From contig JBBSHJ010000003.1 of the NCBI GenBank assembly GCA_038253135.1, forward strand, positions 5,323-69,322: a stretch of DNA of 64,000 bases. The letters run 5' to 3'. The stretch is from Mycobacteriales bacterium (GTDB lineage Bacteria; Actinomycetota; Actinomycetes; Mycobacteriales; QHCD01). The translations under genes and the position numbers were made by a program. Numbering within the stretch: the first letter of the stretch is position 1; each line of letters starts with the position of its first letter. Below the pieces are notes generated by a model. That model was not told where the DNA came from, did not search any database, and worked only from the letters and a program-made list of their open reading frames with translations. Positions 1 to 64,000 of this stretch are shown one piece after another.

Positions 1-1003
1 CGCCGACCCGCAGAAGCGGGGTGACGTCGTGGGTGTTGTAGAGCACCCGCTGGTCGTACGCCGTGAAGGCGGGATCGAGCACGGCGTCGCCGACCCGCAC
101 ACCGTTGAGATGGACCTCGTGATATCCGAGCCCGGTGACGTAGAGCCGGGCCGACCGGACCTCGGCGGGGATCGTGAATTCCTTGCGCAGCAGGGGAGAG
201 GGCGCTGCCGGCGCCTCGACCGTGATCGTGCGGGCACCCTCGGCCGGGACGCCGTCGGCGTACGCCGTGCCCCCGGGCACCGAGCCGGCCAGGTCTCCCC
301 ACCAGCCCATCTCGCCGTTGGGCTCGGACAGCTCGAGGTAGTAGTCCCCGCCCGGCAGTGGCGACTCGGGCACCAACCAGACCGTGAGTCCATTGCCGAT
401 ATGATCGACCGGCTTGCGCGCCACCTCATCGCCGCCGGGCCCACCGCGGAGCAACCGCGCGACTGCCGACGTCTGTGGCTGGTCCGGTGTCCATGGGACC
501 AGGCTGACCGACGCCACCGGGAAATCGGCGTGAAATGACTGCCCGAGGGTATGTCCCGGCGTCAGGACGGTCTCCTTCCCGCGCTCGGTAAAGCGGATGG
601 CGGTCTCGGCGCCGAGATCCCGCGTGATCCAGCGGGCGGTCCAGTCGGCTGGGTCGATGAGGCCGGTCTCGAACCACGCCGGCTCGCTCCACGGGCCGAC
701 GGCACCCGTCTCGTCGGTCAGCCGCACGGCCCAGCAGCGACGCGCCCGCGCGGTCAGGGGCGAGCCGCCGTAGCTGACCGAGGTGTCCCCGGAGAGGGCG
801 TCACCGGTGTCCCAGTCGGCGCCACCGCCGGTCAGCGTCGCCGGGTCGCGGCCGACGACGACGCGGTACGCCGTCTGGGCGGCTCCGGCGCGGTCGCACT
901 CCGCGATCCACCGCAGCCGGGGCCGCACCGCGTCGATGCCCAGTGGCCGGGCGGCGTACGCCGTCATCAGCCGGCCAGGGCGCAGGGTCTCCGGATCTCT
1001 CAT
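1..1003 (-). CDS. alpha-L-rhamnosidase (GH78), N-terminal ~334 codons; 3' end lies beyond the window start
   Basis: Not in the ORF track (no stop inside the window). Own translation of the minus strand from ATG at 1003: MRDPETLRPGRLMTAYAARPLGIDAVRPRLRW...PWSEPAWFETGLIDPADWTARWI...PLLRKEFTIPAEVRSARLYVTGLGYHEVHLNGVRVGDAVLDPAFTAYDQRVLYNTHDVTPLL. The frame is open to position 1. These blocks are the GH78 N-terminal domain signature. Confidence 0.8.
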   Translation of the reverse strand, partial: MRDPETLRPGRLMTAYAARPLGIDAVRPRLRWIAECDRAGAAQTAYRVVVGRDPATLTGGGADWDTGDALSGDTSVSYGGSPLTARARRCWAVRLTDETGAVGPWSEPAWFETGLIDPADWTARWITRDLGAETAIRFTERGKETVLTPGHTLGQSFHADFPVASVSLVPWTPDQPQTSAVARLLRGGPGGDEVARKPVDHIGNGLTVWLVPESPLPGGDYYLELSEPNGEMGWWGDLAGSVPGGTAYADGVPAEGARTITVEAPAAPSPLLRKEFTIPAEVRSARLYVTGLGYHEVHLNGVRVGDAVLDPAFTAYDQRVLYNTHDVTPLLRVG

Positions 1004-1092
1004 GCCGGCCAGCGTCGTGCAGCGGGCCGGGCCCGGCAACCGGCCGGCATCGCGCGGACCGCAAGCGGCCAGCGAGAGTCCGGTCGCCGTAG

Positions 1093-1329
1093 CTGCCGGC
1101 CATCGTCGGCACGGCGCGGGAATGGCGCGGCCGCGGCGTCGCGTCGGCGCTGATCGCCGCATCGTTGCAAGCCGCCCGAGACAACGGCATCGGCATCGTC
1201 AGCCTCGGCGTCGATCGGGAAAATCCGACTGGCGCCGTCGGCGTCTACGAGCGGATGGGATTCCGGCCGGTCGAGCAGTCCAGCGTCTATGCGCTCACGC
1301 TGGCATGGTCAGCACGATCTTGCCGATGA
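1093..1329 (+). pseudogene. GNAT acetyltransferase remnant (C-terminal ~78 codons only)
   Basis: Frame 1 after TAG at 1090: LPAIVGTAREWRGRGVASALIAASLQAARDNGIGIVSLGVDRENPTGAVGVYERMGFRPVEQSSVYALTLAW... It contains GNAT motif A (RGRGVASAL) and the YERxGF tail. No start codon or N-terminal half is present. Only 90 nt separate it from the rhamnosidase start. Confidence 0.5.
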
Positions 1330-2269
1330 CGGCGCCGGACTCGAGCAACCGGTGCGCCTCCGCGACCCGTTCGATCGGGATTCGCCGGTCGACGACGACC
1401 TGGAGCTGACCGTCGGCGAAGGCCGGCCACACGTTGTCGTGCACGGCGCTGAGGATCTCCGCCTTCGCCTCGATCGACCGCGTCCGCAAGCCGGCGGCGT
1501 GCACCGTGCCGCGCTTGGCCATCAGCGCGCCGAGATCCAGCTCGCCCTTGCGGCCGGCCTGCATACCGAGGACCACGAGTCGACCGTCGAGCGCCAATGA
1601 GCGCACATTCCGGTCGAGGTAGGCCGCCCCGACGATGTCCAGGACGACGTCGGCGCCGCGGCCGCCGGTCTCGGCCTGGACGCGCCCGGCGAAATCCTCT
1701 GTCTTGTAATTGATCGCGACATCCGCGCCGAGGTCCCGGCAGCGTCGGAGCTTCGTCTCGCTGCCCGCGGTCGTGATCACCCGGGCGCCGTGACGGGCGG
1801 CCAGCTGGATGGCCGTCGTACCGATGCCGCTCGCGCCGCCGTGGACCAGCACGGTCTCGCCCGGGTGCAGGCGAGCCCACATGAAGACCGTCGACCACAC
1901 GGTCGCGGTCGTCTCGGGCACCGCGGCGGCATCCAGCTTCGGCACCCCCACGGGGATCGGCAGCACCTGGCCGGCCGGAACCGCCACCTGCTCGGCGTAC
2001 CCGCCACCCGCGAGCAGCGCGCACACCTCGACGCCGACACCCAACCCGGCAACGCCGTCGCCCAGCGCCGAGATCCGCCCGCTGACCTCGAGGCCGAGGT
2101 AGGGCGACGCACCGGTCGGAGGTGGGTAACTGCCCTGGGCCTGCAGCAGGTCGGCCCGGTTGACGCCCGCCGCCTTGACGTCGATCAGGACCTCACCGGG
2201 CTGCGGTTGCGGGTCGGGAACGTCGGACCAGGTCATCGCGCCGTCGTCATCGACGGTGATCGCATGCAT
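1295..2269 (-). CDS. qor: NAD(P)H:quinone oxidoreductase, zinc-type MDR family
   Basis: 324-aa track ORF. N-terminal GroES-like part VLIDVKAAGVNRADLLQAQGSYPPP and Rossmann loop VLVHGGASGIGTTAIQLA. Typical Qor length. Confidence 0.85.
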   Translation of the reverse strand: MHAITVDDDGAMTWSDVPDPQPQPGEVLIDVKAAGVNRADLLQAQGSYPPPTGASPYLGLEVSGRISALGDGVAGLGVGVEVCALLAGGGYAEQVAVPAGQVLPIPVGVPKLDAAAVPETTATVWSTVFMWARLHPGETVLVHGGASGIGTTAIQLAARHGARVITTAGSETKLRRCRDLGADVAINYKTEDFAGRVQAETGGRGADVVLDIVGAAYLDRNVRSLALDGRLVVLGMQAGRKGELDLGALMAKRGTVHAAGLRTRSIEAKAEILSAVHDNVWPAFADGQLQVVVDRRIPIERVAEAHRLLESGAVIGKIVLTMPA

Positions 2270-2321
2270 GGCCCGACCCTAACCGGGCCGCCGACTCTTC
2301 CGAGCCGGCGTGGTCATCGCA

Positions 2322-3350
2322 TCACTCCGGCAGCGCGAACCAGCCGGTCCGCGCTCGCCAGTGCTTGCCCGCCCGCAAGTGATCCACGACGGCGCGCTGC
2401 AGCGTCGTGTGCCGAGGCAACGATGCGAGGTCGGGATCGACCTGTCGGAAGACGAATTCGATGATCCCGCGGTCACCGTCGTGCTCCTCCGGGAGCAGGG
2501 CGAAGCGGCGCTGGAACGCCACGATGTTGGACGTCTCGGACACGTAGTCGGCCAGCTGCGGGTCTAGCAGCCATGAATTACAGATCGCGACCTTCGGCTT
2601 GCCGGGGGCGAAGAATTCCGGGAAATGACTCTCGATGAAGGGCGCGGCTCGCGCGATCGACGCATCGCAGAGTGCGGGCGTGAACGGGCCACCGGGCTCG
2701 GGAATGTGTACGCCGAGCACCGGATCGCCCTCGTCGACCGGAATACCGCCCGGGTGACCGGACTGGCCGAAATACTCCATGTCGAACTGCAGCCGGCCGA
2801 GCGCGTAGATCGCTCCCCGGAAGCAGAGCGTGAACCAGAACTGCGTATTCAGCCCGCCCCGACCGTAGGTGCGGCGATGGATCGAGATCTTGTCGCCGAG
2901 ATCGGCCAAGGTCGCCCACGTGATGTCCTCGGGTACGCCGCGCAGGCGGTGAAAGCGGCGTACCGCCGGAATCGTCGCGACGAAAACGTGCACGTAGAAG
3001 AAACGGCCGGCCGCTCCGAGCCGATCGGGCAGCGACGGCAGGTCGGGCCGGTATCCCGTGCCGCCCATGTCCGCGATGAGGCTGTGGTGGCAGCGCTCGA
3101 GCAGCCACCACAGCTCGGGGCTGGTCGCCGGATCGGGTCGGAGCCGCACGATCTCGTCCGCATCCAGCGGTGGAGTGCCGATCCGGATCAAGAGAGCGCG
3201 CAGCGCATCGCCGTGCGGCAGCGGCGTTGGCCCGGCCGGAGGTCCCAGCGCCTCGAGCCGGTCGAGCCAGGGCAGGTGGTCCCCGTGCAGACCCAGCCGC
3301 TCGGCGACGACAGCCGCCGTCATCTCCCGGCCGGTCGCCTGCTCCGTCAT
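2322..3350 (-). CDS. acyltransferase domain-containing protein (N-acyltransferase N-terminal plus GNAT-like C-terminal type)
   Basis: 342-aa track ORF with normal composition and high GC3. It resembles the actinobacterial acyltransferase-domain family (FWFTLCFRGAIYALGRLQF...VLGVHIPE...ICNSWLLDPQL). Family assignment is from memory only. Confidence 0.65.
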   Translation of the reverse strand: MTEQATGREMTAAVVAERLGLHGDHLPWLDRLEALGPPAGPTPLPHGDALRALLIRIGTPPLDADEIVRLRPDPATSPELWWLLERCHHSLIADMGGTGYRPDLPSLPDRLGAAGRFFYVHVFVATIPAVRRFHRLRGVPEDITWATLADLGDKISIHRRTYGRGGLNTQFWFTLCFRGAIYALGRLQFDMEYFGQSGHPGGIPVDEGDPVLGVHIPEPGGPFTPALCDASIARAAPFIESHFPEFFAPGKPKVAICNSWLLDPQLADYVSETSNIVAFQRRFALLPEEHDGDRGIIEFVFRQVDPDLASLPRHTTLQRAVVDHLRAGKHWRARTGWFALPE

Positions 3351-3416
3351 GTGCCCTCCTGATCGCGTTCCGTCGCGGTAACGCTACGGGAGCAGCGGGA
3401 CGGTCCGGGCGCCGGA

Positions 3417-3890
3417 TCAGTGCCGGTGGGTGCGTTCGTAGGTCGTGATGACGCCGACCTTCCGCGCCGAGGGTGAGGAGTCGTCGAAGCGCAGCCCGAG
3501 CCACTCCCTCACCAGCGTCTTCGCCAGCTCCGGACCGATGACGCGGGCGCCGAGAGCGAGCACCTGGCAGTCGTTCGAGAGGACCGAGCGCTGCACGGAG
3601 TAGGCATCGTGCGCCACCGTGGCCCGGATGCCCTCGACCTTGTTGGCGGAGATGGCCATCCCGATCCCGGTCCCGCAGACCAGCAGCGCCCGGTCCGCCG
3701 CGCCCGCGGCGATCGTCTCGGCCGCGGCCAGCCCGACGTCGGAGTAGGGCCGCTCGTCGTCGGCACCGTGCACGCCGAGGTCCTGTACGCCGGCGACCCG
3801 CTCGTCCGCGCCGAGCAGGTCGGCCAGCAGGTCCTTCAGGGCCACCCCGGCCCCGTCCGCTCCGACGACGATCCGCATCTGTGCACTCAT
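3417..3890 (-). CDS. RpiB/LacA/LacB-family sugar-phosphate isomerase
   Basis: C-terminal 157 codons of track ORF 3417..4292, starting MSAQMRIVVGADGAG. Contains the active-site block LLVCGTGIGMAISANK. The start overlaps the stop of the upstream kinase gene (ATGA). Confidence 0.85.
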   Translation of the reverse strand: MSAQMRIVVGADGAGVALKDLLADLLGADERVAGVQDLGVHGADDERPYSDVGLAAAETIAAGAADRALLVCGTGIGMAISANKVEGIRATVAHDAYSVQRSVLSNDCQVLALGARVIGPELAKTLVREWLGLRFDDSSPSARKVGVITTYERTHRH

Positions 3891-5623
3891 GCCGCTCCTC
3901 CGTCCGCGTGCCCGATCACGTCGCTTGCCGCGCGCAGTGCGGCGGCGAGCGACACGGCTCCAGGATCCTGCGTTCCGACGCTGCGCTCCGCCAGCCAGGA
4001 CGCGCGCCCGCGCGCCGCCCGCAGCGCGGCGGTTGCCCGCGCGGCGTCGTCGGCGACGTCGCACGCGCGCGCCCATGCGGCCGCCGTGTCGGCACCCTGC
4101 GCCACCGCGTCGGCGTACGCCGTCGTGAACGGCGCCAGGACGTCGACCAGCGTCTTGTCCCCGGGCTCGCTGCCGCCGAGGCGCATGACGGCGTCGAGCA
4201 CGTCGGCGAAGGCCCGGCCCATCGTGGCGGCGTCCGGGCAGGCCGGGGCGCTGCCGATGCTCGAGGCGACGGTGGTCAGGCCGCTGCCCCACAGGGCGCC
4301 GGACGCGCCGCCGGCGGCGTCGGCGAACGCCATGCCCGCGGCGGTGAGTACGGCGGCGGCGTCGGGACCGGCCCGGCCGGCGGCGGCGACCGCCGCGTCG
4401 ATGCCACGGGTCATCGTGGTCCCGTGGTCGCCGTCGGCGGCGACGGCGTCGAGGTCGCCGAGACGGGATTCGAGCTCGTGCATCCGGGCGCCGATCGCGG
4501 TGAGCACCGCCTGGGCGGCCCGCCCGCTCGGCTCGAGCTCGGCCGACGTCCCGGCGGAGCCGGATCGCGCTCGCAGCTCGTCCACCGTGATGCCGAGCTC
4601 GGCCGGATCCGCGTCCAGGCCGGTGACCGCACCCGGCCGGGTGTAGCCCGGCGCGGCGGCGGGTGCGGACAGCAGCGTCTCGAGCTCGTCGTCAGTCCAG
4701 ACCAGGGTGACGGACACACCGGCCATATCCATCGACGTGACGAACTCGCCCACCTCCGGCTCGGTGAGCCCAACGCCGGCCGCGTCGAGGTTCGCGGCGA
4801 CGGCACGGAAGAGGATCAGCATCTCCTCGCACTTCACCCGGCCGAGGCCGTTAATGAGAATCCGGGCGCGAGTCGCGCCGGCCGGTCGCTCGGCGAGCAG
4901 CCGCCCGACCAGCAGGGAGCCGAGATCGGCGGCCGAGGCGAGCGGCATGGTCTCGATGCCCGACTCGCCGTGGATGCCCAGCCCGAGCTCCATCGTGCCG
5001 GGGTCGACGGTGAAGAGCGGCGCGTCCCGGCCGGGGACGGTGCAGCCGTCGAAGGCGACCCCGATCGTGCGCGTCACCTCGTTGGCGGCGCGGGCGATGC
5101 GCTCCACGTCGTCCAGCAAGTCGCCGCGGTGCGCGGCCGCCGCGGCGGCACGGAAGATGAAGAAATTGCCGGCGATGCCGCGCCGGTGGCTCGCATCGGG
5201 TGCCGACGCGATGTCGTCGGTCACCACCACGATCCGGGCGTCGATGCCGTCCCGGTCCCGGGCCTGGTCGGCCGCGAGACCGAAATGCATGACGTCCCCC
5301 TGGTAGTTGCCGAAGAGCATCAGCACCCCCGCGCCGCCGTCGACCGCCCGGATCGTGCGATAGACCTGTTCCGCCGACGGGCTGGTGAAGACGTCCCCGC
5401 ACGCCGCGGCATCGGCGAGTCCCGGACCGACGAGGCCGGCGAAGGACGGGTAATGGCCGGAGCCGCCACCGACGATCGTGGACACGCGACCGCGCTGCGG
5501 TGCCGACACCGACGCGACGGCCGAGGTCATCGGGATGCGGCGCAGATAGCGCGAGTACGCCGCGGCGAGGCCGTCGATCATCTCGTCCTTGAAAAGGCGT
5601 TCGGAGTTGAAGACGTAGGTCAT
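3887..5623 (-). CDS. two-domain dihydroxyacetone-kinase family sugar kinase (DhaK plus DhaL fused)
   Basis: Within track ORF 3887..5896; start MTYVFNSERLFKDEM at 5623, in frame with the track. Dak1 motif GGGSGHYP and Dak2 motif DAVAADGDHGTTM. The start overlaps the stop of the upstream ATPase gene. Confidence 0.85.
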   Translation of the reverse strand: MTYVFNSERLFKDEMIDGLAAAYSRYLRRIPMTSAVASVSAPQRGRVSTIVGGGSGHYPSFAGLVGPGLADAAACGDVFTSPSAEQVYRTIRAVDGGAGVLMLFGNYQGDVMHFGLAADQARDRDGIDARIVVVTDDIASAPDASHRRGIAGNFFIFRAAAAAAHRGDLLDDVERIARAANEVTRTIGVAFDGCTVPGRDAPLFTVDPGTMELGLGIHGESGIETMPLASAADLGSLLVGRLLAERPAGATRARILINGLGRVKCEEMLILFRAVAANLDAAGVGLTEPEVGEFVTSMDMAGVSVTLVWTDDELETLLSAPAAAPGYTRPGAVTGLDADPAELGITVDELRARSGSAGTSAELEPSGRAAQAVLTAIGARMHELESRLGDLDAVAADGDHGTTMTRGIDAAVAAAGRAGPDAAAVLTAAGMAFADAAGGASGALWGSGLTTVASSIGSAPACPDAATMGRAFADVLDAVMRLGGSEPGDKTLVDVLAPFTTAYADAVAQGADTAAAWARACDVADDAARATAALRAARGRASWLAERSVGTQDPGAVSLAAALRAASDVIGHADGGAA

Positions 5624-6735
5624 CGCAGGCGGACTCCCGTTTCCACGTCGAAGAGGTAGACGCGGTCCGGCGGAACATCGAATCGCACGGTCTCGCCGCT
5701 TTCCCACGTGACGTCGCCATCGACCTGGACGACGACGGAGCTGTCCGCGCCCGGAACCGTCAGCGTGCCGATCCCGTATTCCAGCAGGTTCTCGAAGATG
5801 GACACCGTTGCCTCGACGCCTCCGTCGGCTACGGCGTGCGCGTCCTGGGGTCGGATCCCTACCGTCACCGGCTGCCCGTCGGCAACGGCCGTGCACGTCG
5901 TACGCAGCGTGCCGTGGCGGCCCAGCCGCACGCTGACCGCGCCGCCTGGGCCCGGTGCATCTGGGCCCGGGGTGTCGGCCGGCGCGGCGATGCCCTCGAC
6001 AACATTGATCTTGGGCTCGCCGACGAAATCGGCCACGAAGAGGTTGGCGGGATCGTCGAAGATCTCGTCCGACGTCCCGAACTGCTGGATGACACCGCCG
6101 TCCATGACCGCCAGCCGGTCGGCGAGGCTCAGCGCTTCGAGCTGGTCGTGGGTCACGACGATGGTGGTGTAGCCGAATTCCCGCTGCAGCAACTTGAGCT
6201 CACGACGTACCCGCTGGCGATGCGACAGGTCGAGATGCGAGAGCGGCTCATCCAGCAGCAGCACCGGCGGATTGCGCACCAGCGCGCGTGCCAGCGCGAC
6301 CCGTTGCTTCTGCCCGGTCGAGAGCCCGGTCGGGCGGAGCTGGAGCAGCTCGCGCATCTCCAGCCGGTCGGCGATGCGCTCGACACGGGCGTCGGCGTCA
6401 CCGACCTTCCGGGCCTTCAGGCCGTAGGCGAGGTTCTCGCGCACCGTCAGCGGCGGGTAGAGGGCATAGCTCTCGAATCCCACCCCGACGTTGCGTTTGC
6501 CCGGTGGCAGTTGGGAAATTTCGCGGTCGCCGATGCGGATCCTGCCGTCCGTCACGGTTTCGAGGCCCGCGATCATCCGCAGGGTGGTCGTCTTGCCGCA
6601 GCCGGAGGGTCCGAGCAGCGCGACGAGCTCGCCGGGTCGGATGTCCAGGTCGATGCCCTTGACCGCTTCGAAGGGCTCCCGGCCGCGGGCGATGTAGGTC
6701 TTGCGGAGCCGTTCGAGGACCAGGCTCTCGGCCAT
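5620..6735 (-). CDS. ABC transporter ATP-binding protein, MalK/UgpC type (copy 2)
   Basis: 371-aa track ORF. Walker A GPSGCGKTT, signature LSTGQKQRVALARAL, Walker B LLLDEPLSHLD, and a C-terminal MalK-like regulatory domain. Confidence 0.9.
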   Translation of the reverse strand: MAESLVLERLRKTYIARGREPFEAVKGIDLDIRPGELVALLGPSGCGKTTTLRMIAGLETVTDGRIRIGDREISQLPPGKRNVGVGFESYALYPPLTVRENLAYGLKARKVGDADARVERIADRLEMRELLQLRPTGLSTGQKQRVALARALVRNPPVLLLDEPLSHLDLSHRQRVRRELKLLQREFGYTTIVVTHDQLEALSLADRLAVMDGGVIQQFGTSDEIFDDPANLFVADFVGEPKINVVEGIAAPADTPGPDAPGPGGAVSVRLGRHGTLRTTCTAVADGQPVTVGIRPQDAHAVADGGVEATVSIFENLLEYGIGTLTVPGADSSVVVQVDGDVTWESGETVRFDVPPDRVYLFDVETGVRLR

Positions 6736-6747
6736 GAGGCTCTCCCC

Positions 6748-7938
6748 TCAGATCCGTTGCTCGGCGGCGACGAGCGGGCCGAGCAGGGAGGTCGCCGGCA
6801 CCCGCGCGCCGTCGGACGTCTGCGCGTCGGGCGCGCCGGCGGCGGCCGCCTCGAGCGCCGCATCCCGGGTCGCATCGAAAACGAGCGAGTGCGCGAGCGG
6901 TATCTGGAACGTGACGCGCTCACCCTCCGCGGGGGCGTTCGCGCGGTCGGTCACGATGATCAGGTCTTCCTCGCCGACGGTGACCGACAACTCGACGTCC
7001 CGTCCGAGGACCTCCGAGAGGCGCACCATTCCGGCGCAGGTGAGCCGGTCGCCCTGATCGGGCGGGGCCGGGCCGAGCGCGATCTCGCGCGGGCGCACCC
7101 CGATGATGAGGTGCTGGCCGGGCGAGAGGTGCAGACCTGCGGGCGCCGGGCACGACACGTGGCCGCCCGCCGCCCGGATCGTGCCGTCCTCGACGACGGC
7201 CGGGAGCAGGTTGATCTCCGGCTGTCCCAGCGCTCGCGCGATGAAGGTGCTCGCCGGCTCCCGCCAGACCTCCGCTGGCGGGCCGACCTGGATCACCCGC
7301 CCGGCCCGGAGGATGGCGATCTTGTCGCCGAGGGCCAGGGCCTCCTGGTAGTCGTGGGTGACATAGAGCGAGGTCGTCTGTGCCACGCTGCCGAGGCTTT
7401 TGAGCTCGGCCCGCATCGCGGCCCGCAGCTTGGCGTCGAGGTGCGAGAGCGGCTCGTCGAGCAGGTAGATCCCAGCCGGACGGACAAGGACCCGGCCGAG
7501 CGCGACCCGTTGCCGCTGGCCGTTGGACAGCTCGCGCGGGAACCGTTCGAGCAGCTGGTTGATGCCGAGCGTGGTCGTCACCATGTCGATCCGCTCGCGC
7601 TGCTGCTCCTTGCTGTAGGTGCCGGTCCGCCCGGACTTCAGCGGTGAGGCCAGATTGTCGAAGACGGTGTCCTGGGGGTAGAGGGCATAGCTCTCGAAGG
7701 CCATGGCCACATTGCGCCGGTAGGGCTCGATGCCGTCCATCTCGACGCCGTCGATGCGCACGCTGCCGGTGTCGATCTCCTGGAGGCCGGCGACGCTCTT
7801 GAGCGTCGTGGTCTTGCCGGCACCGGACGGCCCGAGGATGACGAAGAACTCACCGTCTGCGACGTCCAGGTCGATCCCCTTCAGCGCAGGGTGCTTCCCG
7901 TACGACTTGTGCACGTCCTGCAATTGCAGCGATGCCAT
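6748..7938 (-). CDS. ABC transporter ATP-binding protein, MalK/UgpC type (copy 1)
   Basis: 396-aa track ORF. Walker A GPSGAGKTT, signature LSNGQRQRVALGRVL, Walker B YLLDEPLSHLD. Clearly diverged from its neighbour. Confidence 0.9.
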   Translation of the reverse strand: MASLQLQDVHKSYGKHPALKGIDLDVADGEFFVILGPSGAGKTTTLKSVAGLQEIDTGSVRIDGVEMDGIEPYRRNVAMAFESYALYPQDTVFDNLASPLKSGRTGTYSKEQQRERIDMVTTTLGINQLLERFPRELSNGQRQRVALGRVLVRPAGIYLLDEPLSHLDAKLRAAMRAELKSLGSVAQTTSLYVTHDYQEALALGDKIAILRAGRVIQVGPPAEVWREPASTFIARALGQPEINLLPAVVEDGTIRAAGGHVSCPAPAGLHLSPGQHLIIGVRPREIALGPAPPDQGDRLTCAGMVRLSEVLGRDVELSVTVGEEDLIIVTDRANAPAEGERVTFQIPLAHSLVFDATRDAALEAAAAGAPDAQTSDGARVPATSLLGPLVAAEQRI

Positions 7939-8807
7939 TACGCCTTCACCGCCCCGAAGGACAGCCCGCGGACGAGATATCGCTGGATCGACAGGGCGAG
8001 GACGAGCGGCGGGAGTACGCCGATCAGCGCGGCGGCCGCGGTGAGGTTGTAGTAGGCCTGGCCGCCGCCGCCGAGGTATTTCGTCACCGCGACCGTGACC
8101 GTGGTGGCGTTCGAGTCGGTGAGGATCAGCGGGAAGATGTAGTTGTTCCAGGCGAAGATGAAGGCCAGCAGGGCGGACGCGGCAATGCCGGGACGCACCA
8201 GCGGAAGCGCGACCTTGAAGAACGCCCGGATGCGGCTGTAGCCGTCCAGCAGCGCGGCCTGTTCCAGCTCGGGGGCCAGATCCTGGAAGTAGGACCGCAG
8301 GATCCAGACCACCAGCGGCAGCGTGACCAGCTGCAGGACCCAGATCAGGCCGAGCTCGGTGTCGAACAGGTGGATGTAATGGAAGATCACGAAAAGCGGC
8401 ACGATGACCATCAGCTCCGGAGCGAAGCGGAAGGACAGCATCTGAAACATGAGGTCATCGGACCCGCGGAACTTCCACTTGCCGGCGGCGTACGCCGCGG
8501 GAATGCCGACGAGGAGCGACAGCAACGTCGCGCCCGCGCAGGCGAGCACGCTGTGCCAGATCGCGGTCTCGAAGTTGACGCTCGTGAGCACCTCGCCCTT
8601 GTGTGTCAAAACTGTCCTGTAGTTTCGCGCCGTCGGCGAGAACGAGAAATATGTCGACGTCTGATCGGTATCGTTCTTCAACGACAGCAGGAACATCCAC
8701 AGGATCGGGAACAGGGCGAAGACGAACCACAGCAGGATCAGGATGTCCGCGAAGACGCCGCCGACGGAGACCCGTCGCTGCCCGGGTGTCAGCACTCTGC
8801 GAGCCAT
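7938..8807 (-). CDS. carbohydrate ABC transporter permease (MalG-like)
   Basis: 289-aa track ORF. Multi-TM, with the EAA loop LEQAALLDGYSRIRAFFKVALPLVRPG. Confidence 0.9.
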   Translation of the reverse strand: MARRVLTPGQRRVSVGGVFADILILLWFVFALFPILWMFLLSLKNDTDQTSTYFSFSPTARNYRTVLTHKGEVLTSVNFETAIWHSVLACAGATLLSLLVGIPAAYAAGKWKFRGSDDLMFQMLSFRFAPELMVIVPLFVIFHYIHLFDTELGLIWVLQLVTLPLVVWILRSYFQDLAPELEQAALLDGYSRIRAFFKVALPLVRPGIAASALLAFIFAWNNYIFPLILTDSNATTVTVAVTKYLGGGGQAYYNLTAAAALIGVLPPLVLALSIQRYLVRGLSFGAVKA

Positions 8808-8810
8808 GAC

Positions 8811-9764
8811 TCAGACCTCCGCTCCGGCCGCGCGCCGCTGGGCCTTGCTCAGCAGGCTGACCAGGAACCGCGCGACGATGAAGACGATGATCCAGAGCAG
8901 GAACATATAGGTGCTCCCGCGTGAGTAGTTGAAATGCGTGATGGAATCCTCGAACGCGTTGATCTGCAGCGTCGTGGTCACCGTGCCCGGGCCGCCCGTC
9001 GTCAGCACATAGATGATGTCGAAGATCTTCAGGCAGTCCATCAGACGAAAGATCACGGCGACCAGGATGTACGGCCACATCATGGGCAGCATGAGCCGAC
9101 GGAACATGTAGAGCCAGTTGGCGCCGTCGACGTCGGATGCCTCGAACGGCTCCTTGGGCAGCGATCGGATCCCCGCCAGCACCAGAATGGCCACGAACGG
9201 CGTGTAGATCCAGACGTCCACGAGGATGCAGGAATATAGCGCATTGTTCTTGCCGAGCCAGGAGAACGAGTGTCCGAGACCGAGGACATGGTTGAGGATG
9301 CCGAAGTTGGAGTCGAACATGAGTTTCCACACCGTCGCCGCGATGACCGGGGCGATCATCAACGGCAGGATCAGCACCTTCTCGAAGATGCGACCGATCA
9401 GCGTGGATCGATTGAGCAGCAGCGCGACGCCGACACCCAGGACGGTTTCGATCGCGGTCGCGATGACGGCGTACTCAACGGTCACCCTGACGCTGCTCCA
9501 CAGCGCCGAGTCGGAGAGCACCGTCTGGTAGTTGTCGAACCACACCAGGTGTACGTGGGTGGCTCCGGCGGAGTAGTCGAGAATCGTGTAATAGACGCCC
9601 GAGACGAACGGGAAGAGGATCCCGACGATCACGACGAGCGCGGGAATGGACAGCAGGTACGGCCGAGCCCGCCGTCGCCACGCGGGGACGCGGTCCTCCG
9701 ACCCCGGTCCGCCCGCCGATGTGCCCTTGCCCTTGTCCGCTGAAACCTCGGTGACCGAACTCAT
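8811..9764 (-). CDS. carbohydrate ABC transporter permease (MalF-like)
   Basis: 317-aa track ORF. Multi-TM, with the EAA-type loop FEASDVDGANWLYMFRRLMLPMM. Confidence 0.9.
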   Translation of the reverse strand: MSSVTEVSADKGKGTSAGGPGSEDRVPAWRRRARPYLLSIPALVVIVGILFPFVSGVYYTILDYSAGATHVHLVWFDNYQTVLSDSALWSSVRVTVEYAVIATAIETVLGVGVALLLNRSTLIGRIFEKVLILPLMIAPVIAATVWKLMFDSNFGILNHVLGLGHSFSWLGKNNALYSCILVDVWIYTPFVAILVLAGIRSLPKEPFEASDVDGANWLYMFRRLMLPMMWPYILVAVIFRLMDCLKIFDIIYVLTTGGPGTVTTTLQINAFEDSITHFNYSRGSTYMFLLWIIVFIVARFLVSLLSKAQRRAAGAEV

Positions 9765-9780
9765 GTCTCACCTCCGCGGA

Positions 9781-11211
9781 TCAGGAGTTGACGGTCTTGG
9801 TCGAGCTCGTCGCCAGCGTGTTCAGCAGGCTTTTGGCGTTGCCGCCGCCGTAGATCTGCTGCAATGCCACGGCCCAGCTCTCGGTGGTGTCGAAGAACTG
9901 TTTCTGCGGTGTGAATTGGACAGCCGTCTCGGGAATGACCCGTTCGAAGGTTTCGAGATAGCCGGGGAACTTGCCCAGCGTCTGCTTGAAGGCGCCGTCG
10001 AAGACGGATGCCCGGGTCGGGTCGGCGAAGGCGCCGGATCGCACTCCCTTGGTCATCGCCTGCTTGCTCGTGGCCCATTGGATGAAGAGCCAGGCGGCCA
10101 GCTTGTTCTTGGAGGCCGAGTTCATGGCGAGCGACCAGGTCCACAGATTGGTCTTGTAGCTGCCGCCGGGTCCGTGCGGACCCGGGTGCCAGGCCAGGTG
10201 ACCGGCCTCGCGGCTGGCACCGGGCTTGTTCTTCGGGTAGGTCGCGCTGTCGGCGTCGAAGACCATGGCCGCCACGCCGTTGCCGAGGTCGGTCGTGCAG
10301 TTGGGATAGTCGTACGTCGTCCACGAAGCCGGGCCGGAGCGTTTGGCCAGCTCGGCCCACGTCTGGTGGAAGGCAACCGACTTCTCGCTGTTCATCGTCG
10401 CGGTCAGCTTGTCGCCGCGCACCGTGTAGTCCTCGCAGCCCTCCCGGGAGAACATCGTCATGAAGCCGGGGTGGATGGTCGCCCATGATTTCGAGCCGCG
10501 AAATGCGATGCCGTACCGGTTCGCCTTGCGGTCGGTGAGGTCGGCGGCGAGCTGGACCAGATTGGGCAGGGTGTCGGCGGGCTTGATCCCTCGCTTGTCG
10601 AAAAGCGCCTTGTTGTAGCAGATGACGTTGGTCTCGAACCCCCATGGAATCGCCCACTGGCCACCGAAACCGAGTGGCGACCCGGTCTTGAAATCCCACC
10701 GCGTCGCCTTGCGGAGGCCGGGGTAGATGTCCTCGAAATCGTAGTCCGCACTGGTCGCCGACGAGTTCTGGATCCACGGATAGAGATCCTCCATCCATCC
10801 CGGCGGCCCGTACTGCCAGATGAAGTAGGCACCGGTCATGAAGACGTCATGCGTCCCGGCGCCCCCCGCGAGCTCGGTATTGAGCTTGGTGAAATAGTCG
10901 GCCTCCGCCACCAGCTCGGGTTTGACCTTGATCCCGGTCAGTCGGGTGAATTCTTTCAATAACGGCGAGAAGGTCTGCTGGTAGGGGTGTGGTGTCTGCA
11001 GGATCCGCAGCGTCTTGCCCGACTCCCGCTTCCAGTCGAAGGCTCCGGTCACGTCGTTCGCCGCGCTGCCACCGCCACCGCCTGAGGCGCCGCCGCTCTC
11101 GACGACGCAGCCGGCGGCCAGCGGCGCCGCGGCGAGCGTGGCGCCGCCGATGCCGAGGCGCTTGAGCGCCGTGCGTCGTGAGATCTGGGCCGAGTGGGTC
11201 GGTCCGTTCAT
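9781..11211 (-). CDS. extracellular solute-binding lipoprotein (CUT1 family)
   Basis: Last 476 codons of track ORF 9781..12180; start MNGPTHSAQISRRTALKRLGIGGATLAAAPLAAGC. This gives a twin-arginine-like signal plus the lipobox LAAGC. The remainder is SBP-like. Confidence 0.85.
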   Translation of the reverse strand: MNGPTHSAQISRRTALKRLGIGGATLAAAPLAAGCVVESGGASGGGGGSAANDVTGAFDWKRESGKTLRILQTPHPYQQTFSPLLKEFTRLTGIKVKPELVAEADYFTKLNTELAGGAGTHDVFMTGAYFIWQYGPPGWMEDLYPWIQNSSATSADYDFEDIYPGLRKATRWDFKTGSPLGFGGQWAIPWGFETNVICYNKALFDKRGIKPADTLPNLVQLAADLTDRKANRYGIAFRGSKSWATIHPGFMTMFSREGCEDYTVRGDKLTATMNSEKSVAFHQTWAELAKRSGPASWTTYDYPNCTTDLGNGVAAMVFDADSATYPKNKPGASREAGHLAWHPGPHGPGGSYKTNLWTWSLAMNSASKNKLAAWLFIQWATSKQAMTKGVRSGAFADPTRASVFDGAFKQTLGKFPGYLETFERVIPETAVQFTPQKQFFDTTESWAVALQQIYGGGNAKSLLNTLATSSTKTVNS

Positions 11212-11288
11212 GTGCGATCTCCTCTCTTGCGCCGCCGGACCGGAACGAGGAGCTCGTCGGCCCGCGGATCGATCGGAGGTGCCGTCGG

Positions 11289-12353
11289 CTAGCCGGGAAT
11301 GAGGCTGACCTTCACCGACGAGGTGCCTTCGGACACGAGGTCCAGCCCTTTCTGGAAGTCGGGCAGTGGGAGCTGGTGGGTGCAGATTTCGGTCATGGGC
11401 AGCCGCCCGGACTCGATCATGCGAATGGCCGCGGGCCAGCAATGCGGTCCGAGGTGCGCACCGCGGACTTCCAGCTCCTTGTCGTCGGAGATGATGCTCC
11501 AGTCGACCGTGGCGGGAGCCCCGAAGACGCCGTACTCCACATAGGTCCCGAGCTTGCGCAGCAGGTTGATCCCCTGCCCGACCGCGGCGGGATGCCCCGT
11601 GCCCTCGATGTAGACGTCGGCGCCGTACCCGTCGGTCAGGTCCAGGATCCGTTGCTGTATGTCGTCCTTGCCGACCTGCAAGGTGATGTCGGCGCCGCAC
11701 TTGCCCGCCAGAGCAAGCTTCGAGGCCTCCACGTCGAGGGCGACGACGTGAGCCGGCGATTTCGCCGCTGCGCCGGCGATCATGCCGAGCCCGATCGGCC
11801 CGCAGCCGGCGACCACGACGACATCCTCGAAATGAATGTCGGCTCGCTCGACAGCGTGCAACGAGCACGAGAGCGGTTCGGCGAAGGCGGCGTGGTGGGG
11901 CGGAATGTCCTTGGAGACGCGGTGCACCAGCGCTTCGGCCGGAAACACCATGTACGAGGCCATCGCGCCCGGAGTGCGCCTTTTGAAACCATAGATATCG
12001 TGCGGGGCGCACATCCAGTACTGCCCCCGCAGGCAGTAACGGCACTTCCAGCACGGCACGATCTGCTCCGAGACCACCCGATCGCCGACCGCGACCTTCC
12101 AGCGGGCTGCCGCCTCGTCGTCGAGCCGCACGACCGTGCCGGCGAACTCGTGCCCCGGGACCACCTCGGTCTCCGCCCACGCCGGACGGCTGTCATCGCC
12201 CCAGAACTTTGCCGCACCGTGATAGCACTTCAGGTCGCTGGCACAGATGCCGACCGCCTCGACGCGAACCAGCGCCTCGCCCGGACCGGGCGTGGGGACG
12301 GGGATCTCCTCGAGCCGGTAATCCTCCGGTCCATGGCAAATGACGGCTTGCAT
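11289..12353 (-). CDS. zinc-dependent polyol dehydrogenase (MDR family; erythritol/L-threitol-dehydrogenase-like by context)
   Basis: Track ORF 11289..12389; likely start MQAVICHG at 12353. Catalytic Zn motif GHEFAG and structural Zn cluster CWKCRYCLRGQYWMC. Rossmann loop VVVAGCGPIGLG. Confidence 0.85.
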   Translation of the reverse strand: MQAVICHGPEDYRLEEIPVPTPGPGEALVRVEAVGICASDLKCYHGAAKFWGDDSRPAWAETEVVPGHEFAGTVVRLDDEAAARWKVAVGDRVVSEQIVPCWKCRYCLRGQYWMCAPHDIYGFKRRTPGAMASYMVFPAEALVHRVSKDIPPHHAAFAEPLSCSLHAVERADIHFEDVVVVAGCGPIGLGMIAGAAAKSPAHVVALDVEASKLALAGKCGADITLQVGKDDIQQRILDLTDGYGADVYIEGTGHPAAVGQGINLLRKLGTYVEYGVFGAPATVDWSIISDDKELEVRGAHLGPHCWPAAIRMIESGRLPMTEICTHQLPLPDFQKGLDLVSEGTSSVKVSLIPG

Positions 12354-12590
12354 GGTGTCCACTGGTTCGCCTCGCATCCAGGTCCGCATTCCCGTACCGG
12401 CGTCACTCTACGAGGGCGCTGAACAGGTGTCCAGGACACGTGTGCACGCAGTGTGATGGCCCTGGCGGCAGCTGCCCTCCAGCGGTCAAGGCGATCGGTA
12501 TCGGTAGCGAACTCACCCTCGGAGTGCGAAAGTGAGCGGGGCCGCGTTGCACAGATGTGCACGGGCATTCGTTCAACCGGAGGTGTCGGA

Positions 12591-13580
12591 GTGGCCGGTG
12601 CTCCCGGGTCTGACGGTCACGCCCGGTTCGCGCCGGGGCTGATGCACACCGCCGCGTCGCTCTACTACGAGCACGATGCAACGCAAGCCGAGATCGCCGC
12701 GCGGCTCGGCACGTCGCGGGCGACCGTGAGCAGGCTGCTCGCCGAAGCGCGCCGCAGCGGAATCGTGCGCATCGATGTGCGGGCGCCGGAAGAGACTGAC
12801 GATTCCGGACTCGCCGCGGACGTTGCCGGTGCGCTCGGCATTCCCGAGGCGTACGTCGTGCCGTCCGCGCCGCAGCGCCCGCCGGGCCGGGTCCTCGCGC
12901 CCGCGCTGGCCGGCGCATTGCGGGCCGTCGGTCTCCAGCCCGGCGATGTGCTCCTGGTCTCCTCGGGACGCACGATCTACGAGGCGTCGGCCGAGCGATT
13001 GCCGCGGCTGCCCGGCGTAGTCGTCGTGCCCACCGTCGGCGGCCAGGACGAGCCCGAAGCGTGGTACCAGACCAATGAGATCGTCCGGCGGGTCGCGGCG
13101 GCGGTGTCCGGGACGCCAAAGTTCCTTTACGCGCCGGCCCTGCCCGGCCGCGACGTTTACCAAGCATTGTTGGGGGAGCCGTCGATTCGCGGTGTGCTCG
13201 AATTGTGGCACCACGCCCAGTGCGCCGTGCTCGGGATCGGGGCACCACTCCTCTTGCGAGATTCGTTGCCCCGCTTCGTCCCGGCCGATGCAACCGCGCT
13301 GCGATCGGCCGTTGCCGACGTGTGCAGCCGCTTCTATGATCGCGAGGGCGCGTCGGTGCCGTTTCCCGGACTGGACCGGTTGGTGGCGACGTCGTTCGAG
13401 GCGCTGCAATCGACGCCGGTGAGCATCGGGGTCGCGGCCGGCGAGACGAAGGTGCAAGGGATCATCGCCGGCGCACGCAAAGGGTACTTCAACCGGCTGG
13501 TCACCGATTCGGAGACGGCCTCGGGAATAATCCTCGCCGTAAAGAATCCGCAAAACAAACCGGCCGCGCGCCGATCCTGA
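12591..13580 (+). CDS. SorC-family sugar-binding transcriptional regulator
   Basis: Track ORF 12453..13580. HTH region ASLYYEHDATQAEIAARLGTSRATVSRLLAEARRSGIV followed by a sugar-phosphate-binding domain. I prefer the GTG at 12591, which has GGAGG 7 nt upstream. 12453 and 12555 are alternative starts. Confidence 0.8.
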   Translation: MAGAPGSDGHARFAPGLMHTAASLYYEHDATQAEIAARLGTSRATVSRLLAEARRSGIVRIDVRAPEETDDSGLAADVAGALGIPEAYVVPSAPQRPPGRVLAPALAGALRAVGLQPGDVLLVSSGRTIYEASAERLPRLPGVVVVPTVGGQDEPEAWYQTNEIVRRVAAAVSGTPKFLYAPALPGRDVYQALLGEPSIRGVLELWHHAQCAVLGIGAPLLLRDSLPRFVPADATALRSAVADVCSRFYDREGASVPFPGLDRLVATSFEALQSTPVSIGVAAGETKVQGIIAGARKGYFNRLVTDSETASGIILAVKNPQNKPAARRS

Positions 13581-13632
13581 AATCGGCTTGCCGGTGGGTC
13601 GCACCGTCACCGGTATCGGATAACCTGGGACG

Positions 13633-14514
13633 GTGCATATCGCTTCCTCCCGGCGGGCATTACTCGGCGGTGGCCTCGCACTCGCGGCCGCGGGCCTGGC
13701 CGGGTGCGCCAAGGCCAAGCGCACCCATTCGGCCCAGGTCACCAGGTCGAGCGCCACTGCCGCGCCGGCCACGTCATCCGGGGACGGCGACGCGAGCACG
13801 GCACCGGCACATTCCAAACCGCCTGGTCCGACCAGGTCGACCAGCACCGGACGAACGACCGAGGCCACAACGCCGCCGCAGACGACCCGCCGTCCCGCAG
13901 CGCCCGTGCCCGGCGGACCGGCCCGGCAGATCGACCGAGGCCCGACCAGGAAGGCGCAAGTAGCCCTGACCTTCCACGGAGCCGGGGATGTCGGCCTGGC
14001 CCGGCAGATCCTGCGGATCGCGCAGCACAAGCACGCAAGGATCACGGTCATGGTGGTCGGCACCTGGCTGCAGCAGAATCCCGGCATCGCGCGCGAAATC
14101 CTCGCGCACGGGCATGAGGTCGGCAATCACACCTGGTCGCACCGGAACATCAACGAACTACCCGAGGACGAGATGCGGCAAGAGGTGACGCGTTGCCGCG
14201 ACCTGCTCCTTCGCGACGCCGGGACCTTCGGCCGGTATTTCCGCCAATCGCAGTCGAAGATCGCAACGCCGCTCATGCGCCGCGTCGCCGGCGCCGCCGG
14301 TTACCGGGTCTGCTTGTCGTACGACGTCGACTCGCTGGACTGGACCGACCCTGGCGCCACCGAGGTTCGCAAGAACCTTGAGGCGGCCCGGCCGGGGTCG
14401 ATCGTCAGCATGCATCTCGGTCATCAGGACACCGTCGACGCCTTGCCGGCGATCCTGGACGACCTCGCCGCCCGGCGACTGATGCCGGTCACCGTGGGCA
14501 CACTGCTCGGCTGA
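13633..14514 (+). CDS. polysaccharide deacetylase (NodB-homology) lipoprotein with a variant motif 1
   Basis: 293-aa track ORF with a GTG start. Signal RRALLGGGLALAAAGLAGC (lipobox), then a Pro/Thr-rich linker. NodB motif 2 HEVGNHTWSH is present, but motif 1 reads LTFHGAG instead of TFDDG. Confidence 0.8.
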   Translation: MHIASSRRALLGGGLALAAAGLAGCAKAKRTHSAQVTRSSATAAPATSSGDGDASTAPAHSKPPGPTRSTSTGRTTEATTPPQTTRRPAAPVPGGPARQIDRGPTRKAQVALTFHGAGDVGLARQILRIAQHKHARITVMVVGTWLQQNPGIAREILAHGHEVGNHTWSHRNINELPEDEMRQEVTRCRDLLLRDAGTFGRYFRQSQSKIATPLMRRVAGAAGYRVCLSYDVDSLDWTDPGATEVRKNLEAARPGSIVSMHLGHQDTVDALPAILDDLAARRLMPVTVGTLLG

Positions 14515-14532
14515 GGGTCGGATCGCCCGGTC

Positions 14533-15831
14533 TCAGCGGGTGATGCCGGTATGGCCCAGGCAATAGCGCCCGGGTATCGGCATCAATGCCATGCCGTGTG
14601 GACCGCGACCGACGGGAATCTTGCGGATGAGACGACCGGTACGGGTGTCGAGGACATACACGACATTGTTGTATCGGCCGGATACCCACAGTTGCGATCC
14701 ATCGGCGCTGACGTTCCCCATGTCCGGGCTGCCGCCGCCCGGGATGTGCCACTTGGTCTCGACCCGGCCGGTGTACGCGTCGAGAACGCTGACGCTTCCT
14801 TCGAGCCGATTCGTGACGAAAAGCCGTTTCGAGTCGCGGCTCAGATACAAGCCGTGCGCACCCTTCCCGGTGGCGATGTGCCGGATCACCTTGGTGGCCG
14901 CACCGTTGAGCACCCACACGCCGTTGGACTGTGAATCGGCGATGTAGTAGGAGTGCCCGTCCGGCGCGAGCCGGATGTCTTGCGGCCCCATCATCGTGTT
15001 CCTGACCGGCATGTTGACCAATCGGATCAATCGATGGGTGCGGACGTCGATAACGGCTACGCGACCGGCGAATTCACACGTGAACACCGCCGTCCGGCCG
15101 TCGAGGCTGTAGTCGGCATGATCGACGCCGCGGCAACCCGGTAGCGGTGTGATGTCGTGGACCTTCCACGTCTTCGGGTCGTACCAGACCAACTCGCGCA
15201 TTCGTTCGGCCACCGAGATGGCGTACCTGCCGTCGGGGCTGAAATACATGTTGTAGGGGTCGATGATCGGTATCGTGCGGCCACAACGGCCGGTCCGAGG
15301 GTCGATTTGCCTGATGCGATTCCCGAGATCGCTGGTCGCGTAAAGCTCGCTCAGGTCGTACGACGGGACGACGTGCTGGAGTTCGCTGCCAACCTTGCAC
15401 TTGCGTACGACCGCGAAGGTGCGCTGGTCGATCACCCAGACATCACCGGACTTGTTGTGCGGCACGTACGCGTACGCCGGGTCCCGTCGCACGGACGGGA
15501 GAAGCTTGTTCGCGCCCGCATCGGCGTAGACGTTGTGCGCGTTGCTCACCGCGGGCATTCTCAGCTGCGCCTTACCCCGCGAGGCCGGGGCAGTGATGCG
15601 ATCGCGGGATGGGCGTGGTGTGGCGGGGCGCGACGACGGCGACTCGGACCGGCTGGTGTCCGCATGCGGGGCGGAGGGGCTGGATTTCCCGGCGGTCGCC
15701 GCCGCCGCGGACGAGGTGGCCGGCGTCGGCTTCGGGACCGCGCGGCTCGACGCCGCGGAGCAACCGGCCAGGGCGGTGGCGCCGACAAGCGCCGCGGCCG
15801 CCAGCAGGCGGCTGCGCCGTCGTACCGTCAT
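14533..15831 (-). CDS. YncE/YVTN-type beta-propeller lipoprotein
   Basis: 432-aa track ORF. Signal RLLAAAALVGATALAGC (lipobox), then a Ser/Pro-rich linker. Repeated blades follow (SPDGRYA, APDGHSYY, LSRDSKRLFVTN, SADGSQLWVS). Confidence 0.75.
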   Translation of the reverse strand: MTVRRRSRLLAAAALVGATALAGCSAASSRAVPKPTPATSSAAAATAGKSSPSAPHADTSRSESPSSRPATPRPSRDRITAPASRGKAQLRMPAVSNAHNVYADAGANKLLPSVRRDPAYAYVPHNKSGDVWVIDQRTFAVVRKCKVGSELQHVVPSYDLSELYATSDLGNRIRQIDPRTGRCGRTIPIIDPYNMYFSPDGRYAISVAERMRELVWYDPKTWKVHDITPLPGCRGVDHADYSLDGRTAVFTCEFAGRVAVIDVRTHRLIRLVNMPVRNTMMGPQDIRLAPDGHSYYIADSQSNGVWVLNGAATKVIRHIATGKGAHGLYLSRDSKRLFVTNRLEGSVSVLDAYTGRVETKWHIPGGGSPDMGNVSADGSQLWVSGRYNNVVYVLDTRTGRLIRKIPVGRGPHGMALMPIPGRYCLGHTGITR

Positions 15832-15906
15832 CCGCGACCTCCCTGGTAGTGGGCCGGGCGCCCGCAGGAATACTACATTGGTGTAGTAGGTGTGAGCACG
15901 GCGGCG

Positions 15907-18540
15907 TCAGAGATCGCGCAGCTCGCGGGGCCCGGCCCGACCGGCCAGCCGCCCGAAGACGATGAGGATCGCCTCGCTGCAGACCGCCACGCTACCGAGG
16001 AGCACCGCGAGATAGCCCAGCGGCACCGTCAAACCTGTCGGCGGCGGATCGAAGATGCCCGTGAGCACCTTGACCAGCAGGTAGGCGATCGCGGTGCCGA
16101 TCACCGCGCCGCCGAGCGCGCCGCCGAGAACCAGTGCCCGGGCCTCGACATTCAGGAACCGGACCCGCTGCCGCGCGGACGCGCCCAGTGCCGCGAGCAG
16201 GACGAGTCCGCGCCGCCGCTCGGTGATTCCGAGCGCCAACGCCAGCGCGGAGCAGGCCAGCGCCAGCACCAGCCCGAACCCGAGCTCGAGGCGGGACAGC
16301 CCGGTGAGGTCCGTGTGCGCGAGGCCGGACGCCGACGCCACGGTGGCCCGATCGGTCTTGACGTCGTGCACCTGCGCGCCGGGAGGCAGGTGGGCGCGCA
16401 GCGCGCGGGCGGTCGCCGGGGGATCGCCGGACGTGAACAGGAACGTGCTGACGGCGGCGGAGCCGGTGACCTTGGTGAGGTACGACGCGTTGGCAATGAT
16501 GAAACTGTCCTTGGGTGCCGTGGGGAATTCCTTCACCACGCCGACGACGTGGAAGGTCATCGCCCGGTAGCGGTGGCTGCGGCCGGACTGGAGCCGCAAG
16601 CGCACCTCGTCGCCGGGGTGCAGCTGGTAGTCGTGAATGGTCTCGGCCGACAGCAGCGCCCCGTCCGGCGTCTTGGCGAGCGAGGACAGGGCGGCCTTGA
16701 TCGTCGAGCCCGGCACGAAGGAATCCAGCAGCGGGGCGACCCGGCCGATGCTGCCCGGGCGGATCCCGTAGAGGTCCTGCAGGTCGGCTCCGACGTAGGC
16801 AAGGCGATGCTGCAGCGGCTCGACCGCCTGCACTCCGGGCGCGCTCGCATACTCGTGCCCCGGTACCGGGCGGGCGGAGGAGCCGGGTGGCGCGGTCACC
16901 GCAACATCGGCGCCAACGGTGAGCGCGACGTCGAGATTCGCCTGCCGGTCGTAGGTCGCCGTGAAGATGGCCGTGGAGGTGGCCAGGCCGAGGGCGACCG
17001 CCAGGCCCACCGCGCCGCGGGTGATCGCTCGGCTCCGGTAACGGACCGTGGCGGCTTCGAGCTCGGGAGCCCGACCGGGTCGGGATAACGTGAGCCGGCC
17101 GTTGCGGTGGGACAGGACCGCGAGGCCGATCCGCCAGATCAGCAGGGCGAGTCCGGGCCAGGCCAGAGCGGGCCCGAGCAGCGCTGCATAGTTCACCGAC
17201 GCCACCGGAACGCCCTCGGGAACCACCACCACCTGGTAGCCGCTGCGGGCGGTGAGCCAGAAGACGATTCCGGCCGCGACCAGGAAGACGACATCCAGCC
17301 CCAACCGCAGCGGCCACGGCAGGCCGACCGGCGGCGAGTGCACCGCGGCCGCGCTGATCGTGTCGACGCGGGGCCGGATCGCCGCGCGGAGCACGGGCCC
17401 GAGCTGCGTGAGCGCCGCGAGCGCGAGCCCGGCCCCGGCCGCGATCGCGGTCCATCCGGCCGAGAGGTGGGCGCCCGCCGGGAGTGCCGCGTGGATGGCA
17501 AGCACGCCGAGAGGTACGCCGAGCCCGATCCCGATCGCGCTGGTGAGCAGCGACTCCGCGCCCGCGAGCCGCAGCAGTTGGCTCGGGCGGGCACCGCGCA
17601 GCCGTAACAACGCCACCTCGCGGCGCCGCCGCTCCCCGCGGAGGGCCACGACCAGCGCCGCGGCGATGGCGGCGAGGGCCAAGCCGGGAACGCCCAGCAA
17701 CAGCAGGAGCAGCTGGGCGTAGATCGCGTCCTCGCGGGCGGCCGAGAGCGCGGCCCCGAGGTTGTCGCCCACCAGGGCGCCGCCGGCCACCTGCGCCTGG
17801 AAGTGGTGGACCCGTTGCGTGAGCAGGGTGGCGGCCGCCGCCGGGTCGGACGGCAGCCCGCGATGCGAGAACAGCACGTGGTACTGCTGGATCACCGTGC
17901 CGCCCGCCGTGAGGTCGGCGAAGCGGTCCGGGGGCACGAGGACGACATTGTCCGGCGGCGCGGTGGCCCCGGACCCCGGCGCGGTGCCGACGACCTGGAA
18001 GAAGCTGTCGGCCTGGGGCAGGTCGACGACCCCGTCGACGCCGACGGACCGGGCGGACTGATGGGGAAGGGTGACGGTGATCCTGCTGCCCGGCCCGGCG
18101 GCCAGGTTGGCCGCGGTCTGCTGCTGCAGCAGCACGCCCTGGCGCGCGCCGAGCAGGTAGCGGATCTCCGCCGGCGCGGCGCGGGCGTAGGCGGGCGGGA
18201 GGGCGACGACGTACGCCGTCCCCGTGGTGCGGACGCCGGTCGCGTTGCTGGAGGCGAGCGCGGGAACGCGCGCCAGCTCGACGGGAAGGACCGTGCGCAC
18301 GCCCGGCGTGCCGCGCAGCGCGGCCGCGACGCTGCCGGGCTGCCCCTGGGGCGTGACCTGCACCTGCCAGTCGACGGGAACGCCCGCCGCGGCGCGCGTC
18401 GTCAGCCCCGCCTTGCTCTCGCTGATGAACGCCCCGAGCGCCGCGATGAACGCGACGGCTACCGCCAGGCTCGCTCCGGCGCCGAACAGCGCCACCGGGC
18501 GCCGGCGGATGAGGCCGGCCAGCCAACTGAGCGTTCTCAT
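15907..18540 (-). CDS. ABC transporter permease with two FtsX domains (877 aa)
   Basis: Last 877 codons of track ORF 15907..19590; start MRTLSWLAGLIRRRP at 18540, in frame. Large extracytoplasmic loops and two 4-TM FtsX-like bundles. The start overlaps the stop of the upstream ATPase. Confidence 0.85.
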   Translation of the reverse strand: MRTLSWLAGLIRRRPVALFGAGASLAVAVAFIAALGAFISESKAGLTTRAAAGVPVDWQVQVTPQGQPGSVAAALRGTPGVRTVLPVELARVPALASSNATGVRTTGTAYVVALPPAYARAAPAEIRYLLGARQGVLLQQQTAANLAAGPGSRITVTLPHQSARSVGVDGVVDLPQADSFFQVVGTAPGSGATAPPDNVVLVPPDRFADLTAGGTVIQQYHVLFSHRGLPSDPAAAATLLTQRVHHFQAQVAGGALVGDNLGAALSAAREDAIYAQLLLLLLGVPGLALAAIAAALVVALRGERRRREVALLRLRGARPSQLLRLAGAESLLTSAIGIGLGVPLGVLAIHAALPAGAHLSAGWTAIAAGAGLALAALTQLGPVLRAAIRPRVDTISAAAVHSPPVGLPWPLRLGLDVVFLVAAGIVFWLTARSGYQVVVVPEGVPVASVNYAALLGPALAWPGLALLIWRIGLAVLSHRNGRLTLSRPGRAPELEAATVRYRSRAITRGAVGLAVALGLATSTAIFTATYDRQANLDVALTVGADVAVTAPPGSSARPVPGHEYASAPGVQAVEPLQHRLAYVGADLQDLYGIRPGSIGRVAPLLDSFVPGSTIKAALSSLAKTPDGALLSAETIHDYQLHPGDEVRLRLQSGRSHRYRAMTFHVVGVVKEFPTAPKDSFIIANASYLTKVTGSAAVSTFLFTSGDPPATARALRAHLPPGAQVHDVKTDRATVASASGLAHTDLTGLSRLELGFGLVLALACSALALALGITERRRGLVLLAALGASARQRVRFLNVEARALVLGGALGGAVIGTAIAYLLVKVLTGIFDPPPTGLTVPLGYLAVLLGSVAVCSEAILIVFGRLAGRAGPRELRDL

Positions 18541-19220
18541 CGGAGGGCCGCCGCGCGGAGCCGGCCGTCGGTAAGGACGGCATGGTCGGTGAGCAGGCCG
18601 GCCAGCTCGAGGTCGTGAGTGGCGAGGACGAGTGATCCGCCGGTGGTGGCGACGGCATCGCGCAGCGCCGTCAGGACGCCGAAGGCGTGCTCGCGATCGA
18701 GCGCACCGGTCGGCTCGTCGGCGAGCACCAGTCGGGGGCGGCCGGCAAGGACGCGCGCGATGGCGACCCGCTGCTGCATGCCGCCGGAGAGCTGCGCCGG
18801 GAGCGCGGCTGCGGCATCGCCGAGGTCGACGATCTCCAGTGCGTCGGTGGCGAGCGCCGCGGCCGACGCGACGCTGCTGCCGCGCAGGCGCAACGGCAGC
18901 GCCACGTTCTGTGCGGCGGTCAGTTCGGGCAGCAGCGAGGGGGCCTGGAAGACCATTCCGATCTGCGCCCTGCGCCGGCCGGGATCGCTCGCGAGACCCG
19001 GCCACCGCACGACGCCGGCGTCGGGGCGGAGCAGACCGGCGAGGACCAGCAGGAGCGTCGTCTTGCCGCTTCCCGATCGCCCGGTGATGGCGAGCTCGGC
19101 ACCGGCGTCGACGGCCAGGGTGACGTCGGCGAGGACGCGGGTCGGGCCGAAGTCGAGCTGGAGCCCGGCGGCCTCGACCACCGGCCCGTGATCCGTCCGG
19201 CGGTGTGCTGCGTCGGTCAT
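18537..19220 (-). CDS. ABC transporter ATP-binding protein (MacB/LolD-like)
   Basis: Last 227 codons of track ORF 18537..19712; start MTDAAHRRT. Walker A GRSGSGKTT, signature LSGGMQQRVAIARVL, Walker B LVLADEPTGALD. Confidence 0.85.
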   Translation of the reverse strand: MTDAAHRRTDHGPVVEAAGLQLDFGPTRVLADVTLAVDAGAELAITGRSGSGKTTLLLVLAGLLRPDAGVVRWPGLASDPGRRRAQIGMVFQAPSLLPELTAAQNVALPLRLRGSSVASAAALATDALEIVDLGDAAAALPAQLSGGMQQRVAIARVLAGRPRLVLADEPTGALDREHAFGVLTALRDAVATTGGSLVLATHDLELAGLLTDHAVLTDGRLRAAALR

Positions 19221-19954
19221 CGCAGCCGCCCGTCCTGCATCTGCAGCACCCGATCGGCCGCCGCGGCGACCGACTCGGAGTGCGTGACGAGGACGGTGGT
19301 GCCGTCGGCGGGCCGCACCTGGCGGAGCAGGTCGAGGATCGAGTCCTCCTCGTCCGTACTGACCTCGGCGGTCGGCTCGTCGGCGAGCAGTACGCGGGGA
19401 GCTCCGGCCAGGGCGACGGCCAGGCCGGCGCGGGCGGTCTCGCCGCCGGACAGCGAGGATGGCCGGGCATGGGCGCGATCCGCGATGCCGAGCGCCGACA
19501 GGAGCGCGGCGGGCGCGCGCACGTTCGAGGCGACGGCCGGCGTGCGGCGGCCCCGCCCGCAGCCACGGAACGACGCGGCCAGCCGGACATTGCCGAGCAC
19601 GCTCAGATGCTCGATCAGTCCGCTGCCCTGGGTGAGCACGCCGACCAGCTTCCCGCGCATCCGCGCCTGTTCGGCTGGCGCGCGGTGGCTCAGCCGCTGC
19701 CCGTCGATCCACACGCTGCCGCCGTCCGGGTCATCGAGACCGGCGAGCAGGTTCAGCAGTGTCGACTTGCCCGATCCGGACGGCCCGACCACCGCGATCA
19801 TCTCGCCGGGCGCGGCCGTGAAGGTCACATCGCGCAGCGCGGGCACCTCCTCATCGCCGCGGCGATAGAAGCGGTGCAGACCACGCGCCTGCAAGACCGC
19901 GGTTTCTTGGGGTGCGGTTTCTTGAGGTGCAGGTGCAGGTGCCGTCGCCGTCAT
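19217..19954 (-). CDS. ABC transporter ATP-binding protein, divergent second copy
   Basis: Last 245 codons of track ORF 19217..20329; start MTATAPAPAPQETAPQE. Walker A GPSGSGKST, atypical signature LSGGETARAGLAVAL, Walker B LLADEPTAEV. Confidence 0.8.
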   Translation of the reverse strand: MTATAPAPAPQETAPQETAVLQARGLHRFYRRGDEEVPALRDVTFTAAPGEMIAVVGPSGSGKSTLLNLLAGLDDPDGGSVWIDGQRLSHRAPAEQARMRGKLVGVLTQGSGLIEHLSVLGNVRLAASFRGCGRGRRTPAVASNVRAPAALLSALGIADRAHARPSSLSGGETARAGLAVALAGAPRVLLADEPTAEVSTDEEDSILDLLRQVRPADGTTVLVTHSESVAAAADRVLQMQDGRLR

Positions 19955-20790
19955 GAGACCCGCAGGCTCTGCGAGATCTTGGTGTAGGGATCGACGTTGT
20001 CCGAGCCCACCGCGCCGTACAGGTCGAGCGTGATGAGACGTCCCGCGTGAATGATCATGTAACGCTGGACCTCGTCCCGAAACACCTTGCCCGTCACGGG
20101 ATCCGATGCTGAGTTTCGGCGGAAGACGATGAGCACCCCGGTCCCGGCGGGCAGCGAGGCGGGCTTCACGCTGCGGAGCTCGAATGCGGGCTCGCTGATC
20201 TTCAGGTCGGTGATCGTCTGCTGCACCGAGAGGACCGTCGGGACCTTGGTCGCCGGGCGCGCGGTCGCCGTGACGCCGTTCAGCTTGTCGGTGAAGGTCA
20301 CGGTCGGCCCGAGCACGATCCGGGCCCATCCTTCGGGGTGCACGAAGGCATAGCGGCCCTGATGGTTGGTGTAGGGGACGTAGGCGATGTTGTCGGGGAT
20401 ATCGCCCGGTGGGTTGTTCTCGACGGGAGCGGGTTTCTGCGCCGGACTGGGCTTGGTCGAATGATGTGGTCGGGCGCTCGACCCCTTGGCCGGCGGCTTC
20501 GACGGCGCGCTCGACCGGCCGGACGCCGGCCCGGATGTGCTGGCCGAGGCGGTGGGACTCGGCGATCCGGTTGCGCCGGCCGACCGGCTCGCACCCGTGG
20601 CGGTGCTCGGGCTCGGCGAGGAGTTGTTGCCGGACGGGCTGGCCTGGTGCGAGCTGCCGCAGCCGGCGATGACGCCGATTGAGAGCGTGACGAGCACGGC
20701 CGACGTACGTCGATGCCCGTTTCTCCGGCGTCGCGCGCGGTCCTGTGCCGGGCCGGCGGAACCTCGGGCCCCGGGGTGCGAAGATGCCAT
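19951..20790 (-). CDS. lipoprotein of unknown function (first gene of the ABC operon)
   Basis: Last 279 codons of track ORF 19951..21036; start MASSHPGARG. Lipobox VIAGCGSS, a long Ser/Pro/Ala linker, then a globular C-terminal domain (YVPYTNHQGRYAFVHPEGW...). Confidence 0.7.
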   Translation of the reverse strand: MASSHPGARGSAGPAQDRARRRRNGHRRTSAVLVTLSIGVIAGCGSSHQASPSGNNSSPSPSTATGASRSAGATGSPSPTASASTSGPASGRSSAPSKPPAKGSSARPHHSTKPSPAQKPAPVENNPPGDIPDNIAYVPYTNHQGRYAFVHPEGWARIVLGPTVTFTDKLNGVTATARPATKVPTVLSVQQTITDLKISEPAFELRSVKPASLPAGTGVLIVFRRNSASDPVTGKVFRDEVQRYMIIHAGRLITLDLYGAVGSDNVDPYTKISQSLRVS

Positions 20791-20909
20791 GTCCCGGACG
20801 GTACGGAGCCGACGGTTAGGGCCAGGACACCTGAGCGTTAGCGCTGGTTTTACCTTGGCTGAGGCATTCTGTGCGTGCGTATCAAGCCATCCGAGGGGGT
20901 GAGCCGACC

Positions 20910-22307
20910 GTGTCGCGAGAAGGTGCAGGTCCTGCCCCGCGGAGCAGGTGCCGTCGGCGGTTGCCGCTGCGACGCCGGATCTCGGCCGGCATCCTCGGGA
21001 TCGCCGGGGTGGCGGTCGTGCTGTTCGCGATTCCACTTGCCGTCACCGTTGCGTGGCTCGACCGGGGTCACGAGTACGCCGAGTTGCAGAGCGAGGCGAC
21101 GAGGGTCGCCGCACTGGTGCCCGACAATCCGGTCCGCGCCGGCCGGTCGTCGACGGTCCCGCCGAGCACGGACCACGACACGATGCTCGGGATCTACACG
21201 CCCCGCGGCGATCGGGCCGGCGGGAAGGGGCCGGGACATTCGGAACTGGCGGCGGCCGCCGGCGACGGTCGGGTCCACCGCGGCCCGGAGAACGGGCAAC
21301 TCGTGGCGGCCGTTCCGGTGCCGTCCGACCGGAAGGTCGTCGCGATAGTCCGCGCCGCGGTACCCCGCAACACGGTTTCGGCACGAATCGCGCGGGCCTG
21401 GATCGGGATGATCCTGCTCGGGCTCGGCGTGCTCGCCGTCGCGTGGCTGCTCGCGCGCCGGCAGGCCCGCCGGATCGCCCGCCCGCTCGAGGATTTCACC
21501 TCCGCAGCACGGGCGCTCGGCGATGGCAATTTCGCGGTCGAACCTGGCCGTTCGGACATCTTGGAGGCCGATATCGCCGGCACCGCGCTGCGCCATACCG
21601 CTGGGCGGCTCGGCGATCTCGTCGAGCGGGAGCGGGCCTTCAGCGCTGATGCGTCGCATCAATTGCGGACCCCGTTGACGGGTCTGCTGCTCGGTCTGGA
21701 ATCGGCATTGTCCCGCGATGACGCCGACCGTGACGCTGCGCTGCGCGATGCCGTTGTACGGGCGAGGAAACTGCAGGAAACAATCGACGACCTGCTCTCC
21801 CTCCGTCGAGACGGGCGCGACGACATCGGCAGCCTGTATCTCGACGTCGCGCTCCCGCAGGGCGCCGCGGAGTGGATGTCGCGATTCTCCGCCGGCGGAC
21901 GCCGGCTCGAGCTGCGGATTTCTCGCGAGACCCCGCCCGTGCGAGCGTCGGCCGCCGCCCTGCGCCAGATCGTCGACGTGCTGCTCGGCAATGCCCTCCA
22001 GCACGGCCGCGGAACGGTGACGCTGTCCGCCTCGGACCTCGGCGCGGCTGCGGCCGTCGAGGTCACCGACGAGGGCGACGGCGTCATCGGCGATCCCGAG
22101 GCGGTCTTCACTCGCCGAGGACCGCAGGCGCAGGGCCACGGCATCGGCCTGGCGCTCGCCCGGTCGCTCGCCGAGGCCGACGGCGGCCGGCTGATCCTGC
22201 GCCGGGCGGCGCCGCGCCCCACCTTTGCGTTGCTCCTACCCCTGGCCGAGGCGGTCATCGCGCCCCCGTCGGTGCCTCCGTCAGGCGCTCAGCCGCCCGT
22301 CTCGTAG
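20910..22307 (+). CDS. sensor histidine kinase (2 TM, HAMP, HisKA, HATPase_c)
   Basis: Track ORF 20871..22307. H-box FSADASHQLRTPLTGL and ATPase blocks LGNALQHG, DEGDGV, GHGIGLALAR. GTG at 20910 has GAGGGGG upstream; 20871 is an alternative start. Confidence 0.85.
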   Translation: MSREGAGPAPRSRCRRRLPLRRRISAGILGIAGVAVVLFAIPLAVTVAWLDRGHEYAELQSEATRVAALVPDNPVRAGRSSTVPPSTDHDTMLGIYTPRGDRAGGKGPGHSELAAAAGDGRVHRGPENGQLVAAVPVPSDRKVVAIVRAAVPRNTVSARIARAWIGMILLGLGVLAVAWLLARRQARRIARPLEDFTSAARALGDGNFAVEPGRSDILEADIAGTALRHTAGRLGDLVERERAFSADASHQLRTPLTGLLLGLESALSRDDADRDAALRDAVVRARKLQETIDDLLSLRRDGRDDIGSLYLDVALPQGAAEWMSRFSAGGRRLELRISRETPPVRASAAALRQIVDVLLGNALQHGRGTVTLSASDLGAAAAVEVTDEGDGVIGDPEAVFTRRGPQAQGHGIGLALARSLAEADGGRLILRRAAPRPTFALLLPLAEAVIAPPSVPPSGAQPPVS

Positions 22308-22975
22308 CGATAGCCGTGACCGCGCAGCGTCGTGATCCGGTCGGCGCGCTCGCCGAGCTCGGCAAGCTTGCGCCGCACCACCGATACGTGGACGTCGAGG
22401 GTCTTGGTCGACCCGAACCAATTCTCGTCCCACACCTCGGCCATCAGCCGCTCGCGCGACACCGCCTCTCCGGCCGATGCCGCCAGCAGGACCAGCAGGT
22501 CGAACTCCTTCGGGCGCAGGGCAACGTCCCGGCCGTCGAAGAGGGCGCGCCGCGCCGGGATATTCAGCGTCAGCTTCCCGACGGCGATCTGCTCATCCAA
22601 CTGGCTGGGGGGTGCGCGCCGCAGGTGGGCGCGTAATCGAGCGAGCAGCTCGGCCAGCCGAAACGGCTTGGTCAGATAGTCGTCCGCGCCGGCATCGAGC
22701 GCCACGATGACCTCGAATTCCTCCGTACGCGCGGTCAGCACGACAATGACCGCGTCGGGAACGCGCTGCCGCAACGTGCGGCACAGCGTGACGCCGTCCA
22801 TGTCGGGGAGGCCGAGATCGAGGAGCACCAGGTCGGCGACCCGCTGCTGCGCCGCGGCCAGCGCATTCTCGCCCGTCTGCACCCACGTCGCGTCATAACC
22901 TGCGCTGTTAATGGCGGTGTGCAATTCGGCGCCGATGGTGGCGTCGTCCTCGATGATCAGCACAGCCGGCCGCAC
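22289..22975 (-). CDS. OmpR/PhoB-family response regulator
   Basis: Track ORF 22289..23017. Receiver domain VLIIEDD...LVLLDLGLPDMDG...TAR...KPF and winged-helix LRPKEFDLLVLL...TLRGHGYRY. Likely GTG start at 22975. The 3' end overlaps the kinase gene by 19 nt, in convergent orientation. Confidence 0.85.
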   Translation of the reverse strand: MRPAVLIIEDDATIGAELHTAINSAGYDATWVQTGENALAAAQQRVADLVLLDLGLPDMDGVTLCRTLRQRVPDAVIVVLTARTEEFEVIVALDAGADDYLTKPFRLAELLARLRAHLRRAPPSQLDEQIAVGKLTLNIPARRALFDGRDVALRPKEFDLLVLLAASAGEAVSRERLMAEVWDENWFGSTKTLDVHVSVVRRKLAELGERADRITTLRGHGYRYETGG

Positions 22976-23088
22976 CCGGCAGAGTGTAGGCGGGCAGGGT
23001 GTAGGCCGGGCTCGCACGGCGGTCGGCGAGGTCGGCCGCGCCGGTGCTGATGCCGGGAATTCCCGAATGTCTCGGCTAGGCTCGGCCG

Positions 23089-23898
23089 GTGCGTTTGACG
23101 CGGGTGCTTGCGGCGATTGGCGCGGCGTTGACGGCTACGGCAATCGCCGCAGGATGCCAGGCGAAACCCCAGACGGCGAGAGCCCAGCCGGACAGGGGCG
23201 GGCGCGCCGGGGCGCCGGCGACATCGTCGATGCGTACGCCGGCCGGTCCGTCGAGCAGCGGTGCGATCGCGAGTCCGACCGCCGCCGATTCCGGGTCCAG
23301 CGCACCTGCGTCGAATGCGCCGGTGTCGCCCAGTCCGTCGGTGAGCAGCACCGCGAGCCCGAGCAGCACCGGTGCGGGCCCGACCCGAACGGGGAGTCGC
23401 AGCAGGTCGCCGCACCCGCCGGCAACCGTCGTCGCGTCGACGGCGGCGACGTCCGGGGCGGCGAGCACCAGCACGGCGCCGGGCCCGGCCAAAGCGGTCA
23501 CCGATGCGTGTCGGCTGCTCTCGGGCGGTGATGTCACCGAGTTCCTCGGCGTGGACTCGGCCGCGGCGACACCGTCGTTCAACGGCTCGATCTATACGTG
23601 CACCTACAAGGTCAGCGTCGGGGGGATCCGCGGGCAGCTCTACCTGGACGTGTCCAACGACCGTGGTGCCTCGCTGTTCGGGCAGACGCGGTCCTCCGGT
23701 GCCTTCGATGCGATCAGGGGCGTCGGTGACGAGGCGGCGTACAACCCGGAAGACGGGCGGTTCGCCGTCCGCGACGGCAACGACTACCTCCTCCTGACCC
23801 TTCCGATCACGCTCGGCGGATCGACGGTGACCACGACGGCGCAGGCCACGCAGGTCGGGGCCGCGATGGCCAAGCGGGCGGTGGCCGGGATGCGCTGA
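23089..23898 (+). CDS. lipoprotein of unknown function
   Basis: 269-aa track ORF. Signal MRLTRVLAAIGAALTATAIAAGC, a Ser/Pro/Ala-rich linker, and a C-terminal domain starting DACRLLSGGDVTEFLG, as in small actinobacterial lipoproteins. Confidence 0.7.
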   Translation: MRLTRVLAAIGAALTATAIAAGCQAKPQTARAQPDRGGRAGAPATSSMRTPAGPSSSGAIASPTAADSGSSAPASNAPVSPSPSVSSTASPSSTGAGPTRTGSRSRSPHPPATVVASTAATSGAASTSTAPGPAKAVTDACRLLSGGDVTEFLGVDSAAATPSFNGSIYTCTYKVSVGGIRGQLYLDVSNDRGASLFGQTRSSGAFDAIRGVGDEAAYNPEDGRFAVRDGNDYLLLTLPITLGGSTVTTTAQATQVGAAMAKRAVAGMR

Positions 23899-23899
23899 G

Positions 23900-24706
23900 T
23901 CACCAGCCGGACTGGCGGGCGCGGATCTCATACATCAGCACGGACGCGGATATCGACACGTTGAGCGAGTCCGCCTGCCCGAGCATCGGGATCGTTACCG
24001 GCATCGCGCCGTGCGCGTACCACGGCGCGGAGATGCCGTAACGCTCATTGCCCACGACGAGCGCGCTGCGAGCGGCGTAGGGCACGCTGCGGTACGCCGT
24101 AGCACCGTTGGCATCGGCGAGATAGAGCGCAAATCCCCTGTCCTGCAGCCATCGGGCCGCATCGTCGGGCTGCTCGAAATCGACGTACGGCACCCGCACG
24201 CTCATGCCATGGCTGCCGCGAAACACCTTCGGGTGGGTCATACGGGTACGCCGGTTGGTCAGTACGAGCACGTCGGCCGCACAGCCGTCCATGGTCCGGA
24301 TCAGCGTGCCGAGGTTTCCCGGGATCTCGACCGCGTCGGCCACCAGGGCGAGCGCCGGCTCGCTGAGATCGAGCCGGTCGGGGTCCCATTGCGGCATGTC
24401 GGCGATCGACAGCAGACCGTCCGGCGCGTCGCGCTCGCTGAGGCGTTCGAGGGTCCTGCGGGAGATCTCATAGGAATGCCGGGCCCGCGCGGTGAGCGGC
24501 GCCACGATGGTGCGGGCCACGTCGGACCGCAGCGCATCCGGGCACAGGAGAAAGGTGTCGATCTCGGTGCCGGCATCGAGCAGGACCTCGTGCGCCCACA
24601 ACCCCTCGGCGATGAAGCGTTGATGCCGGTTGGGCGTCTGGTTCGCCTGCAGCGCAAGGAGGTGCTTGACCCGGGGATGGTGGATGCCGACCGGCTGCAG
24701 GTCCAT
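23900..24706 (-). CDS. SpoU/TrmH-family RNA 2'-O-methyltransferase with an N-terminal substrate-binding domain (TSR/NHR-like size and layout)
   Basis: 268-aa track ORF. SpoU motifs GNLGTLIRT, VVGNERYGIS and IPMLGQADSLNVSISASVLMYE. An N-terminal domain of about 100 aa precedes the catalytic fold. Confidence 0.85.
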   Translation of the reverse strand: MDLQPVGIHHPRVKHLLALQANQTPNRHQRFIAEGLWAHEVLLDAGTEIDTFLLCPDALRSDVARTIVAPLTARARHSYEISRRTLERLSERDAPDGLLSIADMPQWDPDRLDLSEPALALVADAVEIPGNLGTLIRTMDGCAADVLVLTNRRTRMTHPKVFRGSHGMSVRVPYVDFEQPDDAARWLQDRGFALYLADANGATAYRSVPYAARSALVVGNERYGISAPWYAHGAMPVTIPMLGQADSLNVSISASVLMYEIRARQSGW

Positions 24707-24725
24707 ACCCGGCGATCGTATCCCG

Positions 24726-27380
24726 TCAGATCGAGACGCCGAGCAGTCCGCGCGTGACCTGGAAACCGGTCAGGCCCTCGCCCGACACGATCGGCGTCCG
24801 GCGGCGCGACGCGACGTCGAGCAGCGCCCGCAGCAACTCCTCGCCGTCGGCCAGCGGCACGACGTCGACGTCGGCGACCGCGCCCGCCGCCGTCTGCAGG
24901 ACCGGGACGAGGCGATGACCGGCGACGGCCGCGTCGGCGACGTGCACCGCGATCAGCTCGGAACCCGAGGCGGCCAGCCCGGTGGCCGTCTCCATCCACG
25001 ACGCACCCGGCGTCTCCATCACCTGCAGCCCGGGTGTGGCGACCTGCGCATGCGCGATCGTGGCGGGAGGCTCGCGATCAATGCCTAGCCGGCTACAGAA
25101 AACACTGGACCGCCACAGTGGCGAGGGTTCCGATACGACGACAGTCCCACCGGTGGCGCCGATGGCGGCCGCGACGGCGCCGTAGGCAGCCGCGCTCCGG
25201 TCATCGACGTCACCGAGCGCGTGCAGCCCGACCCGCAGCCGGTCCAGACCGGCCGGCTGCTCCGTCCACGGCGTCAAGCCGCCGAGCGCCGGCCCGAACC
25301 ATTCCGTCACCCGCTCGGTGACCGCGTCGATGCCACCGTCGGCCTGGATCGATGCCCAGCCGAACCGGTCGACATCGAGCCCGGCGTCCCGCAGCCGGCC
25401 GCGGAAGAAGTCGTTGTGCGTGATCTCGCACCCGTGCTCCAGTAACAGCGCGGCACCGACCGACGGGTGCGAGAGGCAGCCGAGCGCGATCCGGCCCCAC
25501 AGGTCCTCGGCGCTGGACGTGATGGCGCCGCAGCCCTCGGTGTGCGGGAGGGCGACGTACCGCGACACCGCATCCGTGCCGAGTCGCTCCGTCAGCACAC
25601 CCGCGATGCGCAGGGCGATCTGACCGGAGCAGATGCTGGTCGGCAGGATCAGGCCGATGCGGTCGGTCGCCCCGTCGACCGCAGACCACCGCAGGTCGGA
25701 TCGGGCCACGGCCCCGGTGATCGGCAGCGGCACCCCGTCCAGCTCCGGCCGCTCGCGCGCCGTGAGCGCGATCCCGCGCGGCTCGGCGGCGGGCGCGCCC
25801 TGCCGCCAGGCCCGCCAGATCGAGACCTGGCTGTGGCCGGCCCGCTCGCCGGCCGTTCGCTCACCCGAGGCGACCCGGACCGCGAGATCGAAGACCGACG
25901 TGGTCGCCTCCGCGAGCGGTACGCCGTCGAGCAGCTGGCCGGCGTTGACGTCCATCTCGGCCGCAAGCAATTCATAGCGCCGGGAGGTGCTGACGAATTT
26001 CACGGTCGGCACGAACGGGAAGTTGGTGATCGAGCCGTTCCCGGTCGTGAAGAAGATGAGATTGCAGCCCGAGGCGACCTGCCCGGCGACGCTCTCGAGA
26101 TCGTTTCCCGGGCTGTTCATGAAGGTATAGCCGGGCCCGGGAATCGGCTCGGCGTAGTCGATGACATGGTCGAGGCGGACCCGGGGATCGCGCTTGCGGG
26201 CGGCCCCGAGCGATTTCAGGGTGATGTTGTAGAGGCCGCGCATGATGTTGCCGCCGGAGACGTTGCCCTCAGTGGTGTGACCGTGGGCGCGGACGCGCGC
26301 GGCGAACGCCGCGATGGTGTCCAGGAACTGCCGGGCCGTGCCGGCGTCGCGAACCCGGTCGAGCAGGTAGGACTCGGCGCCCGTCAGCTCGTCGGTCTCC
26401 GCCAGCTCGGCCACCCCGCCGTGCCGGATGACCTCGGCGCCGACGGCGGCGGCGAGCGGATTGGCGCTGACACCGGAGAAGGCGTCCGAGCCACCGCACT
26501 GCAGCGCGATGTTGAGGCGGCTGAGCGGGATTTCGGTACGCCGCTGCGCACCGATCCGGGGGATCCAGCCGGTGACCGTCGCGGCCGCGCGGTCGATGTC
26601 GTCGTGCAGCGCCCCGCGCCGGCGCAGCGCCGCGACCTGCGCGGTCGGTGCGGGGTAACCGCGGTCGGCGGCGTACGACGCGAGCGCGGCCGCGGTGAGA
26701 AGGGATCCCGGCTCGTCGACGATCAGCACGGCGCCGACGTTCGGGTGCCGGGCGAACCCGGTGAGGGTCCGCACCAGCAGGTCGAGGTTGGCGCTCGAGC
26801 GGCCGTCGCTGCCCTCCGTGTGCGCGACCGCGACGACCGGGTCGGGCAGCGGCGCGCCGGCGAAGCGGGCGGCGACCGCCTCGGCGAACGGACCGGTCGC
26901 GGCCGACGTACCCAGGATCACGATGTGGTTGCGGGTGCCGGCCGTCGCCCCGCGGTCGTAGCCGAGGAACGTGCCCGGCGAGCCGACCGGCGCGATCTGT
27001 TCGACCGCGGCGAGCGGACCGGATTCGAGGACATACGGGTCAAGCGGGCGGTTCTCGAAGTTCGGGCCGGCCGGCCAGGTCAGATCCGACCGCCGGGCGC
27101 GGAGCACGTCGAGCATCCGCTCCGTCGCCAGGTAGTCGCCCGGCGCGACCGGCAGCACGGCGTAGCCGAACGGCAGCCCCCAGGACGTCAGCGCCGCGCC
27201 CGGCGGCACGGTCGCGACGGAGAACCGATGGCCTTCCGGTACGGCGTGCGCGACGCGGACCGTGCTGCCGTCGGTGAGGGTGACGCGGGCGCCGGGCGGG
27301 AGCTCACGGGTCGCGATCGCGCAATTGTCGGCGCCGGTCGGGAGCACCGCCCCGCCGGCCAGCACCACGGGAGCGGTCAC
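24726..27380 (-). CDS. UxaA-family (altronate/galactarate dehydratase-like) protein, 884 aa, with an extra C-terminal module
   Basis: 884-aa track ORF. N-terminal SAF-like segment, then a middle domain with degenerate AVAHTEGSDG. C-terminal dehydratase domain blocks are LQCGGSDAFSG and FFTTGNGSITNFPFVPTVKF. A second middle-domain copy follows with canonical ALPHTEGCG and LLLEHGCE. Confidence 0.8.
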   Translation of the reverse strand: MTAPVVLAGGAVLPTGADNCAIATRELPPGARVTLTDGSTVRVAHAVPEGHRFSVATVPPGAALTSWGLPFGYAVLPVAPGDYLATERMLDVLRARRSDLTWPAGPNFENRPLDPYVLESGPLAAVEQIAPVGSPGTFLGYDRGATAGTRNHIVILGTSAATGPFAEAVAARFAGAPLPDPVVAVAHTEGSDGRSSANLDLLVRTLTGFARHPNVGAVLIVDEPGSLLTAAALASYAADRGYPAPTAQVAALRRRGALHDDIDRAAATVTGWIPRIGAQRRTEIPLSRLNIALQCGGSDAFSGVSANPLAAAVGAEVIRHGGVAELAETDELTGAESYLLDRVRDAGTARQFLDTIAAFAARVRAHGHTTEGNVSGGNIMRGLYNITLKSLGAARKRDPRVRLDHVIDYAEPIPGPGYTFMNSPGNDLESVAGQVASGCNLIFFTTGNGSITNFPFVPTVKFVSTSRRYELLAAEMDVNAGQLLDGVPLAEATTSVFDLAVRVASGERTAGERAGHSQVSIWRAWRQGAPAAEPRGIALTARERPELDGVPLPITGAVARSDLRWSAVDGATDRIGLILPTSICSGQIALRIAGVLTERLGTDAVSRYVALPHTEGCGAITSSAEDLWGRIALGCLSHPSVGAALLLEHGCEITHNDFFRGRLRDAGLDVDRFGWASIQADGGIDAVTERVTEWFGPALGGLTPWTEQPAGLDRLRVGLHALGDVDDRSAAAYGAVAAAIGATGGTVVVSEPSPLWRSSVFCSRLGIDREPPATIAHAQVATPGLQVMETPGASWMETATGLAASGSELIAVHVADAAVAGHRLVPVLQTAAGAVADVDVVPLADGEELLRALLDVASRRRTPIVSGEGLTGFQVTRGLLGVSI

Positions 27381-27459
27381 GACGAGATCTCGGCCACGGA
27401 CGGCAAGAGCATCGAGCCATCATCGCACCGGCTCGCGGCCGGCCAGGCAGAATGTCCGG

Positions 27460-28206
27460 ATGCAGCTGTTCGAGGATCCGCCACCAGCGCTGGGCGAGCC
27501 GATCGCCGCCGGACGCACCGCCGACATCTACCCGCTCCCCGACGGCTGGGTGCTGCGGCGCTACCGCACCGATGTCGGCAACGTCGAGCGCGAGGCCGCG
27601 GCGGCCCGGCTCGCCGTGGCCGGCGGCGTACCCACGCCGGAGGTGCGGGAGGCGCGCGGCCACGACATGGTGCTGCGCCGGGTCGACGGCCCGACGATGG
27701 TGGACGCGTTCGCCTCCGGTGCGATCGGCGCCGAGGACGGCGCGCAGATCCTGGCCGACCTGCACCGGGCCTGCCACGCGGTACGCCGCCCGTCCGGCGA
27801 CGCGTCGGGGCTGCGGGACATCTCCGAGCCGGGCACGCCCGAGGACCAGAAGGTCCTGCTGCACCTCGATCTGCACCCGCTCAACGTGATGCTGGGCGCG
27901 GACGGCCCGATGCTGATCGACTGGGCCAACGCCTCCTGGGGCCCGGCCGGCGTCGACGAGGCGATGACCGTCCTCATCCTGTCGGTGGTCGTGCTCAACA
28001 ACACGTTGGGCATCGCCGAGCCGGCCCGCCGGATGCTGTCGGCCTTCATCGACGCGGCCGGCGACCCACGCCCCTGTCTCGAGGCGGCGATCGCGGCTCG
28101 CCGCACCTATACGCATCCGTCGCAGGAAGAGCTCCGGGTCCTGCCGGAGATAACGAATCTCGCTCGATCCCTCGGCCCGGTGCCCGGGCGTCCCGCCGTT
28201 ACGTGA
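27460..28206 (+). CDS. aminoglycoside-phosphotransferase-family kinase (APH/ChoK fold)
   Basis: Last 248 codons of track ORF 27262..28206; start MQLFEDPP. Catalytic block LLHLDLHPLNVMLGADGPMLIDWANA. Confidence 0.75.
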   Translation: MQLFEDPPPALGEPIAAGRTADIYPLPDGWVLRRYRTDVGNVEREAAAARLAVAGGVPTPEVREARGHDMVLRRVDGPTMVDAFASGAIGAEDGAQILADLHRACHAVRRPSGDASGLRDISEPGTPEDQKVLLHLDLHPLNVMLGADGPMLIDWANASWGPAGVDEAMTVLILSVVVLNNTLGIAEPARRMLSAFIDAAGDPRPCLEAAIAARRTYTHPSQEELRVLPEITNLARSLGPVPGRPAVT

Positions 28207-28371
28207 GCGCTATGATCAGCGCCGGTACGTCGGCGACGAATCCGGTGAGACTGTCATAACCCCTGTCGCTGCGGTCCGACCTGCGGCGGCCGGTGCGGAC
28301 GTTGCCGGGAGGGCGGGCCGCGAGGCAGGCGCGCTACGGTGATCGGGTGCCGCGGCTGCGCCGCCGCACCG

Positions 28372-28460
28372 GGAGGGCTCGCATAGCGGCCTAGTGCGGC
28401 GGTCTTGAAAACCGCTATGAGGGGTGACTCTCATCGTGGGTTCGAATCCCACGCCCTCCG
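28372..28460 (+). tRNA. tRNA-Ser (anticodon UGA)
   Basis: Hand-folded. Acceptor GGAGGGC/GCCCTCC, anticodon stem GCGGT/ACCGC with loop CTTGAAA, long variable arm, T arm GTGGG-TTCGAAT-CCCAC, discriminator G, no encoded CCA. Coordinates were anchored on the antisense track ORF 28216..28452. Confidence 0.9.
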
Positions 28461-28479
28461 CCGACGTCGAGCCGCACCG

Positions 28480-28647
28480 TCAGTACTGGCGGCGCGGCAC
28501 CAGCTTGCCCAGCGCCAGCGAGGCGTAGATGAGCACCGTGACAGCTACGGCCAGGGCCAGGGTGGTGAGAGTCGACTGGTGGGAGAGTGTCGCGAGGCCG
28601 GTGAAGCTGATGCCGCCCGTGGCGACGGGGTTGATCTTGGCGTACAT
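28480..28647 (-). CDS. 55-aa single-TM membrane peptide downstream of the GT2 synthase
   Basis: Tail of track ORF 28480..29190: MYAKINPVATGGISFTGLATLSHQSTLTTLALAVAVTVLIYASLALGKLVPRRQY. AAGGA lies 7 nt upstream of the ATG. It has one hydrophobic helix and sits on the same strand 107 nt after the GT2 stop. Confidence 0.45.
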   Translation of the reverse strand: MYAKINPVATGGISFTGLATLSHQSTLTTLALAVAVTVLIYASLALGKLVPRRQY

Positions 28648-28754
28648 GGGAAGTCCTTCGGTTGAGGCCGTGGGCACGGTGGGATCGACGGTGGTCGGTG
28701 GATAGATGCGGGCGGCCGCACGCGGGGTCGGCGTAGGCGTGGAGTCGGGCCGGG

Positions 28755-29888
28755 CTACCCCGTGGCCGGCGCGCCGACGTGATGCCAGGTCGGCGCGCTG
28801 TTGCGGCTGAGGTCGATGAGTGAGCGGACGAAGACCGCCATGAGGAACAGGTCGAAGAGCAGTTCGGGGAGCATGAGGACGGCGAGCAGTCTCGCCCGCC
28901 AGCCGTGGGTCCACACCGTGACCACGCGCTCGAGCACGAAGATGGCGCCGATGCCCAGCCAGAGCGGCTGCAGGCGCACCCCGTCGGTGATCGTGGTCAC
29001 GGTCATCAGCAGCAGGTACGCCGCCATGGCCATGATGCCGACACCGAGACCGATCTGCTGGCCCCAGTAGCGGGCGGTTATCCGGTTCAGCCCGTAAGCG
29101 CGCACGTTGTCGATCGCGCCGCGCTGCCAGCGCAGCCGCTGCTTCCAGAGGTCGCGCCAGCTCGGCATCAGCTCCGTGAAGACCTGGCACTCCGCGGGCG
29201 AGACGAGATCCCAGCCCATGGTTTTCAGGGCGAGGGTGAGCTCGTTGTCCTCGGTGATGGCGCTCGGGTCATAGGCGTCGCCGCGGTTGCCGGGAAGGTG
29301 GTTGCCGCGCGCGGCCTGCACGCTGCGCAGGGCACTGGCGCGGATCAGCGAGCCGGTCCCGGAGAGCACGAAAACGCGACCCCGGTGGCGGGCGATGTCG
29401 CGGCTGTACCGCGCGTACTCGTTCGCCTGCATCCGCTCGAGCACGCTGCTCGGCCGGTCACCGAGGAAGATCCCGCCGACGGCGCCGAGTGAAGGGTCCG
29501 CCGCGATCTGGCGGGCAGCGATGCGGATGAAGTCGAAGGACAAAGTGGAGTCGGCATCAAGGACGAGGATCGTCTCGCCGTCCGGGGTGCCGGCCATGAG
29601 CTCGCGCAGCGCCTGGTTGAGCGCGCCGGCCTTCTTCGCCGTGTTGTCCACGGTCTCGATGACCTCGGCGCCGTGAGCTCGGGCGATCGCCGCGGTCGCG
29701 TCCGTGCAGTTGTCGGCAACGACGACCACCCGGACCGGCCGGACAGTCTGGCTGGTGAGGCTGCGCAGGGTCGCAGCGATGTTCGCGGCCTCGTCGTGCG
29801 CCGGGATCACGGCGGTGACGTGGACCTGGTGCCGACCGCTGGTGAGCCGGCGGGGAGCGGCACGCATGGGTACGGCGGTGGTGCTCAT
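28755..29888 (-). CDS. family-2 processive glycosyltransferase (PgaC/IcaA/NodC-like synthase)
   Basis: Last 377 codons of track ORF 28755..30065; start MSTTAVPM at 29888. Motifs VIPAHDE, VLDADS, TEDNELT and QRLRWQRG (QxxRW). C-terminal TM helices are present. Confidence 0.85.
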   Translation of the reverse strand: MSTTAVPMRAAPRRLTSGRHQVHVTAVIPAHDEAANIAATLRSLTSQTVRPVRVVVVADNCTDATAAIARAHGAEVIETVDNTAKKAGALNQALRELMAGTPDGETILVLDADSTLSFDFIRIAARQIAADPSLGAVGGIFLGDRPSSVLERMQANEYARYSRDIARHRGRVFVLSGTGSLIRASALRSVQAARGNHLPGNRGDAYDPSAITEDNELTLALKTMGWDLVSPAECQVFTELMPSWRDLWKQRLRWQRGAIDNVRAYGLNRITARYWGQQIGLGVGIMAMAAYLLLMTVTTITDGVRLQPLWLGIGAIFVLERVVTVWTHGWRARLLAVLMLPELLFDLFLMAVFVRSLIDLSRNSAPTWHHVGAPATG

Positions 29889-29925
29889 GGCTGGTCTCCG
29901 GCGGGTCATCGAATGTCTGCTGATG

Positions 29926-29954
29926 ATATTACACGCAAGGAAGTAGTTGCGCAA
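29926..29954 (-). promoter_or_regulatory. candidate sigma70-type promoter of the GT2 operon
   Basis: Minus strand reads TTGCGC, a 17-nt spacer (aactacttccttgcgtg), then TAATAT, inside the only AT-rich patch of this intergenic region. It lies about 40 nt upstream of the GT2 ATG, which has GGAGAC as RBS. Confidence 0.4.
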
Positions 29955-30063
29955 GAAAATATACTCTAGACAACGAAATTTGCCAGGTGCCTCCGCGACC
30001 GCCTCGGGAGGTTCCGCGCGATCCAGGCGCGGGCTCGCGTGCGGCGTCCCTACGATCGACGCC

Positions 30064-31107
30064 ATGCTCGCGCTCCTGCAGGACTACGCCGCCCGCTTCC
30101 GTGAGGCCGCTCCCGCTGCGGTGGCCGACTGGGTCGATGGCGGATCGGGCGAAGAGGTCAGCTTGGCAGCCGCCGAGGACGCGTGGCGACGGTGGTCGCT
30201 GCGGCCGCGCGGCCTGACCGATGTCTCGGCGATCAGCACCGCGACGGCGATCCTCGGCATCGAGCTAGGCGGGCCGATCGGGGTCGCGCCCACCGGCTAT
30301 CAGAGCGTGCTGCACCCCGATGGGGAGGTTGCCACCGCGGCCGGGGCAGCTGGTGCCGGCGCGTTGTTGGTGGTCAGCGCCCGTGCGAGTCGCCGGTACG
30401 ACGACATCGCCGCGGCCACGAGCGGGCCGTGGTGGGCGCAGCTGTACCCGATGCGCGACCCGACGCTGATCTTCGCCGTCGCCCGCTCGGCCGCGCGGGC
30501 CGGCGCGCAGGCGCTGGTCCTGACCGTGGACGCGGCGTACGTCGGCGCCAAGGCGCGGGCCGGTCGTCCCGTCCCGCTCGGCTCGGACGTGGCGCTGGCG
30601 AATCTGGCCCAGCATCTACGCCCCGGCGCCGATCCGGTCGAGGCAACCGAGCAGGATCCGTCGGCCGGTGCCGACCTAGTCGGCGCACTCGCCGATCAGG
30701 TCGGTCTTCCGGTGGTCGTGAAGGGGGTCCTGCGGGCCGACGAGGCTTGCCGCCTGGTGGGCGCCGGGGCCGCGGCGGTGATCGTCAGCAACCACGGCGG
30801 CCGGCAACTCGACCGTGCGGTCGCGACGGCTCGCGCCCTGCCGGAGGTGGTGGACGCGGTGGGGGGCGCGGTGCCGGTGCTGGTCGACGGGGGAGTCCGG
30901 TCCGGCCTCGACGTATTGACGGCGCTCGCGCTCGGTGCCCGAGCGGTTTTCCTCGGCCGGCCGATCTTGTGGGCGCTCGCGACGGACGGCTCGGCGGGTG
31001 TGGATGCCGTGCTCGATGCGCTCTCCGCAGATCTGCGTCATGCCATGGCGCTCGCGGGTACGCCGCGGATCGCCGACATCGACCGCTCGTTCGTCACGCC
31101 GCGCTAG
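30064..31107 (+). CDS. FMN-dependent alpha-hydroxy-acid dehydrogenase/oxidase (LldD/glycolate-oxidase family)
   Basis: Last 347 codons of track ORF 29947..31107; start MLALLQDYAA. Signature VSNHGGRQLD, plus VVVKGV and VDGGVRSGLDV. Confidence 0.85.
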   Translation: MLALLQDYAARFREAAPAAVADWVDGGSGEEVSLAAAEDAWRRWSLRPRGLTDVSAISTATAILGIELGGPIGVAPTGYQSVLHPDGEVATAAGAAGAGALLVVSARASRRYDDIAAATSGPWWAQLYPMRDPTLIFAVARSAARAGAQALVLTVDAAYVGAKARAGRPVPLGSDVALANLAQHLRPGADPVEATEQDPSAGADLVGALADQVGLPVVVKGVLRADEACRLVGAGAAAVIVSNHGGRQLDRAVATARALPEVVDAVGGAVPVLVDGGVRSGLDVLTALALGARAVFLGRPILWALATDGSAGVDAVLDALSADLRHAMALAGTPRIADIDRSFVTPR

Positions 31108-31148
31108 CGGCAGGTTGCGTCGGGGCGCTTGCGCGCGCCCGAGAACGG

Positions 31149-31193
31149 CCGATCCCGGATCGATCACCACAAGGGTGACCGATCCGGGATCGG
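31149..31193. terminator. long GC hairpin between convergent genes (bidirectional terminator candidate)
   Basis: CCGATCCCGGATCGATCACC-acaag-GGTGACCGATCCGGGATCGG: a 20-bp stem with one mismatch and a 5-nt loop. It lies between the stop at 31107 (+) and the stop at 31237 (-). There is no U-tract. Confidence 0.5.
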
Positions 31194-31236
31194 ACGGTGC
31201 GCTTGGCTGGCTGGCAACTCAGCGAGAGTTATCGGC

Positions 31237-31908
31237 TCAGTTGGGGAGCTGCAGGACCTGACCTGGGTAAATCACGTCCGGGTTGCTGATCGAGGAGGTG
31301 TTCAGCTGGTAGATCGCCGACCAGCTGCTCGCGCCCACCCTGGCGGCGATCTTGAACAGCGTGTCGCCGGACTGAACGGTGTAGCTGCTGCCGCTCGAGG
31401 ACGACGAGGTGTCGCTGGACGAGGAGCCACTGGACGAGCCGGAGCTCGACGAGAGGTTGCTGGACGAGCTGCCGCTGGACGAGCTGTCGCTCGCCGAGTA
31501 ACCGGACAGACCGTTGGTGTCGGTCAGCCCGCCGGCGCCGGCACACGTCCAGGCGCCCGCGCCCTGACCCGCGAGGGTCTTGGCGGCAATCGCCTTCTGC
31601 TGGCTCTCGGTGGCGAGGTCGGCCCGCGACGCGTACGCCGTGCCACCGAATGCGGCCCACGTGGAGTTCGTGAACTGCAGACCGCCGTAGTAACCGTTGC
31701 CGGTGTTGATGCTCCAGTCGCCGCTGGACTCGCACTGTGCGACCTGGTCCCACACGTCCGCGTGAGCAGCGCCGGAACCGATGAGCGGCGCAGCAACGGC
31801 GGCACCAGCAGCAGTCACGGCAAGAGCGGTCTTGCGAATGTGCTTGGTCTCTTGACGGTGGCGACCCTTGTAGGTGTACGCCCGCATAACGTCATGGGTG
31901 ATCGACAT
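31237..31908 (-). CDS. rpf: resuscitation-promoting factor with C-terminal LysM domain
   Basis: Last 223 codons of track ORF 31237..31989; start MSITHDVM at 31908 with GGAGAGG upstream. Rpf domain WDQVAQCESSGDWSINTGNGYYGGLQFTNSTW. A poly-Ser linker encoded by repetitive DNA spans about 31384..31497. LysM block YTVQSGDTLFKIA...YPGQVLQLP. Confidence 0.9.
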   Translation of the reverse strand: MSITHDVMRAYTYKGRHRQETKHIRKTALAVTAAGAAVAAPLIGSGAAHADVWDQVAQCESSGDWSINTGNGYYGGLQFTNSTWAAFGGTAYASRADLATESQQKAIAAKTLAGQGAGAWTCAGAGGLTDTNGLSGYSASDSSSSGSSSSNLSSSSGSSSGSSSSDTSSSSSGSSYTVQSGDTLFKIAARVGASSWSAIYQLNTSSISNPDVIYPGQVLQLPN

Positions 31909-31920
31909 GTCCACCTCTCC

Positions 31921-32086
31921 AACGCCTACGAGGTGAGCTGTCGGGTTCGGGCGAGAGGAATGTGCCCGGCCGTGCATGCACGGCTTCACCCCAGAGCGTC
32001 GCCACGCGACGCTGTCACCTTGGGTCCCCCGCTCCCACCCATAAAGCTCTAATGGATCCGTCCACCGGTGGGTGGGACTCGGCGTT
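31921..32086 (-). promoter_or_regulatory. cyclic-di-AMP riboswitch (ydaO-yuaA class) in the rpf leader
   Basis: Minus strand: AACGCCGAGUCCCACCCA...UGGGUGGGAGCGGGGGACCCAAGG...CUCUGGGGUGAAGCCG...CGCCCGAACCCGACAGCUCACCUCGUAGGCGUU, ending 12 nt before the rpf ATG. It matches the conserved ydaO blocks CGCUnAAUC, GCGGGGGACCCA, GGGGUGAAUCC and CCGAACCCGACAGCUAACCUCGUAAGCG. Confidence 0.85.
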
Positions 32087-32124
32087 GCCGGGGACGGGGG
32101 CCAGCGCGTCGCGCAGCCGTGGCG

Positions 32125-32154
32125 AAACTAGAGGGGCTTCGGACCGGATATCAA
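32125..32154 (-). promoter_or_regulatory. candidate promoter for the riboswitch-rpf transcript
   Basis: Minus strand TTGATA, an 18-nt spacer, then TAGTTT, about 40 nt upstream of the riboswitch 5' end. Confidence 0.4.
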
Positions 32155-32639
32155 GTCCCCGTCCTGGACCGGCACGTGCAGCCGCTGGCCTGTAGCGCAG
32201 AGGCTAGGCCGAACAGCGCAGCGAGCGCTGCGCCGTTGGACGTTCCTTGCCCGTCACCAGGCTCGCGTCACCGCGCCGATGCCGTTCCGTGACATCGCCG
32301 TGATCGCACCGACCTGACGGGTCCACGTCGCGAAGAAAACCCTTGTCCGCTAACGGAAATTGGTGGGCAGGTCGCGTCAAAAGCAGTTCCGTTCGGCGGA
32401 GCTGTCGGCGCACCGAACGGGGGAAAGCAGTCGGCACATGAGAGGACGAAGCGAGGGTCAAATCGGTTGCTTCGGCAAATCATTTTTTTGGTAGCCGGCT
32501 AACAAAATTAACCTGGTTAAGCGTTCAATCCGCGTCGGAAGGTGATCCGCCGGTCGGCCGGGGTCTGTCGACGACTCGGTCAAGATCCCGGCAGTGCCTT
32601 AGCGCGAACCCGCGTGGTTCCGGTATGGTGTGCCGGAAC

Positions 32640-32755
32640 GGTCATGAGCGCCAGTGACAAGCCCCGGCTCGCTGGCCGGCAACCCTCGCTCCGCGGTGGG
32701 GTGCCCCGGGTGAGGACCTGGCCCGTCGTCAGTCGACGCCGGGCAAGCGCGGATC
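32640..32755 (+). promoter_or_regulatory. SAM-IV riboswitch
   Basis: GGUCAUGAGCGCCAGUGACAAGCCCCGGCUCGCUGGCCGGCAACCCUCGCUCCGCGGUGGGGUGCCCCGGGUGAGGACCUGGCC...GGGCAAGCGCGGAUC. From memory this is nearly collinear with the Mycobacterium SAM-IV consensus GGUCAUGAGUGCCAGCGUCAAGCCCCGGCUUGCUGGCCGGCAACCCUCC..CGCGGUGGGGUGCCCCGGGUGAUGACCAGG. Confidence 0.85.
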
Positions 32756-32808
32756 CCGGGCCAGCGGGCCACCCCTCGAGCTAGGGATCCCTTGCTCAGG
32801 GAGTTCTG

Positions 32809-34248
32809 TTGTCTGTGGTGGCCGGAGAAGAGCACGTCGTCGCGTTCGCCGGACCGCGGTCCCGAGCGCGGCCTCCCGCTGATCTGCTCGCGCGGCTCGC
32901 GGACCGCGGCGCCGTACCCCCTAATGACGGGCACCAGCGCTCACCGCTGCTGCCGCCGGTCGTCGGAGCAGGGACCACCGTGCCGCTCGTCGGCGGCGCC
33001 GACGTCGAATACGCGAACCTCGACTACGCGGCCAGCGCGCCGTGCCTCACTGCGGTCAAGGAGGTCGTGGATCGGCTGCTGCCGCAGTACGCCAGCGTGC
33101 ATCGCGGGACCGGGCACCTCTCGCGGGTGTGCACGGTGGCATACGAAGAGGCCCGCCGCTCGGTCCGCCGGTTCGTCGGGGCCCGGGCGCGGTCGGCGGT
33201 GATCTTCACTCGCAACACCACCGATGCGATGAACCTGCTGGCGCACGTGGCGCCGCGGGGCACCACCGTGATCACGTTCGACACCGAGCACCACGCCACG
33301 CTGCTGGCCTGGCGCGGGCTGCGCGTCGTACACCTTGCACCGCCGCGGAGCGCCGAAGCCGCCTGCGCCGCCGTGGACGAGGCGTTGCGTCGGGCACCGG
33401 TCGGCCCGAGGCTGCTGGCCGTCACGGGGGCGTCGAATGTCACCGGTGAGGTCTGGCCGCTGCGCGCTCTCGCCCGGATCGCGCACTCCCGCGGCGCGAG
33501 GATCGCCGTCGACGCGGCGCAGCTCGCCCCGCATGCCCGGATCGACGCCGCCGCCGATGACCTCGACTACGTCGCGCTCTCCGCGCACAAGCTCTACGCC
33601 CCGTTCGGCGCGGGTGCGCTCGTCGGCCGGGCCGACTGGCTGCAGGCCGCGCCGCCCTACCTGATCGGCGGCGGTGCGACGGTCGCGGTGACCGCGGACC
33701 GGGTGCGCTGGGCCGACGTACCCGATCGGCACGAGGCGGGCAGCCCGAACGTGGTCGGTGCGGTCGCGCTCGCCGCCGCCTGTGACGCGATTGCCGCGAC
33801 CGACCGTGCGGCCGTGGAGGCCCGGGAGGCGCGGCTGCTCGCCCGGCTGCGGGCCGGGCTGGCGGCGATCGACGGGGTCGACCGGCTGAGCCTGTGGGGC
33901 CCGGACGCGGCCGCGATCGGGTTGGTCTCGTTCGTCGCGGACGGGATCGACGGCCAGAAGCTCGCCGCGATCCTGTCGGCCGAGCACGGCATCGGGGTCC
34001 GCGCCGGCGGGTTCTGCGCACACCGGTTCGTCCGCCACCTGGTGGGCGCGACTCGGCCGCGTTCCTCGGTGGCCGAAGTGGTGCCGGTGCGGGCGAGCAT
34101 CGGCCTCGGCACGACGCAGGAGCACGTCGATCGGCTGGTCGCGGCCGTGCGATCGGTCCTCCGCAACGGTCCGAGGTGGACGTACGCCGTGCACGACGGC
34201 GAGTGGGTGCCCGCCCCGGACCCGCGGCCGGTCGAGCTGCCCTGGTAA
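32809..34248 (+). CDS. class-V aminotransferase-fold PLP enzyme (cysteine desulfurase/selenocysteine-lyase-like)
   Basis: 479-aa track ORF with a TTG start and GGGAG 5 nt upstream. The PLP-lysine block is YVALSAHKLYAPFGAGAL. Also NLDYAASAP, FTRNTTDAMN and HEAGSPNVVG. It sits 53 nt downstream of the SAM-IV element. Confidence 0.8.
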   Translation: MSVVAGEEHVVAFAGPRSRARPPADLLARLADRGAVPPNDGHQRSPLLPPVVGAGTTVPLVGGADVEYANLDYAASAPCLTAVKEVVDRLLPQYASVHRGTGHLSRVCTVAYEEARRSVRRFVGARARSAVIFTRNTTDAMNLLAHVAPRGTTVITFDTEHHATLLAWRGLRVVHLAPPRSAEAACAAVDEALRRAPVGPRLLAVTGASNVTGEVWPLRALARIAHSRGARIAVDAAQLAPHARIDAAADDLDYVALSAHKLYAPFGAGALVGRADWLQAAPPYLIGGGATVAVTADRVRWADVPDRHEAGSPNVVGAVALAAACDAIAATDRAAVEAREARLLARLRAGLAAIDGVDRLSLWGPDAAAIGLVSFVADGIDGQKLAAILSAEHGIGVRAGGFCAHRFVRHLVGATRPRSSVAEVVPVRASIGLGTTQEHVDRLVAAVRSVLRNGPRWTYAVHDGEWVPAPDPRPVELPW

Positions 34249-34357
34249 CCCCGGGGCCAAGCGCTTTGCTGCTGGACTTTGGCACACCGACCGGGCAACT
34301 TGTACGCTGTCCCGGGCGGCTTGCCGAGAGGCTCCGCACCGGCCGTTCGCGGCCAAG

Positions 34358-34445
34358 GGAGGCTTCGCCTAGTGGCCTATGGCGCCGCACTGCTAATGCG
34401 GTTGGGGTTTACCGCCCCTCCCGGGTTCAAATCCCGGAGCCTCCG
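34358..34445 (+). tRNA. tRNA-Ser (anticodon GCU)
   Basis: Hand-folded. Acceptor GGAGGCT/AGCCTCC, anticodon stem CCGCA/TGCGG with loop CTGCTAA, long variable arm, T arm CCGGG-TTCAAAT-CCCGG, discriminator G. Coordinates were anchored on the stop of antisense track ORF 34377..34796. Confidence 0.9.
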
Positions 34446-34485
34446 CTCCGTTCTTACCGGTGCTGCCGGCGGGCTGGAATGGGCT

Positions 34486-35283
34486 CTATTCGGGAGCTGG
34501 CGTGGCGTTCTGCTCGTCCCGCCAGGCGATCCATTCGCGCAGCGGCCCGAGGTCGTAGGTGGGTCCGTCGGCGCCGATGGTGAACAGCGTCGCTCCCGCC
34601 TCACGCAGCCGTTGGGTCTCCTCGGTCGGTACGCCGTCCGTGCCGACCGAGTGCTCGATGCTCGCGACGTCGCGGCCGACGGCGGCGCAATGAACCGCCA
34701 GTACCTGTGACTTGCGCGCCAGGGTCTCGGCGTCGCTGAAGCTGTGCCAGATATTCGCGTGCTCGGCGACGTACCGCAGCGTCTTTCGCTCACCACCGCC
34801 CCCGATGAGGACGGGGATTTGCCGGGTCGGGGGCGGGTTGAGCCGTTCCCAGCGCGCCTTGATCCGCGGGAGGGCCCGGCCGAGAGCGTCGAGCCGGCGG
34901 CCCGGCGTACCGAAGTCGTATCCGTATTCGGCGTAATCGCGTTCGAACCAGCCCGCGCCGATCCCGAGGATCAGCCGGCCGTCGCTGATGTGGTCGACGG
35001 TGCGCGCCATGTCGGCGAGCAGGTCGGGATTGCGGTAGCTGTTGCACGTCACGAGGGCCGAGAGCTGCACCCGCTCGGTGGCTTCCGCCCAGGCCGCGAG
35101 GGTCGACCAGCATTCGAAATGCAGCCCGTCGGGCTCGCCGGACAAGGGGAAGAAATGATCCCAGTTGAAGAGAATGTCGACGCCGGCTTCCTCCGCGGCG
35201 GCGACCGTGCGTCTGATCTCGGTGTAGGGGGCGTGTTGAGGCTGCAGCTGAAAGCCGACACGGACCGGGCGAGGAGAGGTCAT
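34486..35283 (-). CDS. LLM-class F420-dependent oxidoreductase
   Basis: 265-aa track ORF. Luciferase-like TIM-barrel pattern (VGFQLQP...FNWDHFFPL...LILGIGAGWFERDYAEYGYDF...). Length and motifs are typical of the Rv1855c-type subgroup. Confidence 0.8.
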   Translation of the reverse strand: MTSPRPVRVGFQLQPQHAPYTEIRRTVAAAEEAGVDILFNWDHFFPLSGEPDGLHFECWSTLAAWAEATERVQLSALVTCNSYRNPDLLADMARTVDHISDGRLILGIGAGWFERDYAEYGYDFGTPGRRLDALGRALPRIKARWERLNPPPTRQIPVLIGGGGERKTLRYVAEHANIWHSFSDAETLARKSQVLAVHCAAVGRDVASIEHSVGTDGVPTEETQRLREAGATLFTIGADGPTYDLGPLREWIAWRDEQNATPAPE

Positions 35284-35326
35284 GAATTGATCCTAGGGAG
35301 TCCGCGATGCCGGCTCGGTGTGCCGG

Positions 35327-36526
35327 TCAGGCGTTGGCCCGGGTCAGGATCGCCTCGACGATCTGCTTGGCCTGGTTGCTCGGGATGGCGAAGCCGAGAC
35401 CGACGCTGCCGGCCGATCCCTGCGCGGACGTGGGGGAGTAGATCGCGGAGTTGATGCCGATCACCTCGCCCTTGGTGTTGACGAGCGGGCCGCCGGAGTT
35501 GCCGGGGTTGATCGAGGCGTCCGTCTGGATCGCGTTGTAGGACACGCTGCCGGACCCGGCGCCGCCCTGCTGCCCGTTGCCGTACGGCGAGCTCTGATTG
35601 TTCGGCGAGTTCTGACCGAAGGGCGACTGTCCCCACGGGTCGCCGTACGGCGAGGAGCTGCCGGACTGCGGTGAGGAGTCGCCCTGGACGGTGACCTTGC
35701 GGCCGAGGTAACTGACGATGCCGGACGTCACGGTGCTCTGCAGGCCCTCCGGCGTACCAACGGCGACGACCACGTCACCCACCCTGACCTTGCTCGAGTC
35801 GCCCCACGTCGCGGGGGTCAGACCGCTGACGTTCTGCGCCTTGATCACCGCGAGGTCGGCCGAGGCGTTGGTGCCGACGATCGTGGCGGTCGCGGTCTTG
35901 CCGTTGCTGAAGGTGACCTTGATCGTGCCGGCTCCGTTGGCGGCGTCCGCGACGACGTGGTTGTTGGTGACGATCTCACCGGTGCTCGTGAGAACGGCCC
36001 CGGACCCGACCGCCTCGCCGTTGGCGAGGGTAACGGTCATCTCGACGACGCTCGGCAGGACCTTGTTCGCGACGCCGGACAGGCTGCCGGTCGCACCGGA
36101 ACCCGACCCGCCCGTCGTACCGGTCGCGTCGGCGACGGTCTTCGCCGAGCCCTTGATGGCGCTGCTGCTGGCCGATGTGGTCGACGACGAGCCACCAGCG
36201 GCATACGCACCGACCGCGCCGCCTGCGGAGCCCGCGACGATCGCGACGGCGGCCAGGCCGGCCCCGACGGTGCGGGTACGCCGCTTCGGGCGGACGGCCG
36301 TGGCCACGGCAGAGGTCGGCGCCATCGGGCCGGTCGGGGGTCCGGCGACCGACGCCGCCGACCACCACGGTGGCGGCGACTGCGGCGCGCCCGCGAAGGG
36401 CGCCGCGGATGGACCGTTGGTCGCGGCCGCGGATCCGGATAGGGGACCTGGTGCTGGCTGGGGTGCGCCTGCGGTGCCGTGGGGGGTTGGTTCCGGCCGC
36501 GGACCGGGCGTGGTCTCATCGCTCAT
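35327..36526 (-). CDS. membrane-anchored trypsin-like serine protease (S1C/HtrA-like, no PDZ)
   Basis: 399-aa track ORF. Pro-rich N-terminus, one TM, and a catalytic triad context of TNNHVV, ADLAVIK and INPGNSGGPLV. A Ser/Gln/Pro/Gly-rich insertion of about 45 aa lies before the Ser block. Confidence 0.85.
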   Translation of the reverse strand: MSDETTPGPRPEPTPHGTAGAPQPAPGPLSGSAAATNGPSAAPFAGAPQSPPPWWSAASVAGPPTGPMAPTSAVATAVRPKRRTRTVGAGLAAVAIVAGSAGGAVGAYAAGGSSSTTSASSSAIKGSAKTVADATGTTGGSGSGATGSLSGVANKVLPSVVEMTVTLANGEAVGSGAVLTSTGEIVTNNHVVADAANGAGTIKVTFSNGKTATATIVGTNASADLAVIKAQNVSGLTPATWGDSSKVRVGDVVVAVGTPEGLQSTVTSGIVSYLGRKVTVQGDSSPQSGSSSPYGDPWGQSPFGQNSPNNQSSPYGNGQQGGAGSGSVSYNAIQTDASINPGNSGGPLVNTKGEVIGINSAIYSPTSAQGSAGSVGLGFAIPSNQAKQIVEAILTRANA

Positions 36527-36629
36527 GACTCGAGCCTGGGCGTCCGGTCTGAGGGGAGGCTTAAGGCCGGATGAGACTCTGCCAAGTCTTCCGGTGATCC
36601 GGCGTCAGGTAGTATCGCTGCTGCACTCA

Positions 36630-36702
36630 GCGCTCGTAGCTCAACGGATAGAGCATCTGACTACGGATCAGAAGGTTGGGGGTTCGAATCCCTCCGAGCG
36701 CG
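36630..36702 (+). tRNA. tRNA-Arg (anticodon ACG)
   Basis: Hand-folded. Acceptor GCGCTCG/CGAGCGC, D arm GCTC..GAGC, anticodon stem TCTGA/TCAGA with loop CTACGGA, T arm GGGGG-TTCGAAT-CCCTC. Coordinates were anchored on track ORF 36676. Confidence 0.9.
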
Positions 36703-37111
36703 CCCAGCCGCTCGACCGCAACGACCAGGCCGGCGATTCGCGTGCCCGGCCAGGGCCGCAGCCGGTCGGCCCTGAGCTTCTCGATGACCTTCAATGCGAC
36801 AGAGATCCCCAGCGACTCCGATGCAATCTCTTTGGCCGTCTCAGCTCAACCGCGCTGTTACAGCGGGCAGGCGAACGAGCACATCATCTTCCAGTGAACG
36901 ATGCGAACCCCCCGGCTCGCCCCCGCCATCAGATTGAGCAGGCTTCGGCGCCAGCGGCTCGAAACCACCAATCAACGCCGCCACCCAGCCACCAGATACC
37001 GCCATTAAGGCGCCTACGGCGTCCCTTTGCGATCTACCCCTTGAGTCGCCCCGCTCCGGCCTTTGATCTGGCTGGTTGCGAGGACGCCGGGGAAGAGTGG
37101 TTGTCCGCCAG

Positions 37112-37873
37112 ATGACCGTGGAGGTCTACGTGAGGTAATACTACGCCGAGCACGAAGCTGCATATCGGCGGCTCCAGGACGAGGGTAAGACCCAGTGGGA
37201 CGACCTCTTTGAGGAGGGCCGGCCCCTGGACTTCGAAGCCTTTCCGAACCGGGGCTTCCTCGAACACGCTCTTCCGCATCTCGACCTGCCCTCGCCGGCT
37301 GAGGTCGACGTACTGGAATACGGTTGCGGCACCGGACCGGCCACCTGCTTCCTAGCGGCACGCGGGTTCCGGGTGGACGCAATCGACCTCATCCCCGAGG
37401 CGATCACACTCGCCCGGCGGTTTGCGCAGGAACGTGGCGCAGACGTCAGCTTCAGCGTGCAGGACGTGTGTGCCCTGGCAAAGGAGCCCGTCAGCAAACG
37501 GTATGACCTCATCGTCGACAGCTATTGCCTTCAATCGATCGTTACCGACGCCGACAGAGCTAGCGTCTTCGCCGCCGTGCACCCTCGCCTGAAGAGCAAG
37601 GGCTACTACCTCATCTCTACCGCCATGTATGAGCCGGAGCGCGTCTACGATCCCGGCTTCCGATACGACACGACCACCGGCATCTGCTACCAGGAGGTGC
37701 CGGGCGGCGGATCGGGCCAAGATGCGGTCGAGATCGACGGCACCTGGTACCGACCCCACCGCCGCCACCTGCCACCCATGGCCCTACGCGACGAACTCGC
37801 CCGCGCCGGCTTTCGTGTCGTGTCCCAAGACAAGGGCGATCTCGTCTGCGTACGGTCCAGCCAAGACAACTGA
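37112..37873 (+). pseudogene. class I SAM-dependent methyltransferase interrupted by an in-frame TAA at codon 9
   Basis: ATG 37112: MTVEVYVR-TAA(37136..37138)-YYAEHEAAYRRLQDEGKTQWDDLFEEG...VLEYGCGTGPATCFLAARGFRVDAIDL..., same frame as track ORF 37373..37873. The only downstream start (GTG 37373) lies after SAM motif I, so no intact enzyme can be made. Confidence 0.6.
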
Positions 37874-38000
37874 AGCAACCCAGGAGCCGGCACGCAACCC
37901 GCGTGCAACAAGCAGCCGGACGGATCTGGACTGGCCCGGACATCCGAGCGCCACAAAGCCCGTTCCCGAGCCCTGAACGAGCAAGCCCTGGACTGATCGG

Positions 38001-38264
38001 GTGGTGCGCGTCAATACTGAACCCGATCGCTCCGAGCTGCGCATGCTCTCGCAGTATCTCGATTGCCAGCGCGCGGATGCTCTCGAAGACCGACGGTCTG
38101 ACCCGTGAGTGACTGGCGTAGAAGCATCCCCGATCAGGAGCGCTGCGTGGCGGGTGGCACTTCTCGCTGCGGTGGGCGCAGCTGCACCTCCTCAAGGAGA
38201 CCGCCCGTCACGCGGCCACGCAGACTTGCTCCACGAAGCAATCGACGGCACGGTCGGGGAATAG
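38001..38264 (+). pseudogene. DinB/DUF664-family gene remnant (frameshifts, two in-frame stops, internal deletion)
   Basis: Pieces lie in three frames: VVRVNTEPDRSELRMLSQYLDCQRADAL; then GLTRE-TGA-LA-TAG-KHPRSG...WHFSLRWAQLHLLKETARHA; then GHADLLHEAIDGTVGE-stop. Together they reproduce the DinB_2 N-terminal LDxQR block and the C-terminal EETARHAGHADLLRExIDG block. About half of the gene is missing. Confidence 0.6.
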
Positions 38265-38401
38265 CGAACTGGGCCGCGGAAGTCGTCGATGGACGATCCC
38301 CATCCGGATGCACGGGGTCCGAGGCCGCTCGCGTCTGAGGGTGGCCGGTCCGCCGCTGGGTTGGAAATCGCGCACGCGCGGGTCGGATTCGCCAGCCGCC
38401 G

Positions 38402-39443
38402 TTATCGGGTGCTAGCGATGCGCCACGCGAGGACGGCCGGGGATCGGTTACTCGGCATTGGGATGGTCCGCAGCTGGAGCTGGTGTTGCCCCGGTCGCCA
38501 GATGGCGATGGCGTCCCCAACGGAGTCGAAGCTACCGACGATGACCACCCTTCCGTCCGACGCCCACGTCAGTCCGGTAAATTTCAGCGCAGCGGCGGTG
38601 GGCATCGACGGTAGGTGCAACCAGCGATGGGAAGTAAGATCCAGCAGCCAAATGTCGAGGCATTGTTGCGGGCCGGGACAGGCGGGATTGGCGAACGTGG
38701 TGGCGATGTAGTGCCCGTCCGGGCTGGCCACCGCATCGCCGGCCGGCCACGGCGATGCCGGTGCGGGAATCGTGGTCCGGCCGCCGCGCCCATCGATCAG
38801 CGCAAAATTATCCCTGCCGGAGCCGTCCGGGCTGGCCAGGGCATGCGTGCCGGCGACGGCGTAGATGCGCCCGGCGGCAATGATCGGGTCTTGCGGTTTC
38901 CGGAGCAAGGATGGCGTCGTTATCGTCGCCGCGGGAGACCAGCAGTCCCAGCGCCGTGTCGGCACGGATCTGGTATTGGCAATCAATCGGTCGGCTCGAT
39001 TGTTGCTGCCCGGTAGAGGTGACCTCCCGCAGCGTGCACGTGGTGCCGTGGTGAGTGTCGAGCCAGATGTGCCGGCCGTCCGGCGACGCCGCGGCGCTAC
39101 GCGCGACACCGACGAGATGCGCGGTGACTGTCCGGCGTGGGAGGAAGAACCAATAATTAGACATATCCCCGGTACGTGACGTCGAACTGATCAGGGCGCC
39201 CGACCCCGCCGGCTGAACCCAGGTCAGTCGATCCGGTTGCGCGGGTACGCCGGTAAGGCGCTGTCGGGCACGGGCATCGACGTTGAGCAGGACCGGCGGG
39301 CTGGACCCGATGAGTACTCGCAGCCTGGTCGGGGACGTCAGGGTCTGACCATGCAGCGGCCGTATCCCACCCGCTAACGTGGTTGCGGTCGTGACCCGCC
39401 GGGTCGGCGCCGGAGCCGAGTGGTGCGGTGCCGTCAATGCCAT
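38402..39443 (-). pseudogene. hypothetical beta-propeller-like protein, split by a frameshift near 38900-38930
   Basis: Track ORFs 38808..39545 and 38402..39109 (both minus strand) carry the N- and C-terminal halves. The sensible sequence switches frame at ...LLVSRGDDNDAIL / LLRKPQDPIIAAGRIYAVAGTHALASPDG. SPDG blade-like repeats occur in both halves. The N-terminal boundary is uncertain. Confidence 0.45.
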
Positions 39444-40236
39444 CCCCCGGCGGCACCGACCGTGCCGCAGTACGTCCCGTACGTCGTCGCGGCGTCCGGG
39501 CGCGCCGGTACGTCGGGTCGAGATCGACCAGGGACGGGTCGACACCGGTCGCTGGCCCTACGCCATCCCGGCTGTGCGTCATCTCTGCAAGCACGGGCTG
39601 GATCTCGGGCCGGGGATCACGGTGATCATCGGCTCGAACGGCAGCGGCAAGTCGACGATTGTCGAGGCCATCGCCGCCAACTGGGCTCGCCGGGTCGGTG
39701 CCTTCCGGAACGACTGGATGCAGTCCGCGGTCGGCCGTCCGTCGGCCGAGGATTCCGACCTGCATCGCTCCATCCGGCTCTACTTCACTCGCGGTGGTCC
39801 GACGGGAGGGCTCTTCCTCCGCGCCGAGCGGCTTCATGCGCAGGCCGGATTCTTTGCCGGCGAGAAAACCCGGGGCCGCTGGTCGGATCGACTCGGCGAC
39901 GCGCCGATCCTCACCCGCAGCCACGGCGAGGGCTTTCTCGAGATTCTCAACGGGATGCTGGCCGAGCCCGGCCTCTACCTGCTCGATGAGCCCGAGTCTG
40001 CCCTCTCCTTCGAGAGCTCGCTCACGTTGCTGCACATCCTCGTGCAGATGCGCGCGCACGGCAGTCAAATCATCCTGGCGACGCACTCACCGATGCTGGC
40101 CGCCGTACCGGACGCGCAGATCCTGCAGCTCGATGGCGACGGGATCGCTCCGGTCGATTACGACGCCGCCGCTCTTGTGTCCAATTGGCGCGCCTTTCTC
40201 GAAGCTCCGCAACGCTTCCTGCGTCACATCGGCTGA
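39379..40236 (+). CDS. AAA/ABC-like ATPase (stand-alone P-loop protein, RecF/SMC-type head)
   Basis: 285-aa track ORF. Walker A GSNGSGKSTIVEAIA, Walker B LYLLDEPESALS, and a D-loop/His region ILATHSPML. There are no TM or nuclease domains. Confidence 0.75.
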   Translation: MVAVVTRRVGAGAEWCGAVNAIPRRHRPCRSTSRTSSRRPGAPVRRVEIDQGRVDTGRWPYAIPAVRHLCKHGLDLGPGITVIIGSNGSGKSTIVEAIAANWARRVGAFRNDWMQSAVGRPSAEDSDLHRSIRLYFTRGGPTGGLFLRAERLHAQAGFFAGEKTRGRWSDRLGDAPILTRSHGEGFLEILNGMLAEPGLYLLDEPESALSFESSLTLLHILVQMRAHGSQIILATHSPMLAAVPDAQILQLDGDGIAPVDYDAAALVSNWRAFLEAPQRFLRHIG

Positions 40237-40243
40237 AACCTCC

Positions 40244-40921
40244 TCAGAGTGCGGCGGGGCTCCTCCGGGCGGGAACGGGGTCGGGCCCAAGCCCGCGGAC
40301 CGCGAGAAATCGCGGCTGCGTTCCCGTGTGCACGGGCGCCGCGTGCAGGAGATTGGAGTGGCAGACGAAGACGTCGCCGGCCCGGCCGCTGATCTCGGTG
40401 ACGCGAAGGGTGCCGCGGTCGTCGGTGTAGGGCCCGAAGAGCTCGCCCGGATCGTCGGCGGTCGGGTCGATACCGGTGAGCCGGCGCAGGAACGGATGGC
40501 CGGACACGAACTGCCGGAAGATGCTGCGCTGCTTGCGCGCCGGGTCGGGTGCGACCTCGGCGTACCACTGCTCCAGCAGCCGCCCGGAACCTTCGACCAG
40601 CAGGGTGCCGCCGCAGCGCGGATCGATGTCGCTGAACAGGCAGAACATCGAGACGCCGCTCTGCGGGGATCCATCCCAGTGCCATCGGCGGTCGGTGAGG
40701 GTCCACGGCCGGCCGCAGTCCGGTTCACCGATCGCGATCGAATTCTTCGCGGTACGGCGGGCGCTCCGGTGGGGAGAATTACGTATTTTCCAATGCGCGG
40801 CCGTCTGCGACCGTCGACTGAAGCGGGCCGAGCGCCCGCTGGTCCCGTTGGCCGAAGGGAACGCCCATGACCAGGATGTTGATGGACTGCCGCACCGTGC
40901 CGAGTGACGCACGATGCTCAC
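40244..40921 (-). CDS. PhyH-like Fe(II)/2-oxoglutarate dioxygenase, N-terminal region not recognisable (possibly degraded)
   Basis: 225-aa track ORF. Facial-triad candidates are WHWDG and CHSNLLHAAP, with a jelly-roll-like C-terminal 145 aa. The first ~60 residues are Arg/Ser-rich, and the first 18 codons overlap the divergent DUF1059 gene. Confidence 0.45.
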   Translation of the reverse strand: MSIVRHSARCGSPSTSWSWAFPSANGTSGRSARFSRRSQTAAHWKIRNSPHRSARRTAKNSIAIGEPDCGRPWTLTDRRWHWDGSPQSGVSMFCLFSDIDPRCGGTLLVEGSGRLLEQWYAEVAPDPARKQRSIFRQFVSGHPFLRRLTGIDPTADDPGELFGPYTDDRGTLRVTEISGRAGDVFVCHSNLLHAAPVHTGTQPRFLAVRGLGPDPVPARRSPAAL

Positions 40922-41373
40922 TCACGATTGCCGGCTCGGCCGACGAGGTCGAACGCGCGGCCATCCAGCATGCCGTCGATGTCCACGGTGAATCCGACGG
41001 ACCCGAGCTCCGCGACCTTGTCCGGGACTCGCTGGTCGAGGCGCCGCCGGCGCCTTCGGCGGAAGGAGCGTTCGTGCAACTCATCGAATTCGACACCGAC
41101 AGCATCGACGAGATGCTCTCGCATGTACACACGTGGCGCGAGGAGATCGGCGACGCGGGCACCGGACGCTGGGCGATCACCGGTGCCGACCGGGATCGAC
41201 CCGGACGTTACTTCACGATGGTCGAATTCCCCAGTTTCGCCGCCGCCATGGCCAATTCAGAACATCCGTCGACCGCTGCGCTGTCCGAGAAGATGCAAAA
41301 ACTCGCGACCGGCGCGCCGACCTTCCGCAACATTGACGTGACCAGGACATGGGGGCCGGACACGCCGGCCTGA
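40867..41373 (+). CDS. DUF1059-domain protein fused to a small alpha/beta-barrel-like domain
   Basis: 168-aa track ORF. N-terminal MLMDCRTVPSDARCSLTIAGSADEVERAAIQHAVDVHG fits the DUF1059 pattern (C..d..C.f.i.g...eev...a..Ha...Hg). The start may be ATG at 40876 or 40882. Confidence 0.65.
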   Translation: MTRMLMDCRTVPSDARCSLTIAGSADEVERAAIQHAVDVHGESDGPELRDLVRDSLVEAPPAPSAEGAFVQLIEFDTDSIDEMLSHVHTWREEIGDAGTGRWAITGADRDRPGRYFTMVEFPSFAAAMANSEHPSTAALSEKMQKLATGAPTFRNIDVTRTWGPDTPA

Positions 41374-41382
41374 CGAGGGCGG

Positions 41383-42531
41383 TCAGCCGAGGGCGGGCCA
41401 TTCGAAGGTGGTCTGCAGGACCTGGGTCCGGCCGTTTCGCGCGGCGCGGTATCCGGCCTCGATGATCTCCACCACGTGGCGGGCGTGCTCGGCTGTGACC
41501 GGCGACGCCTTGTCCTCCCGGATCCAGTCGACGAGCTGCATCACGTCCTCGTAGACGTGCGCCTCGTCCATCGCTACGTGCTCACCGACCACGTGCGGGA
41601 GTGATGCTTGCGCGCCGGCGATACCTCCGCCGTACTCATCGGACCGGGCCTTGAGCGGGTAGTCCATTGGAGCGCCGTTGAGGTTGAATCCGTCGATCAT
41701 TCCCGCCGTGCCGAAATACCGGCCGGAGAACCATGCGTTGTCGCTACCGGCCGCGGTGCCGTACGCGAGCGCGAACATGCTGGCCCCGAAATCGATGAGG
41801 ACGCCGGTGTTGTCGTCCGCCTCGGTGACGATGCGCTCACCTCTGAATTCGCGCTCGGGGACCGCGATGCCGGAGAACCCGGTGACCCGCAGCGCCGGTC
41901 CCAGCACGCTGGTGAGGCCGTGCAGGGAGTAGACGGTCATGTCATACATCGGTCCGCCGCCGGGCGAGCGAAAATACCAGCCCGGGTTGATGGCGCCGAG
42001 CTCGCCGGACGCCCGCTCCGGCTCGTCGAGGTGGTAGCTGCCGAAGGCCGCGCCGGCGATCGCCCACGTCGGCGTACCGATCTCACCGTCCGCGATCGCC
42101 TGGCGCGCCGCCTGCACGTGCGGGCGCAGCACCTCGCCGGGCGACGCCACGATCCGCAGATCCTTGGCCGCGGCGAGGTCGATCAGCTCGGTGGCCGCGG
42201 CCGCGGTGGTGGTGATCGTCTTGTTGACGTGCAGGTGCTTGCCGGCCTCGAGCGCCAGCCGGCCATGCTCGTGGTGCAGGCCGATGGGCGAGGCGATCGA
42301 CACCGCGTCGACGTCGCCGCGCGCGAGCAACTCGTCGTACCCGGTGTAGGCGTGCGGGATGCCGTAACGGTCGGCGAGCGCCTGGGCGCGGCCGGGCACC
42401 GGATCGCAGATCGCCTGGATTTGCACGTGGTTGGCGACATCGGGCCGGCTCAGATGCGGAACGATGCCGCGCTGCGCGATGGTGCCCGCGCCGACGACGC
42501 CGAGCCGCACCGGGCCTGCTGACCTGGTCAT
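41383..42531 (-). CDS. Gfo/Idh/MocA-family oxidoreductase
   Basis: 382-aa track ORF. N-terminal Rossmann VRLGVVGAGTIAQRGIVPHL and an EKP-like region LEAGKHLHVNKTI. Confidence 0.85.
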   Translation of the reverse strand: MTRSAGPVRLGVVGAGTIAQRGIVPHLSRPDVANHVQIQAICDPVPGRAQALADRYGIPHAYTGYDELLARGDVDAVSIASPIGLHHEHGRLALEAGKHLHVNKTITTTAAAATELIDLAAAKDLRIVASPGEVLRPHVQAARQAIADGEIGTPTWAIAGAAFGSYHLDEPERASGELGAINPGWYFRSPGGGPMYDMTVYSLHGLTSVLGPALRVTGFSGIAVPEREFRGERIVTEADDNTGVLIDFGASMFALAYGTAAGSDNAWFSGRYFGTAGMIDGFNLNGAPMDYPLKARSDEYGGGIAGAQASLPHVVGEHVAMDEAHVYEDVMQLVDWIREDKASPVTAEHARHVVEIIEAGYRAARNGRTQVLQTTFEWPALG

Positions 42532-42663
42532 GGCGCCCGATCGTAGGCTCCGGACGCTGCAGCCAGGTCGATGCTTCCACTATCGGCCGCCGACCGCGGG
42601 ACCGGGAGGCGTCCACGCCAACTAGGCTCGGAGATCAGGTCGGATGTGGCGAAAGGATGGACG

Positions 42664-43653
42664 ATGCCAGCGCTCAAGGTGCTCTTCATCGGTGGGTCGG
42701 GGATTATCAGCTCGGCCTGCGTACCGCGCGCGCTCGAGGTCGGGCACGACGTCACCGTCCTCAATCGCGGGCAATCGCACACGCGGCCGTTGCCCGACGG
42801 CGTTGCGACGATCACCGCCGACATCAGGGACTCCGGCAGCGCGCGGGAAGCCTTGGCCGGTAAGGATTTCGACGTCGTGTGCGAGTTCGTCGCCTTCGTG
42901 CCCGATCACGTGCAGACTGACCTCGACCTGTTCCGGGACAAGGTGCGCCAGTACGTCTTCATCAGCTCGGCATCGGCGTACCAGAAGCCGGTCGGCCGGC
43001 TGCCCATCGTCGAGTCGACGCCCCTGCGCAACCCCTTCTGGCAGTATTCCCGCGACAAGATCGCCTGCGAGGACCTGCTGGTACGCCGCTACCGGGACGA
43101 CGGTTTCCCCGCCACGATCGTGCGGCCGTCGCACACCTACGATCGCACCGCCATCCCGGTGACGGGCAACTGGACGACGATCGACCGGATGCGCCGCGGC
43201 GACCCGGTCGTCGTGCACGGGGACGGTACGTCGCTGTGGCACCTCACGCATCACACGGATTTCGCGCACGCCTTCACCGGGCTGCTCGGCAACCCGCAGG
43301 CGATCGGCGACAGCTTCCACATCACCGGAGACGAGGTGCTGACCTGGGACCAGATCTACACCGAGCTCGCGCTGGCGGCCGGCGTCTCCGGGCCCACGCT
43401 GGTGCACGTCGCCTCCGATGCGATCGCGGCGATCGCTCCACAGTGGGGGCCGGGACTGGTCGGGGACAAGGCGCATTCGGTGGTCTTCGACAACGCCAAG
43501 GTCAAGAGCATCGTCCCGGACTACGCGGCCACGGTGCCGTTCGCCGCCGGGGCAAGGGAAATCGTCGATTGGTACGACGCCGAGAAGTCTCGGCGGACGA
43601 TCGACGACGAGACCAACACGGTGATGGACACGCTGGTCAAGCAATACGGGTGA
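42664..43653 (+). CDS. NAD-dependent epimerase/dehydratase-family protein (extended SDR)
   Basis: Last 329 codons of track ORF 42571..43653; start MPALKVLFIGGSGIISSACV. Also SSASAY and the YSRDK (YxxxK) catalytic motif. Confidence 0.85.
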   Translation: MPALKVLFIGGSGIISSACVPRALEVGHDVTVLNRGQSHTRPLPDGVATITADIRDSGSAREALAGKDFDVVCEFVAFVPDHVQTDLDLFRDKVRQYVFISSASAYQKPVGRLPIVESTPLRNPFWQYSRDKIACEDLLVRRYRDDGFPATIVRPSHTYDRTAIPVTGNWTTIDRMRRGDPVVVHGDGTSLWHLTHHTDFAHAFTGLLGNPQAIGDSFHITGDEVLTWDQIYTELALAAGVSGPTLVHVASDAIAAIAPQWGPGLVGDKAHSVVFDNAKVKSIVPDYAATVPFAAGAREIVDWYDAEKSRRTIDDETNTVMDTLVKQYG

Positions 43654-43660
43654 GGCTACC

Positions 43661-44082
43661 GTGGCGCGCTGGGTCTGCCCGCGGTGTGATCGAGAATTCG
43701 ACCGTGTCAGGCAGTCCCACATCTGCGTTCCGGCGGGCACGGTCGACGACACATTCGCCGGCAAGCCCGACGCCGTCAGGGCGGCGTACGACGTCATCAT
43801 CGCGCACCTGCGCGCCCTCGGGCCGGTGCACGAGGATGCGGTCAAGGTCGGGGTCTTCCTCAAGCACGACAGGAAGTTTGCCGAGCTCCGCCCGACAGCC
43901 GATCGCTCGGCATCGGATTCTCGGTGTCTCGTCCGATCGACGACCCGCACTTGCGGCGTCCCTACCCGGCCGGCGGAGGGCGGCACTGGCACATGACCCG
44001 AGTGCGCTCCGCCGAAGAGGTCGACGCGGTGCTGCTCGCGTGGTTGACGGAGGCGTACGACGACGCCGGCGGCCCGGACTGA
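43661..44082 (+). pseudogene. small conserved protein with N-terminal CxxC, disrupted by a frameshift near 43895-43903
   Basis: Track ORF 43661..43996 reads MARWVCPRCDREF...VFLKHDRKFAELRPTAD and then turns to junk. Another frame continues sensibly: SLGIGFSVSRPIDDPHLRRPYPAGGGRHWHMTRVRSAEEVDAVLLAWLTEAYDDAGGPD, with its stop at 44082. Confidence 0.55.
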
Positions 44083-44479
44083 TCCAGGCCTGGAGAATTC
44101 ATGCTCGGACCGTTCGACCAATCGTCGTGCGTCGCAAGAACACGGTCGGTGGGGAGTGGATTGTTCTGCTCTGCCTTGCGGGGCATTGGGTAGTTGTCCA
44201 CCCTCGTGGGCAGAGGCGAAGGTGCGGAGGGGTTATCTGGCGGCGGTGGTGTCGAATCCCGACGCGGTGCGCACAGAACCGCGCTGGGGTCGATGCCTGG
44301 TCCTTGCTCGGGTGGCAGCAGCTTGCCGACCGCCGCAATTCCGCCACAAACCGCGGCTGACCTTACCACAAGTGCGCCAGGACGTAGGTACGCGCGGCCG
44401 CCTGTGGATGACGAATCCCCTTTTCCACAAGCAGAACCAGAGCCAGCAATTGTCAGACGCCGGAAGTAGAATCGAAGCC

Positions 44480-45949
44480 ATGAGCGAGAATGCTGGGCCG
44501 AGGCCACGACCGGATGGCGCCCGGCCGGCCGGTGGCACACGGTCGCTGTCGTCGTCGGAGGCGGCGGCGTTGCTAACGCGATTGGTTGAGGCGGCGCCGA
44601 CTGATCTGCTGTCCGGGATCCTCGCTGTGCTCGCTGCGGTCGATCCGCCGCCAGATCAGGCGGCGCGGATCGATGTGATCACCGCCGCGGAGAAGCTCAA
44701 GGGCGCGGCGACCGCGGTGCAGGTCCGCGCCACCGTCGCATTCGCGAGCACCCAAGCCGACCGGGACCGGTCGCGGGGGGTCGATCCGGCAGCGACCTCG
44801 CGGGTCGTCGGAGCGCAGGTCGGACTGGCCCGCAGACAGTCCCCGACGTCGGGGTCGCGGTTCGTCGGCGCGGCACGAGCGTGGGCAACCGAAATGCCGC
44901 AGACAATGACGGCCCTGACAGCCGGCGCGACCGGTGAGCGGACCGCGACGACAATGGTCGCGGAGACTGCGGCACTCAGCCTGGCCGACCGGCAGGCCGT
45001 CGACGCCGAGATCGGTCCGCGGCTCGGCGAAATGTCGCATCGACGGGTGGGCGACGCCGCCCGGGCGGTCGCGGCCCGCCTGGACCCGGATGCGGTGATG
45101 CGCAAGATCGCAATGGCCGAGGCCGACCGGCACGTGTCGGTCCGGGCCGCGCCGGATGCGATGGTGTGGCTCTCGGCGCTGGTGCCGGTGGCGGCTGGGG
45201 TGGCCGCCTTCGCCGCGTTGCAGCGGGGCTGGACCAAGGCCAACCGCGCCGGCGATTCCCGCGGCCGCGGGCAATACCTCGCGGACCGGCTCATCGAGCT
45301 GCTCACCGGGCGGGCCGCCGGCAGCGACGTCGGTGTCGACATCGGGCTGGTGATGAACGAGACCACGCTGTTCGGTGGTGATCACACACCGGCACGGATC
45401 GAGGGGTACGGCCCGATTCCAGCCGAGTTGGCCCGCCGTCTGGCCAAAGGCACGTCGGGTCAAGCAGCACCGGGCGCGCGCGAGCGGCGCCGCGGCCGTT
45501 CCTGGATCCGCCGCTTTTATACGCACCCGAAATCCGGCGCGCTGGTCGGCATGGACAGCAAGGCCCGCTGCTTCACCGGCGCGCTCCGTGATCTGGTCAT
45601 CATCCGCGACCAGCGATGCCGCACACCATTCTGCGATGCCCCGATCCGCCACGCCGACCACCTCGTGCCCGCCCGCTGTGACGGCGTCACTGCCATCGGC
45701 AACGGGCAGGGCCTCTGCGAACGCTGCAACTACACCAAGGAACACCCCGACTGGCACACCACCCGCGCCGAAAACCCCAGCACCGGACACCACTCCAGCC
45801 GGATCACCACCCCCACCGGACACACCTATGACTCCACCGCGCCGCCCATCCTCGGCGAGGGCGCAGAACACGCCGATCCGTCCCGTATCAAGGCTCGTGC
45901 GACTCCACCACGGCGCGATACTGCGACCTCCGCAAGCCCGGCGGCGTAG
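44480..45949 (+). CDS. DUF222-domain HNH endonuclease (REP13E12-type)
   Basis: Last 489 codons of track ORF 44156..45949; start MSENAGPRP. C-terminal HNH block CRTPFCDAPIRHADHLVPARCDGVTAIGNGQGLCERCNYTKEH. Confidence 0.8.
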   Translation: MSENAGPRPRPDGARPAGGTRSLSSSEAAALLTRLVEAAPTDLLSGILAVLAAVDPPPDQAARIDVITAAEKLKGAATAVQVRATVAFASTQADRDRSRGVDPAATSRVVGAQVGLARRQSPTSGSRFVGAARAWATEMPQTMTALTAGATGERTATTMVAETAALSLADRQAVDAEIGPRLGEMSHRRVGDAARAVAARLDPDAVMRKIAMAEADRHVSVRAAPDAMVWLSALVPVAAGVAAFAALQRGWTKANRAGDSRGRGQYLADRLIELLTGRAAGSDVGVDIGLVMNETTLFGGDHTPARIEGYGPIPAELARRLAKGTSGQAAPGARERRRGRSWIRRFYTHPKSGALVGMDSKARCFTGALRDLVIIRDQRCRTPFCDAPIRHADHLVPARCDGVTAIGNGQGLCERCNYTKEHPDWHTTRAENPSTGHHSSRITTPTGHTYDSTAPPILGEGAEHADPSRIKARATPPRRDTATSASPAA

Positions 45950-46002
45950 ACGCCGGAGCTCTAGCCGCCGAGCACGTCGGCACACCGATGGCAGCGCCTG
46001 TC

Positions 46003-46533
46003 CTATTCGGACTCGCCGCGAGCGTCGTCGCGCTGCTGTGGCCGGTGGGTCATCCGCCAGCGCATGGGCACGGCGTACCACACCGTCACGCACACCGCGG
46101 CGACGCAACCGCCGATGACCGCGGCCGCGACCGCCCCTGCGACCACGTCGATGATCAGCGCGATCCCGCCGAGCACGGCGAGCAGCAGGAAGCCGAGACC
46201 GATCAGGGCGAGCCGGTTGGTCACGGCCACCAGCTCGCTCTTGCGGTGATGCCGAAAGACGATGCGGTGGATCGGCACCGGCGCGATCAGCAGGACCGCG
46301 GCGAGCGCGGCGGAGACCAGTGTCCCGAGATAGACGCCACGTTGAGCGGGGGACAGGGTGGTGAACCGTTGCTGGAACGCGATGCTCAGCAGGAAGGCGA
46401 AGAGGATCTGCACGCCGGCCTGAGCGACCCGCAGCTCCTGCAGCAGCTCGGAATAATTGCGGTCGATCCGCTCGGTCGGAGACTCGTTGGGACGGTCCTC
46501 GTCCCAGGGCTGCTCGTTCGGCGGCGGCGTCAC
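46003..46533 (-). CDS. DUF6328-family membrane protein
   Basis: 176-aa track ORF. N-terminal ESPTERIDRNYSELLQELRVAQAGVQILFAFLL followed by TM helices. Confidence 0.7.
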   Translation of the reverse strand: MTPPPNEQPWDEDRPNESPTERIDRNYSELLQELRVAQAGVQILFAFLLSIAFQQRFTTLSPAQRGVYLGTLVSAALAAVLLIAPVPIHRIVFRHHRKSELVAVTNRLALIGLGFLLLAVLGGIALIIDVVAGAVAAAVIGGCVAAVCVTVWYAVPMRWRMTHRPQQRDDARGESE

Positions 46534-46800
46534 CTGTTCATCCTGACGGCAATCGCGGTGGACGGCGTCGTGACCTGCCCATTACGATCCACGGCAATGC
46601 ATAACGCGCCGATATAGGTCCGATCTCGCGCGCACTTCCCGCCGCCGTGCTGGCGCCGGAGTGCGGTCGAGCATCAGGGACCAGGTCCGCCACGGGCCAG
46701 CCCTCCGACCGCCGCCTCGGGCCGCCGTCGGAGCCTCCGGCTGACCCACTCGTTCGTGCTGCCGATCGCCGTGGCGCACGCTGACAACGGAGACCTGCGC

Positions 46801-48664
46801 GTGTCCCCTCAGCCCACCTCCCTTGATCCGCACGCATCCGGCCGTCGCGACGCGCGCCGGACCGCGTTCCGGCTGCTGTTCCGGGCGTTCCCGCGGCGGA
46901 CCTCACTGCTCCTGCTGCTGGCCGTGCTGGCCGGCCTCATGCCGTCCGTCTTCGCCGCCCTCGTCGGCGTCCTGATCCATCTGGCACCGGATGCTGCCGG
47001 TCGGGGCTTCGGCTCACCGGCCGGCCACCAGCTCATCCTCACCCTGGTCGCGATCGGGCTCGTGCTCGTGCTGCAGGAGATCGTGTCCGGCGCCGAATCG
47101 CTGATGTCCATCGACATGTACCGACGGTTCGACGGCTACCTTTTCGGCCGGTTGATCGAGCTGACGACCCGCTGGGACGACCTCGACCTCTTCGACGACC
47201 CGGAGAAGGCGGCACAGGTCGATCGCGCCCGCCGCATCGCCGATTACGGGCCCGGCGAGTTCGTCAGCGGAATGCAGACGAAATATGCCAGCCGCGCGGG
47301 CGGGATCGCGTCGGCGATCCTGCTGGCCACGGTCGTGCCCTGGTACTACATTCTCGCGATCGTCCTTCCGTTGACGATCATCTGGGTCGCGTTGTCCTAC
47401 GCCCTGCAGGCCAGTCACTATCGCGCCGACCCGTTCTGGGCCAATCCGCTGCGCCGCGCGAACTACCTGCAGCGCATCGGACTCCTGCCCGAATGGGCGA
47501 AAGAGGTGCGGATCTTCGGTCTGGTCGGCTGGATCACCGACCGCTACAGCACCGAGTGGCGCCGCGTGATCGAGACGCTGCAAGAGTCCCGCCGCGCCGA
47601 CCGGGGCATGCTGCTGGCCTGGACCGCCGGGCTGCTGCTGGCGAATGCCGCCGCGTTGGCGCTGCTCGTGCGGTCCGCCTGGATCGGCGCGATGTCGGTC
47701 GCCGCACTCGCCGTCGCGGTCCAGGCGTTCCTGGGTCTCGCCGCCCTCGCCAGCCAGAACGGTGACGTCTGGATCGAGAACGGCGCGGCGGCGATGCCGG
47801 AGCTGGTGAAATACCAGGCTCTGATCGATTCGCGAGCCAGCGCACCGGCTCGTCGTACCGACGTTTCCGGCCCGCTGCCGCGTGATTCCCTCTCCTTCGA
47901 CGGGGTCGGTTTCACCTATCCCGGACGTGCCTCTGCGCTCTTCGAGTCCTTCGACCTGAGGATCGAGGCGGGTACGTCGCTGGCGATCGTGGGCCTGAAC
48001 GGCGCGGGCAAGACCACGCTGGCAAAACTGCTGACCGGGCTGTGCCGGCCCGATCACGGCCGGATCGCCGTGGACGGCGTCGATCTGGCCGATCTCGATA
48101 TGCATGTGTGGCGCCGCTCGGTGGCGGCGATCTTCCAGGACTTCACGCGCTACGAGCTCTCCGCGAGAGACAACATCGCTTTCGGGGCGGTCGATTCGCT
48201 CGGCCAACGCGGGCTGGACGACCGGCTGGTCAGCGCCGGCCGCGACGCCGGAGCGCGCGACGTACTCGAACGACTGCCACATGGGCTCGACACCGTCCTG
48301 TCTCGCCGCTTTCCCGGCGGGGTCGACCTTTCCGGCGGCCAGTGGCAGCGGATCGCCCTTGCCCGGGCATTGATGGCAACGGCCAACGGCGCGCGGGTCC
48401 TGGTGCTCGACGAGCCGACGGCGCACCTCGATGTCCGTGCGGAGGTGGATCTCTTCGACCGCTTTCTCGAGCTCACCCACGGGCTCACGACCGTGCTGAT
48501 CTCGCACCGATTCTCGACCGTACGGCGGGCCGACCGCATCGTCGTCCTCGAGCACGGACGGGTGATCGAGGACGGAAGTCACGACGAGTTGGTGGCCCAT
48601 AACGGCCGGTACGCCGCGATGTTCCGATTGCAGGCCGAGCGATACCGCCGCGCTGGCGACGTCG

Positions 48665-48672
<8 letters not shown>
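46801..48672 (+). CDS. ABC exporter, fused permease/ATPase (subunit 1 of a pair)
   Basis: Track ORF 46756..48672. Six-TM region, Walker A GLNGAGKTT, signature LSGGQWQRIALARAL, Walker B LVLDEPTAHLD. GTG at 46801 has GGAGA upstream; 46756 is an alternative start. Confidence 0.85.
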
Positions 48673-50479
<1,807 letters not shown>

Positions 50480-50513
50480 GCGATCGAGAGTGTGCGCGAC
50501 GGCACCAGCGCGC

Positions 50514-51203
50514 TTAGATCGTTCGCTGCTCATGGTCGGACTCGTTGGCGAGGTGCCAGATCGTCCGGTGCGCCGCCCAGTCCTGCCAGTGCGATGCAAG
50601 CTCGGGTGCGGCCAGGATGTGCGCGGCATCGACCCGGTCGCCGTAGTACATCGCCGTGACGTCACCGGCCGTGACCCTGTGCGGAGGGGCCGCGTCGACG
50701 ACGATCCGGTCGCCCGCCTGCAGGTGTCCTTCGCGGAGCACCCTCAGCAAGACGCCTGGACGGCGCGCGCGGGCGAACGCCCGGGGGAATGCCGCGTCAC
50801 CCATGCGCAGGCCCAGCTTCCAGCACGGCGTCCGCGGCTCGGTCACCTGCAGTATCGCCGTGCCCACCTGCCACCGCTCACCGATGACCGCCGCCCTCAG
50901 ATCCAGTCCTCTCGTGGTGAGGTTCTCGCCAAACGCGGCCGGCCCGAGCGCCCGGCCGAGCGAGGCGCTCCACCACTCGAGATCCTCCGACGCGTAGGCG
51001 TAGACCGCCTTGTCCGGACCGCCGTGGTTCTCCGGGTCGGACTGCTCGTCGCCCTCGAGATGCGTCGGCAGGACCGCGACCGGATGCGAGACCGGATGCT
51101 TGTCGATGCTCGAGCGCAGCTCCCGCCCGAGCCAGACGTAATCGCGGGGCAGGCCGACCTGCACCGAGACGATCTCGGGGTCGGCGGGGTCGCGTGAGGC
51201 CAT
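50514..51203 (-). CDS. MOSC-domain protein (YiiM-like)
   Basis: Last 229 codons of track ORF 50514..51500; start MASRDPADP with GAGGAG upstream. Blocks GENLTTRGLDL, ILQVTEPRTPCWKL and PGVLLRVLREG. Confidence 0.8.
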   Translation of the reverse strand: MASRDPADPEIVSVQVGLPRDYVWLGRELRSSIDKHPVSHPVAVLPTHLEGDEQSDPENHGGPDKAVYAYASEDLEWWSASLGRALGPAAFGENLTTRGLDLRAAVIGERWQVGTAILQVTEPRTPCWKLGLRMGDAAFPRAFARARRPGVLLRVLREGHLQAGDRIVVDAAPPHRVTAGDVTAMYYGDRVDAAHILAAPELASHWQDWAAHRTIWHLANESDHEQRTI

Positions 51204-51607
51204 CCGGCAATGCTCCTCGCTCGCGCAAGCAGGGTGCTGGCCGGAGCACCGTGCCCGAGTGACCTCGTGCGAACGAGGATCGAGACACTCCTTCCGGTGT
51301 CTCCGCGGTGCCGTACGGCGTCGTACCCGGCAAACCCGAAGGGATCCTCCATCTCGGCCTGCTGATCCCCGACCCGCTCCCGGGCCCGCCGCCACCACTC
51401 CCGACGGCATGCACCTGACGCGCAGGGCCACCGATCCGCCGACGATCGACGATCCGGCCATTGGTCTTTCCGGCGACGTGGTCGATCTCGTCAGGCGCAC
51501 CCTGCAGGCGACGGCTACGGCACAGCCCGGTGGGCGATGGCGTGCGACCTTCCCGCTCGACTAGTGTCGTTGATATCGGGACACCAGCGGAAGGAACGCT
51601 TTCCACG

Positions 51608-52645
51608 ATGGAATATCGCACTCTCGGTGGCTCCGGCGCGGCCGTTTCCAACCAGTGCCTCGGCACCATGACCTTCGGCTCGGAGAGCGACGAGGCGGTG
51701 TCGCACGACCAGCTCGACCGGTTCCTGGACGTCGGCGGCAACTTCGTCGACACCGCCAATGTGTATTCCGGCGGTGAGTCGGAGTCGATCATCGGTCGGT
51801 GGCTGGCGGCCCGCTCCGGCGCCCGCGACAACGTCGTACTGGCCACGAAGGGCCGTTTCCCGCAGGCCCCTGTCGGACAGAAACCGGACCGTAACGCCGT
51901 CGGCGGCTCCCGGATCAATCTGGCCCGCGCGCTCGATGCGAGCCTGCGGCGCCTGCAGGCCGACTATGTCGACCTCTACCAGGTGCACGCCTGGGATCCG
52001 CTCACGCCGATCGAGGAGACAGTGCGGTTCCTCGACGACGCGGTCAGCGCCGGCAAGATCCGCTACGCCGGTGTCAGCAACTACACCGGCTGGCAACTGC
52101 AGAAGGCGACGGACATCGCGCGGTTCCGCGGGTGGGCGCCGATCGTGACCCTGCAGCCGCAGTACAGCCTGCTGGTCCGGGACATCGAGCACGAGCTGGT
52201 CCCGGTGTGCGAGAACGAGAACATCGGCATGCTGCCGTGGTCACCGCTCGGCGGCGGCTGGCTGACCGGCAAGTACAAGCGCGACCAGGCCCCGACCGGC
52301 CCGACGCGGCTGGGGGAGGATCCCGAGCGGGGCATGGAGGCGTACGCCGCCCGCAACGCCGAGGAGCGCACCTGGCAGATCATCGACGCGGTGCAGACAA
52401 TCGCGGAGAAGCGCGATGTCTCCATGGCCCAGGTGGCGCTTTCGTGGATCACCGACCGCCCGGCCGTGACGTCCACGATTCTCGGCGCACGTACCGTGGC
52501 GCAGTTGAACGACAATCTCCGCGCGGCGGACCTGCATCTCGACGAGACCGAGACCCAGACCCTCGACGAGGTCAGCGCCCCGATCGTCGGTGACTACCCT
52601 TACGGGGAGGGCGGCGTCAACCAGCGAGCTCGCGCGATCGCCTGA
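51608..52645 (+). CDS. aldo/keto reductase
   Basis: Last 345 codons of track ORF 51461..52645; start [10 protein letters not shown]. Blocks [32 protein letters not shown] and QPQYSLL. Confidence 0.9.
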
Positions 52646-52661
52646 CCGGCACACAGCCTCA

Positions 52662-52705
52662 CTTTTGGCGGGTCTGCGTCGAATACGACGTCAGTCCGCC
52701 AAAAG
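52662..52705. terminator. nested hairpin after the aldo/keto reductase gene
   Basis: CTTTTGGCGG...CCGCCAAAAG forms a 10-bp outer stem enclosing a CGTCG-AATA-CGACG inner stem. It lies 17 nt after the stop at 52645. Confidence 0.45.
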
Positions 52706-52708
52706 GGG

Positions 52709-52747
52709 GCCGGGGCAAGCGGGCGGGGGCCGGGCAAGCGGGCGGGG
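52709..52747 (+). repeat. G-rich direct repeat (2 x ~19 nt) upstream of sthA
   Basis: GCCGGGGCAAGCGGGCGGG followed by GCCGGGCAAGCGGGCGGGG, embedded in further G-runs through about 52760. Confidence 0.6.
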
Positions 52748-52844
52748 CAGGGGGCTGGGCCGCAGCGTGACCCTTGCGCCGTCCCGTTCGAGGCGCGACC
52801 CTCTGACAGAGACCCGGCAGCAACGGTGCACAGCGGAGGCGGCA

Positions 52845-54254
52845 GTGAGCACGGACTACGACCTGCTCGTGCTCGGCTCCGGGCCCGGTGGGCAGAAGGC
52901 CGCGATCGCGGGAGCGAAGCTGGGCCGGCGTACCGCCATCGTCGAGCGCAAGACGATGATCGGCGGCGTCTGCATCAATACCGGCACCATCCCGTCCAAG
53001 ACGCTGCGCGAAGCGGTCGTCTACCTGACCGGTCGCAACCAGCAGGAGTTCTACGGCAGCAGTTACCGGCTCAAGGAAGACATCACCGTCGGCGATCTCA
53101 CCGCGCGGACGCAGCATGTGATCGGCCGCGAGATCGACATCACCCGCAGCCAGCTGGCCCGCAACCACGTCACGATGCTCGCCGGTCTTGGCCGGTTCGT
53201 CGATCCGCACACCGTCGTCATCGTGGCCGACGGCGGGGAGGAGCGCCCGGTCAGCGCGGACAAGATCGTGATCGCGGTCGGGACCCGGCCGGCCCGGCCG
53301 ACGACCGTCGATTTCGATGGCCGCACCGTGGTCGACTCCGACCAGATCCTCGGCATGGACCGGATCCCGACCTCGATGGTCGTCGTCGGCGCCGGCGTCA
53401 TCGGTATCGAATACGCGTCCATGTTCGCCTCGCTCGGTACGAAGGTCACGGTCGTGGAGCGCCGCGAGCGGATGCTCGATGTCTGCGACCTCGAGGTGGT
53501 CGAGGCACTGAAATACCAGCTGCGCGATCTGGCGGTCACCTTCCGGTTCCGCGAGAGCGTGACGCGGGTCGAGCGGCACAAGGGCGGCACCCTCACCATC
53601 CTCGAGAGCGGCAAGCGGATCCCGGCCGACACCGTGATGTATTCCGCCGGCCGCCAGGGCATGACCGCCGGCCTCGATCTGGAGGCCGCCGGCCTCTCGG
53701 CCGATGACCGCGGCCGCATCGAGGTCGACGACAATTACCTGACCAAGGCCGATCACATCTACGCGGTCGGTGATGTCATCGGCTTCCCGGCGCTGGCGGC
53801 GACCTCGATGGAGCAGGGCCGGCGCGCGGCGTACCACGCCTGCGGCGAGCCCATCGCCGGCCGGCTCTCGGAGCTGCAGCCGATCGGGATCTACACCATT
53901 CCCGAGATCAGCTATGTCGGCCGTACCGAGGACGAGCTGACGGAGGAGTCGGTGCCGTTCGAGGTCGGCGTTTCCCGCTACCGCGAGCTCGCTCGCGGAG
54001 CGATCCTCGGCGACTCGTACGGCATGCTGAAGCTCCTGGTGCACAGCGAGACCCGCAAGCTGCTCGGCGTACACGTCTTCGGCACCAACGCCACCGAGCT
54101 GGTTCACATCGGCCAGACCGTGATGGGTTGCGGCGGGACCGTCGACTACCTCGTCGACGCCGTCTTCAACTACCCGACGCTGGCCGAGTCCTACAAGGTG
54201 GCCGCGCTGGATGCGATGAACAAGATGCGAGCGGTCGCGCGCCTCGACATCTAA
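52845..54254 (+). CDS. sthA: soluble pyridine nucleotide transhydrogenase (Si-specific)
   Basis: Last 469 codons of track ORF 52590..54254. GTG start with GGAGG 5 nt upstream. [23 protein letters not shown]...[24 protein letters not shown] matches the mycobacterial SthA N-terminus as I recall it. Second Rossmann [14 protein letters not shown]. Confidence 0.85.
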
Positions 54255-54281
54255 CCCGCCCGATGCGGCCACCATGGGCGC

Positions 54282-54842
54282 ATGTGGCATCAGATCTTCA
54301 CCCTCGGTGAATCGCCGATCGCCAAGATCCTGCGGGCGCTGCTGATCTACGCCTTCCTGGTGGTCGCGCTGCGGGTCGCCGGCAAGCGCGATCTCGCGCA
54401 GCTCAACTCGTTCGACTTCGTCGTACTTCTGGCCGTCGCCAACGCCGTGCAGAACGGGCTGATCGGCAACGACAACTCGGTCACCGGCGCCGTCCTCGGT
54501 GCGACCGTCCTGTTCCTCGTCAACGGCGTGCTGGCCTACCTGCTGTACCGCAGCGGCTGGCTGCAGCGCACGCTCGAGGGCACGCCGACGGTGCTCGTCC
54601 GGGCGGGAGTCGTCGACCGGCACGCGATGCAGCGCGAGCGCATCACCGAGGCCGAGCTTCTGACCAAGGTCCAGGAGGCGGGGACCGCGGGATTTCGCGA
54701 CGTCGAGTCGGCCGCCCTCGAGCCCAACGGCACGATCGTCGTCGTACCGCATCAACCCGACCCTGCGGAACAGCGCTACACCGACCTGACCCGGCGGATC
54801 GACGAGCTCACCGCTCTGGTCCGCGCGCAGCGCCCGCGTTAG
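54282..54842 (+). CDS. DUF421 (YetF-like) membrane protein
   Basis: 186-aa track ORF. N-terminal TM helices with RVAGKRDLAQLNSFDFVVLLAVANAVQN and a soluble C-terminal domain. Confidence 0.8.
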   Translation: MWHQIFTLGESPIAKILRALLIYAFLVVALRVAGKRDLAQLNSFDFVVLLAVANAVQNGLIGNDNSVTGAVLGATVLFLVNGVLAYLLYRSGWLQRTLEGTPTVLVRAGVVDRHAMQRERITEAELLTKVQEAGTAGFRDVESAALEPNGTIVVVPHQPDPAEQRYTDLTRRIDELTALVRAQRPR

Positions 54843-55503
54843 CGCGCCGAGCCGGGGGGCGGTGCACCAGCGCATCCCGTACGCCGTCCACAGCCGCCGC
54901 CACGACGATCACGGTGGCCGTGGAGAACCCGAGGGCGCCGATCACATCGGTGGCCCAGTGCATCCGCAGTCCGGTCACCAGCACCCCGACCGCCAGCGGC
55001 CACAGCACGAGGATCGTCATCAGCCACCACGGCCGCCATCGCCGCCGGACCAGGCATAGGCCGAGGCCCATCGCCACGGTGGCCGAGGCCGTCGTGTGAC
55101 CGCTCGGATAGTGCGGCAGCCAGCCGACGGAGTTCTCGGTGACGGGTTTGAGCACGAAGCGCACGAGCACGCTGGCCAGCGCGGGCGCGACCGCGAGCAG
55201 CACCGCTTCGGCCCGCCGCCCGCGCATCCACCAGGCCCCGACCACCGCGACGGCCACGAGGATCGGGATCACCACACCGACGGCATCGGCCACCACCACC
55301 ATCACGGAGCGGTGCCAGCGCGCGATCGGCTCGAGTTGGCGCCACACCAGCCGGTTGATCCCTACGGTGCCTTGCGCGCGGGAGTTGCGCACGCCAAGCC
55401 ACGCCGTGAGCGCCGCAGCGCTCAGGGCGAGGACGGCAGCGGCCGCCCGCGCGGACGGCGCGAGCAGGCAACGATGCGGACGTCCGCGGTCGACGTCATC
55501 CAC
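54808..55503 (-). CDS. PAP2-family phosphatase
   Basis: 231-aa track ORF. Motifs LKPVTE, YPSGHTT and MHWATDV, with multiple TM helices. The start codon choice is uncertain. Confidence 0.75.
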   Translation of the reverse strand: MDDVDRGRPHRCLLAPSARAAAAVLALSAAALTAWLGVRNSRAQGTVGINRLVWRQLEPIARWHRSVMVVVADAVGVVIPILVAVAVVGAWWMRGRRAEAVLLAVAPALASVLVRFVLKPVTENSVGWLPHYPSGHTTASATVAMGLGLCLVRRRWRPWWLMTILVLWPLAVGVLVTGLRMHWATDVIGALGFSTATVIVVAAAVDGVRDALVHRPPARRANAGAARGPER

Positions 55504-55516
55504 GAGGGCGATCCCG

Positions 55517-56101
55517 CTAGCCGGCAGGACCCGGCGACAGCCCGCTGATCACCTTGGCCATGCCCGGATCGAATTCGGCGAAATGCGCCACCAGCTTGTC
55601 GCTGATGCGCTGCAACGCGCCGAGGTCGCCGGCGTCGAGCAGGTCGAACAGATGCCGGCGCACGCCCTCGACGTGCCGGCCGGCGGCCGTCTCGAGGACC
55701 GACAGGCCTTCGTCGGTCAGGACGGCGAACGAGCCGCGCCGATCGTCCGGGCACGGCTCGCGCCCGATCCAGCCGGCATCCTCGAGCCGCGAGACCGCGT
55801 GCGAGAGCCGGCTCCGCGAGGACAGCGACCGCTCAGCGAGGTCACTCATCCGCAGCCGGCGCGCCGGCGACTCGGACAGGGCGACGAGGATCTCGTAGTA
55901 CGCATGCGGTACGCCGGCATCATGCTGCAACTCGCGGTCGATGCAGGCCAGGAAGACGGTGCTCGCGGCGTAGAACGCGCGCCAGGTGCGCTGTTCATCC
56001 GGTGTGAGCCATCGTGGCTCGGCCGCTCCGCCGACGGCCGGAGTCTCCGAGGCGCCGGTCGGACCGTCGCCGATCTGATCGGTCGCGTCCGGGGCGGTCA
56101 T
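55517..56101 (-). CDS. MarR-family transcriptional regulator
   Basis: Track ORF 55517..56143. Winged HTH LRMSDLAERSLSSRSRLSHAVSRLEDAGWIGREPCPDDRRGSFAVLTDEG. The start is at 56101 or 56143. Confidence 0.85.
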   Translation of the reverse strand: MTAPDATDQIGDGPTGASETPAVGGAAEPRWLTPDEQRTWRAFYAASTVFLACIDRELQHDAGVPHAYYEILVALSESPARRLRMSDLAERSLSSRSRLSHAVSRLEDAGWIGREPCPDDRRGSFAVLTDEGLSVLETAAGRHVEGVRRHLFDLLDAGDLGALQRISDKLVAHFAEFDPGMAKVISGLSPGPAG

Positions 56102-56225
56102 CCAACCTCCGAGAGATGCGAGCGCAGTTGAACTCTTGATCAAGTGGAATGATCTCGATCCGATGAACCTTCCTCAGTCTAGACGTGACGCAGGTCCCGA
56201 TGACCGGCAGCGAGGGAGACGACAG

Positions 56226-56795
56226 ATGAGCACGCAGACAGTTTCGATCCCGGGTTATGTCGTGGGGACGTGGCAGATCGACCCGGTCCACTCCCAGGTG
56301 GGCTTCGCCGCCCGCCACATGATGGTCAGCAAGGTGCGTGGGCACTTCGCGACGTTCTCCGGCACGATCGTGACCGCGGAGGACCCCGCGCAGTCGACGG
56401 TGAGCGCCTCGGTCGACCTCGATTCCATCACCACCGGCGCCCAGCAGCGCGACGACCACCTGCGCTCCGCCGACTTCTTCGAGGTCGCGACGTACCCCGA
56501 GATGACCTTCCGCTCCGAGCACTTGCGTCCCTCTGACGACGGGTTCGTGCTCGAGGGCGAGTTGACGCTCAAGGGCGTCACCAAGCCGTTGTCGCTCGCC
56601 GCCGAGATCAACGGCTTCGGGCCGGACGCGTTCGGCGGCACCCGCTGCGGTTTCACGGCCACCGGTGAGATCAACCGCCGCGACTTCAACGTCAACTTCG
56701 GCGGCGTGCAGAACGGAGTGGTCGTCGTGGGCGACAAGATCACGATCACCCTCGAGGTCGAGGCCGTTCTCGACACCGCCGACGCGCCGGCCTGA
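56226..56795 (+). CDS. YceI-family periplasmic/lipid-binding protein
   Basis: Last 189 codons of track ORF 56136..56795; start MSTQTVSIPG. Blocks WQIDPVHSQVGFAARHMMVSKVRGHF, RDDHLRSADFF and GELTLKGVTKP. It is divergent from the MarR gene. Confidence 0.85.
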   Translation: MSTQTVSIPGYVVGTWQIDPVHSQVGFAARHMMVSKVRGHFATFSGTIVTAEDPAQSTVSASVDLDSITTGAQQRDDHLRSADFFEVATYPEMTFRSEHLRPSDDGFVLEGELTLKGVTKPLSLAAEINGFGPDAFGGTRCGFTATGEINRRDFNVNFGGVQNGVVVVGDKITITLEVEAVLDTADAPA

Positions 56796-56832
56796 GCCTC
56801 GTCCAGCAACCGACACCGGCCATCGCGCACGG

Positions 56833-56899
56833 CATCTCATCTGCGGTGCATCTCCGTGGGTATCTCCGTGGGTATCTCCCTGGGGCATCTCCTTGGGAG
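56833..56899 (+). repeat. imperfect tandem array of a 12-13-nt unit (ATCTCCnTGGGn), 4-5 copies
   Basis: CATCTCATCTGCGGTG CATCTCCGTGGGT ATCTCCGTGGGT ATCTCCCTGGGGC ATCTCCTTGGGAG. It lies in the 141-nt gap between the yceI stop and the helD-like start. The last unit forms the palindrome TCTCC-ttg-GGAGA. Confidence 0.8.
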
Positions 56900-56936
56900 A
56901 CGAGCCGTGAGGCCGCGGACCCGGCAGAATGGTCTG

Positions 56937-59135
56937 ATGCCCGAAATCGAGCCGAGCGCTCCGCCCGCCCCGGACGGAGCGCTGGCCGCTGAACTGGAGG
57001 TCGAGCAGCGCTACATCGACGCCGTGTACGAACGGGTCGACGAGCTCCGCACCGAAGCGGCCGCCCTGGCGGTGGAGGGTCACGGCCGAGCGACGCTGGG
57101 CAAGCACATCTACTCGGCCCTGTTCGAGCGTGACGCGCTGGTCTTCCAGGCCGCGCGACGGGCCCACGAACTCGACGCCGCGCACGAGGGCCTGATCTTC
57201 GGGCGGCTCGATCTCGACACCGGCGACACGCGCTACATCGGACGGCTGGGTCTGCGGGACGCCGACTTCGAGCCGATCGCCCTCGACTGGCGGGCACCGG
57301 CGGCGGCCCCGTTCTACCGCGCGACCGCCCGCGACCGACACGGCGTGATCCGGCGGCGCGTGATCGATTGCCGGCGCGAGCGGGTGGTCGGCATCGATGA
57401 CGACCTCCTCGCCCCCGAGAAGGCACCCCAAGGCATGCGGGTCATCGGCGATGGCGCGCTGATGGCAGCGCTCAGTCGCGCTCGCACCGGCAGCATGCGG
57501 GACATCGTTGCCACGATCCAGGCCGAGCAGGACGAGATCATCCGAGCCTCGCCGGACGGCGCGACCCTCATCACGGGTGGCCCCGGCACCGGCAAGACGG
57601 CGGTCGCGCTGCACCGCGCGGCGTACCTCCTCTATGCGGACCGCCGCCGGTTCGAGCGGGGCGGCGTGCTGATCGTCGGGCCGTCGTCGGCCTTCATGCA
57701 GTACATCGAGCGGGTGCTGCCCTCGCTCGGCGAGTCCACGGCGACGCTGCGCTCGACCGGAAGCCTGATCGACGGGCTGCGGGCCGATCGCTTCGATGAG
57801 GGCCGGCTTGCCATGATCAAGGGATCGCTCGCCATGCGGGCGGTGCTGCGGCGGGCGGCGGCCATCATGCCGGTCGGGGTGCCGGACCGATTGCGCGTCG
57901 TCTACCGCGGGTCCGTGCTCACCCTGGACGCCGCGGCGTTGGAGGCCGTACGGCGCTCGGTGCTCTCGCACGACCGCCGGCTCAACGTCGCCCGTAACTC
58001 GGCCGAGCGGGCGCTGGCCGGCGATCTGTGGCGGGGCTACGCGGCCAACGGCTTCGACACCGCCGCCGAGGAGTCCGATTTTGCCGCCGAGCTGGCCGAC
58101 CGAGGCGATCTCGCCGACTTCGTCACCGAGTGGTGGCCGGCCGTCGACGCGGTCATGGTGCTGGCCGGGCTCGCCGACCCCGAGCGGCTGGCTCGGTGCG
58201 CCGGCCGCGAGCTTCGGGGCGAGGACATTCCCGCCCTGGCCGACTCGTTCAAGACGCTGGCAGCCGGAGGGTCGCCGACGGTCGCCGACGTCGCGCTCAT
58301 CGACGAGCTCACTCCCATGCTGGGCCGGCCGGCGGAAACGAGAACAGCTGATCCGAGGACCGACGCCGACGCGGATTGGGAGGCGCTGGCCGAGTCCGAC
58401 GCCGCCTTCGGCCCGGCGACCCCGACGGGAGGCAGGCTGCTGTTCCCCGAGATCGACGATGAGCAGTACGCCCACATCGTCGTGGACGAGGCCCAGGACG
58501 TCTCGCCGATGCAGTGGCGCGCCCTCGGGCGCCGGGGCCGGCGGGCCAGCTGGACCGTCGTCGGTGACCCGCTGCAATCGTCGTGGGCTGACACCGGCGA
58601 GGCCGAAACGGCCATGTCCGGCGCCCTGCGCCGATCCGAGCGACGGGGCTACCGGCTCGACGTGAACTACCGGAACCCCGAGGAGATCTTCGCCCTCGCC
58701 GCGCAGGTGATCCGGATCCGTCAGCCCGACGTCGCGCTGCCCCGCGCGGTCCGCTCGACCGGCGCCGAGCCGGTCCAGGTGCACACCGCCACCGACGTAC
58801 TCGACCGGGACGTCGCCGCGGCCGTCGCCGTGGTGAGCGCCGACGTCGAGGGCGACGTCGGCGTCATCGTGCCGGCCTCCCTGTACGACGCGGCCAGGCG
58901 CTGGCTGCAGCCACGCCGCGGTGGGCGGGTCCGCGTCGTCGAGGCGGTCGAGGCGAAGGGCCTTGAATTCGACGGCGTGGTCGTGGTCGAGCCGGCGGCG
59001 ATCGGGTCACAGGTCGGCATGGGCGATCACCTTCTCTATGTGGCCCTGACCCGCGCGACGCAGCGCCTGACGGTCGTGAGCACCGACCCGGCCTGGCTGG
59101 ACCGGCTCGCGGGCGTCGCCATGCTCGCCGATTAG
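56937..59135 (+). CDS. HelD-like UvrD-family ATPase (RNA-polymerase-associated helicase-like protein)
   Basis: Track ORF 56856..59135; start MPEIEPSAPP (GTG 56907 is an alternative). N-terminal coiled segment LEVEQRYIDAVYERVDELR, Walker A GGPGTGKTAVALHRAAYL, VVDEAQDVSP, and C-terminal KGLEFDGVVVVEP...LYVALTRATQRL. Confidence 0.8.
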   Translation: MPEIEPSAPPAPDGALAAELEVEQRYIDAVYERVDELRTEAAALAVEGHGRATLGKHIYSALFERDALVFQAARRAHELDAAHEGLIFGRLDLDTGDTRYIGRLGLRDADFEPIALDWRAPAAAPFYRATARDRHGVIRRRVIDCRRERVVGIDDDLLAPEKAPQGMRVIGDGALMAALSRARTGSMRDIVATIQAEQDEIIRASPDGATLITGGPGTGKTAVALHRAAYLLYADRRRFERGGVLIVGPSSAFMQYIERVLPSLGESTATLRSTGSLIDGLRADRFDEGRLAMIKGSLAMRAVLRRAAAIMPVGVPDRLRVVYRGSVLTLDAAALEAVRRSVLSHDRRLNVARNSAERALAGDLWRGYAANGFDTAAEESDFAAELADRGDLADFVTEWWPAVDAVMVLAGLADPERLARCAGRELRGEDIPALADSFKTLAAGGSPTVADVALIDELTPMLGRPAETRTADPRTDADADWEALAESDAAFGPATPTGGRLLFPEIDDEQYAHIVVDEAQDVSPMQWRALGRRGRRASWTVVGDPLQSSWADTGEAETAMSGALRRSERRGYRLDVNYRNPEEIFALAAQVIRIRQPDVALPRAVRSTGAEPVQVHTATDVLDRDVAAAVAVVSADVEGDVGVIVPASLYDAARRWLQPRRGGRVRVVEAVEAKGLEFDGVVVVEPAAIGSQVGMGDHLLYVALTRATQRLTVVSTDPAWLDRLAGVAMLAD

Positions 59136-59145
59136 AGTCGCCACC

Positions 59146-59685
59146 ATGTCCGACGCCGCACCGCCGCCCGCGGGCCGCGCCCCGACCGTTCGGTCGGTTG
59201 CCGACGACCTGTACGACGCCTTCCTGGCGGCGATCCGCGGCCGGGCCCGCTTCGGTCGGGTAGATCGCCTCGACGACCGGACCGTGCGGGTGTTCGAGGA
59301 CGTCGCTACCGCCGGTCAGTCGGCCCGCCCTAGCGCCCGCTCCGTGCCGCGCGGCGCGCCCATGACGGTCCGCGTCCTCACGCCGGACCGCCTGCGGATC
59401 GAGATCGGCGAGCTGGGCACGGCCAGCATCGGCTGCGCGGGCGCGACCGTGGCAGAGCGGTCCGCAGCGACGGCGATCGAGGCTGTGGAGTGGCTCGACG
59501 CGGTACTCGACGGGCGGGTGCGTGAGACCTTCGTCGTCCTCGACGGCACCAGGAGCGAGTCCCGGCTGGTGATCACGTGGCGGGACGGGACGCGGACCCG
59601 GATCGCGACCCCCGGCATCGCTCGGGCCGAAGCCGAGACACACCAGCGCCTGCATGCGCGTTTTCCCCGCTATGCCGGCAGCTGA
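59146..59685 (+). CDS. hypothetical protein (179 aa) directly following helD-like
   Basis: 179-aa track ORF. It has high GC3 in frame and starts 10 nt after the helD-like stop. I recognise no motif. Confidence 0.5.
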   Translation: MSDAAPPPAGRAPTVRSVADDLYDAFLAAIRGRARFGRVDRLDDRTVRVFEDVATAGQSARPSARSVPRGAPMTVRVLTPDRLRIEIGELGTASIGCAGATVAERSAATAIEAVEWLDAVLDGRVRETFVVLDGTRSESRLVITWRDGTRTRIATPGIARAEAETHQRLHARFPRYAGS

Positions 59686-59948
59686 CGGCGGCCCGGATCC
59701 GGCGGCCGTTCGCGCGCCGTCGGGGCATCTCAATCGCCACAAATCGGGGCGGACATGTTCAGATGCCGCGGCCGCCGTTCTCCGGATAGAATGATCCCTA
59801 CGTGACCCCGAAGTGTGCGGTCACGCATGTGGCCGGGGGACCGAACAAACGCTGGGGGGACCAGCAGGTCCACTTGCACTATGGGCTGCCAAGCTGTTCA
59901 AAGTGCCGGTGCGGAGGAGTCTTGCTCGACCGCGCGGACGGAGACGAC

Positions 59949-60689
59949 ATGACAGAGCTAGCGCTGCCGCCACTGACCGGATTTCGGGCCGGGTATTTCG
60001 CGACCGAGTCGGGATGCTATGTGATTGTGACAACGCCGGCGGCTCGTCCCGATCTGTGGTCCGAATACCTCCGCGGCGCTCTTCAGACATACCGGGGTTT
60101 CGGTGTGGAGCAGGCGTTGGATTACCCGGCCACGGCGACCGGCAGGAGCACGTCGATCTTTTTTGTGGCCCTCGACGAGCGCGGCGACGTGGTCGCCGGC
60201 TCTCGGGTGCAGGGACCGATGGAGCTCCCGGATGATGCGCACGTCACCACCGAGTGGTCCGAGGCAGAGGACCGGCGCCGGCTGCGCCACCGGCTCGCGG
60301 CGCGCATCCCGCAGGGCGTGATCGAGATGCGGGCGGGTTGGGTCGACAAGCGGTCACCCGCGAAGCACGCGCTCGGGTCGGTAATCGCCCGCTCGGTCAT
60401 CCATTCGCTGCATCTGCTCGACGTCCGGTACGCCGTCTGCTCGGCAGCGACCCACGCGCTGTCCCGATGGACCACGACGGGAGGTCACATCGACGAGACG
60501 GTTGAGCCGGCGGCCTACCCGGACGATCGCTACTTGAGCTCGCTGATGTGGTGGGACTCGACCACCTTCGCCGACCGGGCATCGGCCGACCAGCTCTCGT
60601 CGCTGCTCGATGAAAGGGCGCAGCTGGAAGGGGCCGACTCCCACGCCGGACTCGGTGTCCGCTCCCGAGCCCTGGGTGCAGCCGCCTGA
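59949..60689 (+). CDS. hypothetical protein, 246 aa (position equivalent to M. tuberculosis Rv1356c)
   Basis: Track ORF 59802..60689; I prefer ATG 59949 (MTELALPPLTGFRAGYF). The stop overlaps the next start (TGATG). GC3 is lower than in neighbouring genes. I see only a vague GNAT/autoinducer-synthase-like pattern (FFVALDERGDVVAGSRVQGP...IEMRAGWV), which is not a firm assignment. Confidence 0.6.
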   Translation: MTELALPPLTGFRAGYFATESGCYVIVTTPAARPDLWSEYLRGALQTYRGFGVEQALDYPATATGRSTSIFFVALDERGDVVAGSRVQGPMELPDDAHVTTEWSEAEDRRRLRHRLAARIPQGVIEMRAGWVDKRSPAKHALGSVIARSVIHSLHLLDVRYAVCSAATHALSRWTTTGGHIDETVEPAAYPDDRYLSSLMWWDSTTFADRASADQLSSLLDERAQLEGADSHAGLGVRSRALGAAA

Positions 60690-62827
60690 TGGAGGCCGCT
60701 CCGGCGGCGTACGGCGTCGAGATCCTCGATCCGGCCGAGCCCGCCGATCTCGCTCGCATCACCGAGCTGCGCACCGCGCCGACCCTCGAGGTCGTCGACC
60801 ACGCCGCCGACCAGCGCCGCGAGTTGGAGACGGTCCGACCCGCACCGAGCGCCGAGTTGCTGAACGAGCCGATGCGCTGGGTCCACTACCCCTGGCGGCG
60901 GGCCCTCGTGTCTGTGGTGGGTCCGAGGTCCTATCGGACATTGCGTCTGGACCGCAACCGGAACAAGATCACAGGCGCTGAGCAGCAGCGCTTTTCGGAG
61001 ATGACGATCGGCGTCGTTGGCCTGAGTGTGGGGCATGCGATTGCCCACACCATCGCGCTCGAGGGCTTGTGCGGTGCCCTGCGTCTCGCCGACTTCGACT
61101 GTGTCGAGCTGTCGAATTTGAACCGAATTCCGGGAACAGTTTTCGACCTCGAGGTGAACAAGGCGACCGTTGCCGCCCGCCGAATTGCGGAGCTGGATCC
61201 CTATCTCTCCGTAACCGTTTTCCCGGCCGGAGTGACTGAGGATGACGTCGACCAATTCCTCTTCGGTTTGGATATCGTGATCGAGGAATGTGACTCGCTG
61301 GACGTCAAAGTCCTCGTGCGTGACAGGGCGCGCGGATTGCGCATTCCGGTGATGATGGAGACGAGCGATCGCGGCCTAATCGACGTCGAGCGGTTCGATC
61401 TCGAGCCGGACCGCCCGCTGTTTCACGGGCTCGCGGGCGACCTCGACCACGCCACACTGCGGGGCCTGACCAACCAGCAGAAGGTGCCGCACGTGCTGCG
61501 GATCGTCGACGCAGCCGGACTCTCGCCCCGGATGGCCGCGTCGATGGTCGAGATCGACGAGACGCTCACCACGTGGCCGCAGCTCGGTAGCGACGTCGCC
61601 CTCGGTGGCGCGACCGTCGCCACCATCGTGCGCCGAATCGGTCGCGGCGAGCCGATGCCGTCCGGCCGGCTGCATGTCGATCTGGACGCGCGGCTCGACG
61701 ACCTGGTTCAGCCGCCGCTGCGGCAGGGGACGCACGCCGAGGACGGCGAGGAGCTCCACCACGCGCCGGCCGAACCACACGCGGCCGTCGTACACGCCGC
61801 TCGGCTCGCGCCGTCGGGCGGCAATGTGCAGCCGTGGTGGTTCGAGGACGATCCGGACGAGTTCCGGATCGCGCTCGCTGCCGACCGCACCTCCGCCATG
61901 GATGTGGCCTTTCGCGGCAGCTACGTGGCCATCGGTGCAGCGCTGCTCAATGCCCGCGTCGCGGCCGCGCGGCACGGGGTGCTCGGTCCGGCCGCGATTC
62001 CCGCGCACGATCACGGATACGTGGCGACGATGCGGTACGCCACCGGGTCCGACGACGATCTCGCCGGCCTGTACGACGCCATGCTGGCCCGCTCGGCCAA
62101 CCGGCGGCCCGGGGACGGGCGCCCGCTCGACCGTTCGGTCGAGCCGGCGCTGCGCGCCGCGGCCGAGGCCGAGACCGGCCGGCTGCATCTGATCACCGAT
62201 CGAGCGGTCATCGAGCAATGCGCGGAGCTGCTGGGCCGCAGCGACCGCATCCGCTTCCTCACCCCGCTGCTGCACGGCCAGATGATGAGCGAGCTCAGGG
62301 TCCCCGGCGTCGACTCGCTCTCCACCGGCCTCGACGTCAGGACGATGGAGCTTGATGAGGCCGACCTCGCCAAGCTCGAGATCGCTCGCCGCGCCGACGC
62401 GATGGCGCGCCTGGCCGAATGGAATGCCGGCAGCGCACTCGGCTACCCGACCCGCGACCGGGTGCGGTCGAGCTCGGCGCTCGCCGTGGTGACCGTTGCC
62501 GGCGCGTCGCCCGCCGATTTCGTCCGGGGCGGGAGCGCGGTCGAACGGCTGTGGATCACGGCCGAGACGCTCGGCCTGGCCGTGCAGCCGGTGTCCCCCG
62601 TCTTCATCTTCGCGCTCGACCGGTCCGACGCTGCCCGGATGTCGGGCCAGTTCGTCGACGAGATGGAACAGCTCCGCAACACCTTCCGCAGCGCCGCCGG
62701 TCTGCCGGATGATGAATACATGGCCCTGGTTCTGCGGCTCGGCCACGCCCCGCCGCCCGGTTTCCGGAGCCGCCGGCTCCCGGCGGATCAGGTCGTGCGG
62801 TCCGGCTCGGCGGCTGGGCTGTCATGA
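60689..62827 (+). CDS. Rv1355c(MoeY)-family protein: ThiF/E1-like domain fused to an Acg-type tandem nitroreductase-like module
   Basis: 712-aa track ORF. E1-like Rossmann TIGVVGLSVGHAIAHTIALEG...LADFDCVELSNLNRIPG...VIEECDSLDVKV. C-terminal half AARLAPSGGNVQPWWFEDD...YVAIGAALLNARVAAARHG...VERLWITAETLGLAVQPVSP. Confidence 0.8.
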   Translation: MEAAPAAYGVEILDPAEPADLARITELRTAPTLEVVDHAADQRRELETVRPAPSAELLNEPMRWVHYPWRRALVSVVGPRSYRTLRLDRNRNKITGAEQQRFSEMTIGVVGLSVGHAIAHTIALEGLCGALRLADFDCVELSNLNRIPGTVFDLEVNKATVAARRIAELDPYLSVTVFPAGVTEDDVDQFLFGLDIVIEECDSLDVKVLVRDRARGLRIPVMMETSDRGLIDVERFDLEPDRPLFHGLAGDLDHATLRGLTNQQKVPHVLRIVDAAGLSPRMAASMVEIDETLTTWPQLGSDVALGGATVATIVRRIGRGEPMPSGRLHVDLDARLDDLVQPPLRQGTHAEDGEELHHAPAEPHAAVVHAARLAPSGGNVQPWWFEDDPDEFRIALAADRTSAMDVAFRGSYVAIGAALLNARVAAARHGVLGPAAIPAHDHGYVATMRYATGSDDDLAGLYDAMLARSANRRPGDGRPLDRSVEPALRAAAEAETGRLHLITDRAVIEQCAELLGRSDRIRFLTPLLHGQMMSELRVPGVDSLSTGLDVRTMELDEADLAKLEIARRADAMARLAEWNAGSALGYPTRDRVRSSSALAVVTVAGASPADFVRGGSAVERLWITAETLGLAVQPVSPVFIFALDRSDAARMSGQFVDEMEQLRNTFRSAAGLPDDEYMALVLRLGHAPPPGFRSRRLPADQVVRSGSAAGLS

Positions 62828-64000
62828 CCGCCGCCCAGCGACCACGCAATCTCGACGAGCTCGTCGTCGCGGTCGCATCCCTGCTCATGCCGGTGCAATC
62901 CGACCAGGTCACGGCGACCTATCAAGAGGTCCTGCACACCCTGGTCGATTTCCTGGGCGTCGACACCAGCTTCCTGCGACGTAACGACCACGAGCAAGGC
63001 GTCAGCATTCTGCTCGCGGAATGGCCCCCGCGCCGCGACGTGCCCGACCCCGACCCGCTCGGGGTCGTGCCGTTCGAGGGCAGTGACCCGATCTTCGCCG
63101 CCAGCAAAGACCTGCAGGAGCCGCTGATCGTGCGGCCCGGCGCGGCGATGGAGTACGAGGACCGCGTGCAGGAGGCCTCCGGCATCCCGGCCGCGACGGT
63201 GGTCGGGATCCCGCTCCTTGGTCCTGAGGGCACCATGGGTGCGCTCGGTCTGGTCAAGTTCGGCGACCGCGACTACAACACCCGGGAGATCAACGCCCTC
63301 ACGGCGATCGGATCGCTGATCGCGCAGGCGGGACGGCGTACGCAGGCGGAACAGCACGTGCGGTACGTCGCCTTCCACGACGATCTCACCGGGCTCGCCA
63401 ACCGGCGCGGGCTGACCGGACTGCTCGAGGAGCGGCTCGGTCCGGGCGCCGAGGCGCCGGTCACCGTCATGCACATCGACGTCGACCGCTTCAAGGCGGT
63501 CAACGAATTCATCAGCCAGGCCGCGGGCGATCAGTACCTGCGCGGGCTGGCCCGACGGTTCGAGATCGCGCTGCCGACCGGTGCGATCGCGGCCCGGCTC
63601 TCCGGTGACGAGTTCGTGGTCGTCTTCGCCGAACCGCTCGATGACGACGCCGCGTCCGAGCTGGCCACCTCGGTGCTGCTCCCGATCGGTTCCGCGATCC
63701 GGGCCGGCGGTCAGGAGGTCGGTCGCACGGTCAGCGTCGGCGTCGCCTCCGCCGTGCCGGGCGAGGCCGGGGCATCAGAGCTACTGAGCACGGCCGCGCA
63801 GGCGGCTCGGGCGGCCAAGGCGCAGGGTGGCGACGCGGTCCGCGTCTTCACGCGGGAGATGCGGGCCCAGGTCCGGGTCCGCAACGACATCGAGCTGGGG
63901 CTGGGTGCCGCGATCGAGAACGGCGATCTGCGGCTCCAGTTCCAGCCCGAAGTGGATCTGCGCGACGGCCGTCTCGTCGGCGCCGAGGCGCTGGTGCGCT
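62824..64000 (+). CDS. GAF-GGDEF(SGDEF)-EAL cyclic-di-GMP turnover protein, 5' part (runs off window end)
   Basis: Not in the track (no stop in the window). ATG 62824 overlaps the previous stop (ATGA). Own translation: MTAAQRPRNLDELVVAV... with a GAF-like segment (MGALGLVKFGDRDYNTREINALTAIGSLIAQ). GGDEF domain FHDDLTGLANRRGL...HIDVDRFKAVNE...ARLSGDEFVVVF. EAL start LRLQFQPEVDLRDGRLVGAEALVR. Confidence 0.85.
   Translation, partial: MTAAQRPRNLDELVVAVASLLMPVQSDQVTATYQEVLHTLVDFLGVDTSFLRRNDHEQGVSILLAEWPPRRDVPDPDPLGVVPFEGSDPIFAASKDLQEPLIVRPGAAMEYEDRVQEASGIPAATVVGIPLLGPEGTMGALGLVKFGDRDYNTREINALTAIGSLIAQAGRRTQAEQHVRYVAFHDDLTGLANRRGLTGLLEERLGPGAEAPVTVMHIDVDRFKAVNEFISQAAGDQYLRGLARRFEIALPTGAIAARLSGDEFVVVFAEPLDDDAASELATSVLLPIGSAIRAGGQEVGRTVSVGVASAVPGEAGASELLSTAAQAARAAKAQGGDAVRVFTREMRAQVRVRNDIELGLGAAIENGDLRLQFQPEVDLRDGRLVGAEALVR

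Follow-up and report, generated by a model that had tools for sequence, protein, structure and literature searches.

A trzA-trzS-dcpA operon predicted in an uncultured Mycobacteriales bacterium: an N-acyl tryptazolone pathway, assigned by orthology, next to a c-di-GMP enzyme

The closest described system is the TrzA/TrzS pair of M. tuberculosis, M. smegmatis and R. jostii RHA1. The biochemical work of Kleetz et al. (J Biol Chem, Dec 2025) identified Rv1356c as TrzA, an acyl-CoA:L-Trp N-acyltransferase, and Rv1355c as TrzS, in which a ThiF-like, ATP-dependent cyclase and an FMN oxidase form one protein; the products of the pair are lipids, the N-acyl tryptazolones (PMC12856293). This pathway had been predicted earlier (PMC10404671). 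TrzS orthologues act on N-acyl amino acids in free form, and the acyl-chain preference varies by species (PMC12856293). A single sentence of that paper mentions the adjacency to a c-di-GMP gene, and only in M. tuberculosis; what mycobacterial oxazolones do physiologically is the major question that these authors raise (PMC12856293). Related clusters use Tyr or Phe (PMC12856293, PMC12596934). OxzAB of Pseudoalteromonas rubra and TyzACB of M. tuberculosis (Rv2336-2338c) follow a like chemistry, leading from an N-acyltransferase through a ThiF-like cyclase to an FDO desaturase (PMC10404671, PMC12596934). OxzB is a fusion like TrzS, whereas TyzB and TyzC are separate proteins; both systems differ from TrzA/TrzS in the Tyr or Phe substrate, in falling into another SSN subcluster, and in having no reported c-di-GMP linkage.

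The window, that is, the whole stretch of 64,000 nucleotides analysed here, carries three genes in the order of Rv1356c-Rv1355c-Rv1354c, a synteny that had been recognised correctly in an earlier note on this DNA, together with both start/stop overlaps:

59949..60689, + strand: trzA-like gene (gene 1), 246 aa, ATG start
60687..60691, + strand: TGATG stop/start overlap of trzA and trzS, read in the sequence
60689..62827, + strand: trzS-like gene (gene 2), 712 aa, NF005901 equivalog
62824..62827, + strand: ATGA start/stop overlap of trzS and the GGDEF-EAL gene, read in the sequence
62824..64000, + strand: dcpA/Rv1354c-type gene (gene 3), running past the window end

The two-gene order with its start/stop overlap, the ThiF-FDO fusion, the acyltransferase fold, the Asp, Arg and Gln residues discussed below and the GAF-GGDEF-EAL gene 3' of trzS are all common to the window and the TrzA/TrzS system. 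In contrast to that system, the window has no Rv1357c-like EAL gene upstream, and a HelD-like gene and a 179-aa ORF are found instead. We conclude that the locus is very probably a trzA-trzS-dcpA operon, comprising by orthology the N-acyl tryptazolone pathway and a coupled c-di-GMP enzyme. The earlier note had called it an undescribed system built around a MoeY protein with no demonstrated function. That description is outdated, as Rv1356c/Rv1355c are now characterised as TrzA/TrzS (PMC12856293) and the third gene is the known Rv1354c/DcpA; it is settled that the biosynthetic half is a further orthologue of the pathway published in Dec 2025. Going by the orthologues, the product of the window pair would arise as follows. 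TrzA would transfer a short or medium acyl chain from its CoA ester to the nitrogen of an aromatic amino acid, L-tryptophan in the characterised orthologues. ATP-dependent activation of the carboxylate of this N-acyl amino acid by the ThiF-like domain of TrzS would come next, and ring closure through the amide oxygen would give the oxazolone. The Acg-type FMN oxidase would then desaturate the C-alpha/C-beta bond with O2, giving the N-acyl tryptazolone. Gene 3, translationally coupled, would supply a bifunctional c-di-GMP cyclase/phosphodiesterase orthologue.

The overlaps suggest that the three genes are co-transcribed, and no internal terminator-like site was found within the trio on the + strand. 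For gene 1, a candidate SD sequence (GGAG, 59940-43) lies 5 nt before the ATG; public gene callers place the start either there (246 aa, in L081) or at a TTG at 59922 (255 aa, in L082 and P0001), and a 295-aa GTG ORF from 59802 is unsupported by public gene calls. The full length of gene 3 is 617 aa in L081, a near-identical contig with 4 mismatches in 5 kb.

Two features precede gene 1, for which a promoter and hairpin role had been suggested:

59787..59792, + strand: TAGAAT, a -10-like hexamer, 157 nt 5' of the trzA ATG
59802..59824, + strand: inverted repeat in the leader, GTGACC (59802-59807), n11, GGTCAC (59819-59824)

Both are present as described, but the role assigned to them finds no backing. 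TAGAAT is rare in the window (70% GC), with two copies on the + strand, and is among 92 TANNNT sites on both strands; a scan for a -35 partner or a two-hexamer promoter came back empty. The GTGACC/GGTCAC stem does appear in the MFE fold of the leader. The window contains 570 perfect stems of 6 bp with loops of 3-15 nt, about 9 per kb, where shuffled sequence gives 442-489, and for the leader (59795-59960) the predicted fold is no more stable than that of its shuffles (z = -0.55). An Rfam search of 59000-64000 at E <= 1 returned no match, and no riboswitch, including the c-di-GMP classes. The hexamer and the leader hairpin are no more than chance-level features.

Gene 3 is, by its domains and identity, an orthologue of Rv1354c/DcpA with an SGDEF variant, and Pfam recovers the GAF-SGDEF-EAL composition read earlier from the letters:

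62908-63330, + strand: GAF domain (GAF_2), Pfam
63370-63831, + strand: GGDEF domain, Pfam
63601-63615, + strand: SGDEF motif, residues 260-264
63907 onward, + strand: start of the EAL domain, Pfam PF00563, E 7e-67
63985-63993, + strand: EAL motif, residue 388

Against the PDB, gene 3 matches GGDEF-EAL structures at up to E 3e-77, and it is 43-48% identical to the syntenic copies of M. leprae, R. jostii and Nakamurella. With DcpA (MSMEG_2196)/Rv1354c it shares the GAF-GGDEF-EAL architecture, a length of about 620 aa, the intact EAL motif and the place 3' of trzS; unlike DcpA, the window copy reads SGDEF instead of GGDEF and lacks the RxxD I-site. Among 81 orthologues the cyclase motif is GGDEF in 62, AGDEF in 10 and SGDEF in 3, while EAL is retained in 78, as it is in the window copy. 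As SGDEF is such a minority variant, the cyclase activity of the window copy is uncertain.

How tightly this gene is tied to trzS was measured in 80 listed TrzS loci, a sample that includes M. leprae and R. jostii, with M. tuberculosis and M. smegmatis outside it. A gene of the GAF-GGDEF-EAL type lies within 10 kb of TrzS in 74 of the 80 and directly 3' of trzS in 48; it is nearby in another 26 and absent in 6. Seeding in reverse, from the GAF domain, trzS was found directly 5' in 46 of 59 assessable metagenome contigs. The synteny of the trio is tight in both directions. It is kept across at least five actinobacterial orders (Mycobacteriales, Jiangellales, Nakamurellales and Pseudonocardiales among them) and Acidimicrobiia, beyond close relatives, to which a restriction would have refuted the proposal of the earlier note by its own terms, and is intact in M. 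leprae. The flanking genes vary between loci; the HelD-like gene, the 179-aa ORF and the MarR gene that flank the trio in the window recur in 0 of the 80 loci, hence they lie outside the unit.

Start/stop overlaps recur at the trio junctions in several lineages. Of 22 loci in which trzA and trzS are separate genes, 17 show a -4 or -1 overlap at this junction, and the two are merged into a single ORF in seven loci, counting single-ORF cases only (L004, L007, L018, L022 and L035 have separate genes). At the junction of trzS with the c-di-GMP gene, the 4-nt overlap of the window is shared by L001, L003, L005, L009, L010, L013, L019, L025, L036 and L058. In all 48 loci with the c-di-GMP gene directly downstream, the reading frame of this gene runs open from at or close to the trzS stop. 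An apparent trzS-GGDEF fusion in L067 was rejected, as a TGA and a 30-nt spacer separate the two genes. The trio is not universal, since trzA is missing within 10 kb from about 24 of the 80 loci; it lies directly 5' of trzS, or fused to it, in 34. A search with HMMs and BLAST for a hidden acyltransferase 5' of trzS in the 24 trzA-less loci was negative, and the ORFs found there are, by eye, a mixture of dienelactone-hydrolase-, TetR-, P450- and methyltransferase-like proteins.

Synteny of this strength may point to a functional link between oxazolone and c-di-GMP. Two readings are considered here. First, the GAF domain of the DcpA-type enzyme, which carries the motifs PDPDPLGVVPF and GVLGFIKFGD and in which many polar and aromatic residues are invariant, may be a dedicated receptor for N-acyl tryptazolone or N-acyl-tryptophan, and the trio a self-contained module across Actinomycetota that makes this compound and reads it out as c-di-GMP. 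We put this forward tentatively. Second, the c-di-GMP gene may be a passenger, kept beside trzS and on one transcript with it because this economises on regulation, or through an accident of history, with no pathway metabolite acting on its product. The DcpA GAF domain is reported to bind GDP, according to a citation in PMC8846402, so a candidate ligand outside the oxazolone pathway already exists; no experiment in the literature searched ties oxazolones to c-di-GMP, tryptazolones were undetected in M. tuberculosis (PMC12856293), and the gene is, as counted above, displaced from trzS or missing in part of the loci. Against an accident speak the two-way linkage, which persists across classes while the other flanks all change, the overlaps recurrent in several lineages, the intact trio of M. 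leprae and the invariant residues of the GAF domain, among them R45, E59, R63, D70, D81, Y104 and T130 in the numbering of alignment A3. It is possible, if rather doubtful, that the gene is such a passenger.

Gene 2 is, as judged from profile matches and identity, a TrzS-like protein, in which a ThiF-like ATP-dependent cyclase is fused to an Acg-type FMN-dependent oxidase:

60950..61357, + strand: ThiF/E1-like Rossmann domain, residues 88-223, PF00899, E 4e-22
61019-61036, + strand: GLSVGH loop, residues 111-116, in the ThiF domain
61292-61294, + strand: D202, the catalytic-motif Asp, in the ThiF domain
61787..62797, + strand: Acg-type double nitroreductase-like FMN oxidase domain, residues 367-703, NF047509, E 5e-37
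62252-62254, + strand: R522, in the Acg-type FMN oxidase domain
62585-62587, + strand: Q633, in the Acg-type FMN oxidase domain

It scores 960.9 bits against the NF005901 "Rv1355c family protein" equivalog (cut-off 476, residues 6-704), is 100% identical to the NCBI entry "MAG: Rv1355c family protein [Mycobacteriales bacterium]", and has an identity of 51-52% with the TrzS encoded at the syntenic place in R. jostii and M. leprae. The NF047509 match spans profile positions 2-319 of 319. In 71 family sequences, D202 and R522 are conserved in 71 of 71 and Q633 in 52. Aligned through the M. llatzerense orthologue (L021), these three residues correspond to D217, R540 and Q651, the residues mutated in M. 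smegmatis TrzS (PMC12856293); the mapping is indirect, by way of this one Mycolicibacterium orthologue, and not certain.

Among solved structures, the ThiF domain is closest to the t6A cyclodehydratase TcdA/CsdL (PDB 4yed, 4d7a; E 7e-9 over ~137 residues), which likewise takes an ATP-activated carboxylate to an oxazolone-type ring (PMC12596934). The alignment places GLS-VGH opposite GIGGVGS, EECDS opposite DAIDS, and D202 opposite the TcdA/ThiF motif Asp. TcdA differs from the window TrzS in its tRNA nucleoside substrate, the lack of a fused oxidase and its canonical GxGGxG loop. The GLSVGH loop is nearly invariant in the family, its G, S and G being present in 71 of 71 sequences, and is a family hallmark that is compatible with ATP dependence.

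The gene 1 protein matches no family in Pfam or NCBIfam, and a search with the TrzA sequence against the PDB gave nothing significant. An AlphaFold model (pLDDT 87, pTM 0.84) finds, as its top Foldseek matches in the PDB, FeeM (2g0b, E 1e-7), followed by MesI, RpaI and BjaI, which are CoA-dependent AHL synthases. All four share the GNAT-like three-layer fold with gene 1 (Foldseek probability 1.0), at an identity of 12-15% and a TM-score of 0.5-0.7; FeeM uses acyl-ACP, and AHL synthases take SAM as acceptor. Structural matches of the FeeM/AHL-synthase type have likewise been reported for TyzA (PMC10404671). Gene 1 is thus modelled as a TrzA-like acyl-CoA:amino acid N-acyltransferase with the FeeM/AHL-synthase (GNAT-type) fold. 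Compared with the ORF directly 5' of trzS, the window TrzA is 39% identical in R. jostii (L077) and 36% in M. leprae (L062), and 33-45% identical to other family members; its identity to anything but the near-identical MAG copy is at most 49%.

Given this divergence, the amino-acid and acyl-chain specificity could differ from that of the three tested pairs. The same enzymes might then make another product, an oxazolone from Tyr or Phe as in OxzAB and TyzACB, or one with an unusual acyl chain; the species-dependent acyl-chain preference and the use of Tyr or Phe in related clusters (PMC12856293, PMC12596934) point the same way. On the other side, TrzS passes the Rv1355c-family equivalog and keeps half of its residues identical to R. 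jostii and M. leprae TrzS, and a fused ThiF-FDO with trzA directly 5' is the architecture of the Trp-specific subcluster (PMC12856293). We consider another product unlikely, and a tryptophan-derived oxazolone is the reading that we retain.

The earlier note favoured a new signalling module, in which an uncharacterised E1-like protein, adenylating or sensing redox state or a ligand, works with a small partner protein. Much of what it observed holds: a ThiF/E1 domain is joined to Acg-type nitroreductase halves, the loop is non-canonical, the 246-aa protein lacks a Pfam or NCBIfam family, a c-di-GMP enzyme adjoins, and the Pfam list of all genes within +-10 kb contains no Ubl/MoaD/ThiS carrier, YcaO or JAB partner. 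The adenylating part of the proposal also stands, in that the ThiF domain is predicted to use ATP. The sensor part does not, since the orthologues are biosynthetic cyclase-oxidases acting on a small molecule (PMC12856293), the loop is the hallmark of an ATP-dependent enzyme family, and the small partner is predicted to have a FeeM-like acyl-CoA N-acyltransferase fold, which is not that of a carrier or sensor partner. The absence of Ubl, JAB and YcaO further argues against such a module, which is very improbable. The features of a TOMM-type cyclodehydratase/dehydrogenase cluster (E1-like C protein, YcaO and SagB), a YcaO partner and a precursor peptide, do not describe the locus either, as YcaO is absent within +-10 kb and the orthologues use a free N-acyl amino acid as substrate. 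Activation of a molybdopterin or thiamin sulfur carrier, as implied by the old "moeY" label, is scarcely credible, as the MoeB and ThiF equivalog models give weak matches far under their cut-offs (e.g., 50.8 vs 266), MoaD/ThiS genes are absent nearby (+-10 kb), the partner is predicted to have a GNAT-like fold, and both the fusion to an FMN oxidase and the published enzymology speak for another role.

What is new here, compared with the earlier one-sentence remark on M. tuberculosis, is the measured strength of the linkage within the trio. This linkage outlasts the genome decay of M. leprae, and it makes specific the question of whether the GAF domain recognises acyl-Trp or tryptazolone. If the GAF domain is indeed the receptor, this would provide an autoinducer-like or stress-metabolite input to the main or only mycobacterial c-di-GMP enzyme.

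Positions 59949 to the end of the window very probably hold a translationally coupled trzA-trzS-dcpA operon, in which the products of trzA and trzS (genes 1 and 2) together would form an N-acyl oxazolone, most likely tryptazolone, and the product of the third gene would make and/or break c-di-GMP. The enzymology of the first two genes is known from their orthologues. Kleetz et al. (J Biol Chem, December 2025; PMC12856293) established the functions of Rv1356c and Rv1355c: Rv1356c, TrzA, N-acylates L-tryptophan from short acyl-CoAs, and Rv1355c (the old 'MoeY'), TrzS, is an FMN-containing fusion enzyme whose ThiF-like domain cyclises N-acyl-Trp in an ATP-dependent step, after which its oxidase domain desaturates the product with O2 to give N-acyl tryptazolone. 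TrzA/TrzS pairs from M. tuberculosis, M. smegmatis and R. jostii RHA1 are active in vivo (PMC12856293). The pathway had been predicted in 2023 (PMC10404671), founded on OxzAB of Pseudoalteromonas rubra (reviewed in PMC12596934). The earlier note, which regarded the trio as the best candidate for an undescribed system and MoeY as a protein with no demonstrated function, is thus outdated on both points.

The gene junctions and two elements of the leader are as follows:
59787-59792, + strand: TAGAAT, -10-like hexamer
59802-59824, + strand: GTGACC-n11-GGTCAC, inverted repeat in the leader
60687-60691, + strand: TGATG, stop of gene 1 overlapping the start of gene 2
62824-62827, + strand: ATGA, start of gene 3 overlapping the stop of gene 2

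All four, picked out in the earlier note, are present in the window. Gene 1, read from ATG 59949 with GGAG five bases 5' of it, encodes 246 aa; public gene callers give this version and a second, 255-aa one from TTG 59922. Gene 3 extends beyond the window end, and its full length, 617 aa, was read from a second, nearly identical contig of this organism (JBPCLQ010000026.1, L081; 4 mismatches in 5 kb). The differences lie at 60889, 63106, 63513 and 63960, the sequences being otherwise identical, and one of them is K to E in the GAF domain; the MAG exists as two near-identical assemblies or strains.

The trio is conserved, strongly and in both search directions. In the forward test, a TrzS alignment was scanned against one genome per species, and the best 80 of 582 confirmed relatives were taken with 10 kb on either side. 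A dcpA-type gene (at least 150 bits, GAF and GGDEF both covered) lies within 10 kb of trzS at 74 of these 80 loci, which are best matches with many mycobacteria and neither random nor phylogenetically balanced. They span Mycobacterium, Mycolicibacterium, Rhodococcus, Jiangella, Phytoactinopolyspora, Nakamurella, Pseudonocardiales and Acidimicrobiia. The gene is directly downstream on the same strand at 48 loci, divergently upstream at 7, elsewhere within 10 kb at 19 and absent from 6 (L029 and L067 were reclassified before these final counts). At all 48 directly downstream loci its open frame reaches back to the trzS stop or to within ~180 nt of it. A possible start in a 4-nt overlap with the trzS stop, the arrangement of the window, is present at ten loci (Jiangella, Haloactinopolyspora, Nakamurella, Pseudonocardiales, Rhodococcus and a Mycobacteriales MAG). 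In the reverse test, an alignment of the GAF domain alone was run against metagenome contigs: of the 59 contigs that extend 900 nt or more upstream, 46 have trzS as the adjacent upstream gene in the same orientation, 9 further short contigs have the 3' end of trzS at their edge, and in 12 trzS is not on the contig. Both surveys show the trio well beyond close relatives; its confinement to these was an outcome that the earlier note had named as refuting.

None of the 80 loci has any of the flanking genes seen here (HelD/HelR-like helicase, 179-aa ORF, downstream MarR), thus the conserved unit is exactly the trio. Separate trzA and trzS genes meet in a 4- or 1-nt overlap in 17 of 22 junctions, and at seven of the 80 loci they form a single fused ORF. 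In the heavily decayed genome of M. leprae (strain TN, locus L062, NC_002677.1), all three ORFs are intact:
8915-9622: trzA, 235 aa
9914-12079: trzS, 721 aa
12097-13968: dcpA-type gene, 623 aa

The M. leprae trzA and trzS are separated by a 291-nt gap, with no overlap. The fusions (L008, L053, L060, for example L060:9209-12112, L071, L073, L074 and L075) come from Acidimicrobiia and a Pseudonocardiaceae MAG, and the fused ORF of ~950-1050 aa is a three-domain acyltransferase-ThiF-FDO (flavin-dependent oxidase) protein; many 930-1080-aa homologues are also found among the protein-search matches to TrzS. Homologue P0134 contains a Pfam acetyltransferase domain; an XRE-type HTH domain is present in P0029 (1079 aa). 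As for the flanks, the HelD/HelR-like RNA-polymerase recycling ATPase (window 56856-59135) scores below NCBIfam cut-offs (best 422 bits vs 1100), the 179-aa ORF (59146-59685) begins ten bases past it and has no family, and the weak MarR-family regulator gene (L081:14094-14621) lies past the window end, 104 nt after gene 3 on the same strand.

Gene 3 is orthologous to Rv1354c/DcpA, the mycobacterial enzyme that acts as both c-di-GMP cyclase and phosphodiesterase. The GAF-SGDEF-EAL architecture read from the sequence was recovered in full (GAF_2, GGDEF and EAL), with strong matches to solved GGDEF-EAL proteins. Over GAF and GGDEF it shares 43-48% identity with its syntenic counterparts in M. leprae, R. 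jostii and Nakamurella. It keeps a complete EAL motif, has the minority form SGDEF in place of GGDEF (81 orthologues: GGDEF 62, AGDEF 10, SGDEF 3), and lacks an RxxD I-site. The only solved relative of its GAF type, a distant one, is the cAMP-binding GAF domain of Lcd1 (5w10, E 8e-6). The window, M. leprae and R. jostii versions of the protein have ~617-623 aa; those of Jiangella, Phytoactinopolyspora, Pseudonocardiales, one Mycobacteriales MAG and Acidimicrobiia reach 744-790 aa, with 130-200 additional N-terminal residues that have no Pfam match. Examples of this extension are:
L001:12082-12540
L019:3162-3670
L012:12066-12670
L060:12191-12740
L053

Synteny argues for a functional connection between the metabolite and the second messenger. 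In the simplest form, which we propose tentatively, the GAF domain would be a sensor of acyl-Trp or tryptazolone. About as likely is that the c-di-GMP gene is a passenger or co-regulated; synteny speaks against this, and two observations speak for it. First, GDP is already reported as a ligand of the DcpA GAF domain (Chen et al. 2018, as cited in PMC8846402). Second, tblastn and HMM searches found no TrzA homologue within 10 kb on either side at about a quarter of the TrzS loci (~24 of 80, mostly Mycobacterium/Mycolicibacterium: L015, L017, L021, L024, L027, L031, L033, L037-L039, L042-L044, L047-L050, L054, L061, L063, L065, L072, L076 and L078), and a GAF-GGDEF-EAL gene is still close by at most of them. 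The ORFs directly 5' of trzS at these loci are mutually unrelated; at 16 other mycobacterial loci, trzA is inverted and 2-6.7 kb downstream. On four metagenome contigs, L119 (trzA-like gene 5017-5634, dcpA-type gene from 5995; 6 kb of sequence on either side), L123, L146 and L152, a trzA-like gene is directly 5' of the dcpA-type gene and trzS is not on the contig, which could mean that the c-di-GMP gene goes with acylation of the amino acid and not with formation of the oxazolone.

Gene 2, a 100% match to an NCBI protein of a 'Mycobacteriales bacterium' MAG, scores 960.9 bits against the NCBIfam equivalog NF005901 'Rv1355c family protein' (cut-off 476), and profile searches found both parts previously read in it, ThiF (residues 88-223) and an Acg-type FMN oxidoreductase region (367-703). 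In M. smegmatis TrzS, the cyclase step is lost in the D217A variant, the oxidase step is severely impaired by R540A, and Q651A lowers turnover (PMC12856293). The motif Asp of gene 2, D202, aligns with those of TcdA and ThiF and is invariant in 71/71 family members. With the M. llatzerense orthologue as numbering bridge and its motif Asp set to 217, an indirect mapping to M. smegmatis TrzS, Arg falls at 540 (SDRIRFLT) and Gln at 651 (LAVQPIS), corresponding to window R522 (71/71) and Q633 (52/71). The nucleotide loop GLSVGH does depart from GxGxxG, as the earlier note said, but is not unusual in this family: by alignment it is a hallmark (G, S and G each 71/71; L, V and H 64-69/71) and fits TcdA GIGGVGS with a one-residue deletion, thus it is no argument against nucleotide use. 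TcdA, the nearest solved relative of the ThiF domain, also forms an oxazolone-type ring by ATP-dependent cyclodehydration, consistent with the cyclase chemistry of TrzS. MoaD, ThiS, JAB and YcaO genes are indeed missing within 10 kb of the trio; since the substrate is a small-molecule carboxylate, no carrier-protein partner is required.

Gene 1 matched no Pfam or NCBIfam family, and its AlphaFold model, which drew on 13 homologues, has high confidence (pLDDT 87, pTM 0.84); the supposed unknown 246-aa partner is the acyltransferase of the oxazolone pathway, TrzA. Considering that this TrzA is divergent, the same enzymes might make a product with another amino acid or chain length, which we consider unlikely. 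A new E1-type sensing module is highly improbable: the gene trio, its domains and its conservation stand, but the module is not uncharacterised, as the enzymology of TrzA and TrzS is published. The molybdopterin label for gene 2 is not supported and has practically no chance of being right.

The putative regulatory elements of the leader are not distinctive. The window has 570 perfect 6-bp stems with 3-15 nt loops and its shuffled versions have 442-489, the predicted fold of the 166-nt leader is no more stable than that of its shuffles (z = -0.55), a promoter scan found no two-hexamer site, and an Rfam search of 59000-64000 gave no match. TAGAAT is uncommon in window DNA (70% GC) and could be a candidate mycobacterial-style -10 element. 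The sole terminator-like site of the region, at 59866-59850 on the - strand within the trzA leader, is a 6-bp stem followed by TTTGTTCGGT, with no evident minus-strand gene for it to end.

STRING links Rv1356c with Rv1354c and Rv1355c (PMC7960788), and Kleetz et al. give the adjacency one sentence, for M. tuberculosis only (PMC12856293); no other paper connecting the tryptazolone pathway with a c-di-GMP enzyme was found in the literature searched, where the breadth and tightness of the DcpA-type linkage had not previously been worked out. This linkage makes two open questions directly testable.
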